The position numbers were made by a program, and so were the translations under genes. Below, in pieces: positions 1 through 64,000 of a DNA stretch of 64,000 nucleotides. The notes beneath the pieces are model-generated. The model saw nothing but the letters and a program-made list of their open reading frames with translations. It was not told where the DNA came from and did not search any database. Source of the DNA: a virus (Duplodnaviria > Caudoviricetes). The DNA lies in IMG/VR virus record IMGVR_UViG_3300032247_002042, positions 1 to 64,000 of that record; one strand, given 5' to 3'. Every line of letters begins with the position of its first letter. Within the stretch, counting starts at the first letter, position 1.

Positions 1-130
1 ATGATACCATACGGCCTCCCCTAATGCGGCGCATTGTAGGGAGTTTCTGCCGCGTGTGCCGCGTGTGCCGCGTGTGCCGCACGCACGTGCGGGAGCAGCC
101 CAGAGGACGCGGCCCCGGCATATGTATATA

Positions 131-161
131 GCCCCGCCCCTCTCGACCTGAGGGGCGGGGC
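131..161 (-). terminator. Hairpin terminator of cassette ORF 184-399
   Basis: 12-bp stem GCCCCGCCCCTC/GAGGGGCGGGGC just downstream of the stop codon, with an AT-rich tail on the - strand. Confidence 0.7.
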
Positions 162-183
162 AGGGCGGCCGGGCGGACTGGGA

Positions 184-399
184 CTAGTCTTCCGTGCGGT
201 ACATGTACTCGCACTCGAGCTGCTTGAGGTACTTGGCGTACCTCAAGTACTCTGAGTGCCGGATGTAGCCTACGAAACTCCCGCTCGGCCGAGTTGGAAC
301 CGTCTCCAGTCTCGCTACTGCGTACTTCACATTTTCGTGAGTGTCCCAAATCTCCCGAAGCAACTCTTCCTTCGGCATCTCGATGTACGGTCGCTTCAT
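184..399 (-). CDS. Cassette ORF A, 71 aa hypothetical (MKRPYIEMPK...)
   Basis: ATG directly after the repeat-borne SD AAAGGGG; the longer track ORF only reads through the repeat. Confidence 0.8.
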   Translation of the reverse strand: MKRPYIEMPKEELLREIWDTHENVKYAVARLETVPTRPSGSFVGYIRHSEYLRYAKYLKQLECEYMYRTED

Positions 400-433
400 G
401 GTGGTGTCCCCTTTCTGCAGTAATGATACCATA
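400..433 (-). promoter_or_regulatory. Repeat-borne extended -10 promoter (TATG-G-TATCAT) plus SD; promoter identical at 1-11, 905-915, 1292-1302 and 1705-1715
   Basis: - strand reads TATGGTATCAT-tactgc-AGAAAGGGGACACCACC-ATG; TRTG extended -10 with no canonical -35. Confidence 0.75.
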
Positions 434-541
434 CGGCCTCCCCTAATGCGGCGCATTGTAGGGAGTTTCTGCCGCGTGTGCCGCACGCGGCACGCACTCA
501 TGGGAAGCTTGCGAAGGACGCGGCCCCGGCATCCCTTATAA

Positions 542-569
542 GGGCCGGGTCGCCGTAGCGACCCGGCCC
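542..569 (-). terminator. Hairpin terminator of cassette ORF 576-881
   Basis: Perfect 12-bp stem with a C(UACG)G tetraloop on the - strand, followed by TTATAA. Confidence 0.75.
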
Positions 570-575
570 GGCCCG

Positions 576-881
576 TCATGCCGCCCGTAAGGCCCGTCGG
601 AGCCTACGGGCCGCACGGACTTTACGGCCCGAATAGGATGCCTCTGCCGATGCCTCGGCATCGGCCAACCATCGGAGCAAATCTCCGACGGTCGCCCCGA
701 GAGCCTCGGCGAGCGAGTCCTCTTTCGCCGCACGCGCCTCTTCGGCGCGTGTGTACTCCAGCTCTGCTTCCTTCCAGAGCATGTCCGCGCGCTGCTGACG
801 CGCGAGGCAATCTTCGCAGATTGGGCCAAGCTCCCACTTGCCCTCTTCCTCATCCCAGATGTAAACGCAAGTACAATTCAT
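576..881 (-). CDS. Cassette ORF B, 101 aa hypothetical with CxC...CxxC then a helical segment
   Basis: ATG after the repeat SD; MNCTCVYIW...ICEDC. Confidence 0.8.
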   Translation of the reverse strand: MNCTCVYIWDEEEGKWELGPICEDCLARQQRADMLWKEAELEYTRAEEARAAKEDSLAEALGATVGDLLRWLADAEASAEASYSGRKVRAARRLRRALRAA

Positions 882-1018
882 GGCGGTGTCCCCTTTTTGC
901 AGTAATGATACCATACGGCCTCCCCTAATGCGGCGCATTGTACGGAGTTTCTGCCGCGTGTGCCGCACAAGGCACGCACTCATGGGAAGCTTGCAAAGGA
1001 CGCGGCCCCGGCATATGC

Positions 1019-1050
1019 AAAAAAGGCCGGACGGGTTTCCCCATCCGGCC
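1019..1050 (-). terminator. Intrinsic terminator of cassette ORF 1058-1267
   Basis: - strand GGCCGGATGGG-GAAA-CCCGTCCGGCC-TTTTTT. Confidence 0.9.
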
Positions 1051-1057
1051 CGTTCTG

Positions 1058-1267
1058 TTAGGCGTACTGGTTGGGCAACAAGTATTTGCCCTCGTCCCAG
1101 TCCATGATGACGCACTGCGCCACCAGATCGCCTGACTGGGCGAACCCCCGGGCGATCTCTTCGCCCAGTCCGCCCGCGCGGACCAGCGCGAGGATGAAAT
1201 TCGTCCGGTCGTTCTTGCGAATGACCTCCCGGATGATCTGCGCCGATGGCTTTGAGAAACGTGTCAT
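1058..1267 (-). CDS. Cassette ORF C, 69 aa hypothetical
   Basis: ATG after the repeat SD; terminator follows. Confidence 0.8.
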   Translation of the reverse strand: MTRFSKPSAQIIREVIRKNDRTNFILALVRAGGLGEEIARGFAQSGDLVAQCVIMDWDEGKYLLPNQYA

Positions 1268-1410
1268 GTGGCGGTGCCCCTTTCTGCACTAATGATACCA
1301 TACGGCCTCCCCTAATGCGGCGCATTGTACGGAGTTTCTGCCGCGTGCGGCACACGCGGCACGCACTCATGGGACGCTTGCGAAGGACGCGGCCCCGGCA
1401 TCCCTTATAA

Positions 1411-1434
1411 GGGGCGAGGCATGTGCCCCGCCCC
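1411..1434 (-). terminator. Hairpin terminator of cassette ORF 1453-1680
   Basis: - strand GGGGCGGGGC-ACAT-GCCTCGCCCC-TTATAA. Confidence 0.7.
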
Positions 1435-1452
1435 GCGCCCCGCCCGTCCCCG

Positions 1453-1680
1453 TTAGTCAACGGGGTAGAACGTGAAGTACCCCGCAATCTCAGGCAGGGT
1501 CGCAATCCCCTGCCCTACGACCGTCAGGAAGAACTTCACGTCCGTGACATCGTCACAGACGGCTACGTAGCCGTCGCTCACGCGCGTGAGCGTGAGGGCA
1601 TTGAGCCCTTCAAAAAGACGGAAGGTGTACTGTTCGTCCTGCGCGACGGTCACGACGGTCACTGCGATCAACTCGGTCAT
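1453..1680 (-). CDS. Cassette ORF D, 75 aa hypothetical
   Basis: ATG after the repeat SD; hairpin follows. Confidence 0.8.
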   Translation of the reverse strand: MTELIAVTVVTVAQDEQYTFRLFEGLNALTLTRVSDGYVAVCDDVTDVKFFLTVVGQGIATLPEIAGYFTFYPVD

Positions 1681-1903
1681 GTGGCGGTGCCCCTTTCTGC
1701 AGTAATGATACCATACGGCCTCCCCTAATGCGGCGCATTGTACGGAGTTTCTGCCTCATTGCGGCAGGCGTCGAAGGGACGCGGCCCCGGGGTGCTCTGG
1801 GCCGCCTCAACGACCCAAACAACTAATTAATTCGCTGCTAGTTTCCCGCGCAGCGGGGGGCTAGCCGGGGATTTCCTATGCCCCCCCCCTCCTCCCCTAC
1901 CCC

Positions 1904-1925
1904 AAAAATTTTCCGGAAAATTTTT
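1904..1925. other. Perfect 22-bp palindrome at the divergent strand switch
   Basis: AAAAATTTTCCGGAAAATTTTT, immediately preceded by a C-tract (1881-1903). Confidence 0.9.
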
Positions 1926-1944
1926 CCAGAAAAAATCCGGAGGA

Positions 1945-1953
1945 TGATACACT
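1945..1953 (+). promoter_or_regulatory. Extended -10 promoter TGATACACT
   Basis: TGn-TACACT upstream of SD GAGGTGA and ATG 1971. Confidence 0.55.
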
Positions 1954-1970
1954 ACGTTCGAGGTGACCGC

Positions 1971-2789
1971 ATGAACATTCCGGAAAATCTGGGCGAGTTG
2001 CTTGGCAGTTTGCCCGTCACGAGTGCGATCAGCCACATGTTGCAGGTGCATCCGGTGACGAGGCAGCCGATTGGGCAATTGCGGGCTGACTCTGTCGTCG
2101 TGGAATTGAACAAGCAAGAATACATGGAAATGGCTATGCTGGGGATGTACCGGATGTTGAGGGCGGAGGCGCAGCAAATCCGGGCGAAGAACGAAGCCGA
2201 GCGGACGGTACGCAACGATCTGCAGGGGATACTTGGGGAGGCGGTTCTCATGAAGGGATTGGGAAGGTCGGTGGGGGAACTGATCGACATCGAGCGGGAT
2301 GTGTCCATGAAGGAGAAGCGCCGGGGGGATATCGGGAACATGGAGGTACGAAGCACCACGGGGATGATGTCTCCGAGGACAAACATTTATGTCCCGAGTT
2401 TCTATTCTCGGCTGATCTATCGCCATGGGGATGATGAAGGCAAGAAATATGTGTTGGTCATGGGGGTGGGGACGATCTACGAGATTGCGGGGTGGTTGCC
2501 GGGGAGTGAGTGCCGCCGGGATGCGTGGGCAAATCAGGGAGCGGAGGGGCGTCCGAAGTGCTGGATGGTTCCGATGGAGGAACTGCGTCCGATCAGGGAA
2601 TTGTTGCCGGTTCTTGACCACAGGGTCGAGGATGCGGGCATAATGGAGCTGGTGCATCGGAGGCCGCAGGTGCGGGTGGATGTGAATGATGCGGCGTCGC
2701 GGGAGTTCGAGGAATTGCGAAGGCGTCCGGTGAAGGATGTCCGTGAATTATGGAAGGAAGCGTTGGCCATGCATGGGGAAAACCGATGA
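1971..2789 (+). CDS. Phage protein with putative PD-(D/E)xK-like fold, 272 aa
   Basis: SD GAGGTGA; GILGE...GDIGNMEVRST motif; resembles 14347-14907. Confidence 0.6.
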   Translation: MNIPENLGELLGSLPVTSAISHMLQVHPVTRQPIGQLRADSVVVELNKQEYMEMAMLGMYRMLRAEAQQIRAKNEAERTVRNDLQGILGEAVLMKGLGRSVGELIDIERDVSMKEKRRGDIGNMEVRSTTGMMSPRTNIYVPSFYSRLIYRHGDDEGKKYVLVMGVGTIYEIAGWLPGSECRRDAWANQGAEGRPKCWMVPMEELRPIRELLPVLDHRVEDAGIMELVHRRPQVRVDVNDAASREFEELRRRPVKDVRELWKEALAMHGENR

Positions 2790-3577
2790 GGGAATACTTG
2801 CGGACATTGCAGGAAGTATACGATCAGGGGGAGAAGAACCGCAAGGACCGGACGGGTGTGGGAACGTGGAGCATGTTTGCGCCACGGGAGATGAAGTTCG
2901 ATTACGAGGATGGCTTCCCGATTGTCACGACGAAGCGGATTGCGTGGAAGTCGATTGTGTGGGAACTGCTGTTCTTTCTCCGGGGAGAGACAAACAACAA
3001 TTGGTTGAAGGAGCGTGGGGTCACCATATGGAATGAGTGGGCGAGGGAGGATGGATATCTGGGACCAATCTACGGGCACCAGTGGAGGTACTGGGGCGGC
3101 GATCAGCTGGCGCGGGTCGTGGAGGAGATCCGGACGAACCCGACGAGCAGGCGGATGGTGGTGAGTGCGTGGAATGCCGACCAGATCGGGGAGATGGCGT
3201 TGCCGCCGTGCCATGTGCTATGGCAGATGTATTGTCATGATGATGGGGGATTGTCGATGAAGCTGACGCAGCGTTCGGGGGACATGTTCCTTGGGGTGCC
3301 GTTCAACATCTCGTCTTATGCGTTGCTGCTGGCGTTGCTGGCGAAGCTGACGGGGCGCGAGCCGAGGACGCTGACGGTGTCGTTGGGAGATGCGCATGTA
3401 TATGGGAACCACATCGCGCAGGTGACGGAGCAGCTGCAAAGGAAGCCGTTGCCATTGCCCGAGCTGGTGTTGCCGGACATCAGGACGATTGAGGAATTGT
3501 GCAATCTGACCCCGGACGACATCCGTCTGGTGGAATACCGGCATCATCCGGCATTGATAGGACAGGTGGCAGTATGA
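2786..3577 (+). CDS. thyA: Thymidylate synthase
   Basis: DRTGVGT, WELLFFLRG, LPPCH catalytic motif, QRSGDMFLGVPFN; ATGA overlap with the upstream gene. Confidence 0.97.
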   Translation: MREYLRTLQEVYDQGEKNRKDRTGVGTWSMFAPREMKFDYEDGFPIVTTKRIAWKSIVWELLFFLRGETNNNWLKERGVTIWNEWAREDGYLGPIYGHQWRYWGGDQLARVVEEIRTNPTSRRMVVSAWNADQIGEMALPPCHVLWQMYCHDDGGLSMKLTQRSGDMFLGVPFNISSYALLLALLAKLTGREPRTLTVSLGDAHVYGNHIAQVTEQLQRKPLPLPELVLPDIRTIEELCNLTPDDIRLVEYRHHPALIGQVAV

Positions 3578-3954
3578 AGGAAATGCTGATGTGGTTTGTG
3601 AAAAGGGTTGCGGTCGGGACGACCATTGCGCTGTTGCTTCTGGGCGTCTGGGTTGGAATGGAGGTGGTGAGGGATTGGAACGCCAAGGTGAATGCATTGG
3701 CGGCGCGATTGAAGGTTGTGCAGCAGGAGAACGAGGAGACGCGCATGCTGGTCTGTCATGAGAGCAACTTGCGCAGCAGCCGTCCGCAGCAATTGAGTCG
3801 CGAGGAATGCACGCGGTTCGTGCGGACGATTGCGCTGGAGATGACGGCGATGCCGACGCCCACGGCACTTGAGCTGAATACGACCCGTCCGGGACTGGGC
3901 CGTGCGACGCCGACTCCATGCGATCCGCATTATTCGCTGTGTCTTCGACGGTAG
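3574..3954 (+). CDS. Membrane-anchored hypothetical protein, 126 aa
   Basis: N-terminal TM helix, coiled coil and PTPT/TPTP linkers; ATGA-coupled to thyA. Confidence 0.7.
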   Translation: MKEMLMWFVKRVAVGTTIALLLLGVWVGMEVVRDWNAKVNALAARLKVVQQENEETRMLVCHESNLRSSRPQQLSREECTRFVRTIALEMTAMPTPTALELNTTRPGLGRATPTPCDPHYSLCLRR

Positions 3955-3986
3955 CAAATACGCTTTAACACTTGTCTGTTTTTATC

Positions 3987-4018
3987 AAAGCCGCAAGGAC
4001 AATCTTGCGGCTTTTTTT
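3987..4018 (+). terminator. Intrinsic terminator
   Basis: AAAGCCGCAAG-gacaat-CTTGCGGCTTT followed by a T-run. Confidence 0.85.
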
Positions 4019-4067
4019 GTTTATACTGTACGAAGATCAATATTTTCATCAGCAATGGAGACAGGAA

Positions 4068-6101
4068 ATGGCGCGACGATACGTGTATGATCCCGCAACG
4101 AACATCTACAAGGCCGTTGGGGAATACCGGTACGCTGATGGAAAGAAGCACGATGGGTCGGAACCGAGGAAATCGCGGAAGCCGAGTGGCGATCCATCCG
4201 AACTTGTCATGCCTGCGACCAATGATGATCTTGCCGCTTCGTATGGAAAGAAAAAGGGAAAGAAACAATGGCCAAGCTTTGACGTGCAATCAAGCCGGAT
4301 TGCGCGGAAGGAAGGCGTGAGCGAGAAGGCGGCCGATGCGATACTGGCATCACGCGCCCGGATGCACAAGGCTACGCCAAGTTACGAATATGGCAGGAAA
4401 AGGAACGAGAGGATCGTGCAGGCTCGCGAGAAACGGCGTGCCGACCTGCCTGATGAGAACGGCGGAGTGGAGGAAGAGATGAGCAACAGTTTTGGCAAGA
4501 GTGTCCGGCGATATGAATACAACCCCTTCATGAACGCCTACATCGAGAAATCCGTCAAGCTGAAGACCGCGACGGCGGCCGCAAATCCGTGGGACTTGAC
4601 CATCAATGACGACGGAACGACGGATAGCGAATCGGTCGGGCATGATCCGGAAGGGAACAATCATGAGCCAAGCCGCGCCAAGAAGAAAGAGAAAGCCTTC
4701 AGGAAGACCAGTCGCCGCGCGTTGTTCCAGCCCGGTGAGGAACGTCTGGAAAAACCCGGAGACGACCATGATACCGGAGGGTTTGCTCCCGGGCAACTGG
4801 TGAAGGACTGGAACGAGGAAGAGACCCCTGAGGACAGGAAAAAGCGCAAGCGGAAAATCCGCGAGCAAATCGATCCTGAAGCAAAGCGCCATTTCGATGA
4901 AATGAGCAATGATGATATTATTGAACAAACTGATGATGGAGGAAATGCAATGGCACAGAAATTCACAAGAGGAATGCAGGAACCGGTGACGGTGACCAAG
5001 GCCGTCACCAATCAGGCAATGATTGCGGACATGATGGCGAAGCAATTCGGGTATTCCGCGCGTCAGAGCGTGGATGCAATGAGCACGCTTGTCAAGAGTG
5101 CGGCAAACATGCACGCCATCGAGGCGGGAAACCTTTTTGAGCTGCACGACAGTGGAGACACCTACGTGATTGCGCCGATTGGCCATGGCCCTACCGGCGA
5201 TCTTGCGCGGACCCTGCCGTTTGAGTATGTCGATGTGTTCGAGAACAATCTTGAGAAGGCGAAGATGCGTGCCAGCATGCAGCAGAAGGCAGAACTCCGC
5301 AAGAGCGTCATCGAATACGATTCCAAGCACTTCCATCGCAACGCGGTGGACGCCGTGCTTTCCAAGGGCTACCGTTTTGCAAAGGATTTGAGTCAGGAAG
5401 AGCGTGACGAGGGCGAGAGTGCCAAGCAGAACATCCGCGGAATGCTCGGGAATTTTGAGCGGACAACCTTGCCGCAGCGCGAGCGGGAAGGCGCATCGGA
5501 CGCCAAGCGGAACATCCGCGGAATGCTGGCCCGGCACGAACGGGACAATGCATTTGCTGACGATGGTCCGTCGCAAACAAGCGTTCGCAAGCCAGAGAGC
5601 GGCGGAAGCAGGGACGATGAGTGGGATCGCATCACTGGCAACAACCGGTACCGGTCAGGAATGCGTCAGGAGGGACAGGCCGGAATTGCCCGGCAGAACG
5701 CCATCCGGACGGGCAGAAAAAATGCAATGAGGCGAGACGATGACGATTTGGAATCGTCTTTCGGCAAGGCAAGCGAGGCAGATGCCGTTGATGGTCGGAC
5801 GCGTCGTTTCAGCGAGGCAGATGCCGTTGATGGTCAGACGCAGGGAAGGGGACCAATGACCGTGCCGCCAAGTCGTTTCACCGACGAAGCCATGCATGAG
5901 AGGAGAACGCAGCGGGCACGCGCCGAAATGAATGCAAGGGATCGGGCCGGTCGGGACAGGGACCGCACCACGCAGATGCAACGTGACAATTTCAATGCGT
6001 ACCGGGAATTGGGCGGCGGTCCAAACAAGGATCCCGACAAGGTTTTTAGCCGTTCATTGCTTGACATTTTCAACGGCAAGGGCCGTCGCAGGGGCCGGTA
6101 A
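4068..6101 (+). CDS. Large charged low-complexity protein, 677 aa (putative internal head protein)
   Basis: SD GGAG/AGGA; internal duplications; motifs shared with the two downstream genes. Confidence 0.75.
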   Translation: MARRYVYDPATNIYKAVGEYRYADGKKHDGSEPRKSRKPSGDPSELVMPATNDDLAASYGKKKGKKQWPSFDVQSSRIARKEGVSEKAADAILASRARMHKATPSYEYGRKRNERIVQAREKRRADLPDENGGVEEEMSNSFGKSVRRYEYNPFMNAYIEKSVKLKTATAAANPWDLTINDDGTTDSESVGHDPEGNNHEPSRAKKKEKAFRKTSRRALFQPGEERLEKPGDDHDTGGFAPGQLVKDWNEEETPEDRKKRKRKIREQIDPEAKRHFDEMSNDDIIEQTDDGGNAMAQKFTRGMQEPVTVTKAVTNQAMIADMMAKQFGYSARQSVDAMSTLVKSAANMHAIEAGNLFELHDSGDTYVIAPIGHGPTGDLARTLPFEYVDVFENNLEKAKMRASMQQKAELRKSVIEYDSKHFHRNAVDAVLSKGYRFAKDLSQEERDEGESAKQNIRGMLGNFERTTLPQREREGASDAKRNIRGMLARHERDNAFADDGPSQTSVRKPESGGSRDDEWDRITGNNRYRSGMRQEGQAGIARQNAIRTGRKNAMRRDDDDLESSFGKASEADAVDGRTRRFSEADAVDGQTQGRGPMTVPPSRFTDEAMHERRTQRARAEMNARDRAGRDRDRTTQMQRDNFNAYRELGGGPNKDPDKVFSRSLLDIFNGKGRRRGR

Positions 6102-6123
6102 ATTTCTTTCATAAGAAAAAGAA

Positions 6124-9100
6124 GTGAGCGACATGAAGAGCAAGGCATCCCCAATTGACAGGCTTCGCATGGCAACAAGAGAATTGCAATTGTTTGCCAA
6201 GAAACTCAACACATCGCAATTTGCAGAGATGGACGGGGGAAGGGGAACGCCTGAAAAGCCGCTCAAGCCGAGCGGCAAGCAGGGAGTGCCAAATACGTTC
6301 ATGCCGGGCGGCCGCGATTCGGTGAGGGCGTCATTTGGGGATTTTGCCGAAATGGACGGAGGAAGGGGAACGCCCGAAAGGCCGCTCAAGCCGAGCGGCA
6401 AGCAGGGGGTGCCAAACACGTCCATGCCGGGCGGCCGCGATCCGGTGAGGGCGTCATTTGGGGATGACAACAAGGTTCCCGTACGGATTGATAAACCGGC
6501 TCAGGTGAAAAAGCGTCCTGTCAACAAGGCCATGACTGAACTCGACTTGTACGAAGAGGCTGTCCCGTTCTATTTCGGTGGTCCCGCAGCACCGCGAGAC
6601 CATGGCATGCCCACGCGCATGCGAAAGTCCCGTCCGAATATCGACATGCTTGTCGATTTCAATCGTCGCTCATTCGGATATTCCCGCATTGACACCTTGA
6701 AGACCCTTGCCAAGTCGGCAGGGGTCAACCCACTCGAGGAAACCTTGCTGGAAAAGGGCTTTCTCAAAGACCTTACCGGATTTGGCAAAAAGTACTCGCG
6801 CTCGTCGAGTACGGTTGCAGAAGACCCTGCTGCCAGAGCGCAAAGAGAAGCGCAAGAAAGGGCAGGAACGACAGGTTTGCCGCCGGGACCATCGGCTAAT
6901 GGTGGTCGTGCAAGAGACATGGCCACCGATGCCGGAAAACTTGAGCAGCCGGGAGATGCGGCCGGACCCACACCCGATCCGACGGCAACTGCCCCAACCC
7001 AGCGGCCGGACGCCACAACCGGACCCAAACCCGATCCGGCGGCAACTGCCCCAACCCAGCGGCCGGACGCCACAACCGGACCCAAACCCGATCCGGCGGC
7101 AACTGCCCCAACCCAGCAGCCGGACGCCACAACCGGACCCAAACCCGATCCGGCGGCAACTGCCCCAACCCAGCAGCCGGACCCACAAACCCAGCAGCCG
7201 GACGCCACAACCCAACAAACGACACCCCAGAATCAACAGCCGGACGCCAATGCGACGGCCACCGGCACAACCGGATTGACCAACAAGCATCAGCAAGCCG
7301 TTGATGCGTTGCGCCGGGTCGATCCGATGTCGGCAAATGGACAGGCGGTCATCAAGCAACTTGCAGAACAGCAAGGAACACTAGGAAAAGATGGGCGCAT
7401 TGGTGTAAACAAAAACGTGAATTTCCAGCAAGCATCACGCATGCTGACGTATTTGCGTCAGGCAGGCATCATCAGTCCGTACCAATCGCCTCACAAGGTG
7501 CAATTTGACGATCAGGATCATCAGGAGGAATGGCAGTCAGCGCATGGATTGGAAAACGCCCACAGTTCCAACATGATTCTGACCTCGGCAGGCAATCATG
7601 TCATCAAGGTCAACGGACATGATGGAACGCCAATGCTGTTCACCTATGATTCTTCCAAAGGATGGGTTCCCGCGGCTGGGGTGACCGCCAACGGAGAAGT
7701 CCGCATTGGCGGCGGACAGAATACGCAATATTCCCAGAATATCAGCAATATGCTGAACACGTACATCGGTGACGGCAGGAATTTCACTGAGGACAACACA
7801 TTCGTGCCGAACTTGCATAATCGCAAGTCACGCGAAAATCTTCACGCAGGATTGCCGGGCGGTTGGCACAGGCATGACGCCCAGCAGGAGAATGTGTGGA
7901 GCAACAGGCACGCAGCAAACGAGGACGCCGTACATAAGCAGTATTCTGACAAGAACATGGCATTGGCCGAAGGACCGCGTCAAGCCCCTGCAAGAGTGCC
8001 TCATTCGTTTGACAGCAGTATTGCAAGTCGCCCTGAAGCCACCGACGCCGGAAAGCCCGGCCCCTCGGTTGATCCTCGCGCTGATGCTGACGCCGGGAAG
8101 CCCGACCCCTCGGCTAGTCCTCGCGCTGATGCTGACGCCGGGAAGCCCGACCCCTCGGCTAGTCCTCGCGCTGATGCTGACGATGACCCTAACGCTACTG
8201 TTGACCCTAACGCTACTGTTGACCCTAACGCTACTGTTGACCCTAACGCTACTGTTGACGACGCTGACACTACTGTTGACCCTAACGCTGACACAGAACC
8301 TACCGAATACAAAGAGCCTAAGGATTTAGAGCGTCTTTCGTCAGCACTGCATGATAAATTAAAAAATCGTTTTGGCGGGCAAAAAAATCCTTGGTCCACC
8401 GACGAGATTTTAGATGCTCATGGCGAGATGAAGGGAATGTACCCATACGACAAAACACATGTTGATCATGTAGTAGAAGAAATGGCAGCGGAAGGTCATA
8501 AGATTGATACAAAACAGGCCGCTGACCTTATTGCGCATTACTCAAATATGCCAAAGGATGACGCAGGAAAACCTGACGATGCATCCAAACCTTCTGATGA
8601 AGAAATTCAAGAATTTAATAAAAAACTCGCAGGTCAACTTTACGCAAAATACAATAAACCAGAAGACCTCAAAACCGCTTCGCCGGAAGCGCATAAGGAA
8701 CTGGAAGATACGATAACCGGAATGTTTCAACGTTCTCCGGATAAAACAACACTCTTGGAATCAATCAAAAATGGGTCATTCACAAAGGATTTTCAACTAG
8801 CATTGCAAAAGCAAAATCCTAAACTTAAAGCAGTATTTGAAGTAGCAAGGGATGCTACTGGCAACAGGAATGCAGTGCCTATGTTGATACAACATTATGT
8901 AAACAATGTTGATACCGCCGCGTTGGCAAAAGATAGTTTGGAAGCCAATACTGAGCAATTGAAGGAAGTGATTCGCGACGGCGGTGAAACAATAGACGAC
9001 GACACCGCTGGCAGATACGAAAATGCCGGAGATTTAAAGAGATTTGCGCCAAATCTGCATGGTCAGTTGTTATCTGATTGGAGTCATGTAAAAAGCCCCC

Positions 9101-10995
9101 AATCCGTCGATGAAATTTTATCTACCCATCGCGAATGGAAGAACGACAATCCAGACAAACCATCATATCTTGATGACATAGTTAACCTAATGAAAAACGA
9201 AACGGGTCATGAGATAACCATAGACCAAGCCGCTAAACTTTTGACGCATTATCAAAAACTAAATGCAAACAACAACGCCGATGAAAATAACGGTAAAAAA
9301 AAAAATGAGTTAGCCGGTCCTGATGGTGAAGGATTAGAAACTGCTCCCACATACACAGACTCCGAAGTCGCCTCCAAAAGATCATCTCCCGCATTCACAG
9401 AGATAACCGATGGCACTGACACCGCAGGAAAACCAGAATCTGATGCTGATGCTGATGAAACCAATGCCGAACCTGAAAAATACGAGAAACCCGAAGATGC
9501 CGTACGTTTGGCTCCAGAATTGGCTCGTTATTTAAATAAAATTGCACAAATGCCGAATTTAAAAAACGTTTCACGCGAGCGATGGCTAGATTTTCATGAG
9601 CTGCATAAAAGGGAAGGCAAAAACTCTGGTCTCAATCATGTAATGAAGGAAATGGATAAGGCAGGCTATCCGGTTACTCAAGATCAAGCACTTGACATTC
9701 TTGTGCATCACGGAGGCTCGCGAAGCGATGAGGTAGAACCCGTCACCTCCGAAGCCACCCCCGAAAGATCATCTCCCGCATTGACAGAGACACAAGAAAG
9801 CACGGACAAATTGAAGGGGACATTATACAAAGGCGATCCTGCATCCATTGAAAGTGATCACCCGGAAGCACATGCGGCGCTGACTGATTTTGTTGGTGCA
9901 TTTAAAGGTCGAAGTGGAACAAGAGGAATTTTGGCTCAAATAAAAGCCGGAACCGCAAGTGACGGCATAATAAAACAAGCGGCAGAAAAAAATCCTGTAT
10001 TGCAAGGAATACTTGATAGCGAAGATGGTCCTGCCAAAATTAGGGAAATTCTGAAACATTACGGAATGTCATCTTCTCCTGCTACATCACCAAGGAGAAG
10101 AAACGCAACATCATCTCCTCCTCCTCCTCCTCCTCCTGCTACATCACCAAGAGGAGGCGGAGGAAGGGGAAGAAGAAGAAGAGACGAAATTCCTGCAAAG
10201 GACGAACCCCCACCCATAACAGGTGCCGATAACGAAGGATCAGAGTACCGCGGCCCAGAACACCTTTGGGAAACACATCCTGAAATTGATTCTGACCTTA
10301 GACAAAGCACAAGAGAAGTATATGATGATGCAAGAGCAAACGGAGCAACACCAGAAAGAATTCGTTCAGTACAACAAGCCATGACTGAACCTGCAACATA
10401 TATGGACATGGCGGCAAAAAGTCCAAATTACAAGCTCTTTATGGAAGATTTAAGAAAAAAGTTTGAAGAAAAAGGCACCAACATATCCCCAGAACAAATA
10501 GCAGAAATCCTTGCGCATTATCATGAGCATCATTCAGGTGTCGAACCAAAAGACCACTCAGAAAACGAACCCGAAAACGAATTAGAAACGGCAAGAACCC
10601 ATTATGCAAAATTGTCAGATGATGCCAAGGAGGCAATTCGGGAAATATATGATGGTTTTAGTAATGGAAAAGAATGGAGTGACATCAGAGGAAATCTATC
10701 AGGTGGTGTCAGGCATGAAATAGAACAGTTTAGAAACAACAATCCTGCGGTATTTTCCAATATGACAACGCATTACAATGATTTGACAAAGTCTCTCCGG
10801 CGCAAAAACATGCTCAGGAAATCCAAAACGCCCACTTATTCCACGAGCATTTTGCAATCGTTCAGGAATGATCCACCGCAACGTTCAACATCTGACATGC
10901 AAGCCGAAGAATTGGCGCGACTCATGAATAGAATGTATGGATATGGAGTTGCTCAATCCTTGAAAAAGATCGAGACTACATTTAAAAGGAATTGA
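6124..10995 (+). CDS. Very large repeat-rich protein, ~1620 aa (putative internal head/ejection protein); start at 6124 GTG or 6133 ATG
   Basis: Continuous ORF with tandem repeats and six degenerate helical domains. Confidence 0.8.
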   Translation: MSDMKSKASPIDRLRMATRELQLFAKKLNTSQFAEMDGGRGTPEKPLKPSGKQGVPNTFMPGGRDSVRASFGDFAEMDGGRGTPERPLKPSGKQGVPNTSMPGGRDPVRASFGDDNKVPVRIDKPAQVKKRPVNKAMTELDLYEEAVPFYFGGPAAPRDHGMPTRMRKSRPNIDMLVDFNRRSFGYSRIDTLKTLAKSAGVNPLEETLLEKGFLKDLTGFGKKYSRSSSTVAEDPAARAQREAQERAGTTGLPPGPSANGGRARDMATDAGKLEQPGDAAGPTPDPTATAPTQRPDATTGPKPDPAATAPTQRPDATTGPKPDPAATAPTQQPDATTGPKPDPAATAPTQQPDPQTQQPDATTQQTTPQNQQPDANATATGTTGLTNKHQQAVDALRRVDPMSANGQAVIKQLAEQQGTLGKDGRIGVNKNVNFQQASRMLTYLRQAGIISPYQSPHKVQFDDQDHQEEWQSAHGLENAHSSNMILTSAGNHVIKVNGHDGTPMLFTYDSSKGWVPAAGVTANGEVRIGGGQNTQYSQNISNMLNTYIGDGRNFTEDNTFVPNLHNRKSRENLHAGLPGGWHRHDAQQENVWSNRHAANEDAVHKQYSDKNMALAEGPRQAPARVPHSFDSSIASRPEATDAGKPGPSVDPRADADAGKPDPSASPRADADAGKPDPSASPRADADDDPNATVDPNATVDPNATVDPNATVDDADTTVDPNADTEPTEYKEPKDLERLSSALHDKLKNRFGGQKNPWSTDEILDAHGEMKGMYPYDKTHVDHVVEEMAAEGHKIDTKQAADLIAHYSNMPKDDAGKPDDASKPSDEEIQEFNKKLAGQLYAKYNKPEDLKTASPEAHKELEDTITGMFQRSPDKTTLLESIKNGSFTKDFQLALQKQNPKLKAVFEVARDATGNRNAVPMLIQHYVNNVDTAALAKDSLEANTEQLKEVIRDGGETIDDDTAGRYENAGDLKRFAPNLHGQLLSDWSHVKSPQSVDEILSTHREWKNDNPDKPSYLDDIVNLMKNETGHEITIDQAAKLLTHYQKLNANNNADENNGKKKNELAGPDGEGLETAPTYTDSEVASKRSSPAFTEITDGTDTAGKPESDADADETNAEPEKYEKPEDAVRLAPELARYLNKIAQMPNLKNVSRERWLDFHELHKREGKNSGLNHVMKEMDKAGYPVTQDQALDILVHHGGSRSDEVEPVTSEATPERSSPALTETQESTDKLKGTLYKGDPASIESDHPEAHAALTDFVGAFKGRSGTRGILAQIKAGTASDGIIKQAAEKNPVLQGILDSEDGPAKIREILKHYGMSSSPATSPRRRNATSSPPPPPPPATSPRGGGGRGRRRRDEIPAKDEPPPITGADNEGSEYRGPEHLWETHPEIDSDLRQSTREVYDDARANGATPERIRSVQQAMTEPATYMDMAAKSPNYKLFMEDLRKKFEEKGTNISPEQIAEILAHYHEHHSGVEPKDHSENEPENELETARTHYAKLSDDAKEAIREIYDGFSNGKEWSDIRGNLSGGVRHEIEQFRNNNPAVFSNMTTHYNDLTKSLRRKNMLRKSKTPTYSTSILQSFRNDPPQRSTSDMQAEELARLMNRMYGYGVAQSLKKIETTFKRN
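6220..6465 (+). repeat. Intragenic 123-bp tandem duplication (41 aa x2)
   Basis: FAEMDGGRGTPE(K/R)PLKPSGKQGVPNT(F/S)MPGGRD(S/P)VRASFGD occurs twice. Confidence 0.95.
6964..7182 (+). repeat. Intragenic 57-bp tandem repeat, ~4 copies
   Basis: GPKPDPAATAPTQ(R/Q)PDATT units start at 6964, 7021, 7078 and 7135. Confidence 0.95.
8044..8290 (+). repeat. Intragenic 45-bp (x3) and 18-bp (x4+) tandem repeats
   Basis: DAGKPDPSASPRADA units, then DPNATV units. Confidence 0.93.
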
Positions 10996-10999
10996 CAAA

Positions 11000-12343
11000 A
11001 TGACATTTTCGCCATTTCCGTTCAGGCTTGAAGCGTTTGCCGAAAAACAGGACAAGAACGCGATTGAAAGAAAGATCAAGGAACTGAAAATGCAAATTCA
11101 GTTTCTGGTTCAATCGAATTTTCCAGTTCTCGGCGCGACACCGTTTGGAGACTGGACGACACGCAATTATCTTGACCGCCATTTCAGTGGCGAGCAAATG
11201 GGGCAGGACTGGCGAAAGAACATGCAAATTCAACATATGCTCCAAGAGTTGAATCAATTGGAACAAGATCACAAGAGGTTGACGCAAAAATCAGGCGAAT
11301 GGAAACGGATGGATCAATATACAGACAAGTTCATCAATGCCATTGACGAAAATGAGGATGAGGCCGATCAGGATATTGACCGCGAGCACAACGGACCCGG
11401 AGTGCCGTCATTTGTCGGCAGGTATTCCCACGGCATCGAGGAACATCGCAACAAGCTGAAGCGTCAGACCCGTGAATTGCGTGAGCGCGAAAAGAAGGAA
11501 GCAAAACGAAGTGCGGATACGGACGCACCGGAATCAATTCTCCGGCGCATGGACAAGTATGCCGACATGGAAATTGACATTGTCAAGCGCAACGAAAAGG
11601 AAGAGGAAAATCGCATCCGTCGCGATCACCGCAATCCGAATGTGCCCAAAAAAGTTCGCAAGCGCAATCACGATTATGAAGAACATACCGACGATCTGCT
11701 TGAAGAAATCAAGAAACTTCAAAGACAAGAACGACAAGATGTGAAACGACAGTTAGGAAAATCCTACGACAGATTTGATGATTCGGAATTGATCAAGGCA
11801 AAAAAGCGCAAGAAAAAGAAATGGCCAAGTTTCGACACCCAATCCAGCCAGATAGCCCGGAAGGAAGGAGTAAGCGAGGAAGACGCTGATGCCATCCTTG
11901 CTTCCCGCGGACGCAATCACGGCACAAAAAAATCCCTCTCTGAGATGTTCTTGGTGGAAGTCTATAAATCAACGCAAGGGAAGAGGCGTACAAAACCATT
12001 ATCAAAAGTTTTAGACCCAAGCATGTTTTCAGCAGTCGCTGATTTGGTGCCCGATGCGGGCGACTTGGAGAATTTGCGAGATGTGAAACATAATTTTCAT
12101 CATGCCCTCCTTCCAGTAGATGTAGCATTACAAAGAAAAAGGAACTCCGTTGATCAACAAAACAACTTCGCACGGATTGCAAGTCATCCGAAGAGAAAGC
12201 CACTTGCGGAAACTGGCATGCCTCCCGGACTTGGCTTGGCACAAAAAGTCGTTGGCGCGGCTCAAAAATGGACCAAACCCGGATCGATAAGCGGACCTGT
12301 TATGGGTGGAATTCAACAAGTTAGACAAAGAATAGGATTTTAA
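11000..12343 (+). CDS. Charged helical protein, 447 aa (putative internal head protein)
   Basis: Shares the WPSFD.QSS.IARKEGVSE..ADAILASR motif with 4068-6101; internal RMD.Y.D...EEH duplication. Confidence 0.75.
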   Translation: MTFSPFPFRLEAFAEKQDKNAIERKIKELKMQIQFLVQSNFPVLGATPFGDWTTRNYLDRHFSGEQMGQDWRKNMQIQHMLQELNQLEQDHKRLTQKSGEWKRMDQYTDKFINAIDENEDEADQDIDREHNGPGVPSFVGRYSHGIEEHRNKLKRQTRELREREKKEAKRSADTDAPESILRRMDKYADMEIDIVKRNEKEEENRIRRDHRNPNVPKKVRKRNHDYEEHTDDLLEEIKKLQRQERQDVKRQLGKSYDRFDDSELIKAKKRKKKKWPSFDTQSSQIARKEGVSEEDADAILASRGRNHGTKKSLSEMFLVEVYKSTQGKRRTKPLSKVLDPSMFSAVADLVPDAGDLENLRDVKHNFHHALLPVDVALQRKRNSVDQQNNFARIASHPKRKPLAETGMPPGLGLAQKVVGAAQKWTKPGSISGPVMGGIQQVRQRIGF

Positions 12344-12348
12344 TCATA

Positions 12349-12768
12349 ATGTACGAATATAGAGTAAGCAGATTGCTTGAGGTCATTGATGGGGATACCA
12401 TTGATGTGCAGATCGACCTCGGATTTGATGTGTCGTTTACCAGTCGTGTGCGGCTGAATGGCATTGACACACCGGAAAGTCGCACAACCGATTTGAATGA
12501 GAAGAAGTATGGTCTTGAGGCAAAAGAATGGCTCAAGCATCGGCTTGAATCCGCAAAGACCATTGTCATCCGGACGGAAAAGCCTGACTCTAGCGAGAAA
12601 TATGGCAGGATATTGGGAACATTGTTCATTGACGGAGAAACCGTTTCCATCAATGACCAGCTGATCAAGGGTGGATATGCATGGGCGTATGATGGTGGAA
12701 CCAAGCACAAGGACTTCGCCGCACTGGATCATCAGCGCATCAGCACGAGCGGAAGTCTCAAGGTGTAA
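12349..12768 (+). CDS. Thermonuclease (SNase-like)
   Basis: VIDGDTIDV, RVRLNGIDTPE, KYGRILG. Confidence 0.92.
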   Translation: MYEYRVSRLLEVIDGDTIDVQIDLGFDVSFTSRVRLNGIDTPESRTTDLNEKKYGLEAKEWLKHRLESAKTIVIRTEKPDSSEKYGRILGTLFIDGETVSINDQLIKGGYAWAYDGGTKHKDFAALDHQRISTSGSLKV

Positions 12769-12770
12769 TC

Positions 12771-13769
12771 GTGTCTCAACCATTTCCATTGCAACTCAAG
12801 TACATCAAGGATGTCGAGCCGCTCATCAAGGCAAAGAAAAGCGGCGGACATCGCATTGCCGTCATGTCGGACATTCACGGCAATGTTCATGCGCTTGATG
12901 CCGCATTGCGGCATGCAATGGAAAACGGCGGGTTTGATCAATTGGTCGTACCCGGAGACATCATTGGTTATGGCGGAAATCCCAATGAAGTGATCGACCG
13001 CTTGCGAAAAATCGAGGCATCCGGCATTCCGGTCCACGCCACCATGGGCAATCATGAGGCAGCGGTGAGCGGGAAACTGAGCAGCAACGGAACAGGCGAT
13101 ACCGTTCAGGACACTTTCAATCCATACGCGTCAGATGCCATTGATCGCACGCGAGAGGCACTTACGGCGGCAAACCGCAAATGGATCAAGGGTCTTCCAC
13201 CCATTGCCCGCGTGCAATTTCCGGGCGTGCCTCATGGCAGTTTTGTGGTTGCCCATGGAACGGTTGGTGATCCGATTGAGGAATATTCACACGACCCGCA
13301 TTCCAAATCCGGATCGACGCCTCCGTTTCAGTTTGGCGCCCTTGATGACCGGCGGATTCGTGCCGATCATATCATCAATGGGCACACACACATTCCCAAC
13401 GTCGAAGTGCTTAGCCCTACAGGAGCAGTGCCGACTGCCGACGACATCGAGGACGGAAATGAATACGGATACGCTCCCGGTTTCTACACCCGAACCACAA
13501 TGAAGATAAAGCCAGATAGTCCCATTTCGAGTACGCATCGCGGCGCAAGCGTCGCAAAGGGCGAGCGAATGGTCATCAATCCCGGCAGTGTGGGACAGCC
13601 ACGCGACAGAAACCCCCTTGCTTCCTATTCGGTCATTCATTCGGATGGAGGAAAAGGGCTTGATGTCACAAATCATCGGGTGAGTTATGATATTGCAGGA
13701 GCGCAAGACGCCATGCAATCGGCTGGAATGCATCCTCGCCTAGTTGATCGGATTCGTAACGGCACGTAA
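12771..13769 (+). CDS. Calcineurin-like metallophosphoesterase
   Basis: SDIHGN, GDIIGYG, GNHE, AHG, GHTH, INPGSVGQPRD. Confidence 0.92.
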   Translation: MSQPFPLQLKYIKDVEPLIKAKKSGGHRIAVMSDIHGNVHALDAALRHAMENGGFDQLVVPGDIIGYGGNPNEVIDRLRKIEASGIPVHATMGNHEAAVSGKLSSNGTGDTVQDTFNPYASDAIDRTREALTAANRKWIKGLPPIARVQFPGVPHGSFVVAHGTVGDPIEEYSHDPHSKSGSTPPFQFGALDDRRIRADHIINGHTHIPNVEVLSPTGAVPTADDIEDGNEYGYAPGFYTRTTMKIKPDSPISSTHRGASVAKGERMVINPGSVGQPRDRNPLASYSVIHSDGGKGLDVTNHRVSYDIAGAQDAMQSAGMHPRLVDRIRNGT

Positions 13770-13778
13770 TTCTACCGT

Positions 13779-13787
13779 TGGTATACT
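13779..13787 (+). promoter_or_regulatory. Extended -10 promoter TGGTATACT
   Basis: Upstream of SD AGGAG and the DHFR ATG. Confidence 0.6.
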
Positions 13788-13807
13788 CTGCTCGCTAGGA
13801 GCAGACC

Positions 13808-14347
13808 ATGATCACCCTCATTGCGGCCTGCGCCCCGGATACATCGGGGCGACTGGTCATTGGCCGGAACAATTCCCTTCCGTGGCATTTGCCAGAGGAT
13901 TTGGACTGGTTTCGAATGCAGACACTTGGACGAACCATTGTGATGGGTCGAAAGACCTTGGAGAGCATCCCCGGCGGACCTCTTCCAAAGCGACATTCCT
14001 ATGTGCTGACACGCAATCCCGAGTGGACACGTCCTGATGTGGATGTCGTTCGCGATCATTTGACGTTGGTTGATGCGTATGCAGAATCTGATACGTTCCT
14101 GTATGTCTGTGGCGGATCAGAAGTGTATCAATTATTCTATCCATATGCTTCATCAATTCTATTGACATACATTGAACACACTGTTTCCGGTGATGCATTC
14201 TTCCCCATTGATATACAGACAATACAAAATGATTTTGAATTGATAGTGGTTGACAGGGAAAGCAAGACCGTATCTCCTGAAAAGTGGGCAGGCAAGACGG
14301 AGTTGCACTGGGAGCATCGTTGCTATACCAAACGGCCGGTTTCGTGA
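13808..14347 (+). CDS. folA: Dihydrofolate reductase
   Basis: VIGRNNSLPWHLPEDL, VMGRKT, PLPKR, GGSEVY, GDAFFP. Confidence 0.95.
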   Translation: MITLIAACAPDTSGRLVIGRNNSLPWHLPEDLDWFRMQTLGRTIVMGRKTLESIPGGPLPKRHSYVLTRNPEWTRPDVDVVRDHLTLVDAYAESDTFLYVCGGSEVYQLFYPYASSILLTYIEHTVSGDAFFPIDIQTIQNDFELIVVDRESKTVSPEKWAGKTELHWEHRCYTKRPVS

Positions 14348-14907
14348 TGGCACAACCCTATCAGTTCATCAGGATACCACTTGGGCCAAGAATGCTCGAG
14401 GAAGCATCGCGTCGGGCCGCAGAATTGCCCATTTACCGGCAATCGCATCGGGGCTTGCAGGCCAATCAGGTTGGATGCATCGGCGAAGTGGTCGCTGAAC
14501 AGGTGCTAAAGCGCCTTGAGGTTCCCGTCCTTCCCGTGTATGGCGTTACGCATGATCTCGAGGTCCGCGGAAAACGCACGGAGATCAAGACCAAGGATCG
14601 TACAGTGGCTCCGAAGAGTACGTATGAATGCTCGGTGCCCCTGTACAACGCCGCCGTGCAGTGTCCTGAAATGTATATCTTCCTGAGCATTGAGCGCAAC
14701 ATTGTTCCGCGGGAATCGATGGATATTTTTCGCTTTCACACCGCGTGGGTTGTCGGATATGCCACCGACATGGACATGAATGAAAAGTCAATGATCAAGA
14801 AGGCAGGAACAATGGAACCAAACGGGGTTTCATTCTTTACTGATTGCCGAAATATTTCCATTTCCCAGTTGCGCCCATTCATGACACTTGCCAACGAAAC
14901 AAAATAA
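14347..14907 (+). CDS. PD-(D/E)xK-like protein, 186 aa
   Basis: GCIGE...HDLEVRGKRTEIKTK; overlaps both the DHFR stop and the dnaE start. Confidence 0.6.
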   Translation: MAQPYQFIRIPLGPRMLEEASRRAAELPIYRQSHRGLQANQVGCIGEVVAEQVLKRLEVPVLPVYGVTHDLEVRGKRTEIKTKDRTVAPKSTYECSVPLYNAAVQCPEMYIFLSIERNIVPRESMDIFRFHTAWVVGYATDMDMNEKSMIKKAGTMEPNGVSFFTDCRNISISQLRPFMTLANETK

Positions 14908-17900
14908 TGGTTGTTCAATTGCATAATCACAGTCATTACTCAATTCTTGACGGAAGATCAAGACTTGACGAATTGGTCTTGCGAGCCAAGGAACTGGGAC
15001 AATCGTCCCTTGCGCTGACGGATCATGGTGTGATGCATGGAGCCATCGAGTTCTATCGCACCGCCAAGGCACATGACGTGAAACCGATAGTTGGCGTCGA
15101 GGCATATGTAGCCAGAGCGTCGATGATGCGGAAAGATTCAGCCCTTGATCGAATGGGTAGTAGTTATCATCTGACATTGCTCGCCATGAATGATGTTGGA
15201 TACAAGAATCTGCTTAAATTGACGAGTAAGGCGCATGTTGAAGGTTTTTATTATCGCCCCCGTATTGATATGGACTGCCTTGGTAATTACTCCGAAGGAA
15301 TATTTGTTCTTTCTGGGTGTATGTCTGGGCAGGTTGCTACGCATGTTCTTGAAGATGATCGGGCGGCTGCCGAACGCGTAGCGCAATCATATCGCGACAT
15401 GTTCGGCGACCGGTATGCCATTGAAGTGCATAATCATGGGCACGAGAAACAAGAGCGATTGAATCGCGGATTGATGGAAATTGCTGACAAGTACGACATC
15501 CGTGTCGTTGCTGCATGTGATTCTCATTATGCCCGACCAGAAGATGCCCGCTCACACGATGCCCTCCTTGCGATACAGACAGGCTCCACGCTGTCTTCTC
15601 CGACCCGGTTCAAGGTTGAGCCGTTTGGAGCGTACTACCTGCAATCCGAAGCAGAAATGCTTCGTGGTTTTTCAGGCAGGGAAGATGCAGTCCGGAATAC
15701 GGAATGGGTTGCAGAGCGATGCAATCTCAATCTGGACTTCTCCAAGGTCATGCTGCCCGAATTTCCCATTCCATCCGGGCATACATCCGAGTCATGGCTT
15801 CGCAAGCAAGTCTATGAGGGACTCGCGTGGCGATACGGAAACATTTCCGACATTCATCGCACTCGTGCCGATTATGAGTTGTCCATCATCGAGAAGACAG
15901 GGTATGCCCGGTACTTCCTGATCGTGCAGGATTACGTCACGTACGCACGTCGCGAGGGCGTCATGGCTGTTCCTCGAGGATCGGTTGCAGGAAGCCTCTG
16001 CGTCTATGCGCTTGGCATCTGCGACATTGATCCGGTCAAGTATGACATCATGTTTGAGCGGTTCCTGAACGCGGAACGCAAGGGCATGCCTGACATTGAC
16101 ATGGATTTTGCGGACGACCGGCGCGAAGATGTGGTCAAGTATGTGACCGAGCGCTATGGGGTCACCAAGGTTGCCCATATTGGCACGTTCCAGACATTGG
16201 GTGCCCGTGCTGCCGTCAAGGATGTCGCTCGGGTCAAGGACATCGATTTCTCTGTCAGCAATGCCTTTACGGCGCTGTTTCCTGACACTCCCGGCATAAC
16301 CCTTGCCGATGTCGAGAACGACGAGCGTATTCGCAAAGCCATCGTGCTGAATGAGGAATTGTTTGATGTCTTGGAATTGGCAAAGCAGATCGAGGGACTG
16401 ACGCGAGGATTTGGAACGCACGCAGCAGGAATGCTGATTACGGAAACCGATCTAGACGATGTGGTGCCTGTTCAGTTGCCACCAGAAAAATCCGGGCGCA
16501 AATCCGGAACGTTTGTTACGCAATATGACAATAACAACACCACTGCAATCATAGAAAGTCTCGGTCTTTCCAAGTTTGACTTCCTTGGTCTTTCCAATTT
16601 GTCCATCATTCGTGATGCGTGTGCCCTGATCCGGCAGCGTACAGGTATCGACCTGTACGGATCAAGCGGCGAAAAATTGTATAGCGACCTGCCTCTTGAA
16701 TACAAAGACCCAAAGGCACGGCGGGCATATGACCTTCTGGCTTCGGGCGAGACCGAAGCAGTCTTTCAGGTTGAAAGTCCCGGCATGCGTCGCGTCTTGC
16801 GATTGATCCAGCCTAACCGGATTACTGATCTGCCCGCTATTGTGGCCCTGTATCGACCGGGACCGATGGAAAACATTCCCGTGTTTGCTGACGCCAAGCA
16901 TGGCCGTCGTCGCATTGCATATCTGCATGATGATTTGCGTCCGATCCTCGAGGAAACCTATGGGGTTGTCACCTATCAGGATCAAGTGCTGTTGATTGCA
17001 CGCAAGATTGCTGGATTTACATGGGGAGAAGTGGATGTATTGCGAAAAGGAATGGGCAAGAAGCAGGCAGAAGTCATAGATAAACTCAAGAAACAATTTG
17101 TTGAACAAAGTGTGACGCGCGGATATGAACGCGCCACCGTCGAGGACATCTGGGAGCAGATTGCTCCGTTTGCCGGATACGGTTTCAATCGCGCTCATGC
17201 CTTTTGTTATGGGTATATTTCATTCATTACTGCATTTCTGAAGGCAAACTATCCGGTTGAATACATGACAACCGTATTGACGCATGAATCTGGAAACAAG
17301 GAAAAGATTTCGCAATCCATTGCGGAGTGCCGACGCATGTTCATTCCTGTGTTGTCACCATCCGTGAACATCTCATCGGCAAATTTCTCGATAGCATCCA
17401 TTGATGGTCGCGATTCGATTGTCTTCGGGTTGTCTGCCATCGCTTCCATCGGGTCTCCCGCATGTCGTGCAGTCATTGCAGGCCGCGAAAAAGCAAGGTT
17501 TACCGATCTGACCGACTTTCTCGTTCGAACGGACCTTTCCATCCTGAATAAGCGCAGCATTGCCAACTTGGTGTATGCTGGCGCATTGGATGACATGGGA
17601 GATCGCGCTCAACTCATTTCCGATATTGATACCTCACTGGATTCATTGCGCGATTTTTCGCGATTGCGCCAGTCAGGGCAATTGGATTTATTTGGAAATC
17701 AGATGGAAATAGGCCATCAGTCGGCACGGACAGTGCCGCCCATGTCGCGCATGGAACGGCTGGAAAATGAATTCAAGGTGATTGGCGTGTACATATCAGA
17801 ACATCCTCTTGACGATATTCGTGACCAATTGAATTACTACTGTACGCATACCGCAGAGACATTGTCCGACTGCAATGGCATGGAAGCCATTGTCGGAGGC

Positions 17901-18356
17901 ATGATTACCCGCATCAAGAATCACATTCAGAAGAATGGCAAATCCATGGCGTTCGTGACTCTGAATGATTTCGAGGGGCCAATGGATGTGGTTGTATTTT
18001 CAAGGGTGCATGAAGTGATCGCTCCGCTTCTCAGGGAGGAGCAGCGCGTCCTTTTCAAGGGAAAGATACGGGTTGAAGAGGGTCGTGCGTCCTTCTTGGC
18101 TGACGACATGGTTGTCATCAATCCCGAAAACAACCCCGTGCCATCTCCGCACAGCCCGAAAGTGGCCGCGATGTGGGATTTGTCTTCCTCAAAGGTCAGT
18201 GCCCGCATTCTCAAGCTTTGGGAGACACATTTGCAATCAGTCGCCAGTGTGTCAAGTGACGCGTCAGTGTTGCGCTTGAAGACCGAAAAAGGAAGCATCG
18301 ACGTGCAATATCAATTGCATGAAGATATGTTGAGGAAACTGTTTCATGACGTATGA
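14907..18356 (+). CDS. dnaE: DNA polymerase III alpha subunit, 1149 aa
   Basis: PHP HNHSHYSILDG/TDHG/DSHY, RGSVAGS, PDIDMD, KFDFLGL, YGFNRAHA and a C-terminal OB fold. Confidence 0.97.
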   Translation: MVVQLHNHSHYSILDGRSRLDELVLRAKELGQSSLALTDHGVMHGAIEFYRTAKAHDVKPIVGVEAYVARASMMRKDSALDRMGSSYHLTLLAMNDVGYKNLLKLTSKAHVEGFYYRPRIDMDCLGNYSEGIFVLSGCMSGQVATHVLEDDRAAAERVAQSYRDMFGDRYAIEVHNHGHEKQERLNRGLMEIADKYDIRVVAACDSHYARPEDARSHDALLAIQTGSTLSSPTRFKVEPFGAYYLQSEAEMLRGFSGREDAVRNTEWVAERCNLNLDFSKVMLPEFPIPSGHTSESWLRKQVYEGLAWRYGNISDIHRTRADYELSIIEKTGYARYFLIVQDYVTYARREGVMAVPRGSVAGSLCVYALGICDIDPVKYDIMFERFLNAERKGMPDIDMDFADDRREDVVKYVTERYGVTKVAHIGTFQTLGARAAVKDVARVKDIDFSVSNAFTALFPDTPGITLADVENDERIRKAIVLNEELFDVLELAKQIEGLTRGFGTHAAGMLITETDLDDVVPVQLPPEKSGRKSGTFVTQYDNNNTTAIIESLGLSKFDFLGLSNLSIIRDACALIRQRTGIDLYGSSGEKLYSDLPLEYKDPKARRAYDLLASGETEAVFQVESPGMRRVLRLIQPNRITDLPAIVALYRPGPMENIPVFADAKHGRRRIAYLHDDLRPILEETYGVVTYQDQVLLIARKIAGFTWGEVDVLRKGMGKKQAEVIDKLKKQFVEQSVTRGYERATVEDIWEQIAPFAGYGFNRAHAFCYGYISFITAFLKANYPVEYMTTVLTHESGNKEKISQSIAECRRMFIPVLSPSVNISSANFSIASIDGRDSIVFGLSAIASIGSPACRAVIAGREKARFTDLTDFLVRTDLSILNKRSIANLVYAGALDDMGDRAQLISDIDTSLDSLRDFSRLRQSGQLDLFGNQMEIGHQSARTVPPMSRMERLENEFKVIGVYISEHPLDDIRDQLNYYCTHTAETLSDCNGMEAIVGGMITRIKNHIQKNGKSMAFVTLNDFEGPMDVVVFSRVHEVIAPLLREEQRVLFKGKIRVEEGRASFLADDMVVINPENNPVPSPHSPKVAAMWDLSSSKVSARILKLWETHLQSVASVSSDASVLRLKTEKGSIDVQYQLHEDMLRKLFHDV

Positions 18357-18531
18357 GCCATATGTATATGGGCAGGACAAGAGAGCGGACGCGAATGTCC
18401 GCTCATTGCACAAGAAACGATGCGCCCGCTGTGAAATTCACGAAATCAGGCGCAAGAAACGGTGCTATGGATGTCCTTCCAAGGGAATGAAATCCATCGT
18501 CCTGTACCGAAAATCACCCTTGGCCGAGTGA
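18346..18531 (+). CDS. Small basic CxxC...CxxC protein, 61 aa
   Basis: SD GAGG; CARC...CYGC; overlaps the dnaE end and the portal end. Confidence 0.45.
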   Translation: MTYEPYVYGQDKRADANVRSLHKKRCARCEIHEIRRKKRCYGCPSKGMKSIVLYRKSPLAE

Positions 18532-20421
18532 TGCCAGTATCTGCTGAATTTGTTCAGGAGACATTCCTCCCGATCCGGCCTGTGGTGCAGCTCCGCCCCC
18601 TTCCTGAGGAGGTCCGCCCGGACCCTGATCCTGCGGAGGCGCAGCACCGGGAGCCGCGCCCGGCGGTCCACCGGGAGCCGCGCCCGGCGGTCCACCGGGA
18701 GCCGCGCCCGGCGGTCCACCGGGAGCGCCGCCAGCTCCCTGCAGCATTTGCTGGACAGCAGCAGCCTCATCATTGCCCGGAGGTCCACCTTCTCCCGGAG
18801 CTCCGCCTCCTTGTTCCTGACCCGCAGGTCCGCCCTCTCCCCCTCCTTGTTCCTGACCCGGAGGTCCGCCTTGTCCGCCAGCGAAGTTGCCGCCTTCGTA
18901 CTGCTTTTGTGCGTCCTTCTGGGCCTTTTCCTGCTTTTTCATGTTGACCCATTGCAGCCAGATGCCGTCGGCAATGACATCTCCGCCCTCGATATCCTTG
19001 AGGGGAGGCAGGTTCCGTCGGGCACGAATTTCATTCTTTGTTGACCATGATGCTTCGATTTGCAGTGATTGCAAGACGGCCGCTTCGCTTTCCTCGTGCA
19101 ATCCGTCAAAGATCAGGATCAGGTCGTCGTAATGCGGATGAATGAGGGTGCGAGTCAGCCAATCTGCGTTGCTTTCAAGCAATGAATACAAACCCTCTTC
19201 ATTGATTGTCTTGGACACCTCTGACGTTGCTGTCCCGGATCCCATGATGAGTCCTGCTTGGCTTGATTCGGCAAGGTTGAGGCGAGATGGGTGCATGCCG
19301 AAGAACGAGCATTTCACTGATGCCATCAAACGGAAAAATTGCTCAAATTGCATGTCGTTTGGCGTGTTTGTCAGGTCAAGCACTTGTGCACGCATGTTCT
19401 CGGGACCGGGCAAGACAGGCATCTTGCTCTTGGGTGACGCCGGATTGCCCTGATTGAGGATTTGACGCTCAAAAGTGCTGAGACCTTCCGCGGAATAATC
19501 GCCTGACAGGACAAGCATTCTTGAGGGAAATCCGGGCCGAAACAGATCCTTGTTGAAATTGAACATGTTTAGCAACAACGATGTCGCTTGCAAGGATTGC
19601 TCCAGCAAGCTGATGCCAAACCCCCATCGATTCAATTCGCCGCTCGGGTTGGACCACTCGACATCAATCTCGTCTTCCTTCCACGCGCCTACAACTTGAC
19701 CGTCAACTTCCTGCACATATGCAGCATCCGTGATGTCAATGGTCACTCCGGCTTTCTGGCTGAACTCCTCGGTCAGGATCATTCGGGCAACGCGTTCATT
19801 GGAAATTCCGCGTTTTGCCATCCATGGCATCAAAACATACAGTACCGGCAATACCGTATCGCCGGGGAGCAAATAATACTCAATTGGACGACCTTTCTTG
19901 TCCCGGCTGATGACCATTGCCCTGCGATCAAGGATAAGTTCTTCCTGCACAGCTACGGACAGGAAATCCCGGAATGTTTTGTGGTATAGCTTTACCGGAC
20001 GTTCAACAAGTTTTTCCATTTCGCGACAGCGCTTTTGAATGTCATGGTCGCTGGAATCGAAATTCGGATCGTCAAAACGTTTGTGAACAACACGCCAGCC
20101 TTTCTGCTTGCCGGGAACAGTGATTTTTCTGGACAATCCCTTGATGTCTTCAATGCGTCTTGAGATAATGGCGCGATCAATAAGGCTTTCCTTGACCACT
20201 TGGCGCAACATCATGAACGGCGGAGTGTCAAGAGGTTTGCGCAACGTTCCTGATAACGTGCCAATATTCTGGACGCTTGGTCCGTAATTTGAAAACCATT
20301 GCCCGCGACGACGCTGCTCTTCCAGTGACGCTCGTTCAGTGTTTGATTTGCTCAGAAATTCTTCTGGCAGTAATTCTTTTGAACTTGGTTTGATAGCATT
20401 GCCGTACATATCTACAAGCAT
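18514..20421 (-). CDS. Portal protein with G/P/Q-rich C-terminal tail
   Basis: Follows terL; FGISLLE, NDMQFEQF..CSFFGMHPSRL, TKNEIRARRNLPP. Confidence 0.88.
   Translation of the reverse strand: MLVDMYGNAIKPSSKELLPEEFLSKSNTERASLEEQRRRGQWFSNYGPSVQNIGTLSGTLRKPLDTPPFMMLRQVVKESLIDRAIISRRIEDIKGLSRKITVPGKQKGWRVVHKRFDDPNFDSSDHDIQKRCREMEKLVERPVKLYHKTFRDFLSVAVQEELILDRRAMVISRDKKGRPIEYYLLPGDTVLPVLYVLMPWMAKRGISNERVARMILTEEFSQKAGVTIDITDAAYVQEVDGQVVGAWKEDEIDVEWSNPSGELNRWGFGISLLEQSLQATSLLLNMFNFNKDLFRPGFPSRMLVLSGDYSAEGLSTFERQILNQGNPASPKSKMPVLPGPENMRAQVLDLTNTPNDMQFEQFFRLMASVKCSFFGMHPSRLNLAESSQAGLIMGSGTATSEVSKTINEEGLYSLLESNADWLTRTLIHPHYDDLILIFDGLHEESEAAVLQSLQIEASWSTKNEIRARRNLPPLKDIEGGDVIADGIWLQWVNMKKQEKAQKDAQKQYEGGNFAGGQGGPPGQEQGGGEGGPAGQEQGGGAPGEGGPPGNDEAAAVQQMLQGAGGAPGGPPGAAPGGPPGAAPGGPPGAAPGAAPPQDQGPGGPPQEGGGAAPQAGSGGMSPEQIQQILASLGQG
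18645..18728 (-). repeat. 24-bp tandem repeat x3 in the portal tail (GGPPGAAP)
   Basis: caccgggagccgcgcccggcggtc repeated. Confidence 0.9.
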
Positions 20422-20473
20422 TGATTTTTTCCTTTTGTATCCAGTATATAGTTATTACTTGACTTGTTGATGT

Positions 20474-22156
20474 TTATACAACAATAATTTCATCAAAAAG
20501 ACGCTTGCCGCTGCGCGATGTTTCAATGGCCATTTCCAAGGCATCAAGAATGTCGTCGTATTGTGATCTTGGATAGGTCATCATTTGCTCGTACAGTGAC
20601 CAGAATTCGGGATGCACAATGGCCATTCGCAATTCATCGGAATGATATCCCTGCGAAGCGTCAGGCTCTGACGTGAGTTCATCTCGCTGAATTTCGGATT
20701 CCGTACATTTCCTAATGTATATTTTTGCCTGTTCGAACAGCGGAGCCATTCCTTCAATGCGAATTTGTTTTTTCTTTCGCGAAACATGGTGTATTTCTCT
20801 GATTGGCAATAACGATTTCCGCAATACCTGCTGTATGAGGACGTGCTGAAATCCATTTCCTTCAATACCGTTCATTTGTATTTTATAGGTTTGATTTTGC
20901 TGAATTACCCTGTTTACTTGATTGGCAACATCAAGGCGTTCTGAAACAACGTCAAATATGACAATATCATTATCTGGCGTTCTGCCGATCATGACCATTG
21001 CAAAGAAATCCGATTGATCGTCTTTGCCGACGCTCCAATCAACTCCGGTATAAAGCACCATCGGTTTGCCTCGGAAATACCATTTTCTGGAATCCTGCCG
21101 GTATCCCAAATCGCGAGCGTCATACCATTGCACCCATGAACTCCGGAACGTTCGGGTTGAATCATCCCGAGGATCATTCATGTACTCTTTTTGAAATGCA
21201 AGCACGTTCTTTGCTTTCAACGAAGACAATCGTTCCAATGAAAATCGCTCCGGCCATAACGGCACTTGCCGTTTGACCCCATCTTCGTCTTCCCGGGTAG
21301 TAATCGCCTGATACCTGCGGGTTACATACAAGTCCGGCCTGCCGAGCATCTGATTGAGCAGTGATCCATAATGGAGCACCGTTCCCACAAGGATGATCTG
21401 TCCTATCGGCGGAGGTTCGATCATTGGTTCCACCGCCGAATCCCACCATTGCGCAAGTTTCTCTCGCTGTACTGCCGTATCAACAAGCTCGTCATTCTCC
21501 AGATCATCGGCAATGACGAGATCGGGTCTGCGAAAACCGAACCGAAGCCCACGGAGCGGGTTATTCGCCATACGAGCAAGAATTTTTGCGCGATCTTCAA
21601 GTTCATTGCTCCAGCAATTATTGTATTTGTCCCACTTCTTGAACCCAATGACGAATTCTTCGTCCGTCCATTTTTCCTTTTCTCCCTTGGCGGCTCCGGC
21701 AAGGCTTTCCCATTCGCGCCCGAGAATGATGCCCCAATCATTGCACAGTCGTTCGTTTGTCTCGAACTCTTCCTTGATATTTCGGGTATGCCCAACGGAA
21801 ATTCTTGCAATATCAGAAATAATAACGGTAAAGAATTTGCGTTGGGTTACAAGCGACCAGATCACATAAAGAAATGTGATCAACGTTGATTTTGAGTGGT
21901 TTCTCGGGGCCGCCAATACAAGTGTGTTCAGATTGTTTTTTGTTGACCATTCTTCTTCATTTTTGTGAGTTGCCAGATCCATGATTTCCTTGTGAAAATC
22001 AGGAGATTTCTGAAACCAATATTTTGGAAAATAAATTCTTCCAAATTCAAATGGATCATCAATGGTTTTTTCAATTCTCCATTTGCGCAAACCATCCTCA
22101 ATGGCAACCGGCGCAGGAGCCTTTGAAACTGAATTCGGGTTTATCGTCGTAACCAT
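20474..22156 (-). CDS. terL: Terminase large subunit
   Basis: APRNHSKST (Walker A), LVIADDLE (Walker B), GVDWS and DDILDA nuclease motifs. Confidence 0.93.
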   Translation of the reverse strand: MVTTINPNSVSKAPAPVAIEDGLRKWRIEKTIDDPFEFGRIYFPKYWFQKSPDFHKEIMDLATHKNEEEWSTKNNLNTLVLAAPRNHSKSTLITFLYVIWSLVTQRKFFTVIISDIARISVGHTRNIKEEFETNERLCNDWGIILGREWESLAGAAKGEKEKWTDEEFVIGFKKWDKYNNCWSNELEDRAKILARMANNPLRGLRFGFRRPDLVIADDLENDELVDTAVQREKLAQWWDSAVEPMIEPPPIGQIILVGTVLHYGSLLNQMLGRPDLYVTRRYQAITTREDEDGVKRQVPLWPERFSLERLSSLKAKNVLAFQKEYMNDPRDDSTRTFRSSWVQWYDARDLGYRQDSRKWYFRGKPMVLYTGVDWSVGKDDQSDFFAMVMIGRTPDNDIVIFDVVSERLDVANQVNRVIQQNQTYKIQMNGIEGNGFQHVLIQQVLRKSLLPIREIHHVSRKKKQIRIEGMAPLFEQAKIYIRKCTESEIQRDELTSEPDASQGYHSDELRMAIVHPEFWSLYEQMMTYPRSQYDDILDALEMAIETSRSGKRLFDEIIVV

Positions 22157-23223
22157 TACCGTACAATAATTTCAGATGACGGGCCAGAATCGACAAGGCC
22201 AAGCCTATTTCTCAACTTTAATTGCCGTTGACTTTCCGGGTCCATCTTGAGGTCTTCATACAATCCTGCGCGTTCACATTCAATGTACAGCTCGCGAATT
22301 GTCAGAGCCAATCTTCGCGTATGATCGCTTTCGGTTTCTCCGACTTTCTTTTCCCAGACTGCAGCCAACTTTGCCTGCGGAGAATTGGACGGGTATGCCG
22401 CGCCGGAAAAATTATTGTTCTGAACTTGCACGCTGACACCACCGGGGGCACCTTCCACTGGTGCCAATCCGGTGACTGACGAAAGCATCCTGTCCATCAA
22501 TCCGCCAAGCTTGGCAATTGATTCGGGACTTGCGTCATCCCTGAGGTTTGAAACTGCTTTGACAAACCAATTCAATCCATCAATACCTGCCTGACGACGC
22601 TTGATTATTTGCCAGTCTCGTAATCGATCTTCTTCCAACGCAAGCCGTTCTTGAACTTTTTGTGCCTGCTCCGATCTGTATGATTCTCGCGCTTCTGGCC
22701 ATCTTCCTTTTCGGCCATTGAGGCGAACAAGAGAAAAACTAATATTGCACTCATTAGAAATGCGCTCATAAGTCCATCCTCCGTACACATACAATAATTT
22801 GACCAAATGCCAATCGATGTCGGGCTTTCCTTTTTCGTGCCCTTTGCGGACGGCCAATGCCAATTGCAAAGCTGCTTCCTCGGGAGACAATGGGTCTTCA
22901 CCCGGTGTGCCATCAGGCATGTCCGAGTAGATCAATCCTTCGCCTTCCAGCAAGGATTCGTTATCTTCCTCGGAGGATTCCGGAGGCTTGACGTTCATTT
23001 CGCCAAGAAGAGCGTCCATGGCCTTCTTGTCCACGTCGCTCTTGGAACGACGCTTGCTTTGCATGCGGTCGTCAACAGGAAGTGGCGGCAAGGAAATTTC
23101 GGGAATGGCAATCTTTTTCTTTGTTGCCGACAAATCCCGCATTGATTGTTCACGGAATTGTCGCCGAACAGATTCGGCAATGGTTTCCAATGGGTTCTTT
23201 TCAAAAATATCATCATTACTCAT
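22156..23223 (-). CDS. Probable terminase small subunit (HTH)
   Basis: Coupled to terL; W..VK..Y..G.WTYERISNECNIS...GRW HTH-like segment. Confidence 0.6.
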   Translation of the reverse strand: MSNDDIFEKNPLETIAESVRRQFREQSMRDLSATKKKIAIPEISLPPLPVDDRMQSKRRSKSDVDKKAMDALLGEMNVKPPESSEEDNESLLEGEGLIYSDMPDGTPGEDPLSPEEAALQLALAVRKGHEKGKPDIDWHLVKLLYVYGGWTYERISNECNISFSLVRLNGRKGRWPEARESYRSEQAQKVQERLALEEDRLRDWQIIKRRQAGIDGLNWFVKAVSNLRDDASPESIAKLGGLMDRMLSSVTGLAPVEGAPGGVSVQVQNNNFSGAAYPSNSPQAKLAAVWEKKVGETESDHTRRLALTIRELYIECERAGLYEDLKMDPESQRQLKLRNRLGLVDSGPSSEIIVR

Positions 23224-23237
23224 GATGATAGTATAAC

Positions 23238-23272
23238 AAAAAAGGCCAACCGCTAGACAGCGATTGGCCTTT
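23238..23272 (-). terminator. Intrinsic terminator abutting an extended -10 (TGTTATACT, 23230-23238)
   Basis: AAAGGCCAATCGCT-gtct-AGCGGTTGGCCTTTTTT on the - strand. Confidence 0.8.
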
Positions 23273-23274
23273 GA

Positions 23275-23547
23275 TTACTTCTTGAAGATAAGTGGACTAT
23301 TGACGCTGGTCCAACCCGGCATGCCTGTTGCCCACGCCTGCGCCGCCCGCACTTCGGCTGACGTGGCAATGACTTCGCTCTCATTCCACTCGGGGTCAAT
23401 CAATGGGTGAAGGCAATCCGGAATTGTTTCCGCATTGATGCGGAACATTCGTTGCGCTGCCTCCCACCATTCTCTTGTGTTTTCATTTTTATCTGGAATG
23501 ATTGTCCAGAATGCACTATTGCGAATGGGTTTTTCCGTATCTTTCAT
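23275..23547 (-). CDS. Hypothetical protein, 90 aa
   Basis: ORF in a coupled operon. Confidence 0.7.
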   Translation of the reverse strand: MKDTEKPIRNSAFWTIIPDKNENTREWWEAAQRMFRINAETIPDCLHPLIDPEWNESEVIATSAEVRAAQAWATGMPGWTSVNSPLIFKK

Positions 23548-23720
23548 GTATATACGTCCATCTCATCGACAGGGAGGAATAGCGTGTCTCTTTTGCAAAT
23601 CTTGCATCTTCGATACACTTCTGTTTTTCCATTTGATGGCTTGTGATCAATCGAATCTCTTTCACAATCTACACAATAATAACGATGCTTTTTTTCCTTA
23701 TATTTAGACTTGTTTGCCAT
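23544..23720 (-). CDS. Zinc-ribbon protein, 58 aa (not in the ORF track)
   Basis: MANKSKYKEKKHRYYCVDCERDSIDHKPSNGKTEVYRRCKICKRDTLFLPVDEMDVYT; TGATG and ATGA overlaps at the two ends. Confidence 0.75.
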   Translation of the reverse strand: MANKSKYKEKKHRYYCVDCERDSIDHKPSNGKTEVYRRCKICKRDTLFLPVDEMDVYT

Positions 23721-24058
23721 CAGAGTACTGTAAGTTCCTCCTTTTCAATTTGTTGCTTCAAAAGAGATACAAAATCAATTCCTAAAGCTCCTGTCAATTG
23801 TAACAGTTTTAATCCTGCAAGTGAAATGTGATCATTTAGTACTTTTGAATTGTTTTGGGAACCCGATTGCGTTTTGTTATATGACGGATCCATTCCGGAT
23901 TGCCAAAGCAATTCGGCGACCTCGGCCAAATGTTTTTGAACACTGAGAATATCTCGCTGCATGCAAGCAATGCCCGTCGGTCCCCTGCGCTCAGGATACT
24001 GCTTGCGTCGCTGGGCTTCGTCAAATGCGCGAATGCTAAGGTTGGCCACTAGAGTCAT
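23720..24058 (-). CDS. Hypothetical helical protein, possibly a degenerate MazG-like fold
   Basis: KHLAEVAELL...LLQLTGALGIDF pattern; start uncertain. Confidence 0.5.
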   Translation of the reverse strand: MTLVANLSIRAFDEAQRRKQYPERRGPTGIACMQRDILSVQKHLAEVAELLWQSGMDPSYNKTQSGSQNNSKVLNDHISLAGLKLLQLTGALGIDFVSLLKQQIEKEELTVL

Positions 24059-24479
24059 CCGTATGTTCGTATTGGCTGATCCAAACAGGATTCTTGTATA
24101 CCTCCACAAAAGCAACCATGGCCATGTTGGCGACATGCTCAGCTTCGTCCCTGCTAATCATTCGTGACGGCCCAAAAGCCGCAACGGGAACAACCACTGA
24201 TGTCCTCTTGTCGGGCTGAATTTCTTCCCGCTCCTGCCAGATTACGAAATCAACGCCGCCGCCGTTTTCCAGTGCACGCTTGATTGCACACACCGTATAC
24301 CGAATCAACGTGTCCTCAATGGCAACCGTGTCTGCGATCTTTGGTACAAGCACATTCGTCGTGCGACGAAACAGCCAGTAATCACCCGGATCGGCCCATA
24401 TTATGGGCCGATCCTTCATGACCGGATGGACCGGCATGCCTTCCATCATGTTCTTGATAGAGATCACTGGCGTTTCCAT
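24036..24479 (-). CDS. Hypothetical protein, 147 aa
   Basis: ORF in operon. Confidence 0.7.
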   Translation of the reverse strand: METPVISIKNMMEGMPVHPVMKDRPIIWADPGDYWLFRRTTNVLVPKIADTVAIEDTLIRYTVCAIKRALENGGGVDFVIWQEREEIQPDKRTSVVVPVAAFGPSRMISRDEAEHVANMAMVAFVEVYKNPVWISQYEHTDDSSGQP

Positions 24480-24483
24480 GTCA

Positions 24484-24849
24484 TTAAACCTTTTCGGGGC
24501 GACGCGAAAGAAAGGCGTTCAACGCCTTCATGGCTTCCGTCACCTGATTGCTTGGAAGACTTCCCGATATCGGCAATACCGGTATCGAATAATAGGCAGA
24601 AATAAGAACTCCAAGGTATCGTTCAGCATAAATAGTATCAGAAAAATTGGGCATGTATTCCATCAATTTTTCATACGACTTATTGGAAATGCTTACGTTA
24701 ATTGGCTGATACCGAAAATGATAGGGAACCATCCTGACGGTCCGAATGAAGCCTGATTTTATCGTTTCCTCAAGCATCGATTCGACATCGAGAGACTGCC
24801 CCGCCAAACGTCGAGCTGTTCCAAGCGGTAAGCGTACCGAAAGATTCAT
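24484..24849 (-). CDS. Hypothetical protein, 121 aa
   Basis: ORF in operon with SD. Confidence 0.7.
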   Translation of the reverse strand: MNLSVRLPLGTARRLAGQSLDVESMLEETIKSGFIRTVRMVPYHFRYQPINVSISNKSYEKLMEYMPNFSDTIYAERYLGVLISAYYSIPVLPISGSLPSNQVTEAMKALNAFLSRRPEKV

Positions 24850-24851
24850 GA

Positions 24852-25295
24852 CTACTTTCCTGCAGGTTCGTTATTGACAATGTTGTCAGCAAGGGAAAGG
24901 ATGTTCTGTTGCGACTGGGACAGGGCAATGCGATGCCGCTGGCGAATGTCGTTCACAACATCAATCAATTCGGCCAGCACGGCAACAGGCTCTTGGCTCT
25001 GAATGGCGTCCAAAGCGCGACGTGCACGCTGGCTCTGAAGCCAGCGGTTCAATTTTTCTTGCTGAATGAATTTGGTGTTCCGGGCATGAGTGGCCTTGTG
25101 ACGCCAACGGCCATACTCTTCCTCGCTCCAATTCATCTTCTTCTGTCGCTCGAAGTCATTCAGTTGCTGACGAATCTTGTGCAAATCCTGACGAAGTTCG
25201 AACAATCGATCCTGACACTCGGCAATTGTTTGTGGTTCACGAAATTCTTCGGTGAATATCTGTGACAACTGCTGATGCTGCTGCTGCTGATTCAT
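24852..25295 (-). CDS. Coiled-coil hypothetical protein
   Basis: SD GAGG before MNQQQQ. Confidence 0.7.
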   Translation of the reverse strand: MNQQQQHQQLSQIFTEEFREPQTIAECQDRLFELRQDLHKIRQQLNDFERQKKMNWSEEEYGRWRHKATHARNTKFIQQEKLNRWLQSQRARRALDAIQSQEPVAVLAELIDVVNDIRQRHRIALSQSQQNILSLADNIVNNEPAGK

Positions 25296-25299
25296 TGGA

Positions 25300-25965
25300 T
25301 TATCCTCGGGAACGATTTCTAGTTTGTGGTCGGCCCTGCCCAACATCCTGAACGTATTCACGACGCAATAACTCCTGTTTTTGCATCCGACAAATTACCT
25401 CTCCCATCGCAATGGCGTCACAGACATTTCCGTTGATGAGTTCAGGTTTGTCCTGATACTTTGGTAAATTGTATCCTAATCCCGAAAGGACTAGCTGCAC
25501 CATTTCTTTTGTTGCTGACATTCCTCCGCACATGATGGTTTTCACATGATTTGTCGAAAACTCTGCATAGGGAACGTTTGTGCTTCCACATATGACCATT
25601 GTAACATATCGCACACCAATGAGCACCTCAAGCGTGGCAATGCTGGTCTTGAGGTTGCCCCGAATGAACGGATGACTTTCAAGAACCACCAAGTCAGGTG
25701 CATGTGTGTCGATCATGGTTCGAACCCAACGATCATACGCAAGAATTTTCGAAATCTGCGAAGCAGACTTAGATAACGTAAGAGAAAGTCCAATATCTAT
25801 GTCGTTATGCATGAAGGGGACATATTTGCCATCAATGAACAGCGCGGCGCCACTGTCGTTCAGAGCCTCGTCCACGCAGAGTATTTTCTTTATGTTTTTC
25901 CAATCACGATTTGGAATGGACGGCAAGGAAATGTCTGGTGTTGAAGAACGACGAACCCTGCTCAT
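25300..25965 (-). CDS. RuvC-like Holliday junction resolvase
   Basis: ILCVDEA, VVLES, HVK...ATKEMV, NVCDAIAM. Confidence 0.85.
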   Translation of the reverse strand: MSRVRRSSTPDISLPSIPNRDWKNIKKILCVDEALNDSGAALFIDGKYVPFMHNDIDIGLSLTLSKSASQISKILAYDRWVRTMIDTHAPDLVVLESHPFIRGNLKTSIATLEVLIGVRYVTMVICGSTNVPYAEFSTNHVKTIMCGGMSATKEMVQLVLSGLGYNLPKYQDKPELINGNVCDAIAMGEVICRMQKQELLRREYVQDVGQGRPQTRNRSRG

Positions 25966-26328
25966 CTAATCGGATACTTTGGAAAGAATGATCCGAGAGC
26001 ATACTGATGGATGCATGGCTGATGATAGCGCAAATTTCCTGACCTCTTCGACGGAGTAATGCTCAAGCAAGTCTTTCCAATCTTCTTCAAAAAAGTTTTT
26101 TGAAAGATCGCTACCTGACTTTTCTGTAGCATACACAATTTGGGCCGCTTTTGTTGCGCGTTGAAAAAGTTTCTTCGCCTCCTCGGCGTTTAATCCTGCA
26201 ACCCCATTCCGTCTGTTTATGGACGACGAAATTGTTGAAGATACAAGGCAATCCATTTGCCGAATTGCCTCCTCAACAGTCATCGACGCCTCTTGAGGGG
26301 CGTTTCGCATCGCAGCAAAAATATTCAT
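25966..26328 (-). CDS. Hypothetical protein, 120 aa
   Basis: TAATG coupling to the primase gene. Confidence 0.65.
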   Translation of the reverse strand: MNIFAAMRNAPQEASMTVEEAIRQMDCLVSSTISSSINRRNGVAGLNAEEAKKLFQRATKAAQIVYATEKSGSDLSKNFFEEDWKDLLEHYSVEEVRKFALSSAMHPSVCSRIILSKVSD

Positions 26329-28460
26329 TACATGTCCGACCTGTTGGCCCGCAAGCCCCAAAACTCAACCGGCTGCCCTTCAACAGTACGAACCATCCGG
26401 GCAAGCGCATGCTGCTCCATCGAGCGGAGCGTGTTCAGCAACGCCGGTCCGGACGCAACATTGATGGCTTCCGCAATCTGCTCAACTGAGAGCGGCCTGT
26501 TCTTCACAACGTACTTGATACGATCTTTCAGTCCCACACCACCGTCGCGCAATGACTCGGCAGGAAGGTCGCCGGGATTTACCAGTTGCATTTGCAGCAA
26601 ACTCGTCTCATCACCCTCGTAGGGAAAGTTGAAACGTATTGCCATGGGGGCATGCATGTTTCCGGCATTGATTTTCTGGTGCGTCATCAACACTTCGGCA
26701 GTGCTGCTGCCCTCTTGCTGAATCTTCTTCAGGTGCCATGTGGATCGCGACTGGTTTTCCCACTGAACACCGCCAAACGCAGTGGAAACGTCATCCTGCG
26801 TGCTGTTGCGATCACTTTTGGTGATATGAGCAAGGATTAGCGACCCGACACCCAATTGACTAATCCCTTGGAAAAATGCAACGATCTCATCGTTATCACT
26901 CGCCCGGCCGCAGGCTGGCGACGCCGAATCGATAATGATGTAGGTGATGCCTTCCTTGGCAATGAGTCGCTTCAGTTCATCGAGCTGCTTGCGAAGCGGT
27001 CGCCCACCGCAGTTGCGGTAAACGATATTGACCCCGCATTGCTCTTGATCCTCCGGGGAAATGAGCGTGTCGAGCCGACGGGCGTGCTGACCGACATCCC
27101 ATTCCCAGTCCAGATACGCAACGTGATGCCGTGCAATCGATGGCCCGAGGCCAAGATCAAGACCCGTCTCCATTTGGACCGCCAGTGCAAGCGCGATGTA
27201 GGATTTCATCCCTCCACCGGCGGAGAACCATAGCGTCGGCTCCTTGGAGAGCAGCAGCGGCTTGTGAGCGTATCCCATCTGCTGTGCCCGTGGCGCATCG
27301 CGCAGAAGAACCCAAGGACTGCCTTGCGTGAATTGACCGACAGTCAATCGGGCCATGTCTCCAACCATTTGTTTCCACGGAGGGCCAAACATCCGCTTCT
27401 CCAGTTCGGAGACAAGGGTGGAGATCATCCGGCTGTCCTTGAGGGCCACGTCAATCGGGCCGTACAGGTATTTGGGAAGAGAAATGATGCCGTTGGTATG
27501 AACCTCAAGTTCCCCGACAACCCCGTGCCGTTCGGAATCCATGAGCTTTGAAATCAGCATGTCGATGCTGAGTGAGGGCCACGTATATTTGTAGCCAATC
27601 CCGCTGGATGTCATGACAGGCGGGTCAAGAACGCCGTGGTTTTTTGCGAGTTGCTGATAACTGCAGATGGAACGCACTACAGTTTTCAGCTCACGCATGC
27701 TGAAGGGCGGCTGGCACCGTTCGGCCCAAGGTGTGATGATCTGCTCGATGATGTCCTTGCCGATGTTCCTGCCCCAGAAATACCCCACAAGGCGTGCAGC
27801 GTCCTCGTTGCGCCGTCCTGAGGGCGACCCGGTTGCAATCAGCTCACTGACCCATTGAGGGCGCTTTGTGCTGTCCGGCGAAGGCGAAGCATCGTCCTCC
27901 CGGACCCCCTCGCCTCGCACGACCCATCCCGGACAGGTCGCAAGATCCACTTCGTGAAAAATGACGTAAGGCAATTCGTCGATCTTGGAGGGACTGATGA
28001 CGACATACCCGCCATCCGCCTTCACGTCAACCTTGTGAAGAATGGGAAAACTTTTTACTTCAACGCCCTCGCCGGGGTGCTTGAAGAAAAGATGATGGCC
28101 CCGAGGGGTCTTTTGCAGGAACGTCTGAACGGTTGCCATTTCAGGATGATGCTTTTCAAGACTTTGCAATCCTTCCTCGCCATCCACGTCAACGACAATG
28201 ATCCCGCTGATGCGTCCGCAAACCACACCCCAGTTGCAATCGGGATATTCCCTTAGCCACTTCCGCACCTGATCGCGCGTGACGCGATTGTACTGATAGG
28301 TGTTCCATTTGAGACGGACATCAAATGCCACGCCGTCTGCGCCTGTGCCTTGCGAAACAATGACAGGGCGCTTGCCGTTTGGTTCGACCGGGAAAATATT
28401 CCATCCCCGATCCATGTAAGACATCAATGCGTCTTCTTTGGATAGCCCCACAAAAGTCAT
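26328..28460 (-). CDS. Bifunctional primase-polymerase with PriCT and RecA-like (AAA_25-type) helicase domains
   Basis: GWNIFPV..NGKRP, VVDVD, TPRGHHLFF, DVKADGGYVV, GRRNE, AGGGMKS, YLDWE, IIIDS, LILAH. Confidence 0.88.
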   Translation of the reverse strand: MTFVGLSKEDALMSYMDRGWNIFPVEPNGKRPVIVSQGTGADGVAFDVRLKWNTYQYNRVTRDQVRKWLREYPDCNWGVVCGRISGIIVVDVDGEEGLQSLEKHHPEMATVQTFLQKTPRGHHLFFKHPGEGVEVKSFPILHKVDVKADGGYVVISPSKIDELPYVIFHEVDLATCPGWVVRGEGVREDDASPSPDSTKRPQWVSELIATGSPSGRRNEDAARLVGYFWGRNIGKDIIEQIITPWAERCQPPFSMRELKTVVRSICSYQQLAKNHGVLDPPVMTSSGIGYKYTWPSLSIDMLISKLMDSERHGVVGELEVHTNGIISLPKYLYGPIDVALKDSRMISTLVSELEKRMFGPPWKQMVGDMARLTVGQFTQGSPWVLLRDAPRAQQMGYAHKPLLLSKEPTLWFSAGGGMKSYIALALAVQMETGLDLGLGPSIARHHVAYLDWEWDVGQHARRLDTLISPEDQEQCGVNIVYRNCGGRPLRKQLDELKRLIAKEGITYIIIDSASPACGRASDNDEIVAFFQGISQLGVGSLILAHITKSDRNSTQDDVSTAFGGVQWENQSRSTWHLKKIQQEGSSTAEVLMTHQKINAGNMHAPMAIRFNFPYEGDETSLLQMQLVNPGDLPAESLRDGGVGLKDRIKYVVKNRPLSVEQIAEAINVASGPALLNTLRSMEQHALARMVRTVEGQPVEFWGLRANRSDM

Positions 28461-28480
28461 AAGAATTCTCCCTAAAGGAA

Positions 28481-28504
28481 AAGGCACCGACTAGTCGGTG
28501 CCTT
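28481..28504 (-). terminator. Palindromic terminator
   Basis: AAGGCACCGACTAGTCGGTGCCTT, a perfect 24-bp palindrome, followed by Ts on the - strand. Confidence 0.7.
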
Positions 28505-28529
28505 GTACTGAGGCGTGAATTGGAGACGG

Positions 28530-30116
28530 TTAGCGCGACCGGCGGACAACCGCCATGTCGTCTTCGTCGTCCTCAAACGGCACGGGAAGAGCATACGAGA
28601 GGAGCACTTGGCTGTCAAGTGCGTCCATCGCGTCTTCGTCGGACTTGATGACCCGAGAAACGCGCTCTTGGCCGCCAGAACGGACAGCAACAATATCCTC
28701 CAAAATTTCCGATACATCCTGATCGGAATAATGCGTCCGACGTGCCTCGTGCCCAATAAGGGATTCGGCTTGCATGCGAATGATGCTGACCGCACTTGCA
28801 ACAATCCCCGGCAATTCCGGCATGGATTCGGCAATCATCTTCTTCTTGCTTTTCTGAGCTGCAGATAGCCCGGAAAAGTTTTTGTTGATGTACTGCTCAA
28901 CCTTCTCTGCTTGCATGCGGATCGCATCGAGATCTTTCACCCCGAAACTCAGGGTCTTGATCATTTCCGACACCTTGAGCATGGAGTTGAGCTGCGTTGC
29001 GCTGAGGCTGTTCTCGTCGTCACGCATCAATCCGAGGCAATTGATGAATACGGACTCGCTGCGCTCAACGATGGCCTTGACATATGCCACGGTGAGTTCG
29101 TGAGACTGAGATTGACGAGTCTGCTCGACACGCTTAGCAATGCTTCGCAGCGCCAAACGCTCTTGAGCCATTTCGCCAAATTCGTCCACATCATCTTCGA
29201 GTTCCATGATGCGGTTGCGCAACTCATCGCGTTCAACCATGATCTTCCACGCATCTTCGTCTTCGTGCCACATCTTTCGCATCGTTTCGTCCGCCTTTAT
29301 GCGCTCGGGTTTCGGTGCCCAATAGAATTTGGCTTCAACCGTGTACTTGCGGATGATGTCGTCTTTTGACGGCCATGCCTGCATCACGACTTTCTGCCAT
29401 CGACGCACCCATTCCAACGGAGGAATGATCTGCTCCGAATATTCACCATTGCCATCAAGAACCTGACGACTAATCTGTTCTGGCGCAGTCTTCTTCAGCC
29501 GGTTGTACACATCAAGTGCGATCTGGGAATAATGCGCAACGGAAGACGACTTGAGGCGATCATAGTTCTCGACAATAATTTGCGCAGCGTTCAAATGAGC
29601 GAGACGGGCTTTTTCATATTCTTCGTTCCATCGGGTCCACGTGGAGAATGGAATGAATGTTGCTCCGTTAAGTGGAATGCCAAGCCATGTGGAAAATGAA
29701 GGATTGGAAATGCTCTTGTTGCCCGTATCATCGTAACGGGTAGGGAAAAGCATCCGAACCTTGCGTTCGGTTACCTCTGGCATGGGAATGGTGAATCGAA
29801 CACCGTCCTTTTCGTGCCACATCTCATCCTTGGGCAGGAGCGATCCGCGCGATGACGAGCGAAGTACGGCATCAATGGCCGTCATGACCTTGTCCTTGCG
29901 CTTGCTTTCGGTGGCCACGAGACCAAGGTCCGACAACTTCAAGGCAAGGGCAAAACGTTCTGCGGTTACACGGACATTCGCCATGACTCCCGTCTCAAAA
30001 ATCTTTGTCATGTCCGATTGAACGATGGCCTTTGGCGCGACGTTCAATCCAAGCTGGGCGCGGATCTCCTCGCCGCGTTCCTGCACAAGGGAATCGGGGA
30101 TGTTGGCGCTGGTCAT
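28530..30116 (-). CDS. Large helical hypothetical protein, possibly DUF3150-like
   Basis: SD GGAG and its own sigma70 promoter; family resemblance judged by eye only. Confidence 0.6.
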   Translation of the reverse strand: MTSANIPDSLVQERGEEIRAQLGLNVAPKAIVQSDMTKIFETGVMANVRVTAERFALALKLSDLGLVATESKRKDKVMTAIDAVLRSSSRGSLLPKDEMWHEKDGVRFTIPMPEVTERKVRMLFPTRYDDTGNKSISNPSFSTWLGIPLNGATFIPFSTWTRWNEEYEKARLAHLNAAQIIVENYDRLKSSSVAHYSQIALDVYNRLKKTAPEQISRQVLDGNGEYSEQIIPPLEWVRRWQKVVMQAWPSKDDIIRKYTVEAKFYWAPKPERIKADETMRKMWHEDEDAWKIMVERDELRNRIMELEDDVDEFGEMAQERLALRSIAKRVEQTRQSQSHELTVAYVKAIVERSESVFINCLGLMRDDENSLSATQLNSMLKVSEMIKTLSFGVKDLDAIRMQAEKVEQYINKNFSGLSAAQKSKKKMIAESMPELPGIVASAVSIIRMQAESLIGHEARRTHYSDQDVSEILEDIVAVRSGGQERVSRVIKSDEDAMDALDSQVLLSYALPVPFEDDEDDMAVVRRSR

Positions 30117-30156
30117 TTTTCGAATCTCCGTTCTTAGATAAGTTTGGCGCAGGGGA

Positions 30157-30185
30157 ATGGTAGCGCATGGGTTCCGGATTGTCAA
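30157..30185 (-). promoter_or_regulatory. Canonical sigma70 promoter TTGACA-17 bp-TACCAT
   Basis: -35 at 30185-30180 and -10 at 30162-30157, upstream of ATG 30116. Confidence 0.75.
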
Positions 30186-30203
30186 GGATCGGAAAAAAAT
30201 ATC

Positions 30204-30332
30204 CTACGATACCGGATTTAGCTGGAGCAAGAAGACCCACAGCGCATTCCACGCATAGGCAACAATCAACGCGGTGGTAACCATAAGGAACAATTCGTAT
30301 TTGTCTGGACCTGCAGGATGATTTCCAAACAT
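30204..30332 (-). CDS. Small membrane protein, 42 aa (not in track)
   Basis: MFGNHPAGPDKYELFLMVTTALIVAYAWNALWVFLLQLNPVS. Confidence 0.5.
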   Translation of the reverse strand: MFGNHPAGPDKYELFLMVTTALIVAYAWNALWVFLLQLNPVS

Positions 30333-30334
30333 GT

Positions 30335-30427
30335 TTACTGTCCAGTAAATGTGGAATAGATCATGTAAAATACAAAAAGTAATCCAAGAATATTGCCAAG
30401 AACCACAAGCAATTCGGCATCACTCAT
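30335..30427 (-). CDS. Small membrane protein, 30 aa (not in track)
   Basis: MSDAELLVVLGNILGLLFVFYMIYSTFTGQ; tight spacing with both neighbours. Confidence 0.5.
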   Translation of the reverse strand: MSDAELLVVLGNILGLLFVFYMIYSTFTGQ

Positions 30428-30432
30428 TTGCT

Positions 30433-30813
30433 TCATTGCTCTCCAGCCCATGGGGTGTATCCAGATTGTTGCACCATCTCGTTCTCAAGCATATATACAC
30501 TCTTAAGCATCTCATAATATTTTCCATTGATAATGTCAGCCATTTCCCTGCATCCTTCGTAGAATACTTCCTTGTCCACACCTTCGAGGGGAAGCACATC
30601 CTTATGAACCTTTGGAATACGGTTCAATTCGTACCAATCCCAATCATTTTCATCAGCATCCAAATTTATCATGTACTTGCCAATTTCGGTCGCCCATGCT
30701 TTGCGCAATTTCCCATGAAGATACACACGGAGAGGATCGCCCTCTTTTTCAATCGACACAGAAATGTCATAAAACGATGAAAAATTCGTTATGTATTTTG
30801 TTTTGGATGACAT
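30433..30813 (-). CDS. Hypothetical protein, 126 aa
   Basis: SD AAAGGG. Confidence 0.7.
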   Translation of the reverse strand: MSSKTKYITNFSSFYDISVSIEKEGDPLRVYLHGKLRKAWATEIGKYMINLDADENDWDWYELNRIPKVHKDVLPLEGVDKEVFYEGCREMADIINGKYYEMLKSVYMLENEMVQQSGYTPWAGEQ

Positions 30814-30833
30814 GACGACCCTTTCTGTGCGGA

Positions 30834-31154
30834 TTATTTATCGGGAACTTGGTCCTGAACCCTCCATGGCACAGGGCGCCGCTGTTGCATCTTGGACATT
30901 GGCAGGCTGATATAATCGATAATGTCCCGTCGCCTCAAATACATGATCTGACGGGATTGACCTCCGACGCGCAACGCTTGAAGTCGTCCCTCAATGACTG
31001 CCTGACGGAATGTCGTGCGGTTAACCCCGTACCGGTTCATTGCATCATACAGCGAAAGGAAGTCGTCAAGTGTTTCTCCGTCAAGAAGGGCGATACGTTT
31101 CCGTACATCTTCCGGGGACCGCACAGGTTCTTTTGTTGCATGTATACTTTTCAT
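30834..31154 (-). CDS. Xis/MerR-like HTH DNA-binding protein
   Basis: FLSLYDAMNRYGVNRTTFRQAVIEGRLQALRVGG. Confidence 0.7.
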   Translation of the reverse strand: MKSIHATKEPVRSPEDVRKRIALLDGETLDDFLSLYDAMNRYGVNRTTFRQAVIEGRLQALRVGGQSRQIMYLRRRDIIDYISLPMSKMQQRRPVPWRVQDQVPDK

Positions 31155-31177
31155 TGCAGCCTTATAAGGAGTTAGTT

Positions 31178-31603
31178 ATGAACAAACAGCAAAACCAAGT
31201 AGCGCAATTCATGAAAGCATTTGGACAAACTGTTCCGGGTGCATTTTCCCCGGAACAGTTTCCTGCAGAACTTCGCATTGCACTGATCAATGAAGAAGCA
31301 AGGGAGTTCTCAGAAGCAGTGAAGAATCAAGATTGGGTCGAAACAATCGATGCTATTTGCGATTTGCTATACGTTACGTACGGCGCTGCTGTCGCATTGG
31401 GAATTGACATTGAACCGTTTTTTGATGAGGTGCATCGATCCAACATGTCCAAATTGGACGTGAATGGTCGGCCTATTCATCGGGCTGATGGCAAGGTCAT
31501 CAAGTCGGATCGTTGGTCTCCACCAGCGATTGATCGGGTTCTGGAGATAGTTCCGATTGTGCCCCAGTATCGTTTTGAGAAAGCGACTGAAGCGTCTTCA
31601 TAA
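31178..31603 (+). CDS. MazG-like (DR2231-type) NTP pyrophosphohydrolase, probable dUTPase
   Basis: SD AAGGAG; LINEEAREF, DAICDLLYVTYG, EVHRSNMSK, RADGKVIK. Confidence 0.88.
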   Translation: MNKQQNQVAQFMKAFGQTVPGAFSPEQFPAELRIALINEEAREFSEAVKNQDWVETIDAICDLLYVTYGAAVALGIDIEPFFDEVHRSNMSKLDVNGRPIHRADGKVIKSDRWSPPAIDRVLEIVPIVPQYRFEKATEASS

Positions 31604-32585
31604 AGAGACGGACTTGGGGGCTTGCTGTTTCCAGAGTTTCAGGCTGATGCTCCATCGCCCAGTAAATATAGCGACGGGCAATGTCCCGACGAACGCCTAT
31701 TGATCCTGATTCTGCAACTTCGTTGTCTCTCAAGGTCTCTTTGCGCTTCTTGATCACTGTTGCAGCGTCCTTGATGGACAGTTTGAACATCTTTCGAATT
31801 GCCCGAATGTCCTCTGGAGTCGGCCAATCTGCCGAAAGGGATTCTCCTTCAGGTTGAGGAAGAAAACCATTTGATACCAAGTGCTGTTGAAGTTCCAAAG
31901 AAATAGTGGCCATTCTGTCTGGGTGATTGGTTGCAACCCATTCACCCAGTTTAAAGATCATCTTTTGCAAAATTTCCGTATTCATTCCGACTGGAGTAAT
32001 TTCATATTTTGCAAAAGTAGATTTTGCGACTGAGCATATTGCTGCACAGTCCTTAATGCTGACCATGCTCATAAAACGCAATTGCCGCAACTCCACTCCG
32101 GTTCCCCACTTACCATCAGCAAGGCGCTTGGTGGCGTTATTTCCATGCACAGTCTTGAGTGATGGCATGGATTCTTCGGTCATTCCTGACCCTAAATGAA
32201 CCAACGCGCCAACGGTCAATCCAAGATTTCCGCCAAAGTGAAGGGCGGAAATTGATTCTATTGTTTTGAAAAATGTTTCTGATATGCGAATTGTCACGGA
32301 AACAGTGTCAAGCATTGAATACGAATACGCATCTGCCTGTTGACGAATACCTTTTTGCATCAATCCAAGAATAACGGGATTGATAGGCATTTTTGATTCC
32401 AAGATTTTTTTAACTAAAGATTTTTTGAGAAAAACCGCAATAAATTTAGGTTGACTTTCCACAATGAGTACAGGAATCAGCGTTGGATGTATTTTATTTG
32501 TGGGACGGCTCATGCTCTCGTATGAATACATCAGCGGAAATTGTGTAGATTTTGTCGCCGTGTTGTTTGACAGTTTTGTTGACAT
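31500..32585 (-). CDS. Protein with two XRE-type HTH domains (start uncertain, possibly 32390)
   Basis: ELRQLRFMSMVSIKDCAAICSVAKSTFAKYE and DIRAIRKMFKLSIKDAATVI...RDNE. Confidence 0.65.
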   Translation of the reverse strand: MSTKLSNNTATKSTQFPLMYSYESMSRPTNKIHPTLIPVLIVESQPKFIAVFLKKSLVKKILESKMPINPVILGLMQKGIRQQADAYSYSMLDTVSVTIRISETFFKTIESISALHFGGNLGLTVGALVHLGSGMTEESMPSLKTVHGNNATKRLADGKWGTGVELRQLRFMSMVSIKDCAAICSVAKSTFAKYEITPVGMNTEILQKMIFKLGEWVATNHPDRMATISLELQQHLVSNGFLPQPEGESLSADWPTPEDIRAIRKMFKLSIKDAATVIKKRKETLRDNEVAESGSIGVRRDIARRYIYWAMEHQPETLETASPQVRLFMKTLQSLSQNDTGAQSELSPEPDQSLVETNDPT

Positions 32586-32739
32586 TTTTCACATGCACCG
32601 ATTTTTTATTGCTACTGATTCCGACAATTCGCCGCTTGTGATTGAGATGTGTTTTCCGCGTTGTCATCCAGATTGATCCCACATAAAGATTGGGATACTC
32701 AATTGGATACTCCATGACCTTGATCATTTTCTTGGACAT
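32494..32739 (-). CDS. Small basic hypothetical protein, 81 aa
   Basis: SD AAAGGA. Confidence 0.6.
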   Translation of the reverse strand: MSKKMIKVMEYPIEYPNLYVGSIWMTTRKTHLNHKRRIVGISSNKKSVHVKNVNKTVKQHGDKIYTISADVFIREHEPSHK

Positions 32740-32762
32740 CAAGATTTTCCTTTGAGAGGTGT

Positions 32763-32784
32763 GGGGGGTGCTAACGCACCCCCC
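32763..32784 (-). terminator. GC hairpin at the AAA ATPase stop codon
   Basis: GGGGGGTGC-taac-GCACCCCCC; no clear U-tract. Confidence 0.45.
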
Positions 32785-34702
32785 TCTCGCTTGGCCCCAT
32801 CTCGTCGTCTTCGATTTCCCGAAGCAACTTCTTCACTTCCCGATCTTGCTTGCGAGCAAAGCCGGGAGGAAGCATGTCGTCATCGGTGCATTGCGCAGCC
32901 GCAAGGTACGACAGCGTCTCGGTACGGGCAGTATCAACACGATACAACTCGGTAGCGCGACGCAGGAACCCAGCAACATCGGATGTGAACTCTCGCTTTT
33001 GACGACGAGCAAGGCTCACGGCCTTTTCCACCAAGATGGAAAGGTTGGCTTGGGTGTACCAGCGCGTAGCATCTCCGATCACCTCGTCAGGAACCTCGCA
33101 CTCTTCAGGACGAAGCCCCTGCTCGCGTTGCAGGATGTTCATGACAACCTGAAACCGATCCTCTGGCATCATCGGCGGAAGCACCGGGATGATTGTCTGA
33201 AGGCGACGCTTCATGGCAGAGTCGATGTTGTCAGGACGATTGGTCGCGCCAACAAACAACAGACGCCCCTTGATATCGTCACGCTCCAGCCATGGCATCA
33301 GAATTGACAGCATCTTGCTGCCAACGCCAGACGTGTCAACGGAACCTCCGTCTCGGCTCGTCAGGGCCACGTCGATCTCATCGACAAACAGCATGCAAGG
33401 AAGATTGGCCTCAACCCAGTTGAGTACCTTCTGCAGTTGCTGCTCCGATTCGCCAACCCACTTGGATTGCGTGAGAGCGGGAGACCAATGCACACACTTG
33501 TATCCGAGTTCGTACGCAATCGCATACGCAAGGACGCTCTTGCCTGTGCCGGGAGGCCCAGCCTTCAAGATGTTGGCATTGCGACGACGCCCTTCGCGAA
33601 ATTCCCCCAAGAACCACTCGAGGTATTCCACCAAATATGGCGGGAAACCATAATCCCTTAGCCCCTTGATCGGATTGATGACCGTGAGGTATTCGGAACC
33701 ACCTTGACCCGCAAAGGTCTCGGAAATGGTCTCGTTGATGATGCGCTGGACCATATCGCGGCTAAGGTTTCCATGACGCTCGCCAGTGAGGCGCATGTCC
33801 TCAATGGCGCGAATGGTAAGCCCGCCAGTTGCTCCGGCTAGCCACGAGATTTGACGCGTATCGGGCACATTGTCTCCGAAGTCGATACTTACGCGCTCCA
33901 AATATGAAGGAGTAAGAACGCGCTCGGAAATGTACCACTCCCGTTCGTTGTACACCGGAAACCCAACATTGACAGGAATCCAGCCTGACGAGACACGCCC
34001 ACGAGAGAGCGCATTGTTGACCTCTGGCTTCTCTTCGGTGATGCCGAAAAGGATGTGGCCAGTCCCTGCGGACTTCCACTTCTTGCCATGACCCCCAACG
34101 TTCTCGAAGTCCAGCCCCCACGAGCGAGCAAAAAGGACAGATTGAGTGAACATTTCACCCATGGTGTCCCATTCGCCACGAGGACAAATGGACTGAAACT
34201 CCTCGAGGATGACGCACAGGCGGACATCTGTCTGCTGAAGTGCTTCATTCAAGAGAGGAATGGCAAGCGCGGGATTCTTGGATCGTTCCAAGATATCGCT
34301 CTTTTGGCCGCCGGAAATTCCTCCTGCTGCATCAGAAGCACCGGAAAATCTTCCGCCACGGATTGCACCAACGCCAGCCGTAGCATTGCCTGCCTGTGTT
34401 TTCTCAAGCAAGGCCTTGAACTTCTCGGCATCTGCAGCGCGTTTCTCGACTCCGCCAAGGAAACGGAATCCGTGAGCGCGATGATAGACCACGACAATGT
34501 CGAAATCCAATTGCGGATGCTTGTTGGGGACAGTCTTGTTGCCGAAGATGTGGTAGATGTTGGCCTGCAGCGTGTAACTGCTCGCGTCAACATCATGGAT
34601 GCCGGTACCGGACAAGAGGAAGGCATGGCCCTCTCCTGTCTGGTACTTGCGGACCACAGTGCGGAGCCATTCTGGACGGGGGGTCTCTTTGCCGTCTGCC
34701 AT
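32771..34702 (-). CDS. AAA+ ATPase (Ycf46/SpoVK-like architecture), 643 aa
   Basis: GPPGTGKS, SKWVGESE, LFVDEID, ATNRPDNIDSAMKRR; degenerate N-terminal domain. Confidence 0.88.
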   Translation of the reverse strand: MADGKETPRPEWLRTVVRKYQTGEGHAFLLSGTGIHDVDASSYTLQANIYHIFGNKTVPNKHPQLDFDIVVVYHRAHGFRFLGGVEKRAADAEKFKALLEKTQAGNATAGVGAIRGGRFSGASDAAGGISGGQKSDILERSKNPALAIPLLNEALQQTDVRLCVILEEFQSICPRGEWDTMGEMFTQSVLFARSWGLDFENVGGHGKKWKSAGTGHILFGITEEKPEVNNALSRGRVSSGWIPVNVGFPVYNEREWYISERVLTPSYLERVSIDFGDNVPDTRQISWLAGATGGLTIRAIEDMRLTGERHGNLSRDMVQRIINETISETFAGQGGSEYLTVINPIKGLRDYGFPPYLVEYLEWFLGEFREGRRRNANILKAGPPGTGKSVLAYAIAYELGYKCVHWSPALTQSKWVGESEQQLQKVLNWVEANLPCMLFVDEIDVALTSRDGGSVDTSGVGSKMLSILMPWLERDDIKGRLLFVGATNRPDNIDSAMKRRLQTIIPVLPPMMPEDRFQVVMNILQREQGLRPEECEVPDEVIGDATRWYTQANLSILVEKAVSLARRQKREFTSDVAGFLRRATELYRVDTARTETLSYLAAAQCTDDDMLPPGFARKQDREVKKLLREIEDDEMGPSERGVR

Positions 34703-34723
34703 AAGAGTAATCCTTTCGGAAAA

Positions 34724-35275
34724 TTAAGCCAGCAGTCCGCTGGCACGGGAGACTTGGCGCTTTGCCTCGTCATCAATGTCAAGTTTGACGACTTCGGCGG
34801 AAAGGCCCATCTGGCGGATGCGTTCAATCACCCGTCCAAACTCGCCACCGGCTAACCATACACTATCATCGTGCAAGGCGTCAAGGAAGTCGATTTCAAA
34901 TTCCAGCGTCTTGTACACGACGACGCCAATGGTCGCGTTACGGGTCACGTCACGTGCATGGATAACCCACGTGCCCTCGTGATCAGGCTCGACCCACGCG
35001 TTCATTTCGTATCCCTCTGCCATGAGGGAATCAAAAATCTGACGGGCAACATACGTTTGCTGGTAACGCGTCTTTGCCTCATCCATTTTGCTTGGCTCGT
35101 CATTATAGGACGAAAGCATCAGCCCGCCAGAGCGACCAGCGCGAATGGAAAAGCCAAGAGGAAGAGACAGCCCAAGTCTCTCAATCATGTGTTCCCACAT
35201 CTGGGCTGTCTGGGCAACTTGTTCGGAAGTTGCATCCTTGATTGCCGTTTCGACGAGAATGTCATGGCAAGGCAT
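34724..35275 (-). CDS. Hypothetical protein, possibly DUF1257/Ycf35-like
   Basis: SD AAAGGA; ETAIKD...QQTYVARQIFDSLMAEGYEM pattern. Confidence 0.5.
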   Translation of the reverse strand: MPCHDILVETAIKDATSEQVAQTAQMWEHMIERLGLSLPLGFSIRAGRSGGLMLSSYNDEPSKMDEAKTRYQQTYVARQIFDSLMAEGYEMNAWVEPDHEGTWVIHARDVTRNATIGVVVYKTLEFEIDFLDALHDDSVWLAGGEFGRVIERIRQMGLSAEVVKLDIDDEAKRQVSRASGLLA

Positions 35276-35340
35276 AAGCGTAGTTCCTTTCATCAGCCAG
35301 CGTTGTGCTGACACAGGTATATCATGCCCTGTATCGTCTG

Positions 35341-35907
35341 TCAAGTGGTTTCGGAAGAATTCCTCAAAACTGTCCGGATATCCTGTCCGTCAATTTCATT
35401 GCCTATCGTCAGCCAACCGGGTCGGAGCTTTCGTGCAAAGAGTTCTGCCCGAGAAACATCACCAAAAAGACGTTCGGCGCGAAGGAAGAATTCCTCTGGT
35501 TTTTCCGAATGTCGTCCCACAGGAGCATTGATCCAGCGACGCACATCGGCATGCGCTCGAGACAGACCGGTTCCCTTGGAGAGAAGCCAGCATTGCTCGG
35601 GATTCGCGCGAGTATAATAACCACCCCCCATGTGCAATGCTCCGGAGGGTTTTGTTTTTGTCCAATAGAACCCCACGGTTTTGAATTTCAATCCCCATGC
35701 ATCAACCACGCTCATGCACTGATCGAGCATAGGGTCAATCACCCAGAGAAGCACCACGGCGTTAGTGTCGAGAAAGTCGCGGATTGGCAATGTCCGCAAT
35801 TCCTCAATGGTCATGCGGTCGTATTTGGGCGACCGATCTTCGCCTTTTGGAGAACGCGCGGACCAAAGCCAAGGCGGGTCTATTGCAACCAGTTGTGGTT
35901 TTGTCAT
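35341..35907 (-). CDS. MT-A70 family adenine methyltransferase
   Basis: IDPPW, LLWV, WGLKFKT.GFYWTK, YYTRANPE, HSEKP, ELFAR, GW..GNE. Confidence 0.92.
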   Translation of the reverse strand: MTKPQLVAIDPPWLWSARSPKGEDRSPKYDRMTIEELRTLPIRDFLDTNAVVLLWVIDPMLDQCMSVVDAWGLKFKTVGFYWTKTKPSGALHMGGGYYTRANPEQCWLLSKGTGLSRAHADVRRWINAPVGRHSEKPEEFFLRAERLFGDVSRAELFARKLRPGWLTIGNEIDGQDIRTVLRNSSETT

Positions 35908-36473
35908 CTCCGCAAAAGTGCCCACACCAAGGGGATGACGAAGAATGTCAGGCAAATCGCTGGGGGAGTTGGTGTCGGAGATACCTGATAGGGAGAGACT
36001 GGCGTGGGGGTCATCATGATCGCTGTTTGTGCGACCGGAACCTCTGTTGCCTTGACCGACACGGGAATGGCTTGTTGCTGACGGTCAGCGCGAAGTTGAT
36101 CGGCATTGGCAAGGATCGGCCCAACATACCGACGCATTTCGTACTCAGGTACCCTTCCACCAAAGCCCATGACCGTTGGCGATCCCATGTGATATGCAGC
36201 CAAGGCCAATTTGTAACTGTCGTCAAAAAGGTCAAGGTAGGATCGCACTAACTTAGCGGAATACTCGAGCGACGCAATCGGATCGCGAGGGTTCACGCCC
36301 GGATGAAAGTTCGGCATGATCTGGGCTATGCCAACTGCCCCGGCCCCACTGACCGCCATTGGGTTCCAATGACTCTCGGTGGTGATCATTGCGATAAAGA
36401 TGTCGCCATCGATGTTGTTATTCTGCGCTGCGGTGCGAGCCACCTGCTGATAGAAGAGTGTCCATTTGTCCAT
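35904..36473 (-). CDS. Lytic transglycosylase (SLT) with Pro/Thr linker and C-terminal TM anchor
   Basis: TESHWNP.AVS.AGAVGIAQIMP, ALAAYHMG; tail TPTPPAICLTFFVIPLVWALLRR. Confidence 0.88.
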   Translation of the reverse strand: MDKWTLFYQQVARTAAQNNNIDGDIFIAMITTESHWNPMAVSGAGAVGIAQIMPNFHPGVNPRDPIASLEYSAKLVRSYLDLFDDSYKLALAAYHMGSPTVMGFGGRVPEYEMRRYVGPILANADQLRADRQQQAIPVSVKATEVPVAQTAIMMTPTPVSPYQVSPTPTPPAICLTFFVIPLVWALLRR

Positions 36474-36503
36474 TGTTTGCCTCCCAAAAAATATGCATGT
36501 TGC

Positions 36504-37031
36504 TCATATTCCGTGAACAACATGCTGCATGTCTCGATTTCCGAGATGCTTGATCCCGTTGATCGATTCCTGCAAATCGCGCTGAATCAACTTTAGTTTT
36601 TCCACCGTAGCGGAAAGTCGATTCAGTTTTCGTCGTGGCTCATCGCCGGGAGAGACGCTCAGGGACCGTACCACAGCCGGATACAGTTTGGCAAGAGCAT
36701 CAAGGTTGCTCGTTGCCAACTCTCCAGCCGCCTTGGCTGCTTCGCTAGTCAACTTGTACTCGCTTCTAGAACCAAGCATCAGCATGATTTGCGAGGACAG
36801 TTCGTCACTTTGTGTCTGGAACTCGCTACGAAGTTCCAATGCATCAGCATACAACATGCCGATTCTGTGATTCAATGTCACCAATTTCCAAATGAAATCA
36901 TGAGATTGAATAACATCCCGAAGATCAAGCCTGCTAAATTCGTAAAGCAAGGTACTTGCTTCCGAAATTGCCGGACTAATTTCTTTCTGAAACCACTGAA
37001 CTACCGGATCAGTTTCAGAATCCTGATTCAT
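36504..37031 (-). CDS. Helical hypothetical protein, 175 aa
   Basis: ORF with SD AAGGA. Confidence 0.7.
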   Translation of the reverse strand: MNQDSETDPVVQWFQKEISPAISEASTLLYEFSRLDLRDVIQSHDFIWKLVTLNHRIGMLYADALELRSEFQTQSDELSSQIMLMLGSRSEYKLTSEAAKAAGELATSNLDALAKLYPAVVRSLSVSPGDEPRRKLNRLSATVEKLKLIQRDLQESINGIKHLGNRDMQHVVHGI

Positions 37032-37093
37032 ACTAGTAATCCTTACGGTTTATATAAGAAACAAATCCGGTAAAGAATCTCTACCTGATTTAT

Positions 37094-37672
37094 TTATTTA
37101 TGTAGATTACGGTTTATATATTCCGAATCTACCGGTAAGAGTACAACGGAAGGAGAAAATACGCCTTTCTTTTTGGCGTAATCCAAAGCAAACTCCACGT
37201 TTGAGCGGAGCAAAACCGAAACAATGCTGTCGGTCATCGCCAACTCTACCAGACGCTGACCGGCATTGTCAACAGTGGTTGACTCTGCACATGAGTGTTC
37301 GGCATTCCAGTCTCCGAAAATGCCCAAGGAAATCCAGTCTTTTTTTCCGGGGGTTTCTTCTCCATGCAATGCTTTATGATGATTTTTTTGAAAAAAATCG
37401 CCGCAAAGATATATATGGTTGGTGTACTCATCAATCAACCCGACAGATTGAGAGCGAGGTACAATATGATGAAGATCGAGGGGTCGATCATGACTGCCAA
37501 TGACAACACAATGCGGATGAGCGCATTTGCGGTATCGACCTTGCTCACTTTCTTCGCGAGTAGATGAAACAGCAATCTTGAGAAGTTTCCGAAGCCGTTC
37601 CGGGTCACGATGGACCCGGAACTGTCGGGAAATCTGTTCTGCCTTGCTGTATTGACGGAGTGTTTCACCCAT
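37094..37672 (-). CDS. HNH endonuclease
   Basis: CAHPHC, LDLHHIVPRS, NHIYLCG..HHKALH. Confidence 0.8.
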   Translation of the reverse strand: MGETLRQYSKAEQISRQFRVHRDPERLRKLLKIAVSSTREESEQGRYRKCAHPHCVVIGSHDRPLDLHHIVPRSQSVGLIDEYTNHIYLCGDFFQKNHHKALHGEETPGKKDWISLGIFGDWNAEHSCAESTTVDNAGQRLVELAMTDSIVSVLLRSNVEFALDYAKKKGVFSPSVVLLPVDSEYINRNLHK

Positions 37673-38402
37673 TAGCCAATTCGGATTTCAACGCACCGAT
37701 CTGATTGATCCATCCTTCAACAGATGTCTCATTGGCGTTGAGACCTGCAATGATCCGCACCACCGCCTCTGCGTGATCAATGTAATTGATCTCACGAACA
37801 GCATCAAGTAACGCTTGATATTTTGGCGCATCGTCGGCTGAAATGCCAAATTCTGCAAAAGGATCGGTGGAGCCAAGGCACTTGCACTGCTCACACGAAC
37901 CGCAATGTTCGTCATAATCGGCACAAAATTGAATGGGATTCATATAGACGTTGTCAACTTGCTCCTTGGTTTTCAATTCACCCCCCCAATATCCCCAGTC
38001 CATTGGATGTCCAAGTTTGACTTCAAAATGAAGGTGAGCAAATTGTTGGCCTCCGGATTTGCCGCATTTGCCAATTTCGTCTCCGCGTTTTACAGCAACA
38101 CCGATGTCGCTTTGTCCGTAGATGAAACTGTCTGCATGCGCATAATGAACCCATTTGCCTTCATGAGGACCGGCAGATACTTCCCACCATTGATGATTGC
38201 CAAAACCTCTGCCCGAGAATACGCTTGCACGTAGCACCATTGGGCAAACTGCAATTAACGGGGAACCTAAATCGGCATCACCTCCTCCTCCGCAGTTAAA
38301 ATCGACACCGGCATGTACAGAATTGGTGTAAGTACTCCAATCTCCATACTCCCATCCCCCCATGGTTGGATTATGCTGTGTAGCGTCACGAAGCGGGAAC
38401 AT
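37665..38402 (-). CDS. M23 peptidase, probable endolysin
   Basis: HAGVD, YAH, IGKCGKSG, HLHFEV; SD AGGAGG; near the holin. Confidence 0.88.
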   Translation of the reverse strand: MFPLRDATQHNPTMGGWEYGDWSTYTNSVHAGVDFNCGGGGDADLGSPLIAVCPMVLRASVFSGRGFGNHQWWEVSAGPHEGKWVHYAHADSFIYGQSDIGVAVKRGDEIGKCGKSGGQQFAHLHFEVKLGHPMDWGYWGGELKTKEQVDNVYMNPIQFCADYDEHCGSCEQCKCLGSTDPFAEFGISADDAPKYQALLDAVREINYIDHAEAVVRIIAGLNANETSVEGWINQIGALKSELANG

Positions 38403-38598
38403 TGGTTTCCTCCTGTGATGACTGAGTCTTCTTGACATCTTCCACTTGCTGTTTCAATGCTCCAATTTCATTGATCCATGCCTCGATGGATGTTTCATTG
38501 GCGTTCAATCCCGCAATAAGACGAATGACAGACTCTGCGTGGTCAATGAAATTTAATTCCTTGACTGCAGCGATCAAGGATTTTTCTGCATCACTCAT
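38386..38598 (-). CDS. Stand-alone paralog of the endolysin C-terminal domain, 70 aa
   Basis: 30/39 aa identical to the M23 C-terminus; SD AAGGAG and own extended -10 (TGGTACACT, 38624-38632). Confidence 0.85.
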   Translation of the reverse strand: MSDAEKSLIAAVKELNFIDHAESVIRLIAGLNANETSIEAWINEIGALKQQVEDVKKTQSSQEETNVPAS

Positions 38599-38662
38599 TG
38601 TTTTCTCCTTAATGTAATGATCAAGTGTACCAGCGAAAATTCTTGCAAATACCCTTTTACTA

Positions 38663-38866
38663 CTACCGTTTAATCTTGTTGTTTCTTAGCAGCCACTTTT
38701 GAAATTCAAACCGATTTTTCATGCTCTCATCAGTGTTAAACACATTGTGTGCCTCTTCATGTATCTTGTTTTTTGTCCAGATTGACTTGAGCGTTTCAAG
38801 TCGCTCGATATCATCCTCAGTTAATTCATTGACAGATAGGTCTCGAGGGGGGCGGACTGGATTCAT
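38663..38866 (-). CDS. Hypothetical protein, 67 aa
   Basis: ATGA-coupled to the holin. Confidence 0.6.
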   Translation of the reverse strand: MNPVRPPRDLSVNELTEDDIERLETLKSIWTKNKIHEEAHNVFNTDESMKNRFEFQKWLLRNNKIKR

Positions 38867-39285
38867 GCAATTTTCCTTTTTGTGGTGTGTTTAAGGTCAT
38901 GGACACAAGATTCTATCAAAACCCGAGCGGCCACAGAAGTAAAAAACTTGATGCTGTTTGCTTTGGAATATTCTTCAAGTACAGAATTGGCATAATCATA
39001 TTTAACAGTATTGTCGCCTTTGTTGATAGTTTGCTCTGCGGTTTCAACGGCCATCTTGGCTATAAATGATAAATTATGCCATTCTGTGGCGGCTCGTTCA
39101 GAAACAAGTTTGTTCTGATATGCACGCAACAAAAAGGGCACAAAAAATGCCACAGAACAAATTGCAAATGTTAAGGAAATATTAAGAACATCTTCAATAA
39201 TAAATGAAATTAATTGCTGCTGTTCGGGAGAAAGAATGCCGAGTGTTGAGCCGCCTTGCACAAGGAGTGTAAGTGCTTTAATCAT
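38863..39285 (-). CDS. Holin, LL-H family-like
   Basis: TM helix then AKMAVETAEQ..GD..KYDYA...LIESCV. Confidence 0.7.
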   Translation of the reverse strand: MIKALTLLVQGGSTLGILSPEQQQLISFIIEDVLNISLTFAICSVAFFVPFLLRAYQNKLVSERAATEWHNLSFIAKMAVETAEQTINKGDNTVKYDYANSVLEEYSKANSIKFFTSVAARVLIESCVHDLKHTTKRKIA

Positions 39286-39410
39286 GAGTATGCCTCCCTT
39301 GATACTTACAGTATCTCATTTGACTAAAACGACCAAAATGCTTGAATTTGTTACAAAAAAAGAAGCACGGGATTTCCCGTGCTTCGTGAGTAACGTGTCG
39401 GCAAAAAAAA

Positions 39411-39776
39411 TTACGGTGTGTTTGCCTCAGCCTGCTTGGCGTTGACTGCCTCAAGCGAGATGTAATACTTGCCCCACTTCTGTGATGCAGGAAATTCTTC
39501 CTCGATGGCTTTCTGGTCATCGACTGCTTTGCGAAGTCGGTCGGTTGCCGCATTCAATCGCTGGTCATTGTTTCGCTTGCTTGCAAGGCGGACTTCAGCT
39601 TGCGCCCGAATCTTTTCCCGCTCAGCATCGGCCCACAATTCTCCGCCGTACTTGCCATCAGCCAACGTATCCACGAACTGATCGTAATCCATCGATTCGC
39701 TTGTTCCTTCCATTGGCATGTCGGGTTCGTTCTCGACCTTGAAATCTGCGTCTACCACGTTATTGCTCATTGCCAC
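39411..39776 (-). CDS. Hypothetical protein, ~120 aa
   Basis: SD AAGGAG; extended -10 TATGCTACACT near 39821-39831. Confidence 0.7.
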   Translation of the reverse strand: MAMSNNVVDADFKVENEPDMPMEGTSESMDYDQFVDTLADGKYGGELWADAEREKIRAQAEVRLASKRNNDQRLNAATDRLRKAVDDQKAIEEEFPASQKWGKYYISLEAVNAKQAEANTP

Positions 39777-39920
39777 TTTTTTTGCTCTCCTTTGTTGTGC
39801 GGGTTTCCGCCTTGATACCTAGTGTAGCATAGTATCGTCTACGGTCAGTCAATTCAAAGAATACTTGTCGTTTTTTTGTATTGCACGTATTTGCAGAAAA
39901 TTTACAATAAATAATTTTTA

Positions 39921-40643
39921 CTAATTGTGATAGGTGTATTGAAAATTAGTTGTTGGTTGTGCGTTTTCGTATTCGGTATATACATAAACTTTTAATTTTA
40001 ATGTTCCATTAAACGGCAAAAATAATGAACATTGCGCATATACTGTGGGACTGTCACTGCTACCTACACTAAAACTCCAACCGCCTAGTAATTTGTCTAC
40101 ATTAGATGTTTCAGCAGAATTGACTTTTATGTCATACCCACCATAATATTGTTTTGATGCACTTTGATTATTGCTTCTGGTTACGTTGCATTCAACGGTT
40201 CTTAGTACTCCGGGACCAGTTATGGTAATGGTAGTTTGTGCTAGTCCCGAATTTGGCCATCCAATTGATTGTGAAAATGTTCCAACTTTAATTGGTCTAG
40301 AAATAGTTGTAAATCCACTTAACGTAGAAGCGGTGGTCATTCCCCAACTGTATCCTGTTCCATTTACAGCCAAAGTTGAATTGTAAGGCATGCACCAAAG
40401 TTGTCCGCCTCCTGCAGCAATGCTAGAATTTGGACTGGTACCCCCGGCTCCCGCTCCATCCGTTCCGCCTTTTGTTGCCGAATCTATAACAATGGATGAA
40501 ATTGTGCTTGATGTTCCTATAAGAATTCCCGGACCTGTTTTTGTATGATTCACTCCGGCTTCATACCAAGGAGTTCCATTTAATGTGCCATCACTTTTTA
40601 CAATTGATTGACCTGAAACGCTTTTGCTAGGAACATACGTCAT
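39921..40643 (-). CDS. Ser/Thr/Gly-rich virion (fibre-associated) protein, 240 aa
   Basis: Composition and position after the tail fibre gene. Confidence 0.65.
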   Translation of the reverse strand: MTYVPSKSVSGQSIVKSDGTLNGTPWYEAGVNHTKTGPGILIGTSSTISSIVIDSATKGGTDGAGAGGTSPNSSIAAGGGQLWCMPYNSTLAVNGTGYSWGMTTASTLSGFTTISRPIKVGTFSQSIGWPNSGLAQTTITITGPGVLRTVECNVTRSNNQSASKQYYGGYDIKVNSAETSNVDKLLGGWSFSVGSSDSPTVYAQCSLFLPFNGTLKLKVYVYTEYENAQPTTNFQYTYHN

Positions 40644-40670
40644 TTTATTTTCCTTTTAAAAAAAATATTA

Positions 40671-43600
40671 TTATAATACAAACCAGTTAGTTCCGTTTGA
40701 AACTACGGTATAACAATCATATTGAGATAGCGATATTGACGCAGCGCCATCGATAGTTTTTGATGATCCTGAACTTGTCAATGCAATTGCTGAGGCAGAA
40801 GTATTTTTCACCCAATAGATTCGTCCCGAACATGTTGTGGGGTCAGGAAGTGCATAAGCGGACGAAGTAAGAATGATTGAGGCGTCTGTGCCGGAAGTTG
40901 CTGTAGTAACTGCAAATGTACCGTTAATATGAAACGTGGCTTTTGGAGTGCCCGTTGCAATGCCAACGTTTCCGGCATTTTCAATAGTAATTCTATTAAT
41001 TGCCTGCGAATATGCATCATTGACTGTTTCAAAAAGAAAAGCACCACCGCTATTTGCACCAAATCGCCAATATTTTAAATCGGTTCCGGCTGAAGTTGCC
41101 ATAGTTTGAAAATATGGATTTGTTGTATCTTTAACTTGAAATCCTAATGATCCATAAGCCGTGCATATAGCCCCTGCCGCTGTTCCACCTATTCCAATTT
41201 GACCACTAGAATTGATCTGCATTCGTTCCGTTGAAGACGAACCAGTATGAAATCGCAAATCTGATGCTGAACTAGTAATTCTTGCGTTTTCAGTACCATC
41301 TTTCTTTTGAAAGAAAACATATTGTGCCCCATCTGCTGTCAATGCAAGTCCTGCATATCCATTGGATGCAGCCGCTTTTGCTTGAACTATTGCATTTGAT
41401 GCTGATGTAGTACTTGAATTTTCAAATATACTCATAAGATTGCCGCCAGAATTAGCGCGATATACGTGCAATTCGGTAGGAGTAGCAGTCCCAATGCCGA
41501 CGTTGCCAGCAGAGGTAATAATTAATCTTTCAGTTGCATTGGTACGTAAAGAAATAGAAGTGTTTGCATATAAATATAAAATACCACCAGAAATTACATT
41601 ATCTACATCACCTAAATACATATGCCCACTGGCTGCCAACATAGCCATTCGACGCCCTGTTCCGCCCGAATCGCTCCAATACATTGCATTATTGTTGGAT
41701 AGTCGTATATCGCCAGATATATCCAATTTGTATCCCGGACTACTGACTCCAAGTCCGAGCCTTCCCGTAGACCCTTGGAAAAATGCTATTGCTGTGCTTT
41801 TTCCGTTATATACAATAGTGTCTCTAAAATATGTTGTTCCACCATTATATCCATAATAATTCAATCCAATTGATCCAGCATCCCCTGCCACTCGATATTC
41901 CCACAAAGTAGCATTTTGTATTGCCAAGCCTTGGTTGTTCCCGCCAGTAAATCGCGCTTCAATGTCGGATGTGTTTGGTGCAACAACGTGCAAAGTGCTA
42001 GTAGGACCACTGGTACCAATGCCAACTTTTCCACTGGTGTCAATTTGAAATTTTTCAGCACCTGACTTGAGAATGGAAACGAGTGGTCCAGCGCCATTTT
42101 GATTGACGTACAACACTGCATTGGCGGTGGTAGCGCTAATGTGCGTAAAATCATTTGGTTGCAACCAGACGCCATCGGTCGACAAGGAACCATAAGCAGA
42201 TTTTCCAATGCCGACGTTGCCAGCAGCAGTAAGTCGTAACCGTTCGGTACCAGAGGACACATTAATAGAGGCACCTGTATATATTTGCAAGTCACCTGCA
42301 CTGGCTCTTATATACGGATTTCCGCTTGTACTTGTCTCAAACCATAATGCCCCAGAGACGGTTGCTGCATCGGATCGACGTTCAATAAATATTCCACCGT
42401 ATCCGCTTGACTTGACATGCAGTTCCGCAACCGGACTAGTGGCCCCAATGCCGACGTAGCCAGCAAAATACGCAGAATAATTATTATTTGCTCCTGATGA
42501 AACGCCAACCCATAATGCATATGAATTGAGAGCATTTGTTGTTGATGAATTAATTTTTAATCCATATGTATTGCTAAGTACCAAATTTCCTACAGTTCCA
42601 GATTTTGTAGGAACACCGTTTATTTCAAGACTGGAGGCATTAGACAAACTTGTTCCTGAAGAAGATGCAGAAATAGTTATGACATCAATTTTTTGAGACG
42701 AAATTGTTTGTGCCCACAATCCAGTTGTTGATAACGTAACATTTGTTGCGCCAAGATAAAGGTTTTCAACATATGAATTAATTACAGAATGAGTGGAATT
42801 TCCTGAAGATGAATTGAAAGTATTTAACGCTGACCAAGAATTTGGAAGTCCGGTATTGGTTCCAGCAAGAATCCACGAAACTGAAGTTACAGTAATTCCT
42901 GATCCGGAACTTGGTGAAGCATTTGCGCTTAAACTTAATGTTCCAGTCCCAACTCCAAGACTGGTGCCTAATCCGCTAATTGTTGTTCCTGCAGGAATGT
43001 TTGTGCCAGTAATGTATTGTCCAACTTGAAATGTTCCATTTGGAACAGATGTCAGGGTAATGGTTGACGATCCGTTTGTAATGGTGGCCTGAGCCGTGAC
43101 GGTGGTGGCAACTCGCACAAATCCGCCGGTGTCCAATACAAAGTCACCGGCGGAATACGTTCCTCCTGTCGGAATGCTGTTGTCAACCGATCCAAGATAT
43201 CGACCAGACAGCACGTTCGTGCCCCATGCAGTCGATCCGCCAGTAGCGGAAAATCCGGTGCCAGTAATTAATCCGGAAACTGTCAATGGTTTGGCCATTG
43301 TAATCAAAGACGATCCGAAGAAAGCCGCATTGCCTCCAGCGGACGAAACGCCCAAGCCGTTGCTGCCGTCATAATACAATCCGTATGCAGTTGCGGATTG
43401 GAATGCATAGGAAGGAGCAGACGCGCTTCCGGAAACTTCCTGCAATGTGTTGTTGGCCAGAATTGTTCCGGATGTTCCGGCCGATAAGGAAAGATTGGCA
43501 ATTGTGGTGCCGTCCGTGTTGCTTGCAGTAATGGATCCTGATCCAGATCCACCGCTATTGGATCCGCCGCTAATGACAAGTTTGACATTGTTGCTGCTAC

Positions 43601-44795
43601 CTGCGGTTACGCTTTGAGTAAATGTACTGTCTCCAGTGTTTACAGAAGAAATTTTATTTCGAATATCAAAATACGTATCGGAACTGGTGATGCCAGAGTA
43701 ATAAAATCCAAGAGGAATGCCATACACTCGTCCGTCAACAGTATTGAGAAGAACGGCATCGGTTGCATCACCGTTTCCTGCAATCCATAAGCGAGTGTCA
43801 TTTTCCACATTGAAATCGGTTCCGCTTGCCAGTGTGCTGCGATCAGCTCGAATAAATGTCTTGGACGGAGTAAACCATCCGTAAATTGTTCCGCTATTGG
43901 TTGTTTGACTTGAATTGATTTGATAGGTACCAACGCCTCCGGTTCCGGAATACCCTCCGCCGCCCACGGTAACTGTCGTTCCGACAGTTACTCCATTGCC
44001 GCTGATGGTCATTCCGTTTGCAATATATCCGGATGTAACTGCAGTAATGGTAAGTGTTGTTCCGTTGATAAATCCTGTAAATATGTTGCTAATCCTGCCT
44101 CCTTGTGCATAGACAAGCGGATTGGATGTATATGGACTGTTGGAAAGTTCAAATCCTTTTCCTGTTCCGTAGGTGGAAATGTTCACGCCGGAACTTTGAC
44201 GTATTCTCCAACGAACCTGAATTCTTCGGGTTGTCTCGGCACCAAATGTTGTATCTTTCAATTCATTGGTAAGCGGAGACGCATTTGTTCCGCCCGGAAC
44301 AATATCTTTTCCATATTTATAAACAGATGATAATTTTAATTCATTTGTTGAAGATGTTCCATCGTACGATTCGGAAACTCCTGTTGGAACAACTTCCTGA
44401 AACCACAATTCAAGCCATGAAAAAACGGCAGACGTAGAGCTGGTGCCGGAAAATCCCGAAAAAGGTATGACAATTGCCTGATTGTTTCCGATATTAGCGG
44501 GATCGGCAACTCGGGCAACTGTTCCAAAAAAATTGACACGAGAATCTGTGAGGGTTACATCTGTTCCCGAAAGAGTCATGGTTGAGGAATTTACAAATCC
44601 TGAAGTGAACAATGTTCTTGAAAGTTGCGAAACAGACTCTTGAAGAATTCGTTGCATTGTGTTCAAGTCAAAATCAAGAATTGATTTTGATTGTTGAAAA
44701 ACAACAGAATCCCATGCTTTACCCTGAACATCAATATACGAAACGCGACTGGTTCGTAAGGACGATGCCCCAAGATATGGATTGATAGGTCTCAT
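40671..44795 (-). CDS. Tail fibre protein, 1374 aa
   Basis: N-terminal VVFQQ.K.ILD.DLN.MQ attachment domain; multiple G(N/K)VGIGT..P...LHV repeats. Confidence 0.85.
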   Translation of the reverse strand: MRPINPYLGASSLRTSRVSYIDVQGKAWDSVVFQQSKSILDFDLNTMQRILQESVSQLSRTLFTSGFVNSSTMTLSGTDVTLTDSRVNFFGTVARVADPANIGNNQAIVIPFSGFSGTSSTSAVFSWLELWFQEVVPTGVSESYDGTSSTNELKLSSVYKYGKDIVPGGTNASPLTNELKDTTFGAETTRRIQVRWRIRQSSGVNISTYGTGKGFELSNSPYTSNPLVYAQGGRISNIFTGFINGTTLTITAVTSGYIANGMTISGNGVTVGTTVTVGGGGYSGTGGVGTYQINSSQTTNSGTIYGWFTPSKTFIRADRSTLASGTDFNVENDTRLWIAGNGDATDAVLLNTVDGRVYGIPLGFYYSGITSSDTYFDIRNKISSVNTGDSTFTQSVTAGSSNNVKLVISGGSNSGGSGSGSITASNTDGTTIANLSLSAGTSGTILANNTLQEVSGSASAPSYAFQSATAYGLYYDGSNGLGVSSAGGNAAFFGSSLITMAKPLTVSGLITGTGFSATGGSTAWGTNVLSGRYLGSVDNSIPTGGTYSAGDFVLDTGGFVRVATTVTAQATITNGSSTITLTSVPNGTFQVGQYITGTNIPAGTTISGLGTSLGVGTGTLSLSANASPSSGSGITVTSVSWILAGTNTGLPNSWSALNTFNSSSGNSTHSVINSYVENLYLGATNVTLSTTGLWAQTISSQKIDVITISASSSGTSLSNASSLEINGVPTKSGTVGNLVLSNTYGLKINSSTTNALNSYALWVGVSSGANNNYSAYFAGYVGIGATSPVAELHVKSSGYGGIFIERRSDAATVSGALWFETSTSGNPYIRASAGDLQIYTGASINVSSGTERLRLTAAGNVGIGKSAYGSLSTDGVWLQPNDFTHISATTANAVLYVNQNGAGPLVSILKSGAEKFQIDTSGKVGIGTSGPTSTLHVVAPNTSDIEARFTGGNNQGLAIQNATLWEYRVAGDAGSIGLNYYGYNGGTTYFRDTIVYNGKSTAIAFFQGSTGRLGLGVSSPGYKLDISGDIRLSNNNAMYWSDSGGTGRRMAMLAASGHMYLGDVDNVISGGILYLYANTSISLRTNATERLIITSAGNVGIGTATPTELHVYRANSGGNLMSIFENSSTTSASNAIVQAKAAASNGYAGLALTADGAQYVFFQKKDGTENARITSSASDLRFHTGSSSTERMQINSSGQIGIGGTAAGAICTAYGSLGFQVKDTTNPYFQTMATSAGTDLKYWRFGANSGGAFLFETVNDAYSQAINRITIENAGNVGIATGTPKATFHINGTFAVTTATSGTDASIILTSSAYALPDPTTCSGRIYWVKNTSASAIALTSSGSSKTIDGAASISLSQYDCYTVVSNGTNWFVL

Positions 44796-44799
44796 CGTT

Positions 44800-46134
44800 T
44801 TACTCCCATGTCACTTGATTAAGTATTGCAGGATTATACCAAGGCAACCAAGTAAAACCAACGGTCGGCGTGATTGTTGTAATTGAGGAACTTGATGTTG
44901 CCAATAACGAAGCACCACCTGTTGATTTTATCATAAATGGAATTCCTGCTGGCTTCCATTTATTAATAAGAGTAATCAGGGATGAGTAAACGGGCTGAGG
45001 AAGGACGTATTCGGTATCGTATAGTCCTACATACACAACAAACGAACCTGCACCCGTGGTTGGACCAGCCCTGTACGATTCATCATACGTTGTCAGCCCA
45101 GTTGAGCCAGTCGCCGTTGTTGCCACGTTCGATCCTGCTGCATAACCATTTCCGGCACTAGTGATCGTTATGGTGCCTGTCGCAACGCCGTTGAGCACAC
45201 TTACGCTTCCTGTGGCAAGCGAGGTGCCGCCTGTAATTGTAAAAGTTAGCGTGCCCGAACCGCCTCCCTTGTATCCCATTCCGCCCGTGGCAATTGTTGC
45301 TGTTGCAATGCCGTTTGATCCATTTATTGTTGTATTGACGGTAAAACCTGATCCATCAACCGTTGGCAAGGACGTTCCTGTAATTGCAGTGTTTACCCCT
45401 CCTATTACTGCAGAACCTGCCAATAAAATCGGTCGTCCGCCATCAACAACGCTTGCGGATCGACCTGTTGCAGAAGTGACAAAGTATTCCAAGGCAACAT
45501 TGTTTGATTTTTGCTGAGTAATTTGCGCTTGAATTCTATTTTTATATGTTTCATCAGAATAGAGTTCGTTTCCTTGACGAGTAATTCCAAGTTGCCTTCC
45601 CCAATAATCAATCCATTTTTCCTGAGCCAAACGCAAATCGGTTTGCGCAAGAGCGGCTTTCATGTTCTTTTCGTTATCAATAAGTCCTAGTGCAATTGCC
45701 ATTAATAACGAATAGTTATTGCTAGTAAACCTGTCAATAACTGTAGTAGAATTTTGAGTAATATCATATATTCCTTCAATTAATGTTGTTGCGGAAAATT
45801 CACCTTCATAATACAACGCTTCTGAATAAAGAAATGCTTGTATTCCATATGGCTGATATTTATTGTTAAAATGATCTATCAAATCATTGATAGAATAATT
45901 TTTCAATAATAATAACTCAGATAAAATGTATGACTCAGAAGACGCAACAGATAATGTTCCGTCTGCAATCGTAAATGTAACATATGAAACACTGCTCCAA
46001 GTAGACGGATATGAAACAATGGTCAAATTTAAAATTGGTTTTGACAAAGGATCTTGAGAAAATGATTTTGGCATTTCAGCAAAAAGTCGCTGAACGGTCG
46101 TTGGTGTTGACGGAAGAAAACTTGGTTTGGCCAT
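44800..46134 (-). CDS. Baseplate wedge subunit (P2 gpI/Mu gp48-like) with insertion
   Basis: WIDYWG..LGITR...SDETYKNRI, INKWKPAGI. Confidence 0.75.
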   Translation of the reverse strand: MAKPSFLPSTPTTVQRLFAEMPKSFSQDPLSKPILNLTIVSYPSTWSSVSYVTFTIADGTLSVASSESYILSELLLLKNYSINDLIDHFNNKYQPYGIQAFLYSEALYYEGEFSATTLIEGIYDITQNSTTVIDRFTSNNYSLLMAIALGLIDNEKNMKAALAQTDLRLAQEKWIDYWGRQLGITRQGNELYSDETYKNRIQAQITQQKSNNVALEYFVTSATGRSASVVDGGRPILLAGSAVIGGVNTAITGTSLPTVDGSGFTVNTTINGSNGIATATIATGGMGYKGGGSGTLTFTITGGTSLATGSVSVLNGVATGTITITSAGNGYAAGSNVATTATGSTGLTTYDESYRAGPTTGAGSFVVYVGLYDTEYVLPQPVYSSLITLINKWKPAGIPFMIKSTGGASLLATSSSSITTITPTVGFTWLPWYNPAILNQVTWE

Positions 46135-46138
46135 AATT

Positions 46139-49021
46139 TTATTTAATATATACTTGATCTAAAACTAATATTGTTCCAATAGTGGGAACAATGATTTCCT
46201 GATCAACATTAGAGCTATTAGGAACAAAAAGGTTGATCGATGCCACGCCCGGAGTCCGCATGATCATTTGTGTAAGTGTTGATTTTTGAAAATAATTTAC
46301 AACTGGAGAAGTAAAAGTGTATGAACTAAGTATGGATGTGGTGTCGGTGTATGTTATTGTTGTCGAGGATGAGGCGTCAACAGTTCCTACCAAACCCCAC
46401 TGCAATCCGTCCCATCTTAATATATCGTAATACGATATATTCGGACCTGTTGAATTTTTTGTCCAAGTCAAAATGTTGGAAATTTGTGCATTTGAATTAG
46501 TGATTGTTGCAGTTGCAGACGGAAGGGAATAATTTCCGTTTGAATCAATAGCCACAATTTTATACACATACGTATCGGTACCGGTTGTTCCGGACGCCAC
46601 TACGCTGGTAATGATTGGAACTTGAAATCCGTCACTGATATCAAGATCTGCAAAATATTGTTCAATATTTGTTTGAATAGTATCTTTAATAAGTAATAAA
46701 GAATATCCGGAATTAGTTACAACATTGACCGTAACAGATTGATATTGAGGAATTGCTCCGTACACCGTGACGGGAATTCCGGCCGGTTTGTATCCTGCCA
46801 CTTTTGTTCCATTTTCATCCGTATATCCATTAATGACTTTTTGTGTTTTTGCAAGGAGGTCACTTGTTATTCCGGAATTATTAGTATCATAGACATACAC
46901 GTTAACGACTTGATTTGATGGTTCGGTTACCAAGGATTTGGTCACTTCTTGTTCAACAAATCCATTGTCGTCGTATATTTTTGACGACAACGCTCCAACG
47001 GCAATGGATTCTTTTGTTCCTCGCGCAAGGTCTTTGAGCGTTTTTGAAAAACGTGTCCGCCATTGCTCTTCTGTTTCAATGTCTGTTCCCGTAATGAATG
47101 CAGAAGAATTTGTACCTGAAGCAATGCCATAAACCGGAGTGACAAACTCAGTTATCGTATTAGCCCCTGTGTTTCCAGACAGACCATAGTTTACCGATTG
47201 AATGACAGAGGTCAACGTGGCATCAGAAGAATTCATGATTACGGAATGAGGATAGACATACAACTTTGAAGAACCGGGAACATAGACTTGAGTTCCAGCG
47301 GGAATGGAAATTGGACCCTGATAAGAAAACGCTCCAGCGTATAAAGGCCAAGTTTTTACATTGGATGTAATCATTGAAGATTGAATAAAAGCGTCAGAAA
47401 AAGTCAATGTAGAAGCTGGCGTTGTTCCAATAAATACTGAAACGGGATATACAGAAGTGGTTGAAAAACTACTGTTATTATCAGTATAATAATTGTCTGT
47501 AATATCTACAATTACTGGAGTGGAAAAAAGCGGAGTGACATCGCGATAAATTCGATAGCCAACCGCGCCGGATGTGCCTGTCCAAGATAACGCTGCGGTT
47601 CTGTAGGAAGCAGTGGGAACAAAAGAGATTGCGGCGCTGGGAGTGCCCTCGCCGCTGCTGGTTAGAGAACAAACGCTGTAATAATATGTAAGCGATCCAG
47701 CAATGTTGGCGATTGGCGATCCTGCGCTTCCCGATGCTTGACTGACACTGACGGTATAGTTTCCGGTAGATCCGGTTCCTGTGCCAAATGCCAAAATTGT
47801 TGTTCCCGATTGGACTGAGGCGCTGGTCAACACTTGCCCTACCGTCAATGAGCCGCTGCTGACAGCGGTAACAGTCAGAGTAGTTCCGGAAATATAGCCG
47901 GTGAAAGTGCAACCATAATTCAATGTTCCTCCCGCAGTGCGGGAAATGGTCACGGCGCTAGGAGCCGCAACGCCGAGATCGTATGGAGCACGATAGAGGT
48001 TGTATCCTGTTGGTTGTGAAGCTATGTCTGCCGCACTGCTTCCGGACCACGTGATCTTTGCCACAGTTCCAGTCGGAGTTGATTTTACGGAAGATCCCAA
48101 GCTTTGAAGATCTTGCCCGTTGGTAATGTTTTTGGCGCTTATTCCCCACGACAACGCCAATCCCGGCCATTTTTTTGATGTTGCAGTAAGATTGCTGTCT
48201 GTATATGTATTTGTTGATTGACCAGAAATTGAATAATAAACCGTATTTAACATGTAAACGCTTGTTGACCTGTAAATTCTATATCCTGTAACATTAGTTA
48301 CGGGAGTCCACGTCAATACTATATTTTGAGCTGAATAAATTGTCACAGAAACAGGTGAAGTTGCAACACTTTCAATAGAACCATACATTGCAGAAATACT
48401 GTAATAATAAGTACCGGCAGCTAAACTTCCATTTGCAACGGTTGAAGGAGAGGTAAAATTGGTTGGAAGCGCCAATGTTCCATAAGATGTCAATGCAATT
48501 AGATTTCCTGCAGCGCCGACAGTCTGACTGGTGTTGACGGTGTACGTTCCAATGCCTCCGGTTCCACCTGAAAAACCAGTAATCACCGTTCCGGCAGTCA
48601 CTCCCGTTCCGCTAATTCCTTGACCTAGCAGCAACGTTCCGGAAGACACTGACACTACAGTCAATGTTGTTCCGGAAATGTATCCATTTACCAACGCGCT
48701 GGAAGATGAAAACGTCACTGACACATTGGATGGCGCAGGCAATTTTGCTCGATACGCAGTGAATAATCCGTATGCCTTGGATGACTGAAGCAGTGGTTGA
48801 TTAAAAGCTTCCTTAACAGAAGCGCGTATTGCGTCAGTGATTCCTTGAGCATATGACAGATTTTGTCTATATAATTCCTGAGCAATGCCTTCAAGCAATG
48901 ATCTTGTGATGCTTCCTTCACTAAAATCATTGACATATTCCGTGTGACCGGCCAAATATCCTGCCAGTGACGAAAGAATATTTTCCTGTTTTTTCAATTG
49001 AAACGCTACTGTTTCGACCAT
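46139..49021 (-). CDS. Baseplate J-like protein with large inserted beta-domains, 960 aa
   Basis: [50 protein letters not shown]. Confidence 0.85.
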
Positions 49022-49063
49022 AATGCAATCCTATCAAATTTACACAAACAAATACTCTTGCGT

Positions 49064-50662
49064 TTAAATTGGCAAAGCAATTGGCAAAAACGTCAACACG
49101 GAATACGAGGAACCGTCACTGGAAATTTTTACAGACAGATTATCAACTACCACTTTTTGTTCTTGGCCATCATATCGAACGCGAATATTGTCAATGGAAT
49201 ACACTCGAGGATCGCGCTGTATGGATTGAATCAATTCGCTTTTCAAACCAAGAAGAAAATTGACATTGTATTTGTTTCCAATCATTGCAAGAGCAGTATT
49301 TCCATATTCCGGTTGTGTTTTCAAATCTTCAACTCTTGTAAGCAGACGAGACATCAATGCTTGTTTCAGATTATCCAGTCCTGTTATTGAAGATATGTCG
49401 CCTGAGCCTGCAACATCAAAAACCAATTGTCCGTTATCGTCAAGTTGCATGTCTGCGCCAAGTGAGCTGACAAATTGAGAAGGATTTTTATTATTGATAA
49501 TAAAATCCACTTGTTGAGAAGCAAGTGTTGGCAACAATAACGTGGATCCTGTTTGCACAATTCGAGTGTTGAATTGATCAGGATTTTCGTGAATGGAGAA
49601 AATTGTTCCTGATGCATAAAAATTGCTTATTCCAATATATGCACTATTACCGGATGGAATCGATGCTCCTTGAGAAGAAATGCCAGCGACTGGCTCAACA
49701 TAATATCCTTGTTTATTTGCATTTTGTTCTGACGTGATTGTCGCCTGATACACAAGCGACGTGGGAGATGTTCCTACGTATAATTTCAATCCTGTCGTGT
49801 AATTGGGCCATGTATCTGGAGCGGTAAATACAAATAATCTTTTTTCTCCCGCGGACGCAATGGCAGCATTGAGAAGATAAGGAATTGCCGCACCATTGGA
49901 CGCGTTGATGTTTAGCGGTGATGCCAAGGTTTCTCCGGATGCCGTGGTGTACGTGTATTGAAAATAATAAGTACGTGCGGCCAAAGATTGTGTCGCTGGA
50001 ACGATGGCCGTAAGTGTTTGTAAGGCAACCGTTTGAGAATTATTGACATAGTATGTGCCAGTAGAACCGGTACCAGTGACAGGCGAAACAATAGTTGTTT
50101 CTGCAGAAACTCCTGTTCCGGACAACGACATGCCAATGGAAATGTATCCAGAAACAACAGAAGTCACGGTTAGCGTGGTGCCACTGATGAACCCAATAAA
50201 TGAACAGAATTGTGTTGTGGACAGAAGGCCGGACGATTCTGCACTGATCGATGGAGGATCTACAAGTGACGCGTCAAACGTCAAGGTTCCTGCAGATATC
50301 GTGCCAGACGCAAACGCATAATATTTTTTAATGCGCAAAATATTTTCAACAGTGCCGCCATATTGAGTGGTTTTGTAAATATAAAACACAGAACGATCAG
50401 ATAGAACCAATGAAGACACGTCACCATTGCTCACATAAGGCAGAAAATTCATCGATGTGGATCCTGCCGCAAGGTTTGACGAAAGTACGCTGGATCCTTT
50501 TGCTGGCCCTAAAATGTCCAGTGTGCTATTGGCAATGTACGGATACCTGAGACGATTCAGGGAGATGATTTCTGATGATCGCTTGCTGTCTCCCAAATAT
50601 TTTTGGGCAATACTTTCAATGGTATCTCCGTATTTTACAATGTAATTTTTGTACGTTGCCAT
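49064..50662 (-). CDS. LysM plus gp25/GPW-like baseplate protein fusion
   Basis: [19 protein letters not shown]...LNRL; C-terminal [11 protein letters not shown]...PEYG...DPRV. Confidence 0.78.
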
Positions 50663-50673
50663 GGTTTATCCTA

Positions 50674-51237
50674 TCAAAATTTAAAATTAATATTTGTAAT
50701 TAATTGTTGAAATTTATGATCTACAATAAATGATTTGCTGTATGAATTATTGATATAAATATTTTCAAATAGACTCCAAGACGACAGTTCGGAAAAAAGA
50801 CTATATCCGGTAGGGGTTAACTCCAAAACAACACCGCCGTCAACAGTACTTGATTTTGTGGTTTCAACTTGATGCTTGATCATCCATTCAGAAATCATAT
50901 TGCATGATGCTTTTAATTGAACTAAATATATTTCATGAATAACAGACGTTTGTGCTGGCAATTCATAATGAAGAGCCGATAAAAGCTTGGACATAGTGGA
51001 AAATAATCGTGCAGCAAGCACGCGAGTTGTAGCCGGAAACAACGGAGAATACGTCCAGCATCGCTCCAGAAATTCGCCAAAAAAACGCAGTGATGGATAC
51101 ATTTCCAATGTTTCCAAAACTTCTGACGGCATTCGGTTGCTATATTCCGCAGGAGAAATAGGCAGTCTTTTCGACGTAGACAAATTTGATGTTTTATTAT
51201 TGTAATTAATATCGTAAAATTTTATTGTTGCAGTCAT
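50674..51237 (-). CDS. Hypothetical protein, 187 aa
   Basis: ORF in the tail operon. Confidence 0.65.
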   Translation of the reverse strand: MTATIKFYDINYNNKTSNLSTSKRLPISPAEYSNRMPSEVLETLEMYPSLRFFGEFLERCWTYSPLFPATTRVLAARLFSTMSKLLSALHYELPAQTSVIHEIYLVQLKASCNMISEWMIKHQVETTKSSTVDGGVVLELTPTGYSLFSELSSWSLFENIYINNSYSKSFIVDHKFQQLITNINFKF

Positions 51238-51250
51238 TGTTTAATCAACT

Positions 51251-53110
51251 TTAATGCTTATATTTTTCAGGAATTCGCACTTTTTCGCCCGCTGGTAATG
51301 AGGCATGCAAGTTATATCCAGAAAACTCTGGATTGCCAGCAAGAAATTCTCCAAGGGCTGTGCTGAAATCATACGTAATTCCCTCTTTTAATGTTTTGGA
51401 TTGATTTCGATCCGATTCTACATTCCAAAATTCATTTAAAATATCTGCAATGCTCATCGGAGGAGCTTTGTAATAATCAGAGGCAGCTGCCAATCGACTT
51501 CCTCCGCCCTCCGGCGCAGTTCGTTGAGCCGAAACGCCAAATTCCAGAAAAGACCACGGCTGTGCCCTTACTCCGGCATCGTCGTACACTGCACCGATGT
51601 TTGCATTTCCTGTTTCGGTTATTGTTTTGTAAAACACCTGTTGTGATAATTTGTCGTAAAAAGCAGAAAGAGACAAATTTTGACGTACGCCATCAGAACT
51701 GGATGACCCAAGAGATTTGGTATCATTCATTCCTCTTGCTTGAGTTACCGAATAATATCCAGCATGTGAGCCTATAAGCAAATCACCTTTTACAACCGGT
51801 AAATTAGTTAAATACGGAAGTGTTGATGAATTGGTGCTATATACTGTGGGACTTACTGTATTAGAAGAAGCGTCATTGGTAATAAAATTTCCAACAGAAG
51901 AAACAGTCAAGGATATATCCGTTCCAGTGTACAATGGATTATTTAAGTTTACGCGGTAAAAGGAAAATATGGACATAGAGAGTGCAGACGGTTCAGAAAG
52001 GGAAACCGTTAGGTAATCGGTTCCAGATGCAGGAGATTTGCAATACCATATTTCTGTATTGACGTGAGAGCCACGAGCGACCAAGCGCTGAAAACCAGCC
52101 GCGGCATATTTTAGCGACACATCACTAACGCGTACTATTCTCCAGTTGTTGGATGTATACAACGGAACAGGCGTGATAATTGCAACAAGCATCCTATCTT
52201 GCTCATCAGGAATAACAATATCTTTTGTATGAGATGAAATAAACAATCCTTTTCCATATGAATATGTGTATTCAGTGGCAATGCGTGCAGATCCTTCGCC
52301 AATCACATAAGTTGTGCCATTGATGATTGTTGTGGCGTTGGCGGGAGATGAAGGTATCTTGTAAGTAAAATATTGCGGAGCGCTTACCAGAGCCGCCATT
52401 TGCGCTGCAGATGCTTCCGCTTTTGTCTTGGTCGTTACGGCTGGTGCGACTTCTTGGGCGGCAGGTTCGGAAACAGGCGTGTCTATTGCATCGCTTCGAA
52501 CAACTTCGGCTTCTCCTTCAGGACTGAGCACGACGATTTCCGGCTCAACAGTCACGGGAGAATTGTGAACTTTGCTGTTTACAGGAGGAACCCGGCTGAC
52601 ATCCTGCAAATTGACGGTAAGACAAACAAGATTTAACGTATAACGAAACAGCAGCGGCATGGACATGCTGCGTTGAACAACAAAATTCTTGACTGTAACA
52701 TTCCATTCGCCAAAAGCGGGGTCATCAGCAAAAGAAACTTGAAGTTTCAAAATAGTTTTGGAAGAAAAGCCTCTTCGACAAAAATCGTTGTATTTACGAA
52801 CAATGTCGCGAAGCAATGCAGCTTGCAAGGCGGCTGTGCCCAGTCGATTGGATTGTCCTTGTCGAAATCCTGTATTGCCAGTCATGTTGATGCTGGTGAT
52901 GCCTTCGCCAAGATGATCAATATACGAGCCGCCCCCGATGCTTTGATACACGGCTACACGGGAAGGCGTCTCGACCTCGAATTGATCCGGCGTCACATAG
53001 AAGGAATATACCCATCGGTTGAGGGCATTTTGCGGATCAATCAACGTGAGCGTCACGATATTTGACGACGGAGTGTCTGTTACTACAGGAAGCGTGTACT
53101 CTTCTGGCAT
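51251..53110 (-). CDS. Baseplate/tail tube initiator-like protein, 619 aa
   Basis: FYVTP..F....PSR..VYQS.GG.YID.LGEG...I...G.TG; C-terminal LPAGEKVRIP resembles a LysM end. Confidence 0.6.
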   Translation of the reverse strand: MPEEYTLPVVTDTPSSNIVTLTLIDPQNALNRWVYSFYVTPDQFEVETPSRVAVYQSIGGGSYIDHLGEGITSINMTGNTGFRQGQSNRLGTAALQAALLRDIVRKYNDFCRRGFSSKTILKLQVSFADDPAFGEWNVTVKNFVVQRSMSMPLLFRYTLNLVCLTVNLQDVSRVPPVNSKVHNSPVTVEPEIVVLSPEGEAEVVRSDAIDTPVSEPAAQEVAPAVTTKTKAEASAAQMAALVSAPQYFTYKIPSSPANATTIINGTTYVIGEGSARIATEYTYSYGKGLFISSHTKDIVIPDEQDRMLVAIITPVPLYTSNNWRIVRVSDVSLKYAAAGFQRLVARGSHVNTEIWYCKSPASGTDYLTVSLSEPSALSMSIFSFYRVNLNNPLYTGTDISLTVSSVGNFITNDASSNTVSPTVYSTNSSTLPYLTNLPVVKGDLLIGSHAGYYSVTQARGMNDTKSLGSSSSDGVRQNLSLSAFYDKLSQQVFYKTITETGNANIGAVYDDAGVRAQPWSFLEFGVSAQRTAPEGGGSRLAAASDYYKAPPMSIADILNEFWNVESDRNQSKTLKEGITYDFSTALGEFLAGNPEFSGYNLHASLPAGEKVRIPEKYKH

Positions 53111-53222
53111 TTTCAGTCCTTACAGCAGAGTATGACAAATAAAATAAAAAAATCGCTCTATCAATATGCGTTTAAAGGGACGACCATAAAGCATTTATCA
53201 TAAAAAATTAGGTGTGAATATT

Positions 53223-53504
53223 TTAAATGGACGCTATCAATGCTTCATAGTCAGAACGAGTTTTACATCCTTCAGGATAAAATTCATTTTCTTCTTCATT
53301 ATAATAATAACCAATTCCTGCGTATCGACCTCGAATATTTCCGTTATAACTGGTCTGTACCCAGTTGCCACCGAGAAGGCTCTGGCAGAACGCCTTTCCT
53401 AATGCTTCGTTCTCTTGTCCGGTAGCATCCTTGAGGACATCATTTGCTACAACGATGACTCGCTGAACAATGTTATTTGAATCAAGTTCCGCAAAATGTG
53501 CCAT
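53223..53504 (-). CDS. Small tail-associated protein (MAHFAELD...WVQTSYN type), 93 aa
   Basis: SD AAGGAG; follows the glycine-rich protein. Confidence 0.75.
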   Translation of the reverse strand: MAHFAELDSNNIVQRVIVVANDVLKDATGQENEALGKAFCQSLLGGNWVQTSYNGNIRGRYAGIGYYYNEEENEFYPEGCKTRSDYEALIASI

Positions 53505-53559
53505 TGTTTTTCTCCTTGCCGTTTGTGTAGATTTTGCAAACTGTACTATATAAACTTTT

Positions 53560-55968
53560 TTACGTTGTAACAAACCGAATGATGACGACACCAGAGGCAC
53601 CCGCGGAAACGGTAGCACTGCTTATGGTCGATCCGTTGCCACCATCACCACGATTCACTCGTGGAACGGTGTATGCGTAGGTCGATAGCCACCCGTTTCC
53701 GCCCTTGCCATATTGTTCATATTTTCCCGTAATGTACGAATACGCAGGTGGGCCACCTTCATTTGCATAAGCATTCATATAAGTCGTCGGCGCGGCACCA
53801 CCCGCACCGCCACCACCAGACGGCGTGGAATTAAATCCGCTTACATTTCCACCGGCATATCCCTGTCCAGCCGTTCCAGTTCCGCCCGTGCTTGGATTAC
53901 TTCCTCCGGTACCGCCTCCACTTCCACCATTTCCGCCGTTTGCACCATTGACGGATTTCCCGCCACCCACCGCCGTGGTCAACGAACCAAGGACGGTGTT
54001 GCTCCCGTTGGTGTTCGATGCCCCGGCAGCACCCCCGCCTCCAACTGTTATTGTCGTGGTTCCTGCCGCAAGCGTTGTTGATCCGGTCAGGTACCCACCC
54101 GCACCACCACCACCATAGTATGTGCTTCCGCCCCCGCCAGCAATGTACAAATAATCAACGGTTGCTGAGGCCGACAAAACAATCGAACCAGTGGCAATAA
54201 ATTCGTACACGGCGTATTTTGTGCCAATTGTGCCGTTTGTACCGTCTCCGGTGTAGAACGACACAATTGGCGATCCTGTTGTTGCTGAGACTGGATGACC
54301 AACCTGCAAAGCATTTGAATAACTCAACCAAGTAGTCTGTTCAATATTTGGTATGGCAATGATCACGATGCCGGAGCCGCCACCACCGCCGTTGGAGAAC
54401 TGACTCGCACCTCCACCACCACCCGTGTTGGCGGTGCCCGACTGACCGAGCCATTGCGGGCTAGTATTTGCGGTTGCGCCGTCTCCGCCTCCGCCCGTTC
54501 CACCAGCACCCGGACCCGGCACTGCACCCGCCGTTCCGGCTGGCCCAGCCGCGCCACCTCCACCGCCACGCGTCACACCGTCAATCCACGTCAGTCCCGC
54601 GCCTCCATTGCCGCCGTTGGTGCTACCGCCGGAACTGCCAGCAGCACCGGCCCCACCGCCTCCGCCTCCGTATGTGGAAACCGCGCCTCCGTTGTGCCCA
54701 AGTCCGACAACACCGACACCGACGTATCCGGTACGAGGCAATCCCCCGCCTCCTGATCCGCCGTCAGTGTTGGTGTAACTTGATGACCCGCCAAAACCGC
54801 CACCATCCGCCTGAATGCGCAATTTGGACGGCGTGATGCATGTAATCGTCGATGCCGTGCCACCGCCAGCAGCAGCCGTGCTTCCGCCGCCATTGCCTCC
54901 GCCACCAACCGTGATCGTGTACGTCACGCCAGATCGCAGACTTATGCCTGTATCGTTGTATCCACCAGCACCACCGCCTCCGCACGTTTGATAAGCAGCA
55001 CCGCCGCCACCGCCAACAACCAACACTTTTGCATTGACATCCTTGTTCAATCCAGACAATGTCCCAGAGCCAGTGAATGTATAGGTAGAGTAAACAACAT
55101 TGTTATAGGTAAGTGTTACGGGTGAAATAGGAGTAGAACCAATCAATGCAGTTACCGCAACTGGTGATCCTACGTTAGGAAGGATTTGGCGGGGGAGAGC
55201 GATGATGACAACTCCAGACCCACCAGCATTACCAGAATAGCCTGATCCGCCACCACCAGTGTTGGCAGTTCCAACGGTATTGTTGCCACCACCGCCCAAG
55301 CCCGGAGTTGACCCGCCTTGTCCTACGCCGCCACCACCGTAGTATGTGCTTGTCCCGGTAATATCTGATGTTTTTCCATTCCCACCATTACCGTTGGAAT
55401 TACCAACAGCACCCGCGCCACCGCCGCCACCAGATGTGTTTCCGCTCCCACTGTAGTTTCCACCCGCATATCCCCATCCCTCTAATCCTGAGCCGCCGGA
55501 CGTATGCCCAGTAGTTGGAACTCCTCCCCCCCCTGAAGACCCACTTCCGCCAGCATTGCTACTGTGACGACCACCCTTTCCACCACCGGGTGCATATGAC
55601 TGATATGCGCTTCCAATATACGTGGCACTCCCATTGGTATCTGTAGCCCCACCACCACCAACAACAATGGCAGTAGTTCCAGAATACGTCAGCGATGTAT
55701 CCAAGACAGCACCGCCGCCACCGCCGCCACCGACTAGACCTCCAGCACCGCCACCGCCTGCCACCATGAGCGTCCGTGCAATGACGGTAGAATTGACTAC
55801 GAAATTACCAGAAGAAGTAAGCGTCCATATATCATAAGTTATATTATTAATAACAGAAACAGCCTTAGTATATGTCCCACTATATGTTGCAACTATTGGA
55901 CCATACGTCACGTCAAGCCTATTTATTTTATTATTAACATTTAAATTTGATGCGGCTTTGATCGCCAT
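53560..55968 (-). CDS. Glycine-rich virion protein with three tandem Gly-rich domains
   Basis: Three units of F/L..SG.....(V/I)(A/G)GGG...G(G/A)SG(V/I)VII. Confidence 0.82.
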   Translation of the reverse strand: MAIKAASNLNVNNKINRLDVTYGPIVATYSGTYTKAVSVINNITYDIWTLTSSGNFVVNSTVIARTLMVAGGGGAGGLVGGGGGGGAVLDTSLTYSGTTAIVVGGGGATDTNGSATYIGSAYQSYAPGGGKGGRHSSNAGGSGSSGGGGVPTTGHTSGGSGLEGWGYAGGNYSGSGNTSGGGGGAGAVGNSNGNGGNGKTSDITGTSTYYGGGGVGQGGSTPGLGGGGNNTVGTANTGGGGSGYSGNAGGSGVVIIALPRQILPNVGSPVAVTALIGSTPISPVTLTYNNVVYSTYTFTGSGTLSGLNKDVNAKVLVVGGGGGAAYQTCGGGGAGGYNDTGISLRSGVTYTITVGGGGNGGGSTAAAGGGTASTITCITPSKLRIQADGGGFGGSSSYTNTDGGSGGGGLPRTGYVGVGVVGLGHNGGAVSTYGGGGGGAGAAGSSGGSTNGGNGGAGLTWIDGVTRGGGGGAAGPAGTAGAVPGPGAGGTGGGGDGATANTSPQWLGQSGTANTGGGGGASQFSNGGGGGSGIVIIAIPNIEQTTWLSYSNALQVGHPVSATTGSPIVSFYTGDGTNGTIGTKYAVYEFIATGSIVLSASATVDYLYIAGGGGSTYYGGGGAGGYLTGSTTLAAGTTTITVGGGGAAGASNTNGSNTVLGSLTTAVGGGKSVNGANGGNGGSGGGTGGSNPSTGGTGTAGQGYAGGNVSGFNSTPSGGGGAGGAAPTTYMNAYANEGGPPAYSYITGKYEQYGKGGNGWLSTYAYTVPRVNRGDGGNGSTISSATVSAGASGVVIIRFVTT

Positions 55969-56318
55969 TACGAAACCTCTACACCAAATGCGCAAATATT
56001 TATATTTGTACTACTTGCGCTAAACAATAATTTTGATCCATTAGGAATGGTAATTCCTAGTGTCAAAAACACTGAATCATACGCAGGAACCGTTCCGCCA
56101 TCAACAATCATCTCGTTCAATGCATGAGCCGTTGTCGTGGAAATGCCTAATCTATATGTAGCTGCAGTTGATCCCTTATTGCAAATCACAACAGTACTGA
56201 CAATCGTAGCAGATGTCCCAGAAGGAGTATAAACATTCTGCGCCCCTGTTGTTCCTGCAATAGCATAACTTGTTGTAGTTGCTGTGGTTTGACATAGTAT
56301 TTTGTATGTCTCGGCCAT
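55968..56318 (-). CDS. Small virion protein, 116 aa
   Basis: YT.PSG..TIVS.VVICN...FGVE; TAATG-coupled to the Gly-rich gene. Confidence 0.75.
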   Translation of the reverse strand: MAETYKILCQTTATTTSYAIAGTTGAQNVYTPSGTSATIVSTVVICNKGSTAATYRLGISTTTAHALNEMIVDGGTVPAYDSVFLTLGITIPNGSKLLFSASSTNINICAFGVEVS

Positions 56319-56360
56319 TGTAGATATCCTTACTGTTATTTGTATTATACAAAATTTAAA

Positions 56361-58535
56361 TTATGCGCCCATCAATAAAAACGAGCGAGCATAGTTTGCA
56401 GCAAGACTCGCTGTTGAAATTGTGGCCCACGTTAAATTGCCGCTTGCATCAGACTGCAAGTATTGTCCTGCGGTTGGCGCAGTTCCGGGAAATATGTACG
56501 TTATGCCTCCTACAGTAAGAGAACTGGCTAAAACTGTTGGAGCGTTAATAAAAACCTGTTTGGTGTATGCAAAAGAAATAACCGTTCCAGTGGTTCCTGC
56601 AGGTCCGTTTGCAACGGCATTAAACCAATCATTGACTGCATACGTATTTCCGCTTGTGCCAGCCATTGCATTCCATTGAATCTGCGAAGTATTACCCAAA
56701 GAGGTAATGACGTATCGAGTGCCAGAAACAACCGAGGAAACATTCAGTGCTGTTTCCGTATACGTTGGAATGGAAAATGCCATGACAGAATCAAAAATAG
56801 CAAGTGAACCTGATTGATTGGAATACGGATATACCCACAATTGATACTGTCTGGTTCCAACAATTGCGCCGTCTGCGTCGTTGTACCATGTCCAACGAAT
56901 TTTTTGATTTGGCACGGTTGCAGTAGAAGAACTTTTTGCTGTCGATTCATGAACAGTATATCGTGTGCCACCAGTTTGACCAGTGGATGATCCAATACCA
57001 AGATAGGAACCCAGAGTAGTTGAGCCAGCCACACTTAAATTACCGCTATTAAGGGAAATAGTTCCTGCATTGGAAAAAAGATATTCTCTTGCGGTATCGA
57101 CGCCTCCCGATCCATTTCCATATCCAATGGTCCAATTCGGATTTGGCGTATTGGTTTTTGTCCGCAAAACAAAATTATCACTAACACCAGAACTGACAGA
57201 CACTTCTCCCACATCAACAGATAAAGGACCAGATGTATACATTCTGGAATCAGATTTGACAAGCAAATGATAATATTGTGAAGTTCCTGTATTATTGACA
57301 AATTGCAGATAATTTATGTCATTGCTTCCCGCGCTGGCGCGAATGATCAACCCTCCAGTAGAGCCATAATTTGTTGCTCCAATTGTTCCCGGAGTGACAA
57401 ATCGTCCCCATCCCTCTACGTCAAGAGGCACACTGGGAGTTCGTCCAATTCCAGTTTGTCCTGATGTATTAATAAACAATCGTATTGCATTTGCGGTAGA
57501 ATCATAAATACTAAAGGATCCCGGAACAGTGTCATTTGCTGAACCTCTTGCAGCAAGTTGCCACGTTGTGTAATCACTTTTCAGAAGTACCGCTGCGCCG
57601 CCTGTGGTAAGCGTAGATTCAAATATGGGTTGCGTCCACGCGGTGGTTGATCTAACATGAAATAATTGATTTGGACTGGTTGTCCCGATACCGACATTTC
57701 CAGATGAATCAATCATCATCCGATACGAGGTATTTGTCAGATCATAGATATAAAACGCATTATTTGGCGCAAGACTGGATCCTCTTGCTCCTATTTCCCA
57801 ATCATTTCCATTGGTTAGCAACTTCAATGTTGACCGTGACGCGGCAACGGTTGATTCAATCGTAATTTCGGTTTGCGTGTTTCCGGAAGATACGTGCAAT
57901 AAGGTAGACGGATTGGCGGTGCCAATTCCAACTGAGTTGCCAAAATATGCAGAATAATTGTTTGTGGCGGTAGACATCGGCGCAATGTACAAACCATACA
58001 AATTTGTTATCGATCCGCCGTCTGACAAATCAGCGCGTAAATCTGCATAATATCCTATTGCGTTAGTAATAACTCGTGTATATGCAGGAGTAAAATAATT
58101 AGTTGCACTAATTGATGCAACATTGGTCACATTTGTTGTAGGCATAAACCATGTGTTTGAAGTTACTCCACAAAGACTGGAAGTTCCGTATATTGAAACG
58201 GTATTTTTTTGTGTTCCGGAAATATTAAACCCAGTACCAGTTGTATTATTGTAATTTGCAGTATAATTAAACAGTCCTCCATATACATTTACATATCCGT
58301 TAAAATTAACGATAGAAGTATTAGTAAAAGTATTTGTACCGCTCCAATTAAATGAGTCTGCGGTATTGACCGAAAGGGTTGTTTCTGATCCATTGGGACC
58401 GGCGCGAAAATATAGTTTATTATCTGATTTTGCATAAATCTTTATTTGACCCTCAAATGGAGGATCAAGTGTCACGCCTTGATTTTGAAATATAATGTCG
58501 GAGGTTATGCTCAGACTATTTATGTTAGTTGGCAT
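56361..58535 (-). CDS. Second tail fibre-like protein, 724 aa
   Basis: VGIGT..P...LHV repeats; GQYLQSDASGNLTW. Confidence 0.8.
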   Translation of the reverse strand: MPTNINSLSITSDIIFQNQGVTLDPPFEGQIKIYAKSDNKLYFRAGPNGSETTLSVNTADSFNWSGTNTFTNTSIVNFNGYVNVYGGLFNYTANYNNTTGTGFNISGTQKNTVSIYGTSSLCGVTSNTWFMPTTNVTNVASISATNYFTPAYTRVITNAIGYYADLRADLSDGGSITNLYGLYIAPMSTATNNYSAYFGNSVGIGTANPSTLLHVSSGNTQTEITIESTVAASRSTLKLLTNGNDWEIGARGSSLAPNNAFYIYDLTNTSYRMMIDSSGNVGIGTTSPNQLFHVRSTTAWTQPIFESTLTTGGAAVLLKSDYTTWQLAARGSANDTVPGSFSIYDSTANAIRLFINTSGQTGIGRTPSVPLDVEGWGRFVTPGTIGATNYGSTGGLIIRASAGSNDINYLQFVNNTGTSQYYHLLVKSDSRMYTSGPLSVDVGEVSVSSGVSDNFVLRTKTNTPNPNWTIGYGNGSGGVDTAREYLFSNAGTISLNSGNLSVAGSTTLGSYLGIGSSTGQTGGTRYTVHESTAKSSSTATVPNQKIRWTWYNDADGAIVGTRQYQLWVYPYSNQSGSLAIFDSVMAFSIPTYTETALNVSSVVSGTRYVITSLGNTSQIQWNAMAGTSGNTYAVNDWFNAVANGPAGTTGTVISFAYTKQVFINAPTVLASSLTVGGITYIFPGTAPTAGQYLQSDASGNLTWATISTASLAANYARSFLLMGA

Positions 58536-58552
58536 TGTATACCTCCAGTCAA

Positions 58553-59305
58553 TTAATCAACAGAAAATGAATTTCTTGGGGTGTTGAAAGAAATAGATCC
58601 ATTGGAAGTGGAGAAATTGATGGATTGAGCAGAGTGAATGGAAACATTACCATTTTTATCAATGGTAATACTGGTGCCTGAAGGATGAGACACAATGACG
58701 ATGCGAGGTTCGTCATTGCTGATGTTCCATTGACGTTTCCCTGCGTCTTTTGCGGGCATAGCGCTGAGGTCTTTCAGTCCGTATCCTTCCGACTCGGGCG
58801 CAATCTTGATGTAAGTGCCGTCAGGAAAGGCAAATTCATATGTTCCGTTGGAAGTCAAACGGCTATAGACATCGCTATTGTGACGCTCGATCTTGACGCC
58901 CTCCTCGGCAAATGAGAACTCATGCGCTCCCGGCGTGATGAAACCCAAGCACACAGGTTTCTTGATATCACCGGAAACAAAATCCACAATGGCCAAGGCA
59001 TCATCTTCGCCCTCAAGGTATGCATTGGCCTGATTGTCTCCTTTTGAGGGAGGAGCAATCTTGGGCATCCAGTGAACTCCTTCGGTCTGCGTAAAAACGG
59101 ATTTCAGGACTGGTACGTTGAACCATGGGCCGGAACCCTTGTAATTGTGCAATCCAATGCAATCTATGGTGTGAGACGCCCAATTGACTCGCAACACACG
59201 GGCATAGATGGCTCCGCGCATGTTGGAATAATCATTGACTTTTCCCCGGCGCATGTCCGAAAAACTCGCTTGTCCATATACAGTGTGTGGTACATCAGGC
59301 ATCAT
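58553..59305 (-). CDS. Baseplate spike (gpV/gp45-like)
   Basis: N-terminal OB-like ARV..V....IDC; C-terminal HPSGTSITIDKNGNVSI beta repeats. Confidence 0.72.
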   Translation of the reverse strand: MMPDVPHTVYGQASFSDMRRGKVNDYSNMRGAIYARVLRVNWASHTIDCIGLHNYKGSGPWFNVPVLKSVFTQTEGVHWMPKIAPPSKGDNQANAYLEGEDDALAIVDFVSGDIKKPVCLGFITPGAHEFSFAEEGVKIERHNSDVYSRLTSNGTYEFAFPDGTYIKIAPESEGYGLKDLSAMPAKDAGKRQWNISNDEPRIVIVSHPSGTSITIDKNGNVSIHSAQSINFSTSNGSISFNTPRNSFSVD

Positions 59306-59313
59306 GAAATTCC

Positions 59314-60975
59314 TTAGATTTGTCCGGTAGATTGCAAATACCATGTTGATTGCGAAGGATCATCAACAACCTTTGTTGTTTCCTCATCGCCGCTTGCTTC
59401 CGCAAGGATTCCCAAGGTCGCCCGCACTCCGGTCGCGCCAATGCGTACGAACCTGTTTTTCTCGCTTGCAGTGAATGGCTTCAGGATGGTTCCTCTGGTC
59501 ACTCCCAAACGAGTGATGAATTGTGGAGAAGGAAACACTTGCCATGCATGCTCAACACTTTCCACATAATATTGCTCTTGACTATCTTCAACAAATATTT
59601 CGCATCCGACAGTAACATTGCTATTTCCAACAATTACCAATACTCCAGTATACAACTGATCAACATACGTCATTGTTGTAACAAGCCAAGCGTTCAGATC
59701 ATTAAGGATGTTTTTGATGTCAAGGGTATATCCTTCTGGATGAATGTCCTTGGTTGCGGCGGCTTCAGCTGCTGCCCGGTTTCCTGCGCCACTGTCAGGG
59801 TCATATGAAGCCGCGTAGGATGCGTTTTGCCAGACGGTGTTCATCCACGGTATTTCAATGACCATTGGACGAATGCCAAATTGATCTATTCCGCTTCGAT
59901 CCCAATACGGATTGTCACCCACTGAATTTCCGCCATCGCCTTCGTCAAATTGAATGTTTTGACTTGATCCGTCTCCAAACGCATTCAAACTTACGAAGAA
60001 ATATGTGCACCGGTCGGTGTCTTGCCTGCGGATTTGTTTTTCCAAAATATCTAATGTTCTTAATGTCACCTTCTTGATCGATTGCCTTCTCCATGGCTGA
60101 TTATTGCTTCGTTGCGATGGAAAAAAATAATTGTATCCTTGTCCGCTTGCTTCCCGCATGCGCAACGGCGTCCATCGCACATTGAACACGGTTGAATTGT
60201 TATTGTCTTCAAAAAATGTTTCAATAAAAGGTTGAATGCAATAATATTTTATAAATTGCCAATAAGAACCAGTAAGATTATTTACAGTAAATGTCGAAAC
60301 ATTAAACCGTTCAACGCCATCGGCAATTTGTGGCAGATCATCATTGATGGAAAAAGAAAAGTTGGCAAATTTTGATCCGCGAGATTGCGTGAATTTTTGC
60401 GCCAATTCTGTTGAATACACCACGCTGACAAAATATTTGACCCATGAACTCAGCGGAATGACGATATCCCCTTGCTGCTGTCCGGCCTGTGTGCCTCCGG
60501 GCAATGTATCGGCATATCTGATAATGTCATTTTTCAGAAGAAAAAGCGCATTTGTCTGTTCTTCTCTTGACCGGTCGCTACTATCGGGAGGATAAAATAT
60601 TTGTCTACGCTCAAGCACCTTGCCCAAATCACTTCCGGAAAGCATGTACGACCTGTTGGGACTTCCGTCCATGCCGCCGCTGGGTTTTTCGCTCATGTCT
60701 TCCGCATCAAGCAGACCTCGCATCACGACTTTTACTTCACCCTCATTTGCGCGGTCAATACGGATTTCAACCAGATCATTCAAGTCAACAGGCAGACGCA
60801 ACATCAAATTGTCATCACCTATGATTGGACGAAGATTCAACGTCCATTTGCCTGTGGGCTGTTCAATGCTGCGATTGACATTTACCGAAATGACCCATTC
60901 GGTAATGTCCAATCCGCCGACAATGATTTGTTGCCTGAATGAACCAATAATCTTTGAAATATCTTCATTAGCCAT
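59314..60975 (-). CDS. Baseplate hub protein (gp27/gpD-like)
   Basis: Lies between tape measure and spike; YYVESVEH.W.....TRLGVTRG. Confidence 0.75.
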   Translation of the reverse strand: MANEDISKIIGSFRQQIIVGGLDITEWVISVNVNRSIEQPTGKWTLNLRPIIGDDNLMLRLPVDLNDLVEIRIDRANEGEVKVVMRGLLDAEDMSEKPSGGMDGSPNRSYMLSGSDLGKVLERRQIFYPPDSSDRSREEQTNALFLLKNDIIRYADTLPGGTQAGQQQGDIVIPLSSWVKYFVSVVYSTELAQKFTQSRGSKFANFSFSINDDLPQIADGVERFNVSTFTVNNLTGSYWQFIKYYCIQPFIETFFEDNNNSTVFNVRWTPLRMREASGQGYNYFFPSQRSNNQPWRRQSIKKVTLRTLDILEKQIRRQDTDRCTYFFVSLNAFGDGSSQNIQFDEGDGGNSVGDNPYWDRSGIDQFGIRPMVIEIPWMNTVWQNASYAASYDPDSGAGNRAAAEAAATKDIHPEGYTLDIKNILNDLNAWLVTTMTYVDQLYTGVLVIVGNSNVTVGCEIFVEDSQEQYYVESVEHAWQVFPSPQFITRLGVTRGTILKPFTASEKNRFVRIGATGVRATLGILAEASGDEETTKVVDDPSQSTWYLQSTGQI

Positions 60976-60986
60976 TGTGTGTCATC

Positions 60987-63900
60987 TTATCTTTCAATAG
61001 GTGCCGCCCACGTTTGACGATAGGGATCCTTGTTGTCAAAATTGATGACCAATTTTTCAGGATTTTGAATTTTTCCTGTAATGTTTCCATTTTTATCTTG
61101 AGAAAGCTTGATGGAAATCTCCACTTTTCGGGAATCCCCGCCGGATGCAGCGCCGTCCGGATTGCCTCCGCCCACACCGCTGACCAGCTGTCCGGCCTTG
61201 TTGCGCCCACCCGACAATTGTCCGGTTTTCATCCATGCGTTGGCGTCGAACAGAATTCCGTTCTTTTCAATTTCCCAATCAAGGTGCCGACCGGTTGTAT
61301 TGCCAGTTGCGCCCATTGTCCCCAATCGCGTACCGGCAGCAATATCCTGTCCCACTTTCAATCCAGCAACATTTGCCAAATGACTCAGACGATGCTTGGT
61401 GCCATCCGAAGCTTGAATGACGACCGAATTCCCCCATCCGCTGTTTATCTTTTGCTGTCCTGCCTGTTGGCCGGAAAGATCTCCAGTGTCTGCGGCCTTG
61501 TCAAATACTTCCATGATTTTGCCCGCAATGGGAGCAAAAATATCCACAGGCGCCTTGCCAACGGCAGCAAAATCCGCACCTCGATTCCACGGATTGTTGG
61601 TAAGGTTGGTGTATCCTTCTGTCTGTCCAAACACGGAAGTCGTCTGAATGTTTGCTCCCTGACCGAATGGATTTCCTCCGCCTACAGGCGTCTGTCCGGT
61701 ACCCACCATGTTGAAGATATCCCTTGCGTACGCTTCTGCAGCCGGTCCTGATCCGTTATATCCCCGGATCTGATCGTAGAGGGTTCCCTTTCCGTTTGGA
61801 CCTCCTTTCTTGTTCAACAGCACCTTGCCCATCATCAGAATGTTTTTCCGCGGATCAAGCAAATCCTCGGCCGTGACATTCTTGTCAATGCCACGAGCGG
61901 TAGCCAACTGAACTTGTCCCAAGCCAAAGGATTTGCCGTTGTCTCCAACCGCATTTGCCTGTCCGCCGCTTTCCTTGTTGATAATGGCGCGAATGTATGC
62001 GGGATCAACTCCGGCAATTTTTGCCGCTTCCTGAATTTCCGCTTCGTATTGCGAAAGATCTGCGCCTCCGGCCGGTCCTCCTGAAGAACGACCGGCTCCT
62101 GTGGGCGCAGGAACTGATCCGGTTCCGGGAATTGGCTTCCCTGTAGTGGCGTCAAATAATTGCTTGCGCGTGACGGTGGGGGTACTTGCTCCGGGGTTTC
62201 CTCCGCCAACTGTCGTGAGGTCCACTCCGTTTTGCTGTATTTGCTGATTTTCAACAATCATGCGAGCAACGCGAATTTCCTGAATTGTTGTCGAATCAAT
62301 GATGTCTTTATTGATTGCATCGGGATTGCCGCCGCCCACTATTGGCTTTCCGGTGACGGGATCGGTTTTCGATCCTCCGAAAAACGTATCGTAAAGCATC
62401 GTGCCGGTTCCATATCCCGCAGCACCGGCCATTCCGGCACCAAGGAAGCCAACCCCTCCAGTGGCAAGCCCCAATCCGAGAATGCCTGCGCCTGCCCCCA
62501 ATCCGCCAGCAATCATGCGTCCCCAATTTGTCTTTTCATTGTGCCCTTCGTAAGCGTTTGTTCCTGCTGAAACAATATCGCTGCCGATTTCGTACGCGCC
62601 CATTGCCGCTGCAATTGGAAGTGCAATTTTCCCCAATCCTTTTGCTCCGGCGCCAAGCATCCTTACGGTTGCGTTTTGTCCAAACCGGCTTCCTGCAATC
62701 TTGCCTCCGACACTTGCAAGACCGCGCCCAATTCGGCTATTTCCTATGACATTACGCGCTTTTCCGAAAATGCCACTTCCGCCTTTTCCGTCAAGTGCAT
62801 GATCTACTACAGCCTCAATGGCATCACTCATCATTCCGCTAGATGCGTCGTCATCTTTTTTCCCGGTAACGCTTTCTACTGCACCGCCTAGTAAAGTTTT
62901 TCCAAGTTGTCCTGCGATCCATCCTCTGCCCTTGAGGGCGCCCCCTATCGCAAGAGCGCCTGCCATGGGCAGCAACGACATTCCCTGCGCGGCCAGCCCG
63001 GTCAATCCTTGACGGAAACCGGGAGCATTCTGCTCCGTAACGTCAGTCCCGCTAAGAGTTTTAACCACGTTTGCTTTTGCGCGATCCGTGCCCAATGCAG
63101 CATTGATCTGATTGACGTTACTGGCCAAATCATGAAATGCCGCACTCAATTCTTGTGTCTGGACTTTTTGCGCTTCCAGCGGATTCTCCGCACCAAATAA
63201 CGAGGAAGTCTTGCTTGATTCAATGGTTTTCAGCACATTGGCGCGGACGGTGTCCGTATCCATGCCATTTTTTAAGCTGTTTCTTTGTTCCTCTAATTTT
63301 CTTAACAAGTCCTGAGCGGCTTTATCAGTAGGCTTTTTGGACAGCGATTCAATTTGCTGTCCAAGTGCCTGATCAATATCGCCCTTTTCCCCTGTGGCAA
63401 TTCTGGTGTAAAGTCCGACTGCCCCTGCGCTTGCTCCTTGCTGGAATGCCTGATATTGACTGCTGGCCTTTAATCCACGTAGCCGTTCCTGACCTTGCTG
63501 ACTGCTTACTCCTGCGGCAAGCCTCAGGCTATCTGCTGCCTGTTCTGCGGTCATGCCGGTTTTTTGCGAAAACCGCAACAGCGCTCCGGCCGATCTTGCC
63601 GACAAATCGTCTGTTGATTTTCCTCCGGCCAATTCCTTGATGTCGCCGCCAAACATCTTGAACTCTTCAGCAAACACTGAAGATTGTCTTTCCAAATCTG
63701 AACCTTGCATGATTTTTTGCAAGCTGATGATGTCTTTTGCCCCAAATCCGGGTGTGGATTTTGGGTTGACGCGCGTATATGCGGCCATTAGCATGGGATC
63801 AAGTGACTGAGCTTGTCCCGCGGTAATGCGACTTATGCCAGCCAGAAGCTCCGGAGCTCGTTCCTGCAGCTTGGCGCTACCGCTATCTTTTGCGGTTTGA

Positions 63901-64000
63901 TTTGCCGAAGCAAGAGCGCGGGCAATGTTTTCCGCATTTACCTCTCCACCGCGGGAGGCCATTTCCGTGGCCAATCCGCCTACTGATTGCAACACTTCGT
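60987..64000 (-). CDS. Tape measure protein (5' end outside window) with C-terminal SLT and M23-like domains
   Basis: Ala/Gly-rich helical body; INKESGG...GLGQV...YNG; APIAG, GWGNSVVI, TGNTTGRHLDWE. Confidence 0.85.
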   Translation of the reverse strand, partial: EVLQSVGGLATEMASRGGEVNAENIARALASANQTAKDSGSAKLQERAPELLAGISRITAGQAQSLDPMLMAAYTRVNPKSTPGFGAKDIISLQKIMQGSDLERQSSVFAEEFKMFGGDIKELAGGKSTDDLSARSAGALLRFSQKTGMTAEQAADSLRLAAGVSSQQGQERLRGLKASSQYQAFQQGASAGAVGLYTRIATGEKGDIDQALGQQIESLSKKPTDKAAQDLLRKLEEQRNSLKNGMDTDTVRANVLKTIESSKTSSLFGAENPLEAQKVQTQELSAAFHDLASNVNQINAALGTDRAKANVVKTLSGTDVTEQNAPGFRQGLTGLAAQGMSLLPMAGALAIGGALKGRGWIAGQLGKTLLGGAVESVTGKKDDDASSGMMSDAIEAVVDHALDGKGGSGIFGKARNVIGNSRIGRGLASVGGKIAGSRFGQNATVRMLGAGAKGLGKIALPIAAAMGAYEIGSDIVSAGTNAYEGHNEKTNWGRMIAGGLGAGAGILGLGLATGGVGFLGAGMAGAAGYGTGTMLYDTFFGGSKTDPVTGKPIVGGGNPDAINKDIIDSTTIQEIRVARMIVENQQIQQNGVDLTTVGGGNPGASTPTVTRKQLFDATTGKPIPGTGSVPAPTGAGRSSGGPAGGADLSQYEAEIQEAAKIAGVDPAYIRAIINKESGGQANAVGDNGKSFGLGQVQLATARGIDKNVTAEDLLDPRKNILMMGKVLLNKKGGPNGKGTLYDQIRGYNGSGPAAEAYARDIFNMVGTGQTPVGGGNPFGQGANIQTTSVFGQTEGYTNLTNNPWNRGADFAAVGKAPVDIFAPIAGKIMEVFDKAADTGDLSGQQAGQQKINSGWGNSVVIQASDGTKHRLSHLANVAGLKVGQDIAAGTRLGTMGATGNTTGRHLDWEIEKNGILFDANAWMKTGQLSGGRNKAGQLVSGVGGGNPDGAASGGDSRKVEISIKLSQDKNGNITGKIQNPEKLVINFDNKDPYRQTWAAPIER

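Follow-up and report, generated by a model that had tools for sequence, protein, structure and literature searches.

Promoter-early stem-loop (PeSL) cassettes have been described in the T4-type phages RB49/phi1, PST/T4 and nt-1/KVP40 (Arbiol et al., 2010, PMC2839356; Comeau et al., 2014, PMC4122927), and the analogy to integrons was drawn by the authors themselves, who found no dedicated recombinase and saw as yet no evidence of such plasticity beyond T4-type phages (PMC2839356). According to the passages of PMC6873191 that treat it (citing Stewart et al., 1998), the host-takeover module of the Bacillus phage SPO1 consists of genes 37–60, which are highly expressed.

A repeat array that embodies the same concept as the PeSL cassettes (PMC2839356), so that the claim of the earlier note to an undescribed system does not hold, occupies the left end of the DNA analysed here, the first 64 kb (the window) of a linear IMG/VR phage record of 130,069 bp (G000) with an estimated completeness of 75%. 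As in PeSL cassettes, a repeated composite of predicted terminator and promoter-like sequence ends at its 3′ side with the SD and the start codon of a small ORFan, each unit is immediately preceded by a predicted GC hairpin and contains another, the elements lie together in a hyperplastic region, and indels or replacements between close relatives end in the elements. The phage itself, which encodes a contractile tail, a baseplate, a portal, a DnaE-type polymerase (phrog_405) and a TerL less than 30% identical to those of the best GenBank phages (Mu-like or Campylobacter phages), is however a large uncultivated phage with a contractile tail that is not T4-type, and the element is therefore an analogue of PeSL and not a homologue. 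The units are, furthermore, at 110–260 bp much longer than those of PeSL and vary far less within a genome; in place of the consensus sigma70 promoter of PeSL, with AT-rich sequence upstream, they have an extended −10 that lacks a −35, and the array adds a box of 12–14 bp and a genome-specific, homogenised core in the −35 zone. No host was indicated by thyA, which was tried as a host marker, and the neighbouring proteins p272 and p709 retrieved no relatives as probes.

The array consists of five direct copies of a repeat of 110–140 bp on the minus strand, at the start-to-start spacings of 422, 482, 387 and 413 bp that had been reported before, with a 62-nt core that is 84–100% identical among the copies. 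A reversed-pattern control gave 0 matches, and the repeat motifs have no copies elsewhere in the 130-kb record. The first unit in the direction of transcription is copy 5 (1681–1790; box 1777–1790, palindrome 1727–1739, extended −10 1705–1715), in which a shorter hairpin replaces the central one. Next to it, the minus-strand array has its fixed boundary in a divergent intergenic region (1791–1970), which separates it from the conserved genes p272 and thyA on the plus strand and is part of a block 92% identical in a close relative. Copy 4 (1268–1404; box 1385–1398, palindrome 1314–1326, extended −10 1292–1302) has a central hairpin with a loop inverted with respect to that of copy 2, and is followed by copy 3 (882–1017; box 998–1011, palindrome 927–939, extended −10 905–915) and copy 2 (400–535; box 516–529, central hairpin at about 472–499, palindrome 445–457, extended −10 423–433, leader and SD 400–422). 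Copy 1 (1–124; box 105–118, palindrome 23–35, TATGGTATCAT 1–11), with a three-fold 9-nt expansion in the region of the central hairpin, is cut by the contig edge at the −10 element, and the gene that it would drive falls off the contig. As an independent ENA assembly of the same phage, 99.9% identical and with the order D then C of the downstream ORFs, equally terminates within a repeat (copy 3), the array very probably extends past the left edge, as the earlier note had proposed.

In the direction of transcription, a unit begins with the GC hairpin of the previous gene and proceeds through the invariant box CCGGGGCCGCGTCC, a variable distal stretch and a GC hairpin to GAAACTCC, the palindrome AATGCGCCGCATT, TATGGTATCAT and 22–23 nt containing AAAGGGG, which lead up to the ATG. 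Each complete copy thereby supplies, as had been claimed, a promoter-like element and an SD right up to the start codon, and its −10 hexamer begins 29–30 nt before the ATG. The description of the repeat as structured holds locally, for a 9-bp central hairpin and the palindrome, and not for the whole unit, the predicted fold of which is no more stable than those of shuffles (z −0.8 to +0.7). The array is indeed more GC-rich than its surroundings, with 59–67% in the repeats and 54–63% in the ORFs (GC3 67–83%) versus 49% in the genome overall. Rfam returned sub-threshold chance matches only, BLASTN of the array against GenBank phages gave no match, and neither did the exact repeat core in IMG/VR or the JGI metagenomes, while the 15-nt box alone produced single chance matches only among the matches listed for IMG/VR. 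Relatives were recovered through TerL, of which relatives are present in IMG/VR, and through ORF C.

Behind each complete copy lies one minus-strand ORF of 69–101 aa, and the four ORFs are mutually unrelated. ORF A (184–399, 71 aa) has no family match; its ortholog A′ in the close relative is 53% identical (dN/dS 0.39). ORF B (576–881, 101 aa), with a Cys-rich N-terminus and a basic C-terminus, has as real relatives only itself and B′ of the close relative, 80% identical over the aligned part (dN/dS 0.40). ORF C (1058–1267, 69 aa) is predicted as a small four-helix protein (pLDDT 77), a fold for which no structural match was found, and its orthologs, 88–90% identical (90% in the close relative; dN/dS 0.12), are present in two other arrangements of the array. 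ORF D (1453–1680, 75 aa) has no homolog besides itself among 5.8 billion proteins; the same slot in the close relative is occupied by the collinear D′, which is only 31% identical. None of the four matches a PHROG or Pfam family, and the PHROG or Pfam matches of 10 cargo proteins of the close relative are only to families of unknown function. Pfam, PHROGs, HMMER, the Atlas, a language model, AlphaFold and Foldseek revealed nothing recognisable about cargo function, and the cargo carries no hint of the early or host-takeover function that the earlier note had considered probable. The array resembles the SPO1 module, as portrayed in the passages of PMC6873191 on it, in that numerous small genes, predicted here to form short transcription units with a promoter, a strong RBS and terminators of their own, cluster at one terminus, but the cargo searched shows no protein homology to SPO1, and the promoter units are here long and near-identical.

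GC-rich hairpins (−26 to −31 kcal/mol) follow all four ORFs on the minus strand, in agreement with the claim that each has its own predicted terminator, although a canonical U-tract is present in one of the four and two clearly beat shuffled sequence. The hairpin after ORF A (131–161) has a 12-bp GC stem (−30 kcal/mol) and the tail CUAUAUACAU, and a homologous hairpin with compensatory changes in the stem stands after the 130-aa cargo of the close relative. Behind ORF B (542–569; −31 kcal/mol, z −4.3) and ORF C (1024–1051) the hairpins stand out from the shuffles, the latter being a canonical intrinsic terminator with a 12-bp stem and subsequent UUUUUU (z −6.7). The hairpin after ORF D (1411–1434; −26 kcal/mol, tail UUAUAAGGG) is also found behind D′ in the close relative.

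This close relative, located via the ORF C homologs and their contigs, is the G001 phage, with a TerL 96% identical to that of G000: the contigs L299 and L300 are 99.8% identical to the end of G001, the own contig of which contains no unit and hence does not reach the far end of the array. L299 and L300 are independent assemblies from different samples and are 99.96% identical over 11.3 kb; apparent differences in their cassettes turned out to be due to gene calling only. Within 9.4 kb, which run to the contig end, the array comprises about 20 units with 24 ORFs; long units are built of terminator, box, distal part and core, and short units (59–79 nt) of the core only. The flank, from thyA and p272 through the divergent region to the first unit, is collinear and 92% identical between the two phages, while the order of the cassettes is D′-B′-C′-X-A′-… in the close relative versus D-C-B-A-… in G000. 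As the same type of terminator stands behind each ORF in both phages, the breakpoints lie within the repeat, past a terminator but ahead of the start codon that follows it. The order in the close relative is reproduced in the two independent assemblies and the D-C adjacency of G000 in three, with the C-B-A adjacency supported by one short-read assembly.

In a third arrangement, from two further samples (L301, L302), the first unit joins directly to a C-like ORF, C″, and D′ and B′ are absent. These contigs are 98.4% identical to the close relative through p272, the first unit and its specific leader, and the junction sits in this leader, which is kept until about 8 nt before the ATG; since the sequence shared at the junction is too short, a chimeric join in the assembly is unlikely. 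Comparison of the cassette order, as suggested in the earlier note, thus reveals three arrangements among close relatives with flanks 92–98% identical, in which indels and rearrangements end inside the elements; the uniform content and order across relatives that the earlier note named as refuting its claim is not what they show. These arrangements support the addition, deletion and reordering of cassettes by recombination at the repeats.

The divergence of the arrays points in the same direction as the claim of modular cassettes reshuffled at the repeats, which is borne out by the three arrangements, the position of their breakpoints, mosaicism and concerted evolution. The dS of the cargo ranges from 0.33 to 1.2 versus 0.11 (p272) and 0.30 (thyA) in the flank, and dN/dS ratios of 0.12–0.60 show that these are genuine genes on which purifying selection acts and that they have had very different histories. 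Over the 34-nt stretch upstream of GTATGGTATCAT, identity is 98% among the five copies of G000 and 84% among the 20 of the close relative, but only 51% between the two phages, with 10 fixed differences in 34 positions, despite the orthologous cargo and terminators that the arrays have in common. Such homogeneity within and divergence between genomes indicates that the cores evolve in concert by gene conversion. Unchanged between the two phages are the box, TGCGCCGC, the −10 and the AGAAAGGGG leader. Among the five copies of G000, four-gamete incompatibilities reveal mosaicism, in that distal, middle and proximal polymorphisms partition the copies incompatibly.

More distant relatives carry arrays as well. 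G002, with a TerL 83% identical to that of G000, has at its end an array in which at least 13 units are present, or at least 17 with the extension provided by a metagenome contig, and a unit length of about 230–260 bp; what its unit has in common with that of G000 is only the box, often in two copies 38 bp apart, and the extended −10 followed by GCAG. Scans for paired boxes yielded the contigs L248, L251, L295 and L296, the other matches being mostly coding tandem repeats, as in G006. In G004 (184 kb, TerL 78% identical), the array at the end has an unrelated repeat, and the opposite end carries thyA as in G000. In G002, G004 and the G001-type phage, the arrays adjoin a conserved block or sit at the contig end. 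Short-read assemblies were broken by the arrays, every contig that reached one having ended inside a repeat. The arrays of G002 and G004 hold no homologs of ORFs A–D, and two cargo proteins of the close relative have relatives, 38–39% identical, in that of G002, where one unit is also duplicated together with its gene. In a variant 94% identical to G002, the cassette order is unchanged in two short comparable stretches, so that shuffling is not rapid. Turnover proceeds by cassette, as one cassette of the G002 lineage, 81% identical between neighbours at 99.7–100% (the neighbouring cassette at 99.7%, the adjoining repeat stretches at 96–100%), shows replacement of an allele. Substitutions in the compared cargo ORFs of the G002 lineage concentrate at third codon positions, most clearly in the two covered by the other variant contig, L251.

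A simple promoter scan of the array detected neither a canonical promoter nor a −35 hexamer, and canonical TTGACA-N17-TAnnnT promoters are not enriched in the G000 genome (7 versus 3.9 expected). What is kept in all natural variants across three arrays, with 5, 20 and 17 units, is an extended −10, TGnTAnnnT, together with a (G/T)AG start zone, in the form TGGTATCAT in G000, TGGTATTAT, TGATATCAT and TGGTATACT in the close relative and TGTTACACT, TGTTAGTAT and TGTTATCAT in G002. At its fixed distance to the SD and ATG, this pattern agrees with an extended −10 promoter used by a sigma factor of the housekeeping type, a class and a strength that we infer from sequence. The reading of TGGTATCATTACTGCA as a sigma-54 promoter (GG-N10-GC) was rejected, as units of G002 are devoid of the GG. 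The absence of a −35 and the presence in its place of a genome-specific, homogenised core suggest a putative binding site for a phage-specific regulator. A similar situation is found in the MotA-dependent middle promoters of T4, where, between about −30 and −45, a phage-specific motif takes the place of the −35 beside a good −10; here, though, neither a MotA nor an AsiA homolog was identified, and the motif differs between close relatives. The box, on the other hand, is conserved over 12–14 bp across arrays of which the remaining repeat sequence has diverged. It occurs inside arrays only, with 5 copies in G000, 13 in the close relative and 24 in G002, and is missing from six short units of the close relative and one unit of G002; it is probably a protein-binding site. 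A constant helical phasing of the box with respect to the promoter was considered and dismissed, as distances of 80/101/112 in G000 fit but those of 71, 79, 81, 93 and 108–109 in G002 do not.

Taken as a whole, the locus is likely a hyperplastic small-gene region of autonomous cassettes with composite control repeats, subject to shuffling of the PeSL type in a lineage that is not T4-type. A small gene, or in the relatives sometimes a gene pair, would constitute an autonomous expression unit, and the composite element between genes would combine the terminator hairpin, the box, the variable GC hairpin, the −35-zone core, the extended −10 and an RBS leader of about 17 nt. The host RNA polymerase would initiate about 7 nt after TATCAT, and regulators bound to the −35-zone core and the box may switch all units together. 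The comparison of relatives shows that the repeats double as homology tracts: conversion between copies maintains the similarity of the cores in each genome, whereas crossing over removes, adds and rearranges entire promoter-gene-terminator cassettes, and divergent cargo alleles are exchanged. Against this explanation stand the absence of a −35 and of a canonical promoter, the single short-read assembly behind the C-B-A adjacency, the unchanged cassette order in the variant of G002, a cargo that gives no clue to an early or host-takeover role, and the finding of no phage recombinase in the roughly 75% complete genome.

An integron-like site-specific platform, in which the box or the palindrome would be the attachment site and a novel recombinase would excise and reinsert circles, has in common with the array that unrelated cassettes of one gene each stand in order and are open to gain, loss and rearrangement. 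The box, as the only upstream element conserved between otherwise diverged arrays and one confined to them, and the swapped order of B and C, easily made by excision and reinsertion, speak for such a platform. Nevertheless we consider it quite improbable, as no tyrosine or serine recombinase was found in the 130 kb available, approximately 75% of the genome: PF00589, the family of IntI, had no match while its controls did, and no integrase, resolvase, RecA or RecT was found either, consistent with the absence of IntI asserted in the earlier note. Box-less units exist (six short ones in the close relative, one in G002), the junction of the third arrangement lies in the leader beside the ATG, away from the box, and the units are mosaic and homogenised over their entire length, as expected of homologous rather than site-specific exchange. 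Besides, integron cassettes are flanked by 3′ attC hairpins and share one Pc promoter, whereas the repeats are here 5′ promoter units and each cassette has its own promoter-like unit and terminator. Hardly more or less probable is that the repeats are promoters for a phage-encoded or virion RNA polymerase, comparable to the hairpin promoters of N4 or the long promoters of the T7 type. This would explain the absent −35 and the long stretch of about 60 nt that is nearly invariant in the five copies; the palindrome AATGC-GCC-GCATT, moreover, could be extruded as a stem of 5 bp closed by a loop of 3 nt. The palindrome, however, is present in five of the five units of G000 but in none of the 20 of the close relative, at variance with what N4-type hairpin promoters would require, although these 20 keep the same TGGTATCAT, and the element common to all arrays is the housekeeping-sigma-type extended −10. 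Neither an RNA polymerase candidate among the large proteins nor a sigma factor domain was found in the 130 kb (about 75% of the genome), with the search for the T7-type polymerase (PF00940) being uninformative as its control matched nothing anywhere.

That the repeats are selfish, MITE-like intergenic sequences or leftovers of tandem duplication without a regulatory role might be concluded from the high identity of the copies, a copy number that varies between phages and the duplicated unit plus gene of G002. Yet their orientation always matches that of the downstream gene, the RBS lies inside the repeat at the constant 29–30-nt spacing, the −10 pattern persists across diverged arrays, and mutually unrelated cargo proteins do not result from plain tandem duplication, so that this origin is very unlikely. 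Least probable of all is that short-read assemblers, in crossing the repeats, created the differences in cassette order. Assemblers do struggle there, as the ends of the array-reaching contigs testify, but two assemblies from different samples agree on the order in the close relative, the third arrangement was recovered from two samples with too little shared sequence at its junction for a chimera, and the repeat copies carry copy-specific differences.

A more far-reaching view would hold that the box and the −35-zone core are the sites of dedicated phage proteins, a master regulator co-evolving with some 20 promoters and a factor that targets recombination or conversion to the array. Although unlikely, it would, if true, turn the array into a purpose-built platform for cassette exchange and not a by-product of general recombination.

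PeSL logic is thus displayed by an unrelated, uncultivated phage lineage, in which natural variants exhibit the deletion, insertion and reordering of cassettes. Two added features make the mechanism testable, namely the array-wide concerted evolution of the putative regulator-binding part of the promoter and a box that stays unchanged while the repeat diverges. As the arrays hold the fastest-changing genes of the phage, they are a natural place to look for functions in host takeover and counter-defence.

Between copies 2 and 4 of the array repeat at the left end of the window, the central hairpin (window 472-499 and 1341-1368, respectively) retains the same 9-bp stem, while its 5-nt loop reads CGGCA in the former versus TGCCG in the latter, the reverse complement. 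An identical stem combined with a reverse-complemented loop amounts to a flip of the entire hairpin. Copy 1 of the repeat contains the 9-nt unit GCGGCACAC three times.

A 1623-aa ORF (window 6124-10995), the product of which has no match in Pfam or PHROG, contains in-frame tandem repeats with units of ~57 bp and ~123 bp (window ~6940-7215 and 6220-6465), the copy number of which is a point of difference from the independent, 99.9% identical ENA assembly. At the right end of the record, beyond the window (~129,500-130,069), a tRNA-like stretch is followed by a canonical TTGACA-N17-TATAGT promoter and then by direct repeats of ~37 nt, GGGACATGCCGGACACACCGGATGTATTGGATGTCCC, which extend up to the contig end, all recognised by eye only. 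Close to the left contig end of the relative G004 (L041 433-610), the 25-bp unit CTTGGTGAACGGCAGGAAAGTCGGC occurs in 6-7 tandem copies ~4 kb upstream of thyA. A short conserved segment (window 4224-4385 and 11822-11920; 63-82% identity across 33-54 aa) is common to two proteins of unknown function, of 709 aa and 447 aa; G004 and the closer relative G001 carry it as well.

Immediately past the last visible cassette of the G001 phage, encoding a DUF6011 protein, lies a canonical promoter, TTGACA-N18-TACAGT (L299 18483-18579), which possesses a -35 element, in contrast to the -35-less array promoters. A phage contig met by chance (IMGVR_UViG_3300005077_000010, 124-2290) bears at its end its own row of small genes behind repeated canonical promoters (TTGACT, 17 nt, TGnTATACT) with leader hairpin and Shine-Dalgarno sequence. 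The array of the relative G002 harbours a paralogous pair of 133-aa Cys-rich cargo genes (L040 5207-5608 and 7534-7935), the former of which gave no match in a Pfam scan; the paralogs display 80% amino acid identity, and their variant promoter unit has been duplicated along with the genes.
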